This document shows positions 1-29,647 of a stretch of DNA of 29,647 nucleotides, one piece after another. The stretch is taken from the NCBI GenBank assembly GCA_002763225.1, contig PFAI01000022.1:1-29647 (forward strand), in the 5' to 3' direction. Source of the stretch: Candidatus Diapherotrites archaeon CG10_big_fil_rev_8_21_14_0_10_31_34. GTDB lineage: Archaea > Iainarchaeota > Iainarchaeia > Iainarchaeales > 1-14-0-10-31-34. Positions within the stretch are counted from its first letter, which is position 1, and every line of letters starts with the position of its first letter. The position numbers were made by a program, and so were the translations under genes. The notes beneath the pieces are model-generated. The model was not told where the DNA came from. It did no database searches and saw only the letters and a list, made by a program, of their open reading frames with translations.

Positions 1-38
1 CAATCTGGATTGGAAGAATCGCAGAAAAAGCAAAATGA
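1..38 (+). CDS. 3' end of a gene entering the window (…IWIGRIAEKAK*), possibly a small DUF5654-like membrane protein
   Basis: Frame from nt 3 reads IWIGRIAEKAK to TGA at 36-38, followed by a hairpin and T-tracts; family guess rests on this short tail only. Confidence 0.4.
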   Translation, partial: IWIGRIAEKAK

Positions 39-50
39 AAATAATTTAAC

Positions 51-120
51 CGGCAAATTTTTGCCGCTTTTTCTTATTTTTTTATTCCTTTTTTTTAATT
101 TTTTTCTCCTTTTTTTATTT
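51..120. terminator. Inverted repeat plus oligo-T tracts between convergent genes
   Basis: CGGCAAA-TT-TTTGCCG at 51-66, followed by long T runs. Confidence 0.5.
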
Positions 121-122
121 TA

Positions 123-995
123 TTAGGGCACAACCCTATTTAACTGGAATTCCAAAACATCTGTTGCTCCTGCTTTAATTATTTTTGGAAGAATTTTTGG
201 AACTTCATCTTTGTTTACTGCGACTTTTACTGCATAACCTTGTTCCCCAAAAAGCTCGCTTACAGTAGGGCTTTTCATACAAGGAAGAATTTTTATTAAT
301 CCATCTAATTTTTCTTTTGAAACATTCATTTCAAGCATTACTTTTTGCATTCCAAGCAATGCAGCTTCCAATAACATTTTTATTTCATTTATTTTGTTTT
401 TTTTCCATTTATCTTTCAAAGCTTTTTTGTTTGAAATCATTGTTGTGGTTGATTCAAAAACAATGTCAATTACTCTCAAGTTGTTTGCTTTAAGTGTTGC
501 TCCTGTTTCAGTCAAATCAATTATTGCATCAGCAAAAACAGGGCATTTGACTTCTGTTGCACCCCAGGAAAATTCTGCTTTGGCTTTAACATTGTTTTTT
601 TTGAAATATTTTTTTGTTAAATTCATTAATTCAGTTGAAACAGTTTTTCCCTCTAAATCTTTAACAGTTCTAATTTTGGATTTTTCTGGAACGGCTAAAA
701 CCCATTTAACTTTATTAAAACCTCTTTTTGCATATTCAAATTCTTTTATTTTTTCAACTTTTGCATCAGTTTCTTTGATCCAGTCCAATCCGGTTATTCC
801 TAAATCAATTACTTCATCTTCAACAAACATTGGAATCTCTTGTGGTTTAATTAAAATTACTTCTACTTCTTTATCGCTTGTTATCGGATAATAAGAACGA
901 GAATTAACTGTTATTTCAATTCCTGCTTTCCTGAATAAGTCAACTGTTGTTTTCTGTAAACTGCCTGTAGGCAATCCAATTTTTAGTTTGTTCAT
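123..995 (-). CDS. hisG: ATP phosphoribosyltransferase, long form with C-terminal regulatory domain
   Basis: Motifs IGLPTGSL, DLGITGLDW, SWGATEVK, DAIIDLTETGATLKAN, plus C-terminal SPTVSEL domain. Confidence 0.95.
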   Translation of the reverse strand: MNKLKIGLPTGSLQKTTVDLFRKAGIEITVNSRSYYPITSDKEVEVILIKPQEIPMFVEDEVIDLGITGLDWIKETDAKVEKIKEFEYAKRGFNKVKWVLAVPEKSKIRTVKDLEGKTVSTELMNLTKKYFKKNNVKAKAEFSWGATEVKCPVFADAIIDLTETGATLKANNLRVIDIVFESTTTMISNKKALKDKWKKNKINEIKMLLEAALLGMQKVMLEMNVSKEKLDGLIKILPCMKSPTVSELFGEQGYAVKVAVNKDEVPKILPKIIKAGATDVLEFQLNRVVP

Positions 996-1660
996 TTAAT
1001 TTCCTCCCATGAAATTTTTCCTGAATACAACGCCATTCCTATGATAGGTTTAACCCCAATTCTTTCCAGTTTTCTTGCTTCCTGAATTGAAGTAATTCCG
1101 CCTGCGGCACTTAATTCATTTTTTGTACATTCTTTTAATTTTTTTATTAAATCAAAGTCTGTTCCATTCATTAATCCTTCTTTTTCAACGCAAGTAAAAA
1201 GAAATTCCCCGCAATAAGGTTCTAATTCTTTAATCAATTCAAAAGGAGTTTTGCTTGTTTTTTTCTTCCATCCTTCAACAACCACTTTTCCTTTAAAAGA
1301 ATCAACTGCGACAATAATTTTTTTTCTTGGAACTCTTTCAGTTAATTTTTCAAGAAACTTTTTGTTTGCTTGAGTTCCAATAATGATTTTTTTTGCTCCA
1401 TCATCAATTAATTCAACTGCTTTTTCAATGCTTCTGATTCCTCCGCCAACTCTTGCGTTTACTATTTCAGTTATTTCTTTTACAATTAATTTGTTTTCCC
1501 CTTTATTCATTGCTGCATCCAAATCAATCAACTGCACTTCTTTAAATCCTTTAAATCTTCCGGCGAAATAAAACGGATTATCTATTTCAAAAACTTTATT
1601 TTTTCCTTGTTCTAACTGAACTACTTTTCCTTGAATTAAATCAATGCTTGGAATAATCAT
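992..1660 (-). CDS. hisA: ProFAR isomerase
   Basis: IIPSIDL..GKVVQL, IDLDAA, VGGGIRS, AAGGI; ATGA overlap with hisG. Confidence 0.92.
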   Translation of the reverse strand: MIIPSIDLIQGKVVQLEQGKNKVFEIDNPFYFAGRFKGFKEVQLIDLDAAMNKGENKLIVKEITEIVNARVGGGIRSIEKAVELIDDGAKKIIIGTQANKKFLEKLTERVPRKKIIVAVDSFKGKVVVEGWKKKTSKTPFELIKELEPYCGEFLFTCVEKEGLMNGTDFDLIKKLKECTKNELSAAGGITSIQEARKLERIGVKPIIGMALYSGKISWEEIK

Positions 1661-2436
1661 ATTCTCACCATTATATTTTGTTTTTTCAGATAATCTTTTA
1701 CTTCTTTAACTGAATACTTTCCAAAATGAAAAACGCTTGCACCTAATACTGCGTCAGCTTTTCCTTTTTTTATTGCTTCAGAAAAACTTTCAAGTGTTCC
1801 TGCTCCTCCTGAAGCAATAACAGGAATATTCACTGAATCTGAAATCAATGAAGTTAATTCTAAATCAAATCCTTTTTGTGTGCCGTCTGCATCAATTGAA
1901 GTAAGCAGAATTTCTCCTGCCCCAAGTTTTTCTGCTTGTTTTGCCCAATATAATGCATTTAATCTCTTGTTTTTTCTTCCTCCAAAAACAAAGCATTCAA
2001 ATCTTGTTCTTCCTTTAAATGAATTTTTTTTTGCATCAATTGCAACAACACAAGCCTGTGAACCAAACTCTTTGCTTATTTTTGTTATTAATTCAGGTGA
2101 ATTAATTGCAGCAGAATTAATTGAAACTTTGTCTGCGCCAGCCTTAAACAGTTTTTCTGCATCTTTAATTGTTTTAATTCCTCCCCCAACAGTTAATGGA
2201 ACAAAAACCTGTTCACTTGTTTTTTTGACTACTTCAATCATTGTTTCTCTTTTTTCTGCTGAAGCAGTTATGTCCAAAAAAACTATTTCATCTGCTCCTT
2301 GTTCATAGTATTGTTTAGCCATTTCCCAGGGAACTCCTGCATATTTTGTTTGCCTGAATTTTATTCCTTTAACTACTCTTCCTCCTTTTACTGCTAAATC
2401 GCAGTCCAAACAAACAATAATTCTTTTTGACAGCAT
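1657..2436 (-). CDS. hisF: Imidazole glycerol phosphate synthase cyclase subunit
   Basis: MLSKRIIVCLD, GRVVKG, GADEIVFLDI, VPLTVGGGI, GEILLTSIDADGT; start moved to ATG 2436, matching the family N-terminus. Confidence 0.96.
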   Translation of the reverse strand: MLSKRIIVCLDCDLAVKGGRVVKGIKFRQTKYAGVPWEMAKQYYEQGADEIVFLDITASAEKRETMIEVVKKTSEQVFVPLTVGGGIKTIKDAEKLFKAGADKVSINSAAINSPELITKISKEFGSQACVVAIDAKKNSFKGRTRFECFVFGGRKNKRLNALYWAKQAEKLGAGEILLTSIDADGTQKGFDLELTSLISDSVNIPVIASGGAGTLESFSEAIKKGKADAVLGASVFHFGKYSVKEVKDYLKKQNIMVRI

Positions 2437-2440
2437 TTTT

Positions 2441-3034
2441 TTACAACTCACTAAACCTTTTTAGTATTTTTAGTCCGTTTTCTCCTGATTTTTCCGGGTG
2501 AAATTGAAAAGCAAAAACATTTTCTTTTTCTATTCCTGAAACAAATTCTTCTCCGTTATAACTGCTTGTGCAGGAAATAATTTCTTTTTCTTCTGGAACA
2601 GCATAATAGCTGTTAACAAAATAAAAAAATTCTCCATTTAATCTTTTAAGCAACCTGCTTTTTTTTACTTGAATTTTGTTCCACCCTATTTGTGGGATTT
2701 TTTTTGGTTTTGAAAATCTTTTGTTTTTTCCTTTAAAAACTCCTAAGCCTTTTCCTTTGCTTTCCTCGCTTTCTTCAAATAATGTTTGTAAGCCTAAACA
2801 GATTCCAAGAAAAGGGGTGCCTTGTTTTATTGCCTGAATTAATGCTTTATCCAGTTTTTTTTTCTGAAGCAGTTTTATTGAGGTTCCAAATTCTCCTACT
2901 CCTGGAAAAACTATTTTTTCTGCTTTAAGTATTTCTTTTGGATTATTTGTTACACTAACTTTTTCTCCAAGAAACTGGAGAGAATTTTTCAGGCTTTGGA
3001 TATTTCCTTTTCCATAGTCAACTATTGAAATCAT
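2441..3034 (-). CDS. hisH: Imidazole glycerol phosphate synthase glutaminase subunit
   Basis: MISIVDYGKGN, FPGVG, LGICLG (nucleophile Cys), QFHPEKS; start moved to ATG 3034, 4 nt after the hisB stop. Confidence 0.95.
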   Translation of the reverse strand: MISIVDYGKGNIQSLKNSLQFLGEKVSVTNNPKEILKAEKIVFPGVGEFGTSIKLLQKKKLDKALIQAIKQGTPFLGICLGLQTLFEESEESKGKGLGVFKGKNKRFSKPKKIPQIGWNKIQVKKSRLLKRLNGEFFYFVNSYYAVPEEKEIISCTSSYNGEEFVSGIEKENVFAFQFHPEKSGENGLKILKRFSEL

Positions 3035-3038
3035 TTTT

Positions 3039-3623
3039 TTACAATACTCCTTTTGTTGAAGGCACTCCTTTAACTCTTTCATCTGTTTCTAACGCCATTC
3101 TTACAGCCCTCCCAAAAGCTTTAAACATGGCTTCAATTTTGTGGTGTGTATTTCTGCCTTCTAAAACTTTTATGTAGAGGTTTATTCCTGCATTAAATGC
3201 AACTGCTTCAAAGAAATCCTGAACTAATTCTGTTGGCAAATCCCCAACTATTTCTCTTTCAAATTCTGCTTTAATTACCGGATAACCTCTTCCACTGAAA
3301 TCAACTGCACACAACACCAGACTTTCATCCATTGGAATTAATGCATTGCCATATCTATTGATTCCTTTTTTTTCTTCTAAAGCTTTTTTTAAGGCTTGGC
3401 CTAAACAAATTCCAATGTCTTCAACTGTGTGGTGTTCATCCACTTCAAGATCTCCTTTTGCTTTTAAATTCAAGTCAATTAATGATTGTTTTGAAAACAA
3501 TTCAAGCATGTGGTTTAAGAAACCAATTTTTGAGTCAATTTCATATTGCCCTGTTCCATCAAGATTTATTTCCAGTTCAATTTCTGTTTCATTTGTTTTT
3601 CTTTCAATTCTGGCTTTTCTCAT
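3039..3623 (-). CDS. hisB: Imidazoleglycerol-phosphate dehydratase, monofunctional
   Basis: RKTNET, DEHHTVED, PMDES, NTHHKIEA, PSTKGVL. Confidence 0.97.
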   Translation of the reverse strand: MRKARIERKTNETEIELEINLDGTGQYEIDSKIGFLNHMLELFSKQSLIDLNLKAKGDLEVDEHHTVEDIGICLGQALKKALEEKKGINRYGNALIPMDESLVLCAVDFSGRGYPVIKAEFEREIVGDLPTELVQDFFEAVAFNAGINLYIKVLEGRNTHHKIEAMFKAFGRAVRMALETDERVKGVPSTKGVL

Positions 3624-4686
3624 ATTCGACTTCCTCCAAGATTTTTTTTAATTCTGCAAGAAATAATTTCATTTGATTTTGTGTTCCCACTCCAATTCTG
3701 ATGCATCCTTCAAGCAAAGAGTATCTGCTTCTGTCTCTAACTAAAATGTTTTTTTCTTTTAGTTTTTTTGCAATAATTGAAGCGTTTTCTCCAAACCTTG
3801 CAATAAAAAAGTTTGCTGAAGTAGGAAAAGTCTTTATTTGAATTTTATTGAATTCTTTTAAAGTGAATTCCCTTGCTTTCAGCACTTCTTCAATGTATTT
3901 TTCAGTGTATTCTTTGTCTTTTAATGCAGCTAACACTGCAATTACGCTTAAAGAACTCACGCTATAAGGAGAACTTGATTTCAGCAAAACAGAAATTATT
4001 TCTTTGCAACTTGTCAGAAAAGCAATTCTTAATCCAGCTAATCCTGCTCCTTTACTAAAACTTCTTAAAACAACTAAATTGCTGTATTTGTTGACTAAAT
4101 CAATTACTGTTTCTTTGCAGACATCATAATATGCTTCATCCACCAAAACCAAACAATTGTTTTCTTCTGCTTTTTCGATTATTTTAATTATTGTTTTTCT
4201 TTCAATTTTTGTTCCTGTTGGATTGTTTGGATTGCATAAAATAATCATATTTGTTTCTGGTTTGATTGCATTGAGAATTTCTTTTTCCGGAAAACTCAAA
4301 TCTTTATTGAAAAGAATTTTAGTTATTTTTGCTCCGCGCAATTCTGCATAAAACCTGAACATTGCAAAAGTTGGAACTGCAAGAATAACTTCTTTTCCTT
4401 CTTCTACAAAGCAGTCCATTAAATTTCTTATTCCTTCGTCTCCTGCATTGGTTACAATAATATTTTCTTTTTTTAATCCAACAGATTCAGCAATTTTTTC
4501 TCTTGCTTTATTGTATTCAGGGTAAATACTGAAATCTTCTGCTGTTGCATTTCTTATTGCTTTAATTACTTTTGGTGAAGGTCCTAAAGTATTTTCATTG
4601 AAATCCAGTCTTAATTTTCCTTTCCTGTTTTCTGTCGGCGGATCATATGGCTTTATTTCTTTTACTGCTTTTCTGATTTTAACCAT
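3604..4686 (-). CDS. hisC: Histidinol-phosphate aminotransferase
   Basis: RLDFNEN, CNPNNPTG, VDEAY, RSFSK (PLP lysine), GLAGLR; operon context. Confidence 0.93.
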   Translation of the reverse strand: MVKIRKAVKEIKPYDPPTENRKGKLRLDFNENTLGPSPKVIKAIRNATAEDFSIYPEYNKAREKIAESVGLKKENIIVTNAGDEGIRNLMDCFVEEGKEVILAVPTFAMFRFYAELRGAKITKILFNKDLSFPEKEILNAIKPETNMIILCNPNNPTGTKIERKTIIKIIEKAEENNCLVLVDEAYYDVCKETVIDLVNKYSNLVVLRSFSKGAGLAGLRIAFLTSCKEIISVLLKSSSPYSVSSLSVIAVLAALKDKEYTEKYIEEVLKAREFTLKEFNKIQIKTFPTSANFFIARFGENASIIAKKLKEKNILVRDRSRYSLLEGCIRIGVGTQNQMKLFLAELKKILEEVEYEKSQN

Positions 4687-5420
4687 TTAATTCCCTCCAT
4701 TAAATCTTCAATTTTTTTTATTGAATAATCTCCTAAATTTTCTTTTCCTAAATAAATTGATTTCATTTTTGCTTTTTCTGCTGCTAAAACATCATTAATA
4801 CTGTCTCCGACATAAACTGCTTTTTTTGAGCCAATATTTTTTGCAGCCAAAAACAAGGGTTTTGCATCTGGTTTGCTTTTTTTTGTGTCTTCCCTGCAAA
4901 CTATTTTCTTAAAATCAAAAAAGGCATCTAGTCCATTTAGTTTCAAAGAGTATTCTGCTTCTTTTCTTGGCCTTCCAGTAACAATTCCCAGCTTAAACTC
5001 TTTTTTTAATTCCATAAAAACTTTTTTTGGAATCATTAATTTTTCATTGTTAATCAAACCTTTTTCTTTTGAAACTGGTTTTTTTCCATAAATTGTTTTG
5101 TATAATTTTTCCCCCAGATATTTTGCCTGAAAAACTTTAAACAATTCAATATATTTTTTTCTTTTCCTGTCTTTTTCTGTTACTTTGCAGACTTTTTTCC
5201 TGAATTCTCCTGTTGAAACATTTTTTTCAAGCAGGCATACTAATTCAAAAGTTGCATCCCAGTCATTGTTGAATTCAGGGATTTTTTTTATTGCAGAAAC
5301 TTCTTCTTGTGAAACAGTTTTTCCTAAAAACTCTTTTGATGTCTGTCTTATTGCTTCTCTATAGGATTTTGATACATCGATTATTATTCCATCAATGTCA
5401 AATATTATTGAGTCAATCAT
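4662..5420 (-). CDS. HAD-superfamily hydrolase, probable histidinol-phosphate phosphatase
   Basis: FDIDG motif I, FNNDWD, VTGRP, SKP, YVGDSINDV; lies between hisD and hisC and supplies the only otherwise missing pathway step. Confidence 0.8.
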   Translation of the reverse strand: MIDSIIFDIDGIIIDVSKSYREAIRQTSKEFLGKTVSQEEVSAIKKIPEFNNDWDATFELVCLLEKNVSTGEFRKKVCKVTEKDRKRKKYIELFKVFQAKYLGEKLYKTIYGKKPVSKEKGLINNEKLMIPKKVFMELKKEFKLGIVTGRPRKEAEYSLKLNGLDAFFDFKKIVCREDTKKSKPDAKPLFLAAKNIGSKKAVYVGDSINDVLAAEKAKMKSIYLGKENLGDYSIKKIEDLMEGIKWLKSEKQ

Positions 5421-5441
5421 TTTTTTTCCTCCAAATTTTTT

Positions 5442-6713
5442 TCACTTAAATCTTATTTTAGCTGAGTTTTTGTGTGCAGGCAAACCTTCAATGTCTGCAA
5501 AAACTTCAATTGTTTTTAAAAGATTTTTTAGTCCTTTTTTTGAAATTTTCTGAATGTATTGGGTAACCAAAAAATCTCTTACATTTAATCCAGAAGAAAA
5601 CCTTGCAGTCCTTCCTGTAGGCAATATGTGATTTGTTCCAGAACAATAATCTCCTGCTGCAACAGGGCTGAATTCTCCGACAAAAATTGAGCCAGCACAC
5701 TTTATTTTTTCCAGAGTTTTTTTGTTGTCTTCAAATACAATCAAGTGCTCTGATGCAAGCTCATTTACCACTTCAATTGCCTGATTCCGTGTTTTAGTTA
5801 AAACTATTACTCCGTTTTCTTGCAATGATTTTTTGATTACTTCTTGTGTTTCAAGTTCTTGCATTTGCTTTAATACCTCTTTTTTTGTCTGTAATGCAAG
5901 ATTTTTGTTTGTTGTAACCAAAACTGTTTTAGCTAATTCATCGTGTTCTGCTTGAGCCAAAATCTCTGAAGCAATAAATTTTGAATTACCTTTTCTTGCC
6001 AGAATACAGCATTCGCTTGGCCCTGCAATTGAGTCAATCCCGACTCTTCCAAAAACCATTTTTTTTGCTGTTGCAACAAAAATATTTCCCGGTCCCATAA
6101 TTTTATCTACTTTAGGAATTTTTTTTGTTCCAAAAGCCATTGCTGCAATTGCCTGTGCTCCTCCTATTTTTGCTATTTTGTTCACTTTGCACAAGTCAGC
6201 TGCAACTAAAATAAACGGATTAATGCTTCCATCTTTTCTTGGAGGAGTGCATAAAACTATTTCCTTGCATCCTGCTGTTCTTGCCGGAACTAAATTCATT
6301 AAAACACTTGAAGGATAAGGATATTTCCCTCCCGGAACATAAACCCCTATGTTTTCTATTGGTCTAATAATTTCTCCTATTTTAACCCCTTTTCTTGTTT
6401 CAACAAACCATTTTTTTGGTAATTGTTTTTTACAGCTTTTTTCAAGATTTTTTTTAGCAAACTTTAATGCATTAAGTTCTTTTTTTGAAATTTTTTTGTA
6501 TGCCTCTCTTATTTCTTTTTTTGAAACAAGGATTTCTTTTAGCTTTACTTTATCAAATTTTTCAGTTAATTCTATTATTGCTTTATCTCTTTTTTTTTGA
6601 ACTTCTTTAATAATCTCTTTAACGGTATCTTCAATTCTTTCTGTTTCTTCTTCTTTGTCTTTCATTAAATCTTTTATTTGTTTTATTTCTTTGAATTCAA
6701 TTATTTCCATCAT
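5442..6713 (-). CDS. hisD: Histidinol dehydrogenase
   Basis: GVYVPGG, GGAQAIAAMAFGT, GPGNIFV, AGPSE, QAEHD, EHL, GDYCSGTNHILPT. Confidence 0.97.
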   Translation of the reverse strand: MMEIIEFKEIKQIKDLMKDKEEETERIEDTVKEIIKEVQKKRDKAIIELTEKFDKVKLKEILVSKKEIREAYKKISKKELNALKFAKKNLEKSCKKQLPKKWFVETRKGVKIGEIIRPIENIGVYVPGGKYPYPSSVLMNLVPARTAGCKEIVLCTPPRKDGSINPFILVAADLCKVNKIAKIGGAQAIAAMAFGTKKIPKVDKIMGPGNIFVATAKKMVFGRVGIDSIAGPSECCILARKGNSKFIASEILAQAEHDELAKTVLVTTNKNLALQTKKEVLKQMQELETQEVIKKSLQENGVIVLTKTRNQAIEVVNELASEHLIVFEDNKKTLEKIKCAGSIFVGEFSPVAAGDYCSGTNHILPTGRTARFSSGLNVRDFLVTQYIQKISKKGLKNLLKTIEVFADIEGLPAHKNSAKIRFK

Positions 6714-7021
6714 TTTAACACCTTAAAACAGTTTTTTTTGTTTAAATGACAAGCATTTCCTGTTTGTTCAACTTTAAACAACAAAGTGTCTTTGTCGCAG
6801 TCAACAAAAACTTTCTTTAATTTTTGAGTATTGCCAGAGGTTTCTCCTTTTCTCCAAAGTTTTTTCCTGCTTCTACTGTAATACCATCCTTGACTGGTTT
6901 TCATTGCTTTTTCTAATGATTCTTTAGTTGAATAAGCAAGCATTAACACTTCAGAATTTGTTTCTTCTTGAACAATTGTTGGAATCAATCCATTTCCTTT
7001 GTTCCAATCAATTTTTTTCAT
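6710..7021 (-). CDS. hisI: Phosphoribosyl-AMP cyclohydrolase
   Basis: VLMLAY, YSRSR, LWRKGETSGN, DCDKD, ACH..CF. Confidence 0.95.
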   Translation of the reverse strand: MKKIDWNKGNGLIPTIVQEETNSEVLMLAYSTKESLEKAMKTSQGWYYSRSRKKLWRKGETSGNTQKLKKVFVDCDKDTLLFKVEQTGNACHLNKKNCFKVLK

Positions 7022-7320
7022 TATTTCTCCTCTCCAGTTCCATAAAAACTTCTTTTAGTTTTACTTCTCGTTTTGCAAGCAAAACCATCAAAAAATAGAG
7101 TAAATCAGCTGCTTCCCAGATAACTTCTTTTTTTTCTTTTATTTCTGCTGCTTCAATTAGTTCTTCGCTTTCTTCACTAACTTTTTCTATAAGAAGCAAG
7201 GGATCTTTAAGTAATTTGCATGTAAAAGATTTTTCAGAAAAAGATTGTTTTCTTTTTTCAATGATTTTTTCAAGGGAAAATAAATCAAATTCGTTTTTTG
7301 TGAACTAAATCCCTTCTCAT
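7008..7320 (-). CDS. hisE: Phosphoribosyl-ATP pyrophosphatase; full length (~103 aa) needs a +1 frameshift between 7305 and 7285
   Basis: Open frame 7304-7008 reads FTKNEFDLFSLEKIIEKRKQSFSEKSFTCKLLKDPLLLIEKVSEESEELIEAA…WEAADLLYF…ELERR; an in-frame TAG at 7307-7305 bounds it and no ATG/GTG/TTG precedes the conserved N-terminal helix; ATG 7320 with a GGTG RBS is in another frame. Confidence 0.85.
7285..7320 (-). CDS. 11-aa leader ORF MRRDLVHKKRI overlapping the start of the hisE frame
   Basis: ATG AGA AGG GAT TTA GTT CAC AAA AAA CGA ATT TGA, preceded by TGGTG-TTTTT; GGTG RBS is also seen before rpl35ae and iscU. Confidence 0.6.
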   Translation of the reverse strand: MRRDLVHKKRI

Positions 7321-7376
7321 AAAAACACCAGAAACTATTCTTTCCTCTGAATAAATAAAATCAGCGATGAACTAAA

Positions 7377-7427
7377 CCACTTAGTGGGAATAATGTGGGA
7401 ATCATATACTGATAGAGTTGGGTAATC
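7377..7427. promoter_or_regulatory. Candidate operator upstream of the his operon
   Basis: GTGGGAAT at 7384-7391 and 7395-7402 (11-bp period), variant GTTGGGTAAT at 7417-7426, palindrome CCACT-T-AGTGG at 7377-7387. Confidence 0.5.
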
Positions 7428-7430
7428 TTT

Positions 7431-7817
7431 TTAAACCTTTGCAAATGTTGCTTTCAAAATCAGTTTTTCTTTTTCTAAATCTTTTTTCACTTTCGCTAAG
7501 TTTACTTTACTAAAATCTGCTACTACACTCCATAAAGCTTCTTTCCCTCTTTTTGTGCTTCTTGATTCAGTAAAAACCAAATCTACTTTGTTTTTCCTTA
7601 AAACTTCTGCTGCTTTTGCTAATGAACCAGGGTTGTCACTCAAAAAAATATGCATTTTTTTTACTTTTCTTTCCAGTGGGAACAATATTATTCTTTCGTT
7701 TTCTTTGTCTAATTCTGCAATGATTTTTTCTCCTTTTTTTATTCCTAATGATTCTCTGAATGAGTTTGGAATGACTATTCTCCCTTTTGAATCAATTTTT
7801 GAGTTTTGTGTATTCAT
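7431..7817 (-). CDS. AbrB/MazE/MraZ-type DNA-binding domain fused to an ACT domain
   Basis: N-terminal KIDSKGRIVIP..FRESLGI..GE; C-terminal LSDNPGSLAKAAEVLRKNKVDL (ACT signature DxPGxLA..NI-like). Confidence 0.85.
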   Translation of the reverse strand: MNTQNSKIDSKGRIVIPNSFRESLGIKKGEKIIAELDKENERIILFPLERKVKKMHIFLSDNPGSLAKAAEVLRKNKVDLVFTESRSTKRGKEALWSVVADFSKVNLAKVKKDLEKEKLILKATFAKV

Positions 7818-7883
7818 GCATTAATTACTGCTTTTCACTTATTTAATGTTAGTGTTAAATACTTGTCTGGTTTTATTTAATTC

Positions 7884-8507
7884 ATGAAAAACTGGGTTTG
7901 TTTTATTTTGTTATTACTGTTTGTTTTTTCTTTTGGTTGTCCTGAAGAAAAAAAAGAAACAAATAATAATTTAGTTGATTTGAATTCAGCTTCTGTTCAG
8001 CATGGTCCTCCAGAAGAATTTGAGTATTTGGATTACACTAATTATAATGTTTTTGAAATGGAAAAAAATATTCATTCTTTAATTAATGATGAAAGAACCA
8101 AATTAGGTTTAAACACACTTGAATTTGACGAGCATTTGGCTTTGATTGCAAGAAAGCACTCTAAAGACATGGCAGACAAAAATTATTTTTCTCATTTTGA
8201 TTTACCGGGAAATGATTTTAGTTATCGTTATGAACAATCAAATTATGATTGTAAAATTGTGGTTGGAAATCTAATTCATTTGGGTGCAGAAAATTTATTT
8301 AAATACAATATAGCTAAACTGGTGTATACTTCCGGCGGGGTAGCTGAATATAATTCTCAGGCAGAATTAGAAGTAGCGGCAGTTGAAGGCTGGATGAATT
8401 CTCCTGGTCATAGAGAAAACATTGAAAAAGAATTCTGGCTAAAAGAAGGAATCGGAGTCTATATTGACGAAGAAGGAGATGTTTTGGTTACTGAAAACTT
8501 TTGCTGA
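7884..8507 (+). CDS. CAP/SCP-domain secreted protein, probable lipoprotein
   Basis: Signal peptide ending FSFGC; INDER..GL, ARKHSKDM..YFSH, GAENL, WMNSPGHRENI. Confidence 0.9.
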   Translation: MKNWVCFILLLLFVFSFGCPEEKKETNNNLVDLNSASVQHGPPEEFEYLDYTNYNVFEMEKNIHSLINDERTKLGLNTLEFDEHLALIARKHSKDMADKNYFSHFDLPGNDFSYRYEQSNYDCKIVVGNLIHLGAENLFKYNIAKLVYTSGGVAEYNSQAELEVAAVEGWMNSPGHRENIEKEFWLKEGIGVYIDEEGDVLVTENFC

Positions 8508-8525
8508 ATGAATTTTTTTGTTTTC

Positions 8526-9014
8526 TTATTTTGGCTTTGGATTAAAGTGTTTAACTCCTTTTTTTGTTATTTCAATTCTGTGAAAAAATTTCTTTTTTAT
8601 TAACTCTTTTTTTTTCAGTTCTTTAACCATTTGCCTGCCTTTAGATGAAAGAACATCATAATTGAATTCAGTAAAACCTTTTTTTTCAATTAAATATTTT
8701 ATCAGTTTTTTTGCAGGAGAAATTCCTTTTTGTTTTCTGTAAACCACTGCATCACGTGGATTCTGCCACAGATAATTAATAAAACAATTTTTTTTGCTGG
8801 GATTAAATGAAACAAATGCAATCAACTGGTTTTCTTTTAGTATTGCCCTGAATTTTAGTTTTTTAAATGTGTCAATCATGCTTGAATTAAGCAGTTTTTT
8901 TGTTCTTGAAATATTAACTTTCTTTTTTTCAAATCCCCAGCTTGTTTCTAATTCTTTTTTAATTCGTTCAGGAAGTTCTTTATAGGATTCAATTACCTTG
9001 TATTCTTTTTCCAT
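8526..9014 (-). CDS. Basic hypothetical protein, possibly a degenerate GNAT fold
   Basis: 162-aa ORF; LIAFVSF…FINYLWQNP…YRKQKG…KLIKYL loosely resembles the GNAT beta-strands and motif A. Confidence 0.6.
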   Translation of the reverse strand: MEKEYKVIESYKELPERIKKELETSWGFEKKKVNISRTKKLLNSSMIDTFKKLKFRAILKENQLIAFVSFNPSKKNCFINYLWQNPRDAVVYRKQKGISPAKKLIKYLIEKKGFTEFNYDVLSSKGRQMVKELKKKELIKKKFFHRIEITKKGVKHFNPKPK

Positions 9015-9139
9015 AAAAGAGTAGTGTTTTCTTTCTTTAAATATTTTTCACACATTCCCTGTTTTTTCTCTAAAACAAACTTTTTTATAGAAGAAAAACA
9101 ATATTTATGTTATTTCATTTATAGAGGAGGTAAAAAATT

Positions 9140-9340
9140 ATGTTAGGACAAAAAGGTATTCCAGGTGAACTGCCAAAATATTCAGTTTTTTCAATTATTC
9201 CTTTGTTGATATTGATTTTGTCAGTATTATGGTTTTTGGATGAAGCAAAAATAATTAACACTAATATTCCCTGGCTTCCGGTTATCTTTATGATAATTTC
9301 TGTTGGCTGGATTTTGTATTCAGGACACAAAAACATGTGA
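9140..9340 (+). CDS. Small two-TM membrane protein
   Basis: 66 aa, two hydrophobic segments, strong GAGGAGG RBS upstream. Confidence 0.75.
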   Translation: MLGQKGIPGELPKYSVFSIIPLLILILSVLWFLDEAKIINTNIPWLPVIFMIISVGWILYSGHKNM

Positions 9341-9512
9341 ATAAAATTTAATTTCTTTTTTTTCTTTTTAGCTATTAATAGCTTTATTTTTTTATTTTTC
9401 CACAATCATTTTGTTTTGTTATTATATTTCAAAGTTATTAGTAAATTTCTCTTTTTTTGTCATCTATAATTACACTCAAAAACCTGTTTTTGATTTTTGG
9501 CTTAAATTAAAC

Positions 9513-10007
9513 CTATCTGATTTTTGGTGCTTTTGGGCGAAATAACCTTGTTCTTCTGTGAGTTAAATAAAACTGAGGAGGAATTTTTTTTTTGCCTTTC
9601 AAATAATACAATGAAGCAACTTGAATGCTTCCTGCATTTACTCCTCTGTTCATTAAAGTTTTTCTTGCTAATTCAATTGTTTTACCTGAACTAATACTAT
9701 TATCTACAATTAAAACTCTTTGACCTTTAAGTGAACTACTTTCACTTTTAATTACTTTAGGCTGTTGAAACAATTTAATTACTTCAGCTAAAGCTTTAGG
9801 AGTTCTTCCTTCTCTTTTTTTCTTTGAAATAGACCTGTTAATTATAATGCTTTCAACTTTAATTCCTAATTCTCTTGAAATTACTTCTGCAACAGGCACT
9901 CCACTTTTTTCAATAGCTAAAATTAAGTCAGGCTTAAATCTGCTTGCTTTAATTTTTTTAGCTAAAGCTTTAGCATATTCTTCTTTTTTTTCCCAGTTTT
10001 CTGCCAT
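9513..10007 (-). CDS. Type I phosphoribosyltransferase-fold protein
   Basis: PDLILAIEKSGVPVA and PRPP-loop-like RVLIVDNSISSGKT. Confidence 0.8.
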   Translation of the reverse strand: MAENWEKKEEYAKALAKKIKASRFKPDLILAIEKSGVPVAEVISRELGIKVESIIINRSISKKKREGRTPKALAEVIKLFQQPKVIKSESSSLKGQRVLIVDNSISSGKTIELARKTLMNRGVNAGSIQVASLYYLKGKKKIPPQFYLTHRRTRLFRPKAPKIR

Positions 10008-10067
10008 AATATAATTACATTCAAAATCATATTTTAGGTTAATGGTTTTAGAAAAAGAAGGATTGCA

Positions 10068-10086
10068 GTGCTATCACAGATAGCAC
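10068..10086. repeat. Perfect 8-bp inverted repeat downstream of the tRNA (terminator or operator)
   Basis: GTGCTATC-ACA-GATAGCAC. Confidence 0.5.
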
Positions 10087-10093
10087 GCTTTGG

Positions 10094-10125
10094 TTTTTGA
10101 TACAACTTTTTTTGAAAAAGTTGTT
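10094..10125 (-). repeat. Copy of a dispersed palindromic intergenic repeat
   Basis: Minus strand AACAACTTTTTCAAAAAAAGTTGTATCAAAA, nearly identical to 21903-21931. Confidence 0.75.
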
Positions 10126-10127
10126 AA

Positions 10128-10202
10128 TGCTCCGACCGGGATTCGAACCCGGGTCTACGGCTTGAAAGGCCATTATGCTTGGCCGGGCTACACTATCGGA
10201 GC
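10128..10202 (-). tRNA. tRNA-Glu (anticodon UUC), no intron, CCA not encoded
   Basis: GCTCCGA/TCGGAGC acceptor stem, anticodon arm ATGGC-CTTTCAA-GCCGT, T arm CCGGG-TTCGAAT-CCCGG. Confidence 0.97.
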
Positions 10203-10402
10203 ATAACAACTGCTTTGGTCAGTTACTATTACGCAAATTCACTTGCGTTTAGTCCCTCTTAAGGGGTTAAACTGCGGTTAATAACTCTCAAACAGTTTTT
10301 ATAAAGTTTTAGTTTAAGAATTATTATAAATTAAAGCAGTTATCTATTTGGATATACTATTGTTTTTAAATTTAATGAACACAAAAAAAGAGGTTATAAA
10401 AA

Positions 10403-10570
10403 ATGGCTAGATTCAAAGAAGCAGATGCAAGACTATTTGCAAACATTTGGATTTGCATGAAATGCAATGCAAGAAACAAATCAACTCCAGGGAAAAGACC
10501 AGTTAAATGCAGGAAATGTAATTCAAAAGGTTTAAGACTAAAAAAGAAAGCTATTAAAAAAACTGGGTAA
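10403..10570 (+). CDS. rpl40e: 50S ribosomal protein L40e (not in the ORF track)
   Basis: [25 protein letters not shown]…[15 protein letters not shown], 55 aa, two CxxC motifs; GAGGT RBS. Confidence 0.95.
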
Positions 10571-10571
10571 A

Positions 10572-11393
10572 ATGAGTTTAATTGAATTCATTAAAATAAT
10601 CAGGCCGATTGACTGCATAATTGCAGCCATAGGCGTATTTATTGGTTATTCACTTTCAATTGAAGGAATTATTTTAACTCAAACATTAGCTTATGCAATG
10701 CTGGCAGTGTTTTTTATTTGTGCGGGAGGCCAGACAATAAATGATTTCTTTGATTTTGAAATAGATAAACTGACCTATAAAGACAAGCCAGTAGTTAGAG
10801 GATTAATTTCAAAACAAACTGCATTAATTTATTCAATAACTTTATTTGTAATAGGAATAATTTTTTCTTTTTTTATTAGTCAATTAGCTTTAATTACAGC
10901 AATTTTTTTTGCCTTGCTTTTAATTGCTTATTCTGCTTTAATGAAAAAAATCAAGTACTTTGGAAACTTTGTTGTATCTTTTAGTGTAGCATTTACAATC
11001 TTATTTGGAGCAATTATTTCAATGAATTTTTTTCTCCCGTTTATTTTGTTTGTTTCAGCGTTTTTTGCTAACACTGCAAGAGAAATAATAAAAGACTTGG
11101 AAGATTTGGGTTCAGAACAAGGAATCAAAATTACTTTGCCTCAATTAATTCCAATTAAAGCAATTTTTGTTTTAGTTGGATTATTTTATTTGCTTTCAAT
11201 TCTAATTGGATTTTATCCTTTTTTTATTGGAAGATTTAATTCTATTGCATATCTTTTGCTGATGGCTTTTGCCGTAATTTTCTTTATATTAAGTTTAATT
11301 GAAATGCAAAAAGGAGATTATACCTGCGCACAAAATCATTCAAAAAGAGGAATGTTTCTTGGATTAATTGCTTTTTTGTTTGGGATTTTGTAA
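10572..11393 (+). CDS. UbiA-family prenyltransferase, probable digeranylgeranylglyceryl phosphate synthase
   Basis: IIRP, NDFFDFEID, GN, AREIIKDLED motifs; multi-TM. Confidence 0.85.
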   Translation: MSLIEFIKIIRPIDCIIAAIGVFIGYSLSIEGIILTQTLAYAMLAVFFICAGGQTINDFFDFEIDKLTYKDKPVVRGLISKQTALIYSITLFVIGIIFSFFISQLALITAIFFALLLIAYSALMKKIKYFGNFVVSFSVAFTILFGAIISMNFFLPFILFVSAFFANTAREIIKDLEDLGSEQGIKITLPQLIPIKAIFVLVGLFYLLSILIGFYPFFIGRFNSIAYLLLMAFAVIFFILSLIEMQKGDYTCAQNHSKRGMFLGLIAFLFGIL

Positions 11394-11402
11394 AGTGATT
11401 GA

Positions 11403-12353
11403 ATGCGTGAAATGCTGTTAATGAAAGCAATTTCTTTTCTGAAAACACAGGGATTTAATGTAAGCACTTTTATGGAAACAAATTCTTGTTTTGATTTAGT
11501 TGCAAACCGTTCTGATTTGAAATTAGTTGTGAAAGTGTATTCAAATATTGATGGCTTTAGAAAAGAACAAGCAGAAGAACTTCAAAAAATAGCTAAAGCA
11601 TTTGAAGCAATAATATTAATTATTGGAGAAAAAACCAAAGCTTTTACTCTAAAAAAAGGAATTGTGTATGAAAGGCATTTAATTCCTGCAATGACCTTTA
11701 CTACTTTTGTTTCAATTTTTGATACAGTTGTTCCTTCAGTGAAATACTTTAAAGGAAAATCAATTGTTGGATTAGACTCAGATAAATTAAGAGAAAAAAG
11801 AGATGAATTTGATTTAACTTTAGAGGAACTGGCAAAAAAAACTGGAATAACAAAAGAATCTTTGTATAGATTAGAACACGGTTTTAATACAAGCATTGAA
11901 ACAGCAAAAAAACTGGAAAAATTACTGAAAGCAGATTTGATTTTAGAAAAAAACCTGTTAGATGATTTTGTTCAAACAAGAAAACAAACTTTTTCAGAAA
12001 AGTTTGATCAAAAGGAAAAAGTTTTTGACGAAAAATTTGATGATGCTTCGTTAGAAAAAATTCATTCTCTTGGATTAGATGTAATTGAATTCAAGCACGC
12101 TCCATTCAAAGCTTTTGGAACAAAAAAAGAATTTTTATTAATAGATAAAGGAAAAGAAAAATCAGATTTAACAAAAAAGGCTTTAGTATTAGAAAAAACT
12201 AAGGCAGTATTTGATTCTCATTCATTGATTTTAACCAAAAAATTTAATTTAGAGAAAATTTCTTCTACTACAATAATGCAGGAAGAAGAATTAGATTCTT
12301 ATTCAAAGGCAAACGATTTAATGAAAGAAATAAAGAAAAGAGAAAAAAAATAA
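11403..12353 (+). CDS. Archaeal XRE-HTH transcriptional regulator (COG1395-like)
   Basis: SCFDLVA…KVYSNID N-domain, LREKR…LTLEELAKKTGITKESLYRLE HTH, APF motif. Confidence 0.85.
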   Translation: MREMLLMKAISFLKTQGFNVSTFMETNSCFDLVANRSDLKLVVKVYSNIDGFRKEQAEELQKIAKAFEAIILIIGEKTKAFTLKKGIVYERHLIPAMTFTTFVSIFDTVVPSVKYFKGKSIVGLDSDKLREKRDEFDLTLEELAKKTGITKESLYRLEHGFNTSIETAKKLEKLLKADLILEKNLLDDFVQTRKQTFSEKFDQKEKVFDEKFDDASLEKIHSLGLDVIEFKHAPFKAFGTKKEFLLIDKGKEKSDLTKKALVLEKTKAVFDSHSLILTKKFNLEKISSTTIMQEEELDSYSKANDLMKEIKKREKK

Positions 12354-12447
12354 AAAACATAATTAACTAGGTTTTTGGATTTAATGATTTAAAACCTTTG
12401 GTTAAACTATTATTTAAAAAAAAATAAATTTATTATGCTGTGAGAAA

Positions 12448-14100
12448 ATGAATGACTCAAAAATTTTATTGGTTTTTCCTCCTGTTTGGTCGCCTGCTTT
12501 TGTTCCTTTAGGCATTCCCGCTCTTAAAGCTTTTCTGGAAAAACAAGGGATTAATGTTGAACAAAGAGATTTAAATGTTGGTTTTTGGGAACAATTTACC
12601 GGAGACAAAAATCTTGAATGCATTTATTCTAATATGAAAAAATATTTAATTCAAAAACAACCAAAAAAAAATTTGTTGAAACAAGAAATTATTTTTTATT
12701 TATATGTTAAGTCCGTTCAAAAAAATTCTTTTGAAGAATTTAAAGAAAAAGTTTTAACTAAAAAAATTAATCAGACTGACTTTATGCAGTTATGCAGAAA
12801 ATTCAGTAGTTATTACACTGAACCCCCTGTTGAAATAGAGAAATCTTCTTTAGTGTACCATGATAGACTTTTTAGGGGCATTTCAGAAAGTTATTACAGT
12901 CTTTCCAGCAGTAAATTAGTGGAACACTGTAAAAGCAAATCAAACAAGTTCAGAAAATATTTCAGAGAACTTATTAATCATGATTTAAACAAATTTGATT
13001 TTTCTGTAATAGGAATTTCAGTAATTGGAGCCAATCAAGTTGTTCCTGCTTTTACTTTAGCTTCTTTGTTGAAAGAAAAGTTTCCAGAAACGCATATTAC
13101 TATTGGAGGCCCTTGGTGCAGTCATTTATATGATGTTATTCCCGAAAAAAAAGAATTTTTTGATTTAGTTGACAGCATTGTTTTTTTTGAAGGAGAAAAT
13201 GCTTTAACACAAATTTCTAAAAGTGTTTTAGAAAACAGGTCTTTGGATGGAATTCCAAACATTGCTTTTAGAAAAGGAGAAAAAATAATCAGAAATGAAA
13301 TTGTTTGCACTCAAAATCTTGATGAAATTCCTACTCCGGATTTTAATGGTCTTTTGCTTGAAAAATATCAATACGGCAGTATTCTGCCTTTGCAGACTTC
13401 AAGAGGGTGTTTTTGGGGAAAATGTATTTTTTGTTCTTATCCTTTTCTTGAACCAAACTATAAGGAAAGAAAAATTGAATTAGTTGTTGATGATATAAAA
13501 AAATTGAAAGAAAAATATAAGGTAAATCGAGTTTCTTTTGTTGATTCTTCAGTAAAGATTTCAAGACTTGAAGAACTTGCAAAAGTTTTAATTGAATCAA
13601 AAATTGACGTTAAATACTCTTGTTTAGTAAGGTTTGATAAAAGGATTATCCCTCTTTTGGGTTTGTTAAAACAATCAGGCTGTCTACAATTGGTTTTTGG
13701 ATTAGAGTCTGCTAGCCCAAGAATGTTAAAACTCATAAATAAAGGAATAAATTTAGAGGATGCAAAAAAAATATTAAAAGAAACAAAAAAAGTCGGAATC
13801 AAAAACCAAATTTGTTTAATGTATGATTTGCCGACAGAAACAATTGATGATACAGCGAAAACACTGGATTTTTTAAGGGAAAACATAGAAACTATTGATT
13901 CTTTTATTTACTCTAAATTTGGTCCTGAAAAACATACTTTAGTTGAACAACAACAAGAGCAACTTGGAATCAAATTTGAAAAAAATCCAGAATTTGACTT
14001 GGATCTTGGCTATGTATTTAAATCTGATACAATGACAAAAAAAGAACTGGAAAGAATTGAAAAAGAGTTTTATGAATTATTATTATGGTGTAAAAAATGA
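12448..14100 (+). CDS. Cobalamin-binding-domain radical SAM protein
   Basis: LLVFPP…PLGI..LKAFL N-terminus, IGGP, FEGE, QTSRGCFWGKCIFC (CxxxCxxC), FGLES. Confidence 0.9.
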   Translation: MNDSKILLVFPPVWSPAFVPLGIPALKAFLEKQGINVEQRDLNVGFWEQFTGDKNLECIYSNMKKYLIQKQPKKNLLKQEIIFYLYVKSVQKNSFEEFKEKVLTKKINQTDFMQLCRKFSSYYTEPPVEIEKSSLVYHDRLFRGISESYYSLSSSKLVEHCKSKSNKFRKYFRELINHDLNKFDFSVIGISVIGANQVVPAFTLASLLKEKFPETHITIGGPWCSHLYDVIPEKKEFFDLVDSIVFFEGENALTQISKSVLENRSLDGIPNIAFRKGEKIIRNEIVCTQNLDEIPTPDFNGLLLEKYQYGSILPLQTSRGCFWGKCIFCSYPFLEPNYKERKIELVVDDIKKLKEKYKVNRVSFVDSSVKISRLEELAKVLIESKIDVKYSCLVRFDKRIIPLLGLLKQSGCLQLVFGLESASPRMLKLINKGINLEDAKKILKETKKVGIKNQICLMYDLPTETIDDTAKTLDFLRENIETIDSFIYSKFGPEKHTLVEQQQEQLGIKFEKNPEFDLDLGYVFKSDTMTKKELERIEKEFYELLLWCKK

Positions 14101-14627
14101 AAATCGTAAAATATTTTTTAAGCATTCTTTTTTGTAATGCATTTCGTTTGCTGAAATTTATTCCAAATAATGATCCTATTATGGGTTGCCTTTTGCCTTA
14201 TTCAAGACAGGATAAATGGTGGGCTTCAGCATTATTTGCGTTTATTACAATGGTTTCATTTGATTTAATTACTGGAATGGTTGGAATATGGACTTTGGTT
14301 ACTGCTTTAACTTATGCAGGATTAGGGATTTTATTTCACCAGATTTACAAAAATAAAAAGAAAATTAATTTGAAAACTTATTTGGGCTCAGGAATTTTAG
14401 GAGTATTAATTTTTGATTTTATTACTGGTCCGATAATGTCTTCCTGGATGTTCCAAATGCCTTTTGAGACAGCTTTTATTGGTCAAATTCCTTTTACTTT
14501 ACTGCATTTAGCTAGTGTTGGTATATTTATCATAATTTTAACTCCTTTGTTGGATTTGCATTTAATTAATTCAAAACAAATGGAAGACCATAAAGTCTGG
14601 CAAAAAGTCTTAACTTTTGTAAAGTAA
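14097..14627 (+). CDS. Membrane protein resembling an ECF transporter S component (CbrT/BtuM-like)
   Basis: 176 aa, about 5-6 TM; RLLKFIPNNDPI loop resembles the PNxxP loop of cobalamin S components; ATGA overlap with the radical SAM gene. Confidence 0.6.
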   Translation: MKIVKYFLSILFCNAFRLLKFIPNNDPIMGCLLPYSRQDKWWASALFAFITMVSFDLITGMVGIWTLVTALTYAGLGILFHQIYKNKKKINLKTYLGSGILGVLIFDFITGPIMSSWMFQMPFETAFIGQIPFTLLHLASVGIFIIILTPLLDLHLINSKQMEDHKVWQKVLTFVK

Positions 14628-14662
14628 ACCTAAAAAACATTTTCATCATTAATTAAATTGAA

Positions 14663-15316
14663 ATGACTGAATTTGAATTAGAAAGAAAAAAGCTTGTAAT
14701 GCATTTAACTGACACAAGGGCAATTAAAACAAAAAATTTAGAGCAGGCTTTTTTGGAAGTAAAACGAGAAGACTTTTTTGAAGAATCAATGAAATCAAAT
14801 GCTTATTCTGATAATGCTTTTTCAATTGGTTTTGGTCAGACAATTTCCCAGCCATACACTATTGCAGTAATGTTGGAAATGCTTAAAGCAGAAAAAGGAA
14901 TGACTGTATTGGATGTTGGTTCTGGTTCAGGTTATACTTCTTGTCTGCTTTCAGAGTTACTTGGAAAAAAAGGAAAAGTAACTGCAGTTGAATTAGTAAA
15001 AGAATTATTTGAAAAAGCAAAAGAAAACCCTGAAATCAAAAAAAGAAAAAACATTGAATTAATTCAGGCAGATGCAGTAAAAAATGATTTTGGAAAAGAA
15101 AAGTTTGACAGAATTCTTGTTTCTGCTGCCTGTCCTTTTCTCCCAAAACATTTATTTGATTCATTAAAAGAAAAAGGAATTGCTGTTGCGCCGGTTGGAG
15201 ACAATTTTTCTCAGAGAATTCAGTCAATCACAAAAATTCAGGGAAAGTCGTTTAAAAAAGATTTTTTGGAAGGCTTTTTTGTTTTTGTTCCTTTAAGAGG
15301 AAGCTTTCAGCAATAA
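14663..15316 (+). CDS. pcm: Protein-L-isoaspartate O-methyltransferase
   Basis: V.REDF, AY.D, IGFGQTISQP, VLDVGSGSGY, FDRILVSAA, FVFVPL. Confidence 0.95.
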   Translation: MTEFELERKKLVMHLTDTRAIKTKNLEQAFLEVKREDFFEESMKSNAYSDNAFSIGFGQTISQPYTIAVMLEMLKAEKGMTVLDVGSGSGYTSCLLSELLGKKGKVTAVELVKELFEKAKENPEIKKRKNIELIQADAVKNDFGKEKFDRILVSAACPFLPKHLFDSLKEKGIAVAPVGDNFSQRIQSITKIQGKSFKKDFLEGFFVFVPLRGSFQQ

Positions 15317-15511
15317 CAAAAACTTTTTAAACAAAAATTTTTCATCAAAAAAATTGCAGAAACAAACTTTTTTTTATCAAAAAACAAACTTTTAATTATT
15401 TTTTTCCTCGTTAATTGATTAAAAAAATTTTTTTTGAAAAAAAAGAAAAGAATAAATACTAGAACCGTGTTTTTATATTTGAATTATTTTTTAATTCGGG
15501 GGGCTATTAAT

Positions 15512-15559
15512 ATGGCTAAAAAGAAAGCTAAAAAAAAAGCAGTAAAAAAGAAAAAATAA
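15512..15559 (+). CDS. 15-aa Lys/Ala micro-protein MAKKKAKKKAVKKKK
   Basis: ATG GCT AAA AAG AAA GCT AAA AAA AAA GCA GTA AAA AAG AAA AAA TAA; GGGGGG RBS-like run at 15498-15503 and TTTTATAT box near 15471. Confidence 0.55.
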   Translation: MAKKKAKKKAVKKKK

Positions 15560-15597
15560 ATAAACTTTAATTAAAAAAAAGAAAAGAGGTCAGGAAA

Positions 15598-16914
15598 TTA
15601 ATTCCTGATTTTCTTTTCAATTTCTTTTTCTATTTCCCCTTCATTGATTTCTTCTAAATCATATCTTACTCTGATAATTTTTTTATTTGTTTTAACTATT
15701 TTGCTTAAATCAATCGGTGTTCCGGATAAAACCAAATCACATTCAGTTGCATTAATAGTGTCTTCTAAATCTTTGATTTGTTTTTCTCCGTAACCCATTG
15801 CCGGAAGCACTTTTTTTAAGTGAGGATATTTTTCAAATGTTTTTTTGATTGATTCAACTGCGAAAGGTTTTGGGTCAACAATATCTGCTCCTTGTTCTTC
15901 TGCCACAACTGTTGCTGCTCCTGTATCCATTCCTCCGTGAGTTACTGTCGGACCATCTTCTACTACTAAAACTTTTTTGCCTTTTAAGTCAACTTCTTTT
16001 TCCATTGTTAATTTTGAATTACATTCAATTATTGTTGCACTTGGATTCCATTTTCTGATGTTTTCTTTTAATTTTTCTACATTTTCTTTTTTTGCTGTAT
16101 TAACTTTGTTTATTATTACTGCGTCTGCCCTCAAAAAGTTTGCCATTCCAGGATGATAAGCTAATTCATGTCCTGTTCTAAAAGGGTCAGCTACAACAAA
16201 CAATAAATCTGTTTTATAAAAACTGAATTCATTGTTTCCTCCGTCCCACAAAATAATATCTGCTTCTTTTTCTGCTTTTTTTAGTATTGCGCCATAATCT
16301 ACTCCTGCATACAAAATATTTCCTTTTTCTATATGAGGTTCAAATTCTTCCATTTCTTCTATAGTGCATTTGTTTTTTATCATGTCTTTGTATTTTGCAA
16401 ACCTCATTACTTTTTGTTCAATCAAGTTCCCGTAAGGCATTGGTTCTCTGATTACAACAAATTTTTTTCCTAATTTTTTCAGTATTTCTGCAATATATCT
16501 TGTTGTCTGACTTTTACCGCACCCAGTCCTTACAGCATTAACTGCTATTACAGGCTTGCTTGATTTTAACTGCATTGCATTAGGTCCTAATAATTGAAAT
16601 GATGCTCCTGCACCCAAAACTTTTGATGCTCTTTCCATTACATAAGGAAAAGGCAAATCAGAATAAGATAAAAAAACCAAATCAATGTTATTTTCTTTTA
16701 TTAGTTCAACTAATTTTGCTTCCGGCTGAATTGGAATTCCTTCTGGATACATTTTTCCAGCCAATTCTTTTGGGTAAGTTCTGTTGTCAATTCCAGGAAT
16801 TTGTTCTGCAGTAAAACACACTACTTCAAATTCTTTGTTGTTTCTAAAATATGAATTAAAGTCATGAAAGTCTCTTCCTGCGGCTCCCATAATAATTACT
16901 TTCTTTTTTTCCAT
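15598..16914 (-). CDS. P-loop NTPase of the COG2403 family (cyclic 2,3-diphosphoglycerate synthetase-like / arginine synthetase-like)
   Basis: IMGAAGRDFHDFN, FTAEQIP, AVRTGCGKS, PMPYG, EEMEEFE, WDGGNN, VEDGPTVTHG, LPAMGYG. Confidence 0.85.
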   Translation of the reverse strand: MEKKKVIIMGAAGRDFHDFNSYFRNNKEFEVVCFTAEQIPGIDNRTYPKELAGKMYPEGIPIQPEAKLVELIKENNIDLVFLSYSDLPFPYVMERASKVLGAGASFQLLGPNAMQLKSSKPVIAVNAVRTGCGKSQTTRYIAEILKKLGKKFVVIREPMPYGNLIEQKVMRFAKYKDMIKNKCTIEEMEEFEPHIEKGNILYAGVDYGAILKKAEKEADIILWDGGNNEFSFYKTDLLFVVADPFRTGHELAYHPGMANFLRADAVIINKVNTAKKENVEKLKENIRKWNPSATIIECNSKLTMEKEVDLKGKKVLVVEDGPTVTHGGMDTGAATVVAEEQGADIVDPKPFAVESIKKTFEKYPHLKKVLPAMGYGEKQIKDLEDTINATECDLVLSGTPIDLSKIVKTNKKIIRVRYDLEEINEGEIEKEIEKKIRN

Positions 16915-17005
16915 TTAATCCCCCCTATTTTTAGTATAATAAAACACACTATTCTTTTATTTCTAATCTTTTAGTTAAAAAAATTATATAGTAAAAAAAG
17001 TTTTT

Positions 17006-17620
17006 TTATTTTTCCCAGATTTCTTTTTTGTCTTTTCCTGTTTTATGCAGTTCAACTTCTTCCATTAATTTTTCTCTTTCACTTTTTTTTCTTTTATCTG
17101 AAAAAAACGGGTTAATCATAAAAATAATCAAAGCCAAAACTATGTCTAATGCCATTATGAAAATAAAAAAGCCGTATTGCATTAAAACAAAGTAACCTAA
17201 TAACAGGAGTCTCAGCAAAACTAAAGTTGAACCAAACCTAAACCCCCAGTATTTTCTTTTATATAAACCAAAACCTAATACTGCTGAAAACAAAGTAAAA
17301 ATAAATAAAACTAAAAACTGAATAAATAGTTCTCCGGGCTTAAGAAAATCAAATTCAGGAAACAATAAAAAAAAGTAAAACAATTCAATTAAAGCAGTTA
17401 GAAACAAAAGTATTCCTGCAATTCTTACAGCTAAAGGATTAACTTCTTCACCGTTTTCTTCTGTTTCTTCAGCATTTCCTGTTTCCCTGTTTACTTCTTC
17501 TAATAACCTTAAAGGATAACCTGATAGTTCAAGGAATTTAATGATTTTTCTTTCATCCATTCCTTGTTTTTTCTTTAATCTAATCAATTTTTTTATTGCT
17601 TTTAAATCTATTTCATCCAT
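17006..17620 (-). CDS. Hypothetical membrane protein, about 4 TM with a soluble N-terminal domain
   Basis: 204-aa ORF starting 2 nt after the upstream stop, hydrophobic segments. Confidence 0.8.
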   Translation of the reverse strand: MDEIDLKAIKKLIRLKKKQGMDERKIIKFLELSGYPLRLLEEVNRETGNAEETEENGEEVNPLAVRIAGILLFLTALIELFYFFLLFPEFDFLKPGELFIQFLVLFIFTLFSAVLGFGLYKRKYWGFRFGSTLVLLRLLLLGYFVLMQYGFFIFIMALDIVLALIIFMINPFFSDKRKKSEREKLMEEVELHKTGKDKKEIWEK

Positions 17621-17622
17621 TT

Positions 17623-18540
17623 TTACTCTCTTTTAACAACAAAAACTATTTCGTTTGGAAAATCAATTTGTGCACTCAAATAAAGGCTGTTTTCCTTAAT
17701 AAATTTTTTGATTGTTCCTGTCTCTCTAAAAGATATTTTTTCTTTTTTTGTCATTGATTCCTTTGAACAGCTTAAAACAATCCATTTAGCAGGAATTAAA
17801 TCCAGCAAGTTTTCAGTTAAACCTCTTTTCTCTCTTTCAATTACTGGAATCAATTTAAGCAAAAAAACAACATCGAAGTTTTTTCCGTTATTTAAATCAA
17901 GTAATTCATTTCTTGTATCAAAATCAGTGTTCTTTAAATCCAATAAAAATCCTTTTCCTTTTATTCCGGAGTTTTCAGTCAATTTAAAATATTCATTCAT
18001 TTGCTCAACAAACTCTTTTTTGTATTCTGTCCCAACAAAATCCAGTTTTTTCAAGCCGGAAAAAATCAAAGAAAAATAATTAAATCCAGTAGAAACATCT
18101 AATAAAGAATCTGGTTTTCCGGTTACCTCAAAAATTTTTTTGTAAAATTCCGGATAAAATTCAATTCTTTCTTTAGAAGAAATATGCATTTTTAAAAGTT
18201 GTTTATGCAAATCCAAAGTTTTCTCTGGTTTTTCTTTTTTCAACGCCTTTTTTAGTTCATCAAATTTTTCTTTTATTTCCTGAACTGATTCATGTTTGTA
18301 CTGCCTTAAATTATAATAAATATTTTTTTTGGTTTTCTTCATTACTTTCCTGTACTCGCTCCATTTACTGAAATTCTTTTTCTCTGAAAACTCTAAAGCT
18401 TTTTCCATAAAAACCTTGTTCTTAAATGCTTCATCCAGAAAAAACTCTTCTGCCTGCTCTGGGCTGACCTTATACCTTTTAACAATTTTTTCCACTGACT
18501 CTTTCACTATTTTTTCCGGAATCAAATTCAATTCAGTCAT
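17623..18540 (-). CDS. 16S rRNA m7G1405 methyltransferase-like protein (FmrO/ArmA/Rmt family)
   Basis: LKMHISSKERI..FY..IF and LLDVSTGFN parallel HxSTxERL and DxxCGxNP; DVVFLLKLIPVIE, W.V.S, NEIVF. Confidence 0.8.
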   Translation of the reverse strand: MTELNLIPEKIVKESVEKIVKRYKVSPEQAEEFFLDEAFKNKVFMEKALEFSEKKNFSKWSEYRKVMKKTKKNIYYNLRQYKHESVQEIKEKFDELKKALKKEKPEKTLDLHKQLLKMHISSKERIEFYPEFYKKIFEVTGKPDSLLDVSTGFNYFSLIFSGLKKLDFVGTEYKKEFVEQMNEYFKLTENSGIKGKGFLLDLKNTDFDTRNELLDLNNGKNFDVVFLLKLIPVIEREKRGLTENLLDLIPAKWIVLSCSKESMTKKEKISFRETGTIKKFIKENSLYLSAQIDFPNEIVFVVKRE

Positions 18541-18650
18541 TTTTTCTCAATAAAAACTTAAAACAAAAGAGTTTTTTAACTGAAGCAAATTTTTAATTCG
18601 TTTATTGACGTAAGCAAAATGATTAATCTTTTGGTTTTGATTGTTTTCTT

Positions 18651-19073
18651 ATGAGAAAGAAATTCTATTTAGACACCTGCATCTGGAGAGACTATTTTGA
18701 GGACAGGAAAGACAATTTAAAGCCATTAGGAGAATTTGCTTTCCAGTTTTTGAAAAAATGTGAAAAAAACAACTGGAAAGTCTTGTATTCTGAATTTGTT
18801 GTTAAAGAATTGAAGAAAGATTACTCTGAAGAAAGAATAAAAGAAATTTTTTCTTCTTTTCAGAACCTTCTTGTGAAGGTTCATATTTCAATTGAACAAA
18901 TAATTGAATCTGAAAAATTAAAATCTAAAATAAAAGAAAGCCATGAATCAGATATTTTGCATGCAATAATTTCAAGAGACAATAATGCAGTTCTTATTTC
19001 CAGAGACAGACATTTTGATTACTTAAAGGATTTTGTTGAAGTGAAAATCCCTGAAGAAATTATTTTTGATTAA
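18651..19073 (+). CDS. PIN-domain (VapC-like) ribonuclease
   Basis: YLDTC, SEFVVKEL, SDILHA, ISRDRHF; acidic quartet appears intact. Confidence 0.9.
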   Translation: MRKKFYLDTCIWRDYFEDRKDNLKPLGEFAFQFLKKCEKNNWKVLYSEFVVKELKKDYSEERIKEIFSSFQNLLVKVHISIEQIIESEKLKSKIKESHESDILHAIISRDNNAVLISRDRHFDYLKDFVEVKIPEEIIFD

Positions 19074-19353
19074 ACTTTTTTTTCATTTCTTCAAAGAATT
19101 CTTCAGCTGCTTCTTCTTGCAGTTTCCTGAATTCTTCATCAGTTTTAGCTTTTCCTTTTCCCTTGAAAATGCCTCTTGTAGCATAAAGTGTATTCCATGC
19201 TTTCTTTTTTTCCCTGTTTTCCTCTAACTGCTGTAATTTAGTTCTTATTGCATCCCTTAAAAAATCAGATTTAGTATTATAATGAAATTCTTTCATTCCT
19301 TTTTCAATCTGCTTTAAAACAGGCTTATCTAATCTAAAACTTACATACTCCAT
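19060..19353 (-). CDS. Ribbon-helix-helix (CopG/NikR-like) protein, putative antitoxin
   Basis: MEYVSFRLD..VLKQIE…YNTKSDFLRDAIR; ATG at 19353 preferred over TTG 19368. Confidence 0.85.
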   Translation of the reverse strand: MEYVSFRLDKPVLKQIEKGMKEFHYNTKSDFLRDAIRTKLQQLEENREKKKAWNTLYATRGIFKGKGKAKTDEEFRKLQEEAAEEFFEEMKKKFNQK

Positions 19354-19362
19354 AAAATATTG

Positions 19363-19377
19363 TAACACAATGTGTTA
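19363..19377. promoter_or_regulatory. Palindromic operator between TATA box and start of the RHH gene
   Basis: TAACACA-A-TGTGTTA; TTTATAAT on the minus strand immediately upstream. Confidence 0.6.
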
Positions 19378-19391
19378 TTATAAAATTATCG

Positions 19392-20417
19392 TTAAAACCA
19401 TTGTCCTAAAGCGCTTTGTTGTCCTTTTTCATCTAATTTTTTTTGCAGTCTTTCAAGAGTTCCTGAAACTCTTTCTTTGCTGAATTGATGTTTTTCGCAA
19501 AGCAATTCAATTATTTTTTCTTTATCAGCGTTCTTAAACTCAATTTTAAAGTTGTCTTCATATTCTGGTTCCAAAAAAATTTTTTCAACTTCTTTCCAGT
19601 CAAAATCAATTTCTTGTGTAGTTTTTTTGATTATGCTTTCAAAATCATCAAATTCTTTCACTAATTTTAATGCAGTTTTTGGTCCGATTTTAGGAAACTT
19701 TTCATTAAAATCATTTCCAATTAAAATAGCAATCCAAACAAGTTTTTTTCTGTCAATTTCGTTTTTTTCTAATGCTTTTTGTAATTCAATTTTTTCCGGA
19801 AAACTTTCAACATAAATATTTCTTCCTGGAACCTTTCTTTTTCCTCCAATAGTAATGTTTCTCAGTAAAACTGGTGTCCCAAATAACAGAGAATCAAAGT
19901 CCTGGCTGACACACCCAAACAGTTTTCCTTTTTCTGTCATTTGAGAAATCTGTGCTTCTCCATCACTTGGAGCCTGAATTACAGGCAAACCCATAAATTC
20001 AGCTAATAATTTTGCTTCTTCAACCATTTCTTTTGTTAAACGAGAAGTTTGTTGGGCAAACTTTTTTGCTGTTTCTAAATCCCCTTTTTCTTTTGCTTCA
20101 AGCATTTTTTGTTCTGCTGCAGTTCTAATAGCCCTTCTTTTTTCTCTTGTTTTTTCTTTTAATGAATGAGGTTTTCCGTCAAAAACAAAAACAGGTTTAA
20201 TATCCCTAGAAAGTAAATTGGTTGTTCTATAGAATAATCCTGTAAGATGAGAAGTAACATTTCCTTCTGAATCCATTAAAGGACTTCCATCTTGTCCTCT
20301 GATATTTGAAAGAAACTGATACAAAATGTTAAATGAATCTACTCCCACAGTTTTATTTGACAGAGCATCTAATTCAATTATTTCTTTTTCAACTAATTCT
20401 CCTATTTGAGTGCCCAT
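19392..20417 (-). CDS. fen: Flap endonuclease-1
   Basis: LYQFLSNIRGQDG, TSHLTGLFYRT, VFVFDG, APSDGEAQ, SQDFDSLLFG, C-terminal PIP box QSALGQWF. Confidence 0.97.
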   Translation of the reverse strand: MGTQIGELVEKEIIELDALSNKTVGVDSFNILYQFLSNIRGQDGSPLMDSEGNVTSHLTGLFYRTTNLLSRDIKPVFVFDGKPHSLKEKTREKRRAIRTAAEQKMLEAKEKGDLETAKKFAQQTSRLTKEMVEEAKLLAEFMGLPVIQAPSDGEAQISQMTEKGKLFGCVSQDFDSLLFGTPVLLRNITIGGKRKVPGRNIYVESFPEKIELQKALEKNEIDRKKLVWIAILIGNDFNEKFPKIGPKTALKLVKEFDDFESIIKKTTQEIDFDWKEVEKIFLEPEYEDNFKIEFKNADKEKIIELLCEKHQFSKERVSGTLERLQKKLDEKGQQSALGQWF

Positions 20418-20494
20418 TTTCTCCCTTTAATACTCTAAAACAAAAGGGATTTTAAGCTTTATTTACCTATATTTCTTAGAAGGAAATTAGAAAA

Positions 20495-20508
20495 TTAGCC
20501 TAACCTAA
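20495..20508. promoter_or_regulatory. DtxR/MntR-like box in the fen/tfb divergent region
   Basis: TTAGCCTAACCTAA, one mismatch from TTAGG-N4-CCTAA. Confidence 0.35.
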
Positions 20509-20677
20509 CTTTCATTTATAAAGAAAACTGAACCAAAAGGCTTATTAAGGTTGGAAGCTGCTATTTATATAGTGCTATGCTATTTGTTCTCATTTTTATT
20601 TATATGATGGATTTCCGTTTATCTGAACTTATAGCGTGAATTAAAAATATTTTTTTTGTAAAATAGAAGGTGATTTA

Positions 20678-21580
20678 ATGGCTGAATGCCCAGATTGTAA
20701 AAGCAAAAACGTTAGAAAAGACCAGGAAAAAGGAGAATTAGTTTGTCAGGACTGTGGTTTTGTTATGGAAGAAGACGAAATAGACCAAGGCAAAGAATGG
20801 AGAAGCTTTGATTCAGATCAATTCGAAGAGAGAGCAAGAACAGGAAGCCCAATGAAATATGTTAAACTAAACAAAGGCTTGGTTACAATGATTGACAGAA
20901 GAGGAACAGATTTAAGAGGAAACAAATTATCCTCAAAATCAAGAGCTCAAATGTATAGATTAATTAAATGGCATAAAAGAGCTTCAATTTCAAGTTCAAT
21001 GCAAAGAAATTTATCTATAGCATTAACTGAATTAAGAAGAGTTGCTTCTTACTTAAACATCCCAGAATCATTGGTTGAAGCAGCTGCATTATTATACAGA
21101 AAAACAGTGAAAAAAGGATTAATCAGAGGAAGATTAATTGAAGCAGTTGTTGCAGCAGTTTTGTATACAGTTTGCAGAACATACCATGTTCCAAGAACTT
21201 TAAATGAAATGGCTGAAGCATCAGGTTTAACCAAAAAAGAAATTGGAAGAACATACAGATTTTTAGTAAGAGAACTAAAATTAGAAGTACCTTTAACTAA
21301 TCCAATTCATTATATCCCAAGATTTGCTTCAGAACTAAACCTTTCAGGTGAAGTGCAGGAAGAAGGAAGAAAAATCCTTGAAGAAGCAATTGGAAACGGA
21401 TTAATCTCTGGAAGAGGTCCAACAGGAGTCGCAGCAGCAGCAGTATACATCGCTGGACTATTGAAAGGAGAAAGAAGAACCCAAAAAGAAGTTGCAAATG
21501 TTGCAGGAGTAACAGAAGTAACAATCCGAAACAGGTACAGGGAATTAAAAAAGAGATTAAACATAGAGGTGGTTGCTTAA
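20678..21580 (+). CDS. tfb: Transcription initiation factor IIB
   Basis: Zn ribbon CPDC…CQDCG, EWRSF, RTGSP, GLIRGR, SGRGPTGVAAAA, VTEVTIRNRY; GAAGGTGA RBS. Confidence 0.98.
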   Translation: MAECPDCKSKNVRKDQEKGELVCQDCGFVMEEDEIDQGKEWRSFDSDQFEERARTGSPMKYVKLNKGLVTMIDRRGTDLRGNKLSSKSRAQMYRLIKWHKRASISSSMQRNLSIALTELRRVASYLNIPESLVEAAALLYRKTVKKGLIRGRLIEAVVAAVLYTVCRTYHVPRTLNEMAEASGLTKKEIGRTYRFLVRELKLEVPLTNPIHYIPRFASELNLSGEVQEEGRKILEEAIGNGLISGRGPTGVAAAAVYIAGLLKGERRTQKEVANVAGVTEVTIRNRYRELKKRLNIEVVA

Positions 21581-21663
21581 ACCCCTTTTTTTCTTTTTTT
21601 TTGGCAACATATTATGTAGCCAATTGAAAACATAATTGTTATACTTTAAATGGAGGTAATAAT

Positions 21664-21840
21664 ATGAATCAGTTAGGAAGAATAACAGCTTTGTTCAACA
21701 ACCTTAAAGCAAATTTTGGATTTAAACAAACAAAATTAAAGATTGCTAAAACCAATTCAAAGATTACAAAAAGAAGCAAAGCAAAATCAAGAACAGTCAA
21801 AACAAGCACTTCCAAAAGGAAATCAGTTAGAAGAAAATAA
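21664..21840 (+). CDS. 58-aa highly basic small protein (not in the ORF track)
   Basis: MNQLGRITALFNNLKANFGFKQTKLKIAKTNSKITKRSKAKSRTVKTSTSKRKSVRRK; GGAGGT RBS at 21652-21657. Confidence 0.75.
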   Translation: MNQLGRITALFNNLKANFGFKQTKLKIAKTNSKITKRSKAKSRTVKTSTSKRKSVRRK

Positions 21841-21948
21841 AACGTTTAGGAAAAGTTTTATCAAAATGGCTTGCGCCATAAACTTTTAGGAAAAGTTTTA
21901 TCAACAACTTTTAAAAAAAGTTGTATCAAAACGAGGGATAAATCCCTC
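21840..21948 (+). repeat. Cluster of three palindromic repeat units with interspersed GC hairpins
   Basis: AAACGTTTAGGAAAAGTTTTATCAAAA, ATGGC-TTGC-GCCAT, AAACTTTTAGGAAAAGTTTTATCAA, AACAACTTTTAAAAAAAGTTGTATCAAAA, GAGGGAT-AA-ATCCCTC. Confidence 0.8.
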
Positions 21949-21987
21949 ATAAAAACTGATTTCTTTTCTTTTTCTTTTTTTTAATTT

Positions 21988-22425
21988 TTAGCCAATATAA
22001 ACTACATAGTTATAGCCAATATTATACCCGTAATAAGGGCGATAATAGCCTGAACTATAATAAGAATAATATTTATATGAAGGGTAATAAGAATAAGAAT
22101 AATTATAAGGGCCGTAATAATACTGGTAGTAATAAGGATAGTAATAGACTGGGTATGAATAATAACTTTGAGTGTATTTATTGTATTTAGTAGATGAATT
22201 ATATTTGTTTGAGTTGTAATTTGAGCTGTAATTTGAGTTGTAATTTGAGTTGTAATTTGAGTTGTAATTTGAGTTATCGCTTGTGTCTTGGTATGAATCA
22301 TAAGCTGACTCATAATGAGTGTCATAAGAAGGACAGCCATTAATTGAACAAATCTGGTCAGCAAAAGCTATTTGGCTTAAAGCAATTAAACCAATTAAAA
22401 TTAATCCAATTTTTAATGAATTCAT
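21988..22425 (-). CDS. Secreted Tyr/Asn/Ser-rich low-complexity protein
   Basis: Signal peptide MNSLKIGLILIGLIALSQIAFA with GGAG RBS before ATG 22425; (SNYN)n repeat and Tyr-rich C-terminus. Confidence 0.8.
   Translation of the reverse strand: MNSLKIGLILIGLIALSQIAFADQICSINGCPSYDTHYESAYDSYQDTSDNSNYNSNYNSNYNSNYSSNYNSNKYNSSTKYNKYTQSYYSYPVYYYPYYYQYYYGPYNYSYSYYPSYKYYSYYSSGYYRPYYGYNIGYNYVVYIG
22208..22275. repeat. 12-bp coding tandem repeat, about 5.6 copies
   Basis: TTTGAGTTGTAA units, one with a T>C change; encodes SNYN on the minus strand. Confidence 0.95.
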
Positions 22426-22587
22426 GTTTTCTCCAATAAATATTAGTGTCAAAATATTACTTAAATGTTACTATTTCACTAAACTGAGTTAATTAAGCTA
22501 TTTTGTTTGTCTTTTTTTCTTTCCAGCTTTCATTGTTTTTTAGTTTTAACTAAAACTATTTATACTTCAAAAGCGTTTTTTATTTGA

Positions 22588-22935
22588 TTGAAAATGCTTA
22601 ATCTGATTATAAGTCTGGTAGTGGATTCAATTGTATTATTTTATATTGCCCGTTTTATGAGAATCAGATATAATTCGGTTCAAAAAGCAGTTTTAACAAC
22701 AGGTTTAGCATTAGGTTTAGGGTATCTTTTAGGAAACTTTTTTGTTTCAATTTTGTTTTCTGATTTAATTGCTTTTCTTATTCCATTGCTTCCGATTTTT
22801 CTTATTACAGCATTATTTCTGAGACTTTTTATAATTAAATTTGTTTACAAAATCGGTTTTTCAACTGCTTTTATGATTTGGATTATAACTGCAGTAGTTT
22901 CAGTTGTGGTTTCTTTTTTCCTTCCATTTTACTAG
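22588..22935 (+). CDS. Small 4-TM hypothetical membrane protein
   Basis: Hydrophobic 115-aa ORF; start may be ATG 22594. Confidence 0.75.
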   Translation: MKMLNLIISLVVDSIVLFYIARFMRIRYNSVQKAVLTTGLALGLGYLLGNFFVSILFSDLIAFLIPLLPIFLITALFLRLFIIKFVYKIGFSTAFMIWIITAVVSVVVSFFLPFY

Positions 22936-22939
22936 ATTA

Positions 22940-23002
22940 AGTTAGGCTTTCCTAACTCTTTTTAAAGACTTCTTCCCTACTGTAATTAGGCTTGCCTAAT
23001 TA
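22940..23002. promoter_or_regulatory. Two TTAGG-N4-CCTAA palindromes flanking a TATA box (DtxR/MntR-like operators)
   Basis: AGTTAGG-CTTT-CCTAACT at 22940-22957, TTTTTAAA at 22959-22966, TAATTAGGC-TT-GCCTAATTA at 22983-23002. Confidence 0.7.
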
Positions 23003-23049
23003 TTGGTTTTTGCTGATGATTTGGTTTGTCTGTTTGTTGAGGTGGTTTA

Positions 23050-23598
23050 ATTGATTCAGCTGAAAGAGTTTTCAAAAGGATTAAGCATGAAGCAGAAGAG
23101 AGGAGTCTGCCTGCTGTTGGCAGAAAAAAAGGACAACTGCTTGAAAATTTTGTCATAGCTTACCAGCCTGGCAGCATTCTTGAACTGGGAACCCTTTCAG
23201 GGTTCTCAGCAATCTTTATGGCTCAGCATTTGAGGAAAGGAAAAATAACTTGCATTGAAATCTCTGAAGAAAACGCGGGAATTGCCGGAAAAAACATTAA
23301 GGATGCAGGATTAGAACATAAAATTGAAATTCTGGTTGGGGATGCAGAAAAGGTTTTGCCTGAATTAAAGCAGAAATTTGATTTAGTTTTTTTGGACACA
23401 GAAAAAGAAGATTATATTAAGCACTTAAAATTATTTGAAAAGAATCTTTTTAAGGGCTCTGTAATCATAGCTGATAACGTAAAAAAGTTTAAGCATAAAG
23501 TTAAAGATTATCTGGATTATGTCAGGAATTCAGCTAAATATGACAGTGAATATTTTGAGTTTGGTTTTGATGCAGTTGAAGTCAGTTTTTTGAGGTAA
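23050..23598 (+). CDS. Class I SAM-dependent O-methyltransferase (YrrM/COMT-like), probable ATT start
   Basis: Frame is open from 23041 and holds SAM motif ILELGTLSGFS upstream of the first ATG (23218); GAGGTGG RBS at 23039-23045 precedes ATT 23050; FDLVFLDTEK, IIADNV. Confidence 0.85.
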   Translation: MDSAERVFKRIKHEAEERSLPAVGRKKGQLLENFVIAYQPGSILELGTLSGFSAIFMAQHLRKGKITCIEISEENAGIAGKNIKDAGLEHKIEILVGDAEKVLPELKQKFDLVFLDTEKEDYIKHLKLFEKNLFKGSVIIADNVKKFKHKVKDYLDYVRNSAKYDSEYFEFGFDAVEVSFLR

Positions 23599-23913
23599 TT
23601 ATTTTTTTGTTTCTTTTTTCTTTGTTTCTTTTGTTTTGGCTGTTTTTTTTGTTTTCTCTTTGACTGTGATTTTTGTTCCTACTGCAGTTCCCGGAAGACC
23701 TTTTTCCATTCTTGCTATTACTGCTCCTTTGTTTCCGTGAACTCTGGTTATTTTCCCTTTAATTATTTTTCCGCTGGTTGTTTTCCATTCAGCTTTGTTT
23801 CCGATTAAAGCTGAAGCCTTTGCTTTTGTATTAACTGAATCTGAAACAAGAACAAACTGGTTTGTATGCTGTGTTCTTCTTCCTCTTCTAAAATTCTTTA
23901 TTACCATTCTCAT
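23599..23913 (-). CDS. rpl35ae: 50S ribosomal protein L35Ae
   Basis: NFRRGRRTQHTNQ, GKITRVHGNKGAVIAR..GLPG; Lys/Thr-rich tail. Confidence 0.95.
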   Translation of the reverse strand: MRMVIKNFRRGRRTQHTNQFVLVSDSVNTKAKASALIGNKAEWKTTSGKIIKGKITRVHGNKGAVIARMEKGLPGTAVGTKITVKEKTKKTAKTKETKKKETKK

Positions 23914-24040
23914 TTTATTTCACCGTTAAAAATCAGTCAAAGAATTGTGTATCGCAACACTTTTAAATCAAACTTTTTGCAGTAGTTTTTGCATTAACCT
24001 CTTAAACTTTTCAGGAGTTCTTTTGTTAAGTGATTAAAGA

Positions 24041-24691
24041 ATGCTTATTGCAGGAATAGATGAAGCAGGAAGAGGACCAGTATTAGGTCCAATGGTTTTG
24101 GCTGTATGCTGTATTCATAAAAGAGATGAAGAAAAGCTTTTAGAATTAGGGGTAAAAGATTCTAAATTATTGAGTGCTAAGGAAAGAGAAAGACAGTTTT
24201 CTGTGATTAAATCCATTGCAAAAGAATTTAATTCAATTCACGTTTCAGCAAAAGAAATTGATTTTTTAAGAGACAAGAAATCTTTGAATGAAATTGAGGC
24301 AATGAGAATCGGAATGCTGTTAAATGAATTAAAAGAAAAACCCGAAATTGTTTTTGTTGATTCTCCTGACAACATAGAAAAAAATTTTGAAAAGAGAATC
24401 AGAACTTATCTGAATTTTGACTGCATTATTAAGTCAGAGCATAAAGCTGACTTGAATTACCCAATTGTTTCTGCTGCTTCAATTATTGCTAAAGTTGAAA
24501 GAGATTTAGAAATAAAAAAATTAGCTGAAAAATACGGGGAATTAGGTTCAGGTTATCCCGGAGATGAAGTCACAATAAAATTTTTGGATGACTGGATGAA
24601 ATCCAATGAAGTTCTTCCTGAATTTGCAAGAAATTCATGGGATACTTCAAGAAGACTTTTAGATAAAAAGTTTCAAAAAAAATTATTTTGA
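24041..24691 (+). CDS. rnhB: Ribonuclease HII
   Basis: GIDEAGRGPVLGP, VKDSK, VSAASIIAKVER, GSGYP, PIP-like QKKLF. Confidence 0.97.
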   Translation: MLIAGIDEAGRGPVLGPMVLAVCCIHKRDEEKLLELGVKDSKLLSAKERERQFSVIKSIAKEFNSIHVSAKEIDFLRDKKSLNEIEAMRIGMLLNELKEKPEIVFVDSPDNIEKNFEKRIRTYLNFDCIIKSEHKADLNYPIVSAASIIAKVERDLEIKKLAEKYGELGSGYPGDEVTIKFLDDWMKSNEVLPEFARNSWDTSRRLLDKKFQKKLF

Positions 24692-24743
24692 TTTTTTTGC
24701 AAAGCAAAAAACTTTTTGTTTAAAAAGGGTTTGCGGAACATTT

Positions 24744-24774
24744 TTTTGGTTAAGCTTTTTTTTAAAAAGGTTAA
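24744..24774 (-). repeat. Degenerate copy of the dispersed palindromic repeat
   Basis: Minus strand TTAACCTTTTTAAAAAAAAGCTTAACCAAAA. Confidence 0.5.
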
Positions 24775-24860
24775 GAGAAAGGATATAAAAATTCTGGTTT
24801 TAAAAATTACCTTTATAAAACCAAACAGAGCTTATTCAATTTAAGAGAGAGTTGTTTTTA

Positions 24861-25334
24861 ATGCAGGAAAAAGAAAATAAAAATAAGTCAATTAAAGTTT
24901 CTTTGGATATGAATAAAATTGAAGAAATGATTGATTCTTTAATGGGCTCAATGATGGAAAAAGTGCCTGATGAAAAACAGCCTTTTGTAATGGGTTTTAC
25001 TATCAATTTTAATTCAGATGAACTGCCTTTAATTGAAGAATTAAAGGAATTCAAACAAGGAAATGATTTAGAGAAAAATTTTGTTGCAAAAAATTTTTCC
25101 AAGCCTTTAGCTGAAGCACAGTATTTTGATAAAGAAGTTATTGTTTCATTTGAATTGCCGAAAAAAGTAATAAAAAAAGAGTTAAGGGTTGATGTAAAAG
25201 AAGACAGTGTTTTTGTCATAGCACCAAAATACAATTTTTTCAGAAGACTTCACTTAAAACAAAAAATTAATCCAAATTCTTTTAGTTCTAATTTCAATAA
25301 CTCTTTTTTGGAATTAACTTTCAAGAAAAAATAG
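24861..25334 (+). CDS. Archaeal Hsp20-like small heat shock protein, divergent
   Basis: PFVMGFTINF..P.IEE, ELP…V.V, F.NSFLELTFKK alpha-crystallin-like C-terminus; ATG 24861 or TTG 24852. Confidence 0.7.
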   Translation: MQEKENKNKSIKVSLDMNKIEEMIDSLMGSMMEKVPDEKQPFVMGFTINFNSDELPLIEELKEFKQGNDLEKNFVAKNFSKPLAEAQYFDKEVIVSFELPKKVIKKELRVDVKEDSVFVIAPKYNFFRRLHLKQKINPNSFSSNFNNSFLELTFKKK

Positions 25335-26069
25335 TTATTCTTCTTTTTGTAATTCAAATTCAGGGTTTTTTTTGAGTTTAATTGCGTCTTCTCCAAAATA
25401 CTGTAAAAACTTTTTTGTTGTCTTGATTACATAAGTTATTCCTGCTTTTTCTCTTGAAATAAACCCTTGTTCTTCCAGAATTTTTATTTCATCATATGCT
25501 TTGTTTGTCCTGAATTTTACTACAGTTGATTGTTTTACCGGCTGCTTAAATGCAATATAAGCCATTGTTTTCATTACTCCTTTAGAAAACCTTGTCGGGC
25601 CAGCTAAATGAGCTACTTTAACTTCTAATTCAGAAAGCACCTGCATTCTGTATCCTTCAGTTTCCCTGATTATTTCTATCCCGCTTTTTCTTTCAATTAA
25701 ATCTTTTGTTAGTGCTTCAATTAATTCAGAAATTAAACCTAAGTCAGGTGTTTCGCATATTCCTGCTATTTCTTTTAATGGAATTGGCTGAGGAGACATA
25801 AAAAGAATTGATTCAACTAACTGCCTTAGTTTTTCAATTTTTTTTTCTTCTTTAAAATAATCTTTTTCCGGTTTTTCTTCTTCTGTTTTTTGTTGAACTT
25901 TTTTTTCTAAAAAAGGCTCTTTTTCTGCTTCTTTGATTTCTTCTATTTCTTCTTCTACTTCTAATTCAAAGGGTCCGTCTGATTCAGGATTCAAATCCTT
26001 GTTTAAATCCTGATTTAATTCTTTGTTTAATTCTCCTTCCTGGTTTTCTTCATCTATTTTTTCTTCCAT
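25335..26069 (-). CDS. scpB: SMC-Scp complex subunit ScpB with acidic N-terminal extension
   Basis: VESILFMS..PI, GYRMQ, TMAYIAFKQPV, TTKKFLQYFG. Confidence 0.92.
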   Translation of the reverse strand: MEEKIDEENQEGELNKELNQDLNKDLNPESDGPFELEVEEEIEEIKEAEKEPFLEKKVQQKTEEEKPEKDYFKEEKKIEKLRQLVESILFMSPQPIPLKEIAGICETPDLGLISELIEALTKDLIERKSGIEIIRETEGYRMQVLSELEVKVAHLAGPTRFSKGVMKTMAYIAFKQPVKQSTVVKFRTNKAYDEIKILEEQGFISREKAGITYVIKTTKKFLQYFGEDAIKLKKNPEFELQKEE

Positions 26070-26091
26070 TACTGCACCTAAAAAAATTGTT

Positions 26092-26544
26092 TTATGATTT
26101 ACGCTTTTTTTCTCTGGTTTTCATTAAAGGTTCCAGTTCTTGAATTGTTGTTTTGTCTGTTATAAAAAAAACAATATTTTTTTTTTGGTCAATTGAACCT
26201 TCTTGTTTTGAAACCTTAGCATAATACTCTTTTTCGATTCTGTAAAACTCTAATGAAGTTCCTTCTCTTAGGTTCATTCTTTTTCTTATGTTATTTCTAA
26301 TTAAATCAGAATATTCCCCTGGCGGCAAATCATGTCTTCCATTCAATATTTTTCCATTAAATATGTCTTGTATTCCTTTTCTAATCCCATTTTCTCTTAT
26401 AAACTCTTTTCCCCCTATTTTTTGATTAATTTTGGAAGCTTTTCTGTTAATAGGGCTTGCTTTTTCTTCAGGAATTAGTCTCCTGTTTAAATGGATTTTT
26501 TTATTCCATCTTTCTCCTAGTCTAACTGGTCTTTTTACAGGCAT
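26092..26544 (-). CDS. Basic hypothetical protein
   Basis: 150-aa ORF with GAGG RBS; no recognised motif. Confidence 0.7.
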   Translation of the reverse strand: MPVKRPVRLGERWNKKIHLNRRLIPEEKASPINRKASKINQKIGGKEFIRENGIRKGIQDIFNGKILNGRHDLPPGEYSDLIRNNIRKRMNLREGTSLEFYRIEKEYYAKVSKQEGSIDQKKNIVFFITDKTTIQELEPLMKTREKKRKS

Positions 26545-26633
26545 TTTTTTTCCTCAATTAAATTAGTGTTTTAAGGTATTTAAGATTAACTTTTTATTTC
26601 TATTAAATAATTATTTTTTTTTATTCCTGACAA

Positions 26634-28142
26634 TTACTTTTCTTTGTTTTTTTCCTGATAATTTTCAATTGCTTTTTTGATTGCTTTGACTGCAAGCAAA
26701 GAACAATGCATTTTAATCGGAGGAAGACCATCTAAAGCATCAGCAACTTCTTTTTCAGTCAGTTTTAATGCTTCTTCCAGTGATTTTCCTTTAACCATTT
26801 CAGTTGCTTTGGATGAAGTGGCTATTGCACTGACACAGCCAAAGGTTTCAACTTTGATTTCAGTGATTTTGTTGTTTTTTACTTTTAAATAGACTTTCAT
26901 CATGTCTCCGCAATTGTGAAGTGTTAATGATTCTGTGGTAAATGAATGTTTGTTTCTAACTTCTATATTATGCACTTTCCCTTTGTAATTTATTTTTTCT
27001 GTGTTAGTTATTGGAATGAAGAGAAAGTTGGAATCAAACCAAGAATCAGTGACAGTTGGCTTTTGCACATTAAATCGTATTTTAAGAATTTTAGCTAATC
27101 TTTCTAAAGATTTTCTTTCTCCAACATGAATTCTATATGATTTTTGATGTTTAACTCCATTCACAGTTTTTTCATTTTCAGCATAAATGGAAGGAACTAT
27201 TTTTTGTCTCATTAAAAGTGTTTTGATTTGCTGGCTTAATTCATAAGAAATAGTTGAATATCCTGCTTTAGGTTTTTTTGGGTTAAAGTATCCATCTCCC
27301 ATCCACAGGCCATAAAGAAGGCTTTTCTGTTTTTTTTCAGGCAAAATCATAAACTCTGAAGGAATTCTTTTGTTTTTTGCGCCTTTGCCAAATAATTTCA
27401 AAAACAGTCTGCTTATCCATACATTGTTTACTTCTACAATTAGTGTATTACGTTTTTCTCTTTTCTTTTTTTTCGCTTCTATTCCTAAATTTTTTTTTAT
27501 TATTTTAATTGCATCATCAGCTAAAAAATCTTCTTTTAAATTAAAAGTTAATCCTAAATATGTTTTGCCAACTTTTTCTCTGATATTTCCTTCAGAAAGA
27601 TAATATCCGGCAAATCTTAGAAAATCATTGTTTAGTTTGATTTTATCTGGAATTTTTTTGCTTTTGAAATCAAACTTTTTCCTTTTTTGCTCAAAACTAA
27701 TATATTTTTTGTTTTTTTTTTCTTGGAGTATTGGATATGCAATTAAATCTCCTTTTTCTAACTCGTTTGCATGAAACCAATCCGGGAAAAGCTTTTTTTT
27801 GTTTTTATACAAATGAAAATGATAAGTTTTTGGCACTTTTACCGCAAAAATTTGGTGTTCGGGAGTAAGAAAATTTGTTCCCAGCTTGCTTTTTATTTTG
27901 ATTATTTTTCCTTTATAGTCTCTTTTGAATGTTTTTGATACTTCGTTGTAAGTTCCTTTATGGTCTAAAACAAGGTCTCTTTTTTTTATTTTTTTAATTT
28001 CTATTAATCCAGTTTTAGTTTCTATTTTTGTTTCAGGAATTAAACAGACAGGATTTCCTTCTTCTGCAACTGCATCAGCATCATCAATTTTTCCAAGATT
28101 TTTCGGATGCTTAAATTCCTGCATTACTTTATCTGAATACAT
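26634..28142 (-). CDS. iscU: Fe-S cluster scaffold protein (IscU/NifU-N type) interrupted by an intein; mature protein 124 aa
   Basis: Exteins join to MYSDKV…HPKN.G…GNPV|CGDMM…FGCVSAIA…LPPIKMHCS, with three Cys ligands. Confidence 0.93.
   Translation of the reverse strand: MYSDKVMQEFKHPKNLGKIDDADAVAEEGNPVCLIPETKIETKTGLIEIKKIKKRDLVLDHKGTYNEVSKTFKRDYKGKIIKIKSKLGTNFLTPEHQIFAVKVPKTYHFHLYKNKKKLFPDWFHANELEKGDLIAYPILQEKKNKKYISFEQKRKKFDFKSKKIPDKIKLNNDFLRFAGYYLSEGNIREKVGKTYLGLTFNLKEDFLADDAIKIIKKNLGIEAKKKKREKRNTLIVEVNNVWISRLFLKLFGKGAKNKRIPSEFMILPEKKQKSLLYGLWMGDGYFNPKKPKAGYSTISYELSQQIKTLLMRQKIVPSIYAENEKTVNGVKHQKSYRIHVGERKSLERLAKILKIRFNVQKPTVTDSWFDSNFLFIPITNTEKINYKGKVHNIEVRNKHSFTTESLTLHNCGDMMKVYLKVKNNKITEIKVETFGCVSAIATSSKATEMVKGKSLEEALKLTEKEVADALDGLPPIKMHCSLLAVKAIKKAIENYQEKNKEK
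26913..28046 (-). mobile_element. 378-aa intein with LAGLIDADG homing endonuclease
   Basis: Block A CLIPETKI, block B LTPEHQIF, endonuclease motifs FAGYYLSEG and LYGLWMGDG, block F VHNIEV, block G TLHN followed by +1 Cys. Confidence 0.95.
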
Positions 28143-28152
28143 TTTTTCACCT

Positions 28153-29304
28153 TCAAAATTTAACTGGACTAATTTTCCTTAATCCTTCAACTATTTCAGG
28201 AATTTTTTTTATTGCAAAATCAACTTCTTTAACTGAATTATTTTTTCCTAAAGAAATCCTTAAAGAACCATGAGCCCAGACATGGCTTAACCCGATTGCT
28301 TCCAGTACATGGCTTATCTTCAAGTTCTTGCTTGAACAGGCCGAGCCGGTTGAAACCTGAATTCCTTCAAAGTCAAGCAGTGTAATCAATGATTCTCCTT
28401 CAACTCCAAAAAAAGAAAAATTAACATTGTTTGCTAGCCTTAATTTTTCGTGACCATTTAATTTTGATTTATTTATTTCTGAAAGAGATTTAATTAACTT
28501 GTCTCTCATTTTTTCCTGTTTATTCATTTCTTCTTCTCTTGATTTTTCTGCGAGTTCAAGAGCTTTAGCTATTCCTGCAATTCCTGGAATGTTTTCTGTT
28601 CCGCTTCTTTTTTTTCTTTCCTGGCCTCCTCCATGGATTAAAGGAATTAAATCAACCCCTTCTCTTATGTATAAGATGCCTGTTCCTTTTGGACCGTAAA
28701 ATTTGTGTCCTGAAAAAGAAGCTAAATCTAAATTCATTTTATTTAAATTAATTTTTATTTTTCCTGCTGTCTGGACCATATCAGAGTGAAACAAAAAATC
28801 TTTTTTTTCTTTTAATTCAGCTATTTCTTTTAATGGCTGAATGCTTCCAATCTCATTGTTTGCATGCATTACTGAAACTAAATCAGTTTTATCCAGATTT
28901 TTTTCTAATTCATCTAATTTAATTATTCCTTTTTCATCAACTGAATTAAATAAAACGTTTTTTCCTTTTTCTTTTAAGTATTCTGCTGTTCTTAATACCG
29001 CCGGATGCTCTATTTTTGTTGTAATCAATTTATTTTTTGAATTCATTATTCCTTTTAATGCAAAATTGTCTGATTCGCTTCCCCCTGAAGTAAAATAAAT
29101 TTCTTTTGCTTTTGCTCCAAGCAATTTTCCAATTGTTTCTCTTGCTTTTTCCATTTCTTCTAAAGCTTGTTGGCCCATTGAATGAAGCGAAGAAGCATTG
29201 CCGTAGTTTTCTAATGCAACCCTGTTCATTTCCATTAAAACTTTTTCATCTGTTTTTGTTGTTGCAGCATTATCAAAATAAATTTTTTTATTCACAGCAG
29301 ACAC
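28153..29304 (-). CDS. iscS: Cysteine desulfurase, group I
   Basis: IYFDNAATT, GNASSLH, FTSGGSE, SGHKFYGPKG (PLP lysine), RSGTEN, STGSACSS; true start may be GTG 29295. Confidence 0.96.
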   Translation of the reverse strand: MSAVNKKIYFDNAATTKTDEKVLMEMNRVALENYGNASSLHSMGQQALEEMEKARETIGKLLGAKAKEIYFTSGGSESDNFALKGIMNSKNKLITTKIEHPAVLRTAEYLKEKGKNVLFNSVDEKGIIKLDELEKNLDKTDLVSVMHANNEIGSIQPLKEIAELKEKKDFLFHSDMVQTAGKIKINLNKMNLDLASFSGHKFYGPKGTGILYIREGVDLIPLIHGGGQERKKRSGTENIPGIAGIAKALELAEKSREEEMNKQEKMRDKLIKSLSEINKSKLNGHEKLRLANNVNFSFFGVEGESLITLLDFEGIQVSTGSACSSKNLKISHVLEAIGLSHVWAHGSLRISLGKNNSVKEVDFAIKKIPEIVEGLRKISPVKF

Positions 29305-29608
29305 CTTTTTTTCTCATTGTTTTGCATATTTCGCAGGACCTTGAAATAAAATCTTTCTTGCTTTTTTTTCCTTCAAACAGGTAATCCCCCATTTCATGGA
29401 TTAATTGTTTTTCTTTTTTGCTTAATTTAAATCCTTTCCCTCTTTTCCCCTGAACATACTGCGTCAGTGCTGCAGGAGTCAAATCCAAAACTTCACAGAC
29501 TTTTTTTCTTGGAATTTTTTTTTCTTTAATTAAATAGACTGTTAATTCTCTTCTGATTGAAGGCAAAACAATCCATCCAATCATTTCGCAGGGAAATTTA
29601 ACTGCCAT
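29288..29608 (-). CDS. Archaeal HTH transcriptional regulator (COG2522-like) with conserved cysteines
   Basis: PCE….LPSIRREL…LTPAALTQY..GKRG…CEIC; ATG at 29608. Confidence 0.85.
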   Translation of the reverse strand: MAVKFPCEMIGWIVLPSIRRELTVYLIKEKKIPRKKVCEVLDLTPAALTQYVQGKRGKGFKLSKKEKQLIHEMGDYLFEGKKSKKDFISRSCEICKTMRKKGVCCE

Positions 29609-29610
29609 AA

Positions 29611-29624
29611 TTAACAATTGTTAA
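29611..29624. promoter_or_regulatory. Perfect 14-bp palindrome between TATA box and start of the Fe-S operon
   Basis: TTAACAATTGTTAA; TTTATAAA at 29631-29638. Confidence 0.6.
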
Positions 29625-29647
29625 AAAAGGTTTATAAAAGTTGTTTT

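Follow-up and report, generated by a model that had tools for sequence, protein, structure and literature searches.

A candidate conserved +1 ribosomal frameshift in the leader of hisE in a small archaeal clade

The +1 frameshifts of bacterial RF2 (prfB, at CUU UGA C) and of eukaryotic antizyme (at UCC UGA U) occur at a stop codon, and transcriptional slippage sites are typically homopolymers of 9 or more nucleotides. A review (PMC5009743) describes the +1 frameshift site of yeast Ty1 and reports that, for frameshifted genes of insect endosymbionts, one of them a histidine biosynthetic gene, slippage on long poly(A) runs puts right 12-50% of the transcripts. For archaea, the passages of a 2021 review (PMC8211752) that deal with programmed frameshifting name fucA1 of Saccharolobus solfataricus, a -1 frameshift on A AAA AAT, as the only demonstrated case; as for +1 frameshifting, they only give it as a suggestion for one haloarchaeal virus, and list no cellular gene of archaea that undergoes it. 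Searches of the literature gave neither a frameshift in hisE nor one in DPANN archaea. Comparison of the window (the whole stretch of 29,647 nucleotides that was analysed) with its relatives gives an even chance that hisE of this small archaeal clade is expressed via a conserved +1 ribosomal frameshift in GTT CAC AAA AAA CGA ATT TGA, a stretch that contains one candidate site resembling that of Ty1 and another resembling those of RF2 and antizyme (Table 1).

The hisE frame lies in a his operon, in which it comes first and hisI next; the two overlap, as the earlier note had said, and the overlap measures 14 nt. It matches Pfam PRA-PH (PF01503) with an E value of 7.2e-23 (residues 10-94, profile positions 3-86 of 86), and PDB chains of HisE and HisIE match it at E values of 7e-10 to 4e-8 with alignments from residues 7-8; when stand-alone HisE homologues are included, alignment begins at residues 6-8 and the usual start lies 3-6 residues further upstream, a position that falls within the permitted shift window. 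The earlier note held that the frame is closed by TAG (7307-7305) and has no canonical early start, which proved correct, ATG, GTG and TTG being absent ahead of codon 36 (TTG 7199). It also held that ATG 7320, behind a ribosome-binding motif, opens a short leader ORF, and both the sequence and the enrichment of GGTG ahead of start codons agree. From ATG 7320-7318 the leader reads ATG AGA AGG GAT TTA GTT CAC AAA AAA CGA ATT TGA, the stop being TGA 7287-7285 on the minus strand. In the source genome, 64 of 765 long-ORF ATGs have GGTG ahead of them, compared with 5 of 765 internal control stretches (12-fold), and G peaks genome-wide at -9/-8 ahead of long-ORF ATGs, a preferred Shine-Dalgarno position that the GGTG of ATG 7320 fits. 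To reach hisE from this ATG, a +1 change of frame is needed; the stretch in which it is permitted is the one first named, with its A6 run, CGA codon and ATT-TGA end all present.

Table 1. Coordinates of features at the hisE locus, as positions in the window
Feature	Positions	Strand	Remarks
hisD, HAD phosphatase, hisC, hisB, hisH, two His_biosynth barrels (hisA/hisF), long-form hisG	123..6713	minus	rest of operon
hisI, sharing its first 14 nt with the end of hisE	6710..7021	minus	ATG 7021; own GGAGAGGAG ribosome-binding site
hisE (phosphoribosyl-ATP pyrophosphatase) frame	7008..7304	minus	98 codons plus TGA 7010-7008; +1 relative to the leader
Frame-0 leader ORF, ATG to TGA	7285..7320	minus	reads MRRDLVHKKRI, then stop
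Permitted +1 window, GTT CAC AAA AAA CGA ATT TGA	7285..7305	minus	bounded by the hisE-frame TAG and the frame-0 TGA
ATT TGA then T, shifty stop	7285..7290	minus	candidate shift site 2, RF2/antizyme-like
AAA AAA CGA, A6 run then very rare Arg codon	7291..7299	minus	candidate shift site 1, Ty1-like
Single leader His codon, CAC	7300..7302	minus	invariant in 4/4, as are its neighbours
TAG closing the hisE frame upstream	7305..7307	minus	shared by the window, C2 and L123
Shine-Dalgarno-like GGTG	7326..7329	minus	at -9 to -6 of ATG 7320
Conserved promoter/operator-like region	7340..7410	minus	alignment of 4 sequences; direct repeats D1-D3
Gene with AbrB/SpoVT-type DNA-binding domain and ACT-like domain	7431..7817	minus	Pfam MazE_antitoxin, 8e-10

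The layout was compared in four diverged sequences of two sub-lineages: the window; a genome from the genus of the window (G002, with HisE 93% identical in amino acid sequence to that of the window); a second hisE locus of the source genome G000 (G000:C16, here called C2; 66% identical), which metagenome contig L052 matches at 99.96% nucleotide identity; and metagenome contig L123 (73% identical). The source genome is small (~1 Mb, 31% G+C, 81% complete), and the context of C2 is a remnant operon carrying a hisD'-'hisG deletion fusion. At least two relatives are on metagenome contigs (L052 and L123) among the matches listed; a scan of genome contigs found G002 as the only close relative, a protein-pattern scan of metagenome contigs gave zero confirmed relatives, and a word-indexed protein search returned the window's own cluster and no other. 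The nearest protein outside this cluster in an exhaustive search (P0002, 55% identical) has its start in frame.

All four clade members among the matches listed have the same out-of-frame hisE layout, and since it is kept in related genomes, genuine recoding looks likely; two overlapping frames, the downstream one startless, persist across diverged relatives, as in programmed +1 frameshifting. The TAG of the hisE frame is replaced by CAG in G002, where the hisE frame is closed by a TGA four codons upstream. The expectation that relatives would share both an out-of-frame ATG and the His codon held for the layout and for CAC in 4/4, but the ATG is missing from C2 and L123. GGTG is kept in G002 and missing from C2 and L123, which bear a 24-nt indel and have as their only frame-0 start candidate a GTG 25 codons ahead of the stop. 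Because the indel is a multiple of 3 and an upstream frame-0 TAG is TAC in these two, frame 0 is open back to the GTG; the chance of such an open frame plus start arising by accident is estimated at ~5%, and as a sign of frame-0 translation it is only suggestive. The frame-0 start of C2 and L123 is uncertain because the GTG has no Shine-Dalgarno sequence and lies within the apparent promoter.

A one-base assembly or sequencing error in the homopolymer would produce the same break, and the source genome does have other one-base frame breaks of its own beside homopolymers; but the hisE break is common to four diverged sequences from separate assemblies, one of which has a different run length with compensating frame relations, and a Logan contig from an independent sample (X2) matches the window across 6900-7439 without a single difference or gap (the Logan contigs X1, X3 and X4 leave 7292-7314 uncovered or unbridged, and X2 alone bridges it). 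Such an error is extremely improbable. The simple alternative offered by the earlier note, that one base was misassembled or had recently mutated, thus fell away, the layout being found in four diverged sequences and hisE being under purifying selection.

This selection is evident over hisE codons 7-96, where all six pairwise comparisons give dN/dS of 0.12-0.30 at dS of 0.27-1.78, values which imply that hisE was translated throughout the divergence of the four sequences. The last 33 nt of the leader have only 1-4 differences between sub-lineages, compared with 23-29% divergence of the hisE body (P 0.002-0.02). There are zero synonymous changes in hisE-frame codons 1-6 and at least 10 base changes in codons 7-12, synonymous without exception, so that variation switches from nucleotide-invariant to synonymous-only exactly at the frame-0 TGA. 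As codons 7-12 change only synonymously, translation in the hisE frame must be under way by GAT 7286.

Initiation in the hisE frame at a non-canonical codon (ATC 7265, ATT 7262, or the TTA/TTG/CTT of codon 8) is very unlikely on these grounds. Gene callers miss or truncate hisE of the window, and one public call (P0001, 85 residues) does start at the ATC; codon 8 is TTG in G002. Yet the ATC has no ribosome-binding motif before it and lies downstream of the synonymous changes in codons 7-12, the PDB homologues align from residues 7-8, codon 8 (TTA, TTG, CTT and CTT in the four sequences) is kept as Leu and not as a start, and near-cognate starts are absent from TAG 7305 to codon 8 in 4/4 sequences.

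The conservation of the leader has to be weighed together with that of the promoter/operator-like region, which holds tandem TCCCAC-containing repeats, a CCACT-A-AGTGG palindrome and a TTTTATTTATT TATA-like box, as well as copies of the leader motifs TTTAGTTCA and ATTT(G/T)ATTTATT. Leader motifs TTTAGTTCA and ATTTGATTTATT recur in this promoter region, and conservation of the leader could reflect DNA operator sites instead. The break in hisE may then be an old, tolerated and unprogrammed lesion, HisE being either dispensable or supplied by background frameshift errors and the leader being kept as promoter or operator DNA. This we regard as decidedly unlikely, even though the leader motifs recur as described, the entire intergenic region is conserved, the operon at C2 is a remnant and the source genome has further 5' frameshifts specific to it: dN/dS of 0.12-0.30 over dS of up to 1.8 indicates continued translation, the operon is otherwise complete and HisE is therefore needed, and synonymous-only variation begins exactly past the frame overlap. 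Moreover, an indel in the A run that restores the frame should arise often, but has been fixed in 0/4 lineages.

The other 5' frameshifts of the source genome served as a control. Genome-wide hunts (one for paired ORFs and one for ORFs that have coding potential but no start, from which 11 candidates were taken to Pfam) returned mostly ordinary gene overlaps and antisense frames. They also gave two genes whose frame is truly broken at the 5' end, one of the DUF5698 family and one for an SNase. Neither break is common to relatives: an in-frame ATG is present in 3/3 relatives for the DUF5698 gene, and an in-frame ATG or GTG in 4/4 relatives for the SNase gene. Because both breaks are confined to the source genome, the conservation test does discriminate.

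If hisE is expressed via a +1 ribosomal frameshift, frame-0 initiation would take place at a canonical start, namely the Shine-Dalgarno-led ATG 7320 in the window and G002 and the GTG that is the sole candidate in the C2/L123 lineage, and a short basic leader, ..RRDLVHKKR(I/V), would be translated first. Some ribosomes would step +1 within the permitted window and produce a HisE of ~103 residues, with an N-terminal tail of normal length, and those that do not shift would terminate at TGA 7287-7285. The step would probably be made either at site 1, with AAA in the P site and CGA (AGG in C2) in the A site, or at site 2, with AUU or GUU in the P site and UGA in the A site. We infer the ribosomal nature of the event, its location, and frameshifting at a set level as opposed to a regulated one.

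At site 1, the A6 run (7299-7294, a T6 run of the plus strand) precedes CGA, which, judged on codon frequency, is a rare A-site codon of the Ty1 type, with 173 occurrences in ~275,000 codons of the source genome (0.63 per 1000, ~2% of Arg codons), compared with 5.8 per 1000 for AGG and 23.3 per 1000 for AGA. Three of the four sequences keep A6; C2 has AAA AAA AGG at this site, an A7 run followed by a minor Arg codon. Three base changes in C2 turn CGA ATT into AGG GTT, replacing Arg by Arg and Ile by Val in frame 0, and Asn-Glu by Lys-Gly in the hisE frame; CGA to AGG and ATT to GTT fit ribosomes that stay in frame 0 beyond CAC and read both the Arg and the Ile codon. At site 2, C2 has GTT TGA T, G002 has ATT TGA C, UGA is present in 4/4, and AUU or GUU would re-pair onto UUU at 2/3 positions. 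P-site re-pairing is only 2/3 at each candidate site, the A7 run of C2 excepted. Phe6 (TTT) of the hisE frame corresponds to Phe in the closest stand-alone homologues, a match that argues against the stop-codon site, while the change of CGA to AGG argues for it.

The same A run is where transcriptional slippage might act, RNA polymerase dropping one A or adding two in A6 (A7 in C2), so that some of the mRNAs would have the ATG and hisE in a common frame. We consider this unlikely, though it would suit an AT-rich and small genome (31% G+C, ~1 Mb); the run is kept in 4/4, its single change lengthens it, and whether the run is A6 or A7, losing one A brings the ATG and hisE into frame. Against it, runs of 6-7 are short and selection should lengthen the run, and slippage leaves unexplained both the lack of synonymous change in AAC GAA TTT past the run and the change of CGA to AGG that keeps the frame-0 Arg. 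The long homopolymer of slippage sites is thus not present (A6/A7), and the cases in the sections of PMC5009743 on endosymbionts have long runs.

Accessory elements were looked for around the proposed +1 sites. An RF2-type Shine-Dalgarno element ~3 nt upstream of the shift codon is absent, the nearest such sequence being AGGG at 7314-7311, 5 nt upstream of GTT and 20 nt upstream of ATT. RNA folding revealed no stimulatory structure (fold z-score 0.53, consensus fold -4.9 kcal/mol, zero covariation), and Rfam gave 0 matches at E up to 1 across 6900-7900. ARAGORN found no credible quadruplet-decoding tRNA (8-nt anticodon loop) in the 81% complete genome; its only call of a four-base anticodon, 'cggg', resolves as an intron-containing tRNA once introns are allowed. 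An MBF1-like gene of the genome scores 104 bits, just short of the 110-bit cut-off, and is irrelevant to the frameshift question. Four other routes into the hisE frame were rejected by eye: a -1 shift on A AAA AAC, a heptamer that sits in the hisE frame and would act in the wrong direction; ribosome hopping, or removal of a BHB-type mRNA intron, from one GATTTA copy to a second at a distance of 25 nt, as G002 does not keep the repeat and the sequence shows no complementary helix; termination-reinitiation, as TTG follows the stop in G002 only; and the reading of TAG or TGA as sense, as hisE and hisI both end in TGA and frame 0 has more stops.

The leader contains one His codon, and the earlier note had proposed it as a candidate histidine sensor, in which scarcity of His-tRNA would leave CAC 7302-7300 empty in the A site, Val-tRNA on GUU would slip +1, HisE would rise, and coupling would lift the downstream his enzymes. 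Such a direction of regulation would make sense, no permitted position comes before CAC, which is the same in 4/4, and GUU has the SD-like AGGG, a motif enriched ahead of starts in the source genome, 5 nt before it. The poverty of the operon in His was also borne out, the ten operon proteins having 12 His in 2419 residues (0.50%, compared with 1.29% in a rough set of 854 long ORFs; binomial P 7e-5); a non-catalytic His codon stands out against this depletion, which favours a sensor. The invariance of CAC says nothing specific about His sensing, however, because the whole leader is invariant and every neighbouring base equally conserved, and one His codon among 11 has a ~13% likelihood by chance at the genome's 1.3% His content. 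CAC is also a perfect match to tRNA-His(GUG), the only tRNA-His found; CGA and the UGA stop are A-site codons in the permitted window that would be slow without any need of starvation, and the changes of CGA to AGG and ATT to GTT resemble selection on frame-0 codons downstream of CAC. Further points against a sensor are the strong ribosome-binding site that hisI has of its own, the lack of a His-leader or other Rfam match, and the presence upstream of an AbrB/ACT-like regulator gene and operator-like repeats. Histidine sensing at CAC is in sum a very improbable account of the leader.

The AbrB/ACT-like gene, whose ACT match (4e-4) is under Pfam's cut-off, is syntenic at every locus reaching that far, and this gene and the operator-like repeats offer a conventional route for amino-acid control. 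In a broader form of the sensor, the leader would be a switch in which the supply of charged tRNA (His at CAC, or Arg at CGA/AGG) sets the entry of ribosomes into the hisE frame; we give this little credence. The same switch might also set the completion or translation of the ten-gene operon mRNA, via an exposed ribosome-free stretch of hisE.

If the +1 frameshift reading is true, ribosomes of little-studied small-genome archaea use +1 decoding for housekeeping genes, at a site of 21 nt that is open to test. If the tRNA-supply switch is true, hisE would be the first cellular gene of an archaeon with a programmed +1 frameshift, and the first with a frameshift that responds to an amino acid. Since hisE is missed or truncated by gene callers, metabolic reconstructions could wrongly score the histidine pathway as incomplete.

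Among known systems, the bacterial his operon leader hisL is likewise a short His-bearing ORF ahead of a his operon; the hisE leader differs in having one His codon in 11 and no run, no alternative hairpins or terminator (z 0.53) and no Rfam match, in its archaeal host, and in its proposed output, which is a reading frame and not transcription termination. Neither the consecutive His codons nor the hairpins or RNA family of a His leader-peptide attenuator were found. With slippage in insect endosymbionts (PMC5009743, in its sections on these genomes), hisE has in common that the genome is small and AT-rich, that the frame is broken within an A run and that a biosynthetic gene is retained, but its run is only 6-7, the break is kept across diverged lineages and the bases past the run are invariant.

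The resemblance to recoding sites is closer in layout. As in RF2 and antizyme, hisE has NUU UGA Y, with a stop in the A site, GAY (Asp) as the next codon and a short zero-frame product that would be discarded; it differs in a P-site codon that is AUU or GUU and not CUU, with no SD-like element 3 nt upstream, no detected downstream pseudoknot and no link to release-factor or polyamine levels. As at the +1 site of yeast Ty1 and ABP140 (CUU AGG C), a rare Arg codon comes directly after the codon in the P site and no downstream structure is needed, but in hisE AAA would re-pair on AAC at 2/3 positions (3/3 in C2), the host is archaeal, and the site lies 8-9 codons past the start of a housekeeping gene, whereas that of Ty1 lies between the long ORFs of a mobile element. 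Like fucA1 as presented in the archaeal passages of PMC8211752, hisE is a cellular gene of an archaeon, is spread over two frames and has an A-rich site beside rare codons (CAC codons in fucA1). Whereas fucA1 shifts -1 and, in the same passages, most of its orthologues are uninterrupted, only those of S. solfataricus P2 and 98/2 being frameshifted (PMC8211752), hisE would shift +1 and is interrupted in all clade members among the matches listed.

On the minus strand the ATG at 7320-7318 opens ATG AGA AGG GAT TTA GTT CAC AAA AAA CGA ATT TGA, a leader (frame 0) encoding MRRDLVHKKRI followed by the stop. The hisE frame, +1 relative to it, is closed upstream by TAG (7307-7305) and then runs for 98 codons to TGA (7010-7008); it is identified by a Pfam PRA-PH match (E 7e-23, residues 10-94), solved HisE and HisIE chains align to it from residues 7-8, and its earliest ATG, GTG or TTG is TTG 7199, at codon 36. 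This confirms the arrangement described in the earlier note, an out-of-frame leader before a hisE with no early canonical start. ATG 7320 looks like a real start codon, since GGTG (7329-7326) occupies positions -9 to -6 relative to it, GGTG precedes 64 of 765 long-ORF ATGs in the genome (G000) versus 5 of 765 internal control stretches, and G content upstream of such ATGs is maximal at -9/-8. In this organism TGA does act as a stop: it terminates hisE where homologues end, closes hisI at its ATGA overlap with hisD, and ends 258 of a rough set of 854 long ORFs (TAA 512, TAG 84), the set also used to count histidine.

Four versions of the locus were compared: the window, the same-genus genome G002, a second hisE of G000 on contig C16 (C2), and the metagenome contig L123. 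Over codons 7-96, dN/dS is 0.12-0.30 in all six pairwise comparisons (dS 0.27 to 1.78) and 0.19 between C2 and L123, both of which lack the ATG; hisE is, by its substitution pattern, alive. Among the four, codons 7-12 of the hisE frame (D L F S L E) differ by 10 or more base changes, every one synonymous (TTA/TTG/CTT/CTT and CTT/CTG/TTA/TTA, for example), which indicates that hisE-frame translation starts at GAT 7286 or earlier and excludes both TTG 7199 and the ATC of the public 85-residue gene call (P0001) as starts. Because stand-alone HisE homologues begin only 3-6 residues before the GAT 7286 point, the natural N-terminus is predicted to fall within the stretch in which the earlier note would permit a shift, giving MRRDLVHKK.. 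as a tail of ordinary length.

The G000 assembly comprises 1.04 Mb in 65 contigs (30.8% G+C, 81% complete). Protein identity to the window's hisE is 93% in G002, 73% in L123 and 66% in C2, whose contig matches that of the window only at the hisE locus; among the metagenome matches listed, L052 is 99.96% identical to C16, and L123 is 88.6% identical to it in DNA. All four sequences read ..AGA AGG GAT (T/C)(T/C)A GTT CAC AAA AAA (CGA ATT / AGG GTT) TGA in frame 0, ending one base out of register with a hisE frame that is closed just upstream, so that both the out-of-frame layout and the His codon CAC, proposed to be sought in relatives, are present throughout. Across 6900-7439 a Logan contig from a separate sample shows zero differences. 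A one-base assembly error or recent mutation, the simple alternative to recoding, is excluded by this agreement among four diverged sequences and an independent contig, and the frame break appears to be a property of the lineage.

A search of G000 for other genes without a start, made as a control, found two further 5' frame breaks, in a DUF5698/DUF2179 gene and in an SNase-LTD lipoprotein gene where the extra base immediately follows the ATG. Relatives have plain in-frame starts (ATG in three of three for the former, in G001, G002 and G004; ATG or GTG in four of four for the latter, in G001, G002, G003 and G005), and these breaks are therefore judged to be errors or mutations specific to G000. 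The search also returned an ORF (L176:601-1164 = G000:C58:6051-6614) with a weak ParB_N match (E 6e-6) beginning 45 codons upstream of its first canonical start; it has an A8/T6 run close to the 5' end and no overlapping ATG ORF upstream.

Coordinates of the genes and loci discussed
Feature	Location	Strand
DUF5698/DUF2179 membrane-protein gene, ATG one base out of frame, beside T9 run	L177:601-1194 = G000:C47:18671-19264	plus
SNase + lamin-tail-domain lipoprotein gene, SD-led ATG one base off	L172:1-789 = G000:C16:18240-19028	minus
Second his locus, a remnant, with 191-residue fusion ORF	L002 = G000:C16:3789-7079, ORF 619-1194; also L052	minus
Ten his proteins counted for His	window 126-7304	minus
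128-residue AbrB/SpoVT-type + ACT-like gene, directly upstream of his operon, same orientation	window 7431-7817	minus

A hisE match occurs in 35 of 196 genomes of the same order, and outside the genus every match among those listed lies in a long open frame. All hisE inspected there (including L004, L005, L006, L008 and L009) are fused, in family f20 as HisG(short)-HisE with hisI next and in others as HisI-HisE; a free-standing hisE that precedes hisI, combined with a long-form hisG at the operon's other end, was seen in this genus alone among the loci inspected. An unfused hisE heading the operon therefore appears peculiar to this clade, and the gene plausibly lost its start on severance from a fusion partner. 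The second his locus consists of an AbrB/ACT-like gene, hisE, hisI and an ORF in which roughly the first 35 residues of HisD are fused to the C-terminal half of HisG; the interior of the operon has been lost, and hisE and hisI remain intact.

The compact ten-gene operon of the window consists of hisE, hisI (overlapping hisE by 14 nt), hisD, a HAD gene, hisC, hisB, hisH, two His_biosynth barrels and long-form hisG. Its description as purged of histidine is borne out, with 12 His in 2419 residues (0.50%) versus 1.29% genome-wide (binomial P 7e-5): the HAD protein, HisC, HisG, HisE and one barrel have none, the remainder being in HisD, HisB, HisH, HisI and the other barrel. Depletion of pathway proteins in their own cognate amino acid is a known kind of bias. 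That the leader senses histidine, as the earlier note proposed, is a coherent and attractive guess but very unlikely to be right, and a more ordinary candidate for amino-acid control lies upstream: the AbrB/ACT-like gene, a putative amino-acid-responsive regulator that combines an AbrB/SpoVT-type DNA-binding domain (E 8e-10) with an ACT-like region (E 4e-4, under Pfam's cut-off), syntenic in each locus extending that far (G002, C2) and represented by its 3' end in L123. The intergenic region (7340-7410, minus strand) is more conserved than the flanking genes and includes tandem repeats that contain TCCCAC (GTGGGAATmAT in tandem, 7384-7405), the palindrome CCACT-A-AGTGG and TTTTATTTATT, which is TATA-like; these are likely promoter and operator sites. 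Two motifs of the leader, TTTAGTTCA and ATTT(G/T)ATTTATT, recur there as copies 67-71 nt farther upstream, so part of the leader conservation could reflect operator DNA, and amino-acid control could then be transcriptional. Also within the promoter-like region is a 14-codon ATG ORF (7404-7360, minus strand), MIPTLFPLSGLVHR plus stop, open in all four sequences (MNPTLFPLSDLLHY plus stop in C2 and L123) and ending, leader-like, in ..L-V/L-H-x-stop; with one synonymous change, four that are not, and no ribosome-binding motif before it, it is probably conserved at the DNA level.

Between sub-lineages the 33-nt leader from AGA to TGA has 1-4 differences, versus 23-29% in the hisE body (P 0.002-0.02), and the switch from invariant bases to free synonymous variation coincides exactly with the frame-0 TGA. 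Read in frame 0, TTA to CTA leaves the residue unchanged, the double change CGA to AGG keeps Arg (by our count, a 1/9 chance for such changes), ATT to GTT exchanges Ile for Val, and TTA to TCA is the sole clear replacement; read in the hisE frame, those of C2 turn Asn-Glu into Lys-Gly. The changes thus read better in frame 0, a hint from a single comparison. The lineage without the ATG has a 24-nt indel (a multiple of three) and TAC for the upstream TAG, leaving frame 0 open back to a GTG, which is suggestive only (chance probability roughly 5%); no ribosome-binding motif precedes this GTG, which seems to lie within the promoter-like region.

Recoding by +1 within GTT 7305 to TGA 7285 would join the leader to hisE, and a move anywhere in that interval is predicted to yield a sensible protein. 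The frame would likewise be restored, whether the run is A6 or A7, if transcription dropped one A, and a 2016 survey describes such slippage as a rescue in AT-rich reduced genomes (PMC5009743), but the run here is short and the invariance of bases past it would be left unexplained. For recoding, three positions have textbook shift features. GUU-CAC, the proposed His site, has an SD-like AGGG 5 nt upstream, but CAC exactly matches the sole tRNA-His found in G000 (81% complete), and nothing singles it out. AAA-AAA-CGA includes a rare codon (173 CGA in about 275,000 codons, 0.63 per 1000, about 2% of Arg codons), and in C2 it is AAA-AAA-AGG with an A7 run allowing perfect re-pairing. The stop site is AUU-UGA-U in the window, GUU-UGA-U in C2 and AUU-UGA-C in G002. 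In favour of this last site are the substitution of AGG for CGA and the abrupt boundary at TGA; conserved Phe6 (TTT), also Phe in the nearest stand-alone homologues, favours a shift upstream of it. No helper RNA structure was found (fold z-score 0.53; consensus fold -4.9 kcal/mol without covariation), an Rfam search gave no match, and G000, at its 81% completeness, yielded no credible tRNA with a four-base anticodon.

Listings from literature searches on hisE frameshifting, archaeal recoding and ribosomal frameshifting in DPANN archaea showed nothing relevant. A 2021 review of archaeal recoding gives one demonstrated frameshift, the -1 shift of fucA1, and only a suggestion of +1 shifting, in the haloarchaeal virus HSTV-2 (PMC8211752), with which the 2016 survey agrees (PMC5009743). 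The hisE layout is a real, conserved and unusual feature, and it is most likely a +1 recoding site, a known mechanism in a new setting: the AAA-AAA-CGA/AGG site resembles the CUU-AGG of Ty1, and AUU-UGA would be a shifty stop like those of RF2 and antizyme, with GAY (Asp) read next.

Follow-up and report, generated by a model that had tools for sequence, protein, structure and literature searches.

We analyzed a 29,647-nucleotide stretch of DNA (here called the window) from a Candidatus Diapherotrites archaeon, and characterized a minus-strand gene whose product joins an AbrB-type head to an ACT-type tail (AbrB-ACT), together with the DNA that separates it from a histidine (his) operon (Table 1). 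As the earlier note had read it, AbrB-ACT lies directly upstream of the operon: hisE, hisI, hisD, a HAD phosphatase gene, hisC, hisB, hisH, two PF00977 genes and hisG follow on the same strand. When hisE is read from position 7304, its residues 10 to 94 correspond to positions 3 to 86 of the PF01503 profile; the ORF that opens with a TTG codon at 7199 covers profile positions 31 to 86 only.

Table 1. Features of AbrB-ACT, the adjoining leader and the his operon in the window
Feature	Position	Strand	Description	Basis
AbrB-ACT gene	7431..7817	(-)	128 aa; candidate histidine-locus transcription regulator	ORF, Pfam, AlphaFold model, homologues
N-terminal AbrB/SpoVT swapped-hairpin domain	7674..7817	(-)	residues 1-48	Pfam, alignment, PDB sequence matches, oligomer model
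C-terminal ACT-fold domain	7440..7664	(-)	residues 52-126	secondary structure, pLDDT, Foldseek, alignments
TATA-like TTAAATAA	7839..7846	(-)	21 nt 5' of AbrB-ACT ATG	read from sequence
TATA-like box TTTAAAAA of his operon	7428..7435	(-)	overlaps AbrB-ACT stop codon; 22 nt before small-ORF ATG	
Conserved leaderless small ORF	7361..7405	(-)	14 codons (MIPTLFPLSGLVHR + stop); invariant His codon CAT 7367-7369	
Two phased repeats ATTCCCAC-N3-ATTCCCAC (plus strand GTGGGAAT)	7384..7402	(-)	candidate operator core; small-ORF codons 2-8	
Box B1 (AAGTGGTTTAGTTCAT)	7367..7382	(-)	small-ORF 3' end; inverted GTGR core	alignment, box comparison
Box B2 (AAGGGATTTAGTTCAC)	7300..7315	(-)	second copy of B1 block, start of first his gene; in-frame TAG 7305-7307	
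hisE (PRA-PH)	7008..7304	(-)	first operon gene; without canonical start codon	PF01503, 7.2e-23
Rest of his operon	123..7021	(-)		Pfam
hisI	6710-7021	(-)		Pfam
hisD	5442-6713	(-)		Pfam
HAD phosphatase	4662-5420	(-)		Pfam
hisC	3604-4686	(-)		Pfam
hisB	3039-3623	(-)		Pfam
hisH	2441-3082	(-)		Pfam
PF00977 genes, two	1657-2451 and 992-1660	(-)		Pfam
hisG	123-995	(-)	long-form	Pfam

The earlier description of a 128-aa protein with an AbrB-type and an ACT domain was borne out. The head matched MazE_antitoxin/AbrB (PF04014; E = 8.2e-10, 38.9 bits, above the cutoff of 24.7) and the TIGR01439 AbrB model (2.6e-10, 39.9 bits, above 28.3). Its sequence matches in the PDB were the N-domains of AbrB, SpoVT and Abh, and D9, G12, R13, P17 and R21 are kept across an alignment of the wide family. 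In a four-copy model, confident contacts were confined to the head (interface residues 1 to 48), with none for the ACT domains; ipSAE was 0.48, against 0.01 for the best control, a value that may echo solved AbrB dimers. At least 73% of the contacts were common to three runs, with partner pLDDT of at least 75; of 30 solved homo-pairs, 20 attained the mark used for such oligomer models, as did 1 of 23 single chains.

For the tail, the Pfam ACT profile (PF01842) gave 4.2e-4 and 20.5 bits, under its cutoff of 27, and precomputed Pfam assignments place the profile on 17 of 30 close homologues (101 to 145 aa). The AlphaFold model (mean pLDDT 83.2) has a beta-alpha-beta-beta-alpha-beta order over residues 52 to 126 (strand 52-60, helix 65-75, strands 79-89 and 93-101, helix 107-116, strand 120-126; block pLDDT 85 to 94). 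Foldseek matched the tail to the ACT-type domains of AF1403, PGDH, IlvN, PAH and NikR, with E values from 3.9e-4 and a probability of 1.00 against the ACT domains of AF1403, PGDH, IlvN and PAH. In alignments, the Gly-containing beta1-alpha1 loop is invariant as D61-x-P63-G64-x-L66, and D79-L80, S85, R90, A94 and W96 are also kept. At the level of the predicted structure, the ACT fold of the tail is confirmed. The label AbrB/MraZ, by which the protein had first been described, has to be narrowed, as the protein is AbrB-like and not a member of the MraZ family. The MraZ profile (PF02381; 3.9e-6) covers residues 1 to 29 only, equivalent to profile positions 3 to 31 of 72, and the NCBIfam MraZ models scored 16 to 21 bits, under their cutoffs of 98 to 239. 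Neither Pfam nor NCBIfam revealed two tandem MraZ domains or a full-length MraZ match, and the gene does not occupy an mraZ-mraW (dcw) location, its neighbors being his genes and a CAP-domain gene.

The repeats in the gap are as they had been reported: the window contains exactly two copies of GTGGGAAT (7384-7391 and 7395-7402), 11 bp apart from start to start. The expectation by chance was 0.52 copies, two or more were found in 8 of 100 shuffles, and with one mismatch allowed the octamer was not enriched (16 found versus 15.3 expected). None of 100 shuffles, by comparison, contained the 19-nt tandem form, even with two mismatches tolerated. Throughout the 1.04-Mb genome to which the window belongs, the only other site with CCCAC-N6-CCCAC, or even with CCAC-N7-CCAC, is a paralogous locus on contig C16. 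The third variant (GTTGGGTAAT) is indeed present at 7417-7426, but it does not match the octamer with one mismatch or fewer. L004, the closest relative, has an altered form of it and all other loci lack it; being unconserved, it is probably due to chance.

The earlier note had proposed linkage to amino acid operons, with unlinked homologues counting against it. In our neighborhood survey, 15 of the 215 genomes of the phylum carry a full-length AbrB-ACT homologue, and in all 15 it is found at a histidine locus with repeats at each; the form TCCCAC-N6-CCCAC, with an A/T-rich spacer, occurs in 15/15 carrier genomes. All ten full-length relatives in the genome contig collection are likewise at his loci. 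hisD is found in 14/15 carriers versus 28/200 noncarriers; 28 of the 42 hisD-positive genomes thus lack AbrB-ACT, and the repeats are absent from their his loci. Within the genus, AbrB-ACT or hisD occurs only in the genome of the window (G000) and in one other (G015). The hosts are DPANN-type archaea with small genomes, a group in which synthesis of their own histidine is unusual. More widely, AbrB-ACT has 76 clusters at E values of 1e-10 or better, and Atlas clusters that combine PF04014 and PF01842, none with a functional name, come from Thermoproteota, Bathyarchaeota, Microcaldota, Aenigmatarchaeota and Methanobacteriota.

The repeat pair lies immediately 3' of the regulator gene in 9/10 loci and in 13/13 readable metagenome loci, although regulator, repeats and small ORF mostly form one contiguous 0.5-kb module, so that their co-occurrence is partly trivial. 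They are separated only in two genomes. The regulator gene of G152 lies 5 kb from the operon, in convergent orientation, and the repeats are still found at the 5' end of the operon even though the ATG and the His codon of the small ORF (see below) have been lost. G214 encodes a distant homologue (E = 6.7e-24), and its genome contains only two matches to the repeat pattern, both adjoining TATA boxes. One of them separates tRNA-His from hisS-AbrB-ACT; the other, which has an additional (third) phased CCCAC immediately upstream, falls between hisD and a CYTH gene. The geometry in G214, where the repeats precede the TATA box, differs from that of the window, and neither site has the ATG or the His codon. 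Conversely, G105 (89% complete) keeps the promoter, repeats and small ORF without a detectable AbrB-ACT gene, nothing resembling it being found in the 540 nt upstream. Other matches to the A/T-spacer pattern, in G019 and G200, fell in unrelated, probably coding, sequence. In sequence comparison, the carrier loci thus share the repeat pair as a deep phylogenetic footprint. Its persistence in G152 and G214 and the exclusive linkage to his loci give comparative support to the interpretation of AbrB-ACT as a candidate histidine-locus regulator, as the earlier note had suggested.

Two details absent from that earlier reading bear on how such a regulator may act. The first is position. A TTTAWAD element begins 30 to 32 nt before an ATG in 20 of 22 loci. 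This spacing agrees with the one at which TATA-like octamers peak across the genome, -30 relative to first ATGs (the leaderless peak). The TATA box of the operon lies 22 nt upstream of the repeats, which sit on the predicted transcription start (ca. 7405). A second TATA-like box, upstream of AbrB-ACT, is probably its own promoter, with a spacing that fits the genome-wide peak; this candidate promoter carries no CCCAC repeat. The second detail is that the repeats are codons 2 to 8 of a conserved small ORF (sORF), which is open over 14 to 28 codons in 22/22 ATG-bearing loci. Each sORF contains one or two His codons, of which the invariant one lies two to eight codons 5' of the stop, and the predicted peptides follow the pattern MNPTFFPL...S-D/E-x-L-H. 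Spacers come in lengths of 11, 14, 17 and 41, all of which preserve the frame, and the frame has no stop in any of 17 distinct spans, whereas the other two frames are stopped in 9 and 14 of these. The His codon varies only synonymously (CAT or CAC), and the codon before it specifies L, I or V. Boxes B1 and B2 are better read as two copies of one conserved block; concerted evolution of the pair was rejected because the excess of identity within loci (12.8/18) over that between loci (11.8/18) was too small.

Superimposed on this coding pattern is a second constraint. The third positions of sORF codons P3, T4 and P7 show 0.90 identity between loci, compared with 0.315 for four-fold sites of the adjacent gene, which points to a constraint at the nucleotide level in addition to coding, although, the repeat bases being inside an intact ORF in 22/22 loci, coding or leaderless 5'-end constraint could explain part of the conservation. 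A degenerate, peptide-level search of the 215 genomes found no synonymous spelling of the sORF; it returned the CCCAC spelling only, in 13 genomes, plus one unrelated match.

The best reading of these data, and in our judgment a rather probable one, is that AbrB-ACT is a repressor of the histidine locus whose candidate operator overlaps the leader ORF. AbrB-ACT would be a single-target transcription regulator in which the AbrB head dimerizes and the ACT tail acts as sensor. Its operator would be the pair of 11-bp-phased CCCAC (GTGGG) repeats, which begin 5 nt after the predicted start (ca. 7405; TATA box 7435-7428), and to which the inverted GTGR cores of B1 and B2 may contribute. Given the position of the repeats at the start site, AbrB-ACT is most likely a repressor, as binding at the repeats would be expected to interfere with recruitment of RNA polymerase or with promoter clearance. 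We infer that the protein binds the repeats, represses the operon and responds to histidine, and that the sORF is translated. The corepressor held by the ACT domain would most likely be L-histidine, a ligand suggested by genomic context. The first codons of the sORF contain the candidate operator, and the sORF may add a second, translational layer of control.

A stronger version of this last point, which we regard as possible but clearly less likely, is that two sensors share the same 45 bases: the AbrB-ACT repressor, and a leader ORF that senses the supply of histidine or His-tRNA through the ribosome. Codons 2 to 8 would then serve as operator within a leader ORF defined by its invariant His codon and fixed MNPTFFP N terminus, and a ribosome on the 5'-terminal AUG of the RNA would compete with the repressor on the DNA for one segment. 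If true, this would be the first amino acid leader-peptide control described in Archaea.

Somewhat more doubtful still is the idea that the element is primarily a translated leader peptide, which senses histidine through its His codon or nascent chain by ribosome-dependent attenuation or coupling, the repeats being no operator and AbrB-ACT acting elsewhere or otherwise. The sORF itself speaks for this, with an ATG in all 22 loci at the leaderless start position of the genome, an unbroken frame across all four spacer classes and an invariant His codon, and so does G105, in which the sORF occurs without AbrB-ACT. A peptide, however, has no need of frozen synonymous sites at codons 3, 4 and 7 or of a single CCCAC spelling, and the repeats persist in G152 and at both G214 sites where ATG and His are missing. 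Moreover, one or two His codons are few for such a device, and no conserved terminator or antiterminator was found, the consensus structure having -1.9 kcal/mol and 0 covarying pairs. A T-tract terminator after the sORF was considered and found weak: by eye, a run of at least four T's within about 12 nt of the stop is present in just 8 of 18 aligned loci.

That AbrB-ACT does not bind DNA at all, and is instead a trans-acting allosteric subunit that confers histidine feedback on short-form HisG, the part otherwise played by HisZ or by the C-terminal domain of HisG, strikes us as improbable. It gains some appeal from the fact that the gene is followed in most relatives by a short-form hisG (ca. 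195 aa), or by a fusion, that matches only PF01634. Each of five genomes tested has a single HisRS-like gene and hence no HisZ; four of the five have short HisG. Yet the window and its clade encode long-form HisG with HisG_C and keep both the protein and the repeats, the conserved repeats are left unexplained, and the residues of the AbrB DNA-contact motif listed above are retained family-wide. The ACT half, for its part, has no sequence similarity to HisG_C; a relationship between the two was sought, and no alignment was found.

A structured RNA leader of the riboswitch, T-box-like or C/D-box sRNA type is very improbable. Its attractions are the deep conservation of the sequence blocks, the pairing potential of CAC, the His codon, with the GUG anticodon of tRNA-His, and the complementarity of the 5'-end AUGAA to UUCAU of B1 and B2. 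It was rejected on folding and database comparison: RNAalifold placed 4 pairs over 18 loci with 0 compensatory changes, the window RNA folds no better than shuffled sequence (z-score 0.28), and the best Rfam match in a search to E 10 had an E value of 3.1, all matches being far under gathering scores. Finally, a MazE/VapB-type antitoxin beside chance repeats, as the top Pfam name (MazE_antitoxin) might imply, is scarcely credible, since no toxin gene adjoins AbrB-ACT in the window, where its neighbors are those named above, or in its relatives, and conservation of the repeats extends over several families of the phylum.

In the literature searched, we found no dedicated regulator of histidine biosynthesis in Archaea and no paper that combines "AbrB" and "ACT domain." The locus offers a testable trio, namely a 128-aa candidate regulator, a candidate operator of about 22 bp with two CCCAC cores, and a likely ligand, and the overlap of this operator with a leaderless sORF containing a His codon makes archaeal leader-peptide control directly testable. 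The AbrB(MazE)-plus-ACT architecture, which has no name, occurs widely among archaeal phyla, and a function assigned here would seed annotation of the family as a whole.

Among known systems, MraZ shares with AbrB-ACT the AbrB-like fold and D-x-K-G-R loop; it binds a series of phased direct repeats with a GTG core, to which the candidate operator here is comparable, and, as proposed for AbrB-ACT, it has a single target at the head of an operon beside its own gene. The repeats of E. coli MraZ are TGGGN. For Mollicutes, the repeat is given as AAAGTG[T/G] (PMC8475190). MraZ differs in having two tandem domains in ca. 150 aa, no sensor and an mraZ-mraW location, whereas AbrB-ACT has a single such domain, an ACT tail and a place beside a his operon. 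By sequence, SpoVT, AbrB and Abh of Bacillus have the same N-terminal swapped-hairpin DNA-binding domain, and SpoVT likewise joins this kind of head to a C-terminal sensor-type domain. However, these are bacterial sporulation or transition-state regulators, the tail of SpoVT is a GAF domain rather than ACT, and AbrB-ACT scored 17 bits on TIGR02851, against a cutoff of 236. The two-domain architecture is matched over its full length by NF006352 (PRK08577, "hypothetical protein"), although at 90.6 bits (85.9 for the G214 homologue) AbrB-ACT remains under the equivalog cutoff of 140.

The leader recalls hisL, in which a short ORF with His codons also precedes a his operon. In hisL, the His codons form a run and alternative hairpins are present, whereas each of the 22 sORFs has one or two His codons and no such run, and the leader here has no conserved structure, a leaderless mRNA and an archaeal promoter; Rfam His_leader did not match it. 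Gram-positive bacteria have a dedicated DNA-binding factor for his genes, HisR (PMC9413887). The Pfam scan showed no HisR-type domain. In Archaea, amino acid-responsive control of biosynthetic operons is exercised by Lrp/FFRP regulators (LysM and others) and by TrpY, with sensor domains of an ACT-like (RAM) kind. Both types have a helix-turn-helix head where AbrB-ACT has an AbrB head, and the literature searched describes neither an Lrp/FFRP-type nor a TrpY regulator for histidine. NikR, whose Helicobacter pylori chains were among the Foldseek matches of AbrB-ACT, differs in its ribbon-helix-helix head, its nickel effector and its operator, which is an inverted repeat as opposed to the direct repeats here. 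Its design logic, however, is that proposed for AbrB-ACT: a small beta-ribbon DNA-binding head is coupled to an ACT-like C-terminal domain, which in NikR takes up the effector and keeps the oligomer together, and NikR represses a single operon in a ligand-dependent manner.

The protein encoded beside the his operon is, as the earlier note proposed, a two-domain protein with an AbrB-type head and an ACT domain (AbrB-ACT), and the complete operon does lie 3' of its gene on the same strand (Pfam). Residues 1 to ~48 match the AbrB/MazE/SpoVT domain (PF04014, 8.2e-10, above the cut-off), and the PDB sequence matches of the head are to AbrB, Abh, SpoVT and a 92-aa Pyrococcus protein. The Pfam ACT match at residues 58-102 is sub-threshold (20.5 bits; cut-off, 27). 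In an AlphaFold2 model with 23 homologues as input (mean pLDDT 83.2), residues 52-126 form a clean beta-alpha-beta-beta-alpha-beta unit (block pLDDT 85-94), for which Foldseek returned the ACT domains of AF1403, phosphoglycerate dehydrogenases, IlvN and phenylalanine hydroxylase, together with the ACT-like domain of NikR (E from 3.9e-4, probability 1.00). Taken together, the Pfam, AlphaFold2, Foldseek and PDB matches show that the two-domain reading is right. The suggested kinship with MraZ did not hold up; the NCBIfam MraZ models give 16-21 bits, their cut-offs being 98-239, and the Pfam MraZ model is matched weakly, at its start, by residues 1-29 only. Judged by its sequence, the protein is AbrB-like and not a member of the MraZ family. 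A four-copy model gave an ipSAE of 0.48 (best control, 0.01) with residues 1-48 as the interface, at least 73% of contacts common to runs and partner pLDDT of at least 75; of solved homo-pairs, 20 of 30 reached the mark for such oligomer models, as did 1 of 23 single chains, and this pass may stem from likeness to solved AbrB dimers.

The architecture is already in databases as "hypothetical": NF006352, so labelled, matches at 90.6 bits, short of its cut-off of 140, and the Atlas has unnamed clusters that combine the two Pfam families, from several additional archaeal phyla. The members with a name belong to Iainarchaeota/Diapherotrites, Micrarchaeota and Methanobacteriota. Our literature search found no paper combining "AbrB" and "ACT domain." There are 30 close homologues (101-145 aa), and a profile search returned 326 clusters at E <=0.001 and 76 at <=1e-10, many clusters being full-length two-domain proteins of 125-140 aa. 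Full-length relatives occupy 10 of 13 loci on genome contigs, the remaining three being bacterial head-only matches; on metagenome contigs, 14 of 78 loci hold relatives matched over at least 70 residues (13 of these over >100), and the rest are head-only.

The survey of gene neighborhoods suggested in the earlier note came out in favor of the linkage: every relative with flanking DNA, on genome and metagenome contigs alike, lies at a his locus. The next gene is usually short-form hisG or a hisG-hisC-HAD fusion of 758-778 aa, and hisE-hisI-hisD follows in the window's clade. The fusions are single ORFs joining short-form HisG, a HisC aminotransferase and a HAD phosphatase; other relatives carry HisC-HAD fusions of 552-610 aa. 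Among 215 genomes of the phylum, full-length homologues are present in 15 and head-only matches in another 2. hisD is present in 42 genomes (14 of the 15 carriers versus 28 of 200 non-carriers), which is a pattern rather than a formal statistical test, since the genomes are related to one another. In the fifteenth carrier (G087, 73% complete), the regulator gene is directly followed by a hisG-hisC fusion. In the window, the gene divergent from the regulator encodes a CAP/SCP-domain protein with a hydrophobic N terminus, which is probably secreted.

Coordinates of the features (window positions unless a locus, L, is named)
Feature	Position	Strand	Remarks
AbrB-ACT ORF	7431-7817	minus	128 codons
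TATA-like TTAAATAA	7839-7846		21 nt before AbrB-ACT ATG
CAP/SCP-domain protein	7884-8507	plus	207 aa; PF00188, 6.3e-14
Repeats GTGGGAAT	7384 and 7395		two copies
Small ORF (sORF) MIPTLFPLSGLVHR	7405-7361	minus	
Box B1 AAGTGAnTTACTTCAT			sORF end
Box B2			same block as B1; first his gene's start
his operon		minus	hisE, hisI, hisD, HAD phosphatase, hisC, hisB, hisH, two PF00977 genes, long-form hisG
hisE start region	7199-7320	minus	also L003 5520-5600; L004, L018, L019
Second AbrB-ACT locus, contig C16	L003 4407-6068	minus	
HisG-HisC-HAD fusion ORFs	L006 4512-6806; L009 3057-5366; L010 3453-5786; L023 2961-5234; L025 708-2993; L027 3003-5300		
G214 histidine supercluster (L142 = C13 25500-32500)	L142 4941-5033; 3377-4798; 2989-3414; 2351-2367		

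The repeats described in the gap, 11 bp apart, are exact: GTGGGAAT has exactly two copies in the window (chance expectation, 0.52; 8 of 100 shuffles reach two), and the tandem 19-mer appears in none of 100 shuffles with two mismatches tolerated. One-mismatch copies are not enriched in the window (16 observed, 15.3 expected). The proposed third variant (7417-7426) is altered in the closest relative and missing elsewhere, and we treat it as chance. In the 1.04-Mb genome, CCCAC-N6-CCCAC is confined to the window locus and one paralogous locus on contig C16 of the same bin. There, a second AbrB-ACT (80% aa identity) is accompanied by the same repeats, sORF, hisE and hisI, and next comes a 191-aa ORF in which a HisD-like N terminus is joined to the C-terminal half of HisG; an N-run lies ~200 bp upstream of the regulator gene. 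The arrangement suggests either a his operon that has lost its interior or DNA of a second strain in the bin.

Across loci, the repeats sit in a fixed promoter context. A TATA-like box 3' of the regulator's stop codon is followed by 22-24 unconserved bases and then ATGA(A/T)TCCCAC-N6-CCCAC. This layout recurs at 9 of 10 loci from genome contigs and at all 13 metagenome loci that were readable. Of 22 distinct loci, 20 have TTTAWAD beginning between -30 and -32 relative to the ATG. In the window's genome (G000), the first ATG of long ORFs is most often preceded by a TATA-like octamer at position -30 (20 occurrences versus 0-14 elsewhere), so leaderless mRNAs appear to be common. Given that this spacing is a leaderless signature, the his transcript is predicted to start at 7405 or an adjacent position, which would put the repeats at about +4 to +22. 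The repeats are also constrained as nucleotides: three comparable third positions inside them are 0.90 identical across loci, versus 0.315 at shared four-fold codons of the adjacent regulator gene (2,720 comparisons; synonymous sites saturated). Their codon spelling is CCC in 18/18, CCA in 18/18 and ACT in 15/18 loci.

TCCCAC-N6-CCCAC matches occur in 44 of the 215 genomes, most scattered and with G/C-rich spacers, and a backwards-pattern control also gave sporadic matches. The A/T-spacer form is found in all 15 carriers and four further genomes. In two of these four (G019 and G200), the match is unrelated and probably part of coding sequence; in G096, a contig ends just upstream of the element. 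The fourth, G105 (89% complete), is the counter-case to pairing of repeats and regulator, in which promoter, repeats and sORF precede hisG and AbrB-ACT was not detected. In G152, regulator gene and his operon converge, and the genome's one repeat match is found 5 kb from the regulator, at the 5' end of the operon between a TATA box and hisG; there, CTT stands in place of the sORF's ATG and the His codon is absent. G214 encodes a distant homologue (E 6.7e-24, 37% identity), whose gene is flanked by the genome's only two repeat matches. The first separates tRNA-His(GTG) from hisS-AbrB-ACT; the second, which has three to four phased CCCAC (the third just upstream), separates hisD from a CYTH gene. 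Both abut TATA-like sequence and neither has an ATG. In G152 and G214, the link of the repeats with the protein family and with histidine genes does not depend on the sORF. The HisRS of G214 has five copies of a seven-residue repeat (MSLGEKK-like) at its N terminus. One family of the phylum (L095, L097, L021, L022 and L131; alignment A2, columns 73-100) has an extra conserved stretch, CTGATTYTGRTA...(A/C)(G/C)TGGG(C/A)A, between sORF and hisG; within it, the CCCAC core recurs in inverted orientation, about 55-60 nt past the direct repeats.

The sORF, which overlaps the repeats, is open from its ATG in all 22 distinct loci (14-28 codons), with the consensus M-N/I-P-T-F/L-F-P-(L/Q/P)...(S/G)-(D/E/G)-x-(L/I/V)-H and a stop 1-7 codons beyond. 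Its ATG falls exactly at the leaderless position. The distance from the second repeat to the His codon, which is CAT or CAC without other variation, falls into four length classes (11, 14, 17 and 41 nt), all in frame. Stops occur in 0 of 17 distinct spans in this frame and in 9 and 14 of 17 in the other two, one off-frame count being inflated by a conserved GTGA. From these patterns, the sORF is likely to be translated. That a leader peptide acts alone we consider unlikely, with the repeats constrained as nucleotides and present in G152 and G214 without the ATG. A degenerate peptide-level search of the 215 genomes found no synonymous spelling; the peptide thus never occurs apart from the nucleotide motif.

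Bacterial short-form HisG is usually partnered by HisZ, and AbrB-ACT could be a HisZ-like subunit for short HisG. All five genomes tested (G000, G095, G104, G010 and G009; short-form HisG in four) have a single HisRS-like gene and hence lack HisZ. However, the window's clade keeps the module despite a long HisG, and we regard this role as improbable. A structured RNA leader was rejected, and its likelihood is slight indeed: the leader alignment does contain three conserved blocks (the repeat block and boxes B1 and B2), but RNAalifold on 18 loci gave four pairs at -1.9 kcal/mol with no compensatory change, the window leader folds no better than shuffles (z-score 0.28), and the best Rfam E value for the leader was 3.1. 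Likeness of B1 to B2 within a locus hardly exceeds that between loci. An antitoxin role, or chance, has next to no probability.

The start of hisE is odd. No ATG, GTG or TTG precedes the region required by its Pfam match (encoded from about 7277 onward) in the five clade members, and in the window the frame is closed by TAG at 7307-7305, directly after ATT. Three of the five have this TAG (window, C16 copy and L019); L004 has CAG and L018 AAG. hisE lies in the +1 frame of an overlapping ORF, which begins at ATG (7320) in the window and at the GTG of box B1 in others and terminates just past an A6/A7 run. Translation might begin at a non-canonical codon, read through the stop, or involve a frameshift or slippage. 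Several hisG-first relatives have GGG where the GTG start of hisG is expected.

From the observed architecture, his linkage, repeat conservation and promoter geometry, we infer a mechanism whose every step is conditional. The AbrB head is predicted to dimerize, and the two GTGGG cores, spaced by one helical turn, would be read by two heads or, alternatively, by one head and its neighbor in a higher oligomer held by the ACT domains. Protein bound at +4 to +22 would block polymerase recruitment or promoter clearance, and the ACT domain would make binding dependent on a small ligand, L-histidine as corepressor being the simplest choice. The sORF may add translational sensing. AbrB-ACT would then be a ligand-sensing AbrB-type regulator whose predicted operator is well defined and, unusually, overlaps a leader ORF. 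The E. coli MraZ motif consists of phased GTG-containing direct repeats. Our literature search on how archaea regulate his genes, or on leader peptides in archaea, found bacterial work only (including PMC10138114). Mollicutes MraZ likewise has phased GTG-containing direct repeats, according to PMC8475190, and it is this use of phased repeats by MraZ that the proposed reading of phased GTGGG cores by AbrB-ACT resembles.
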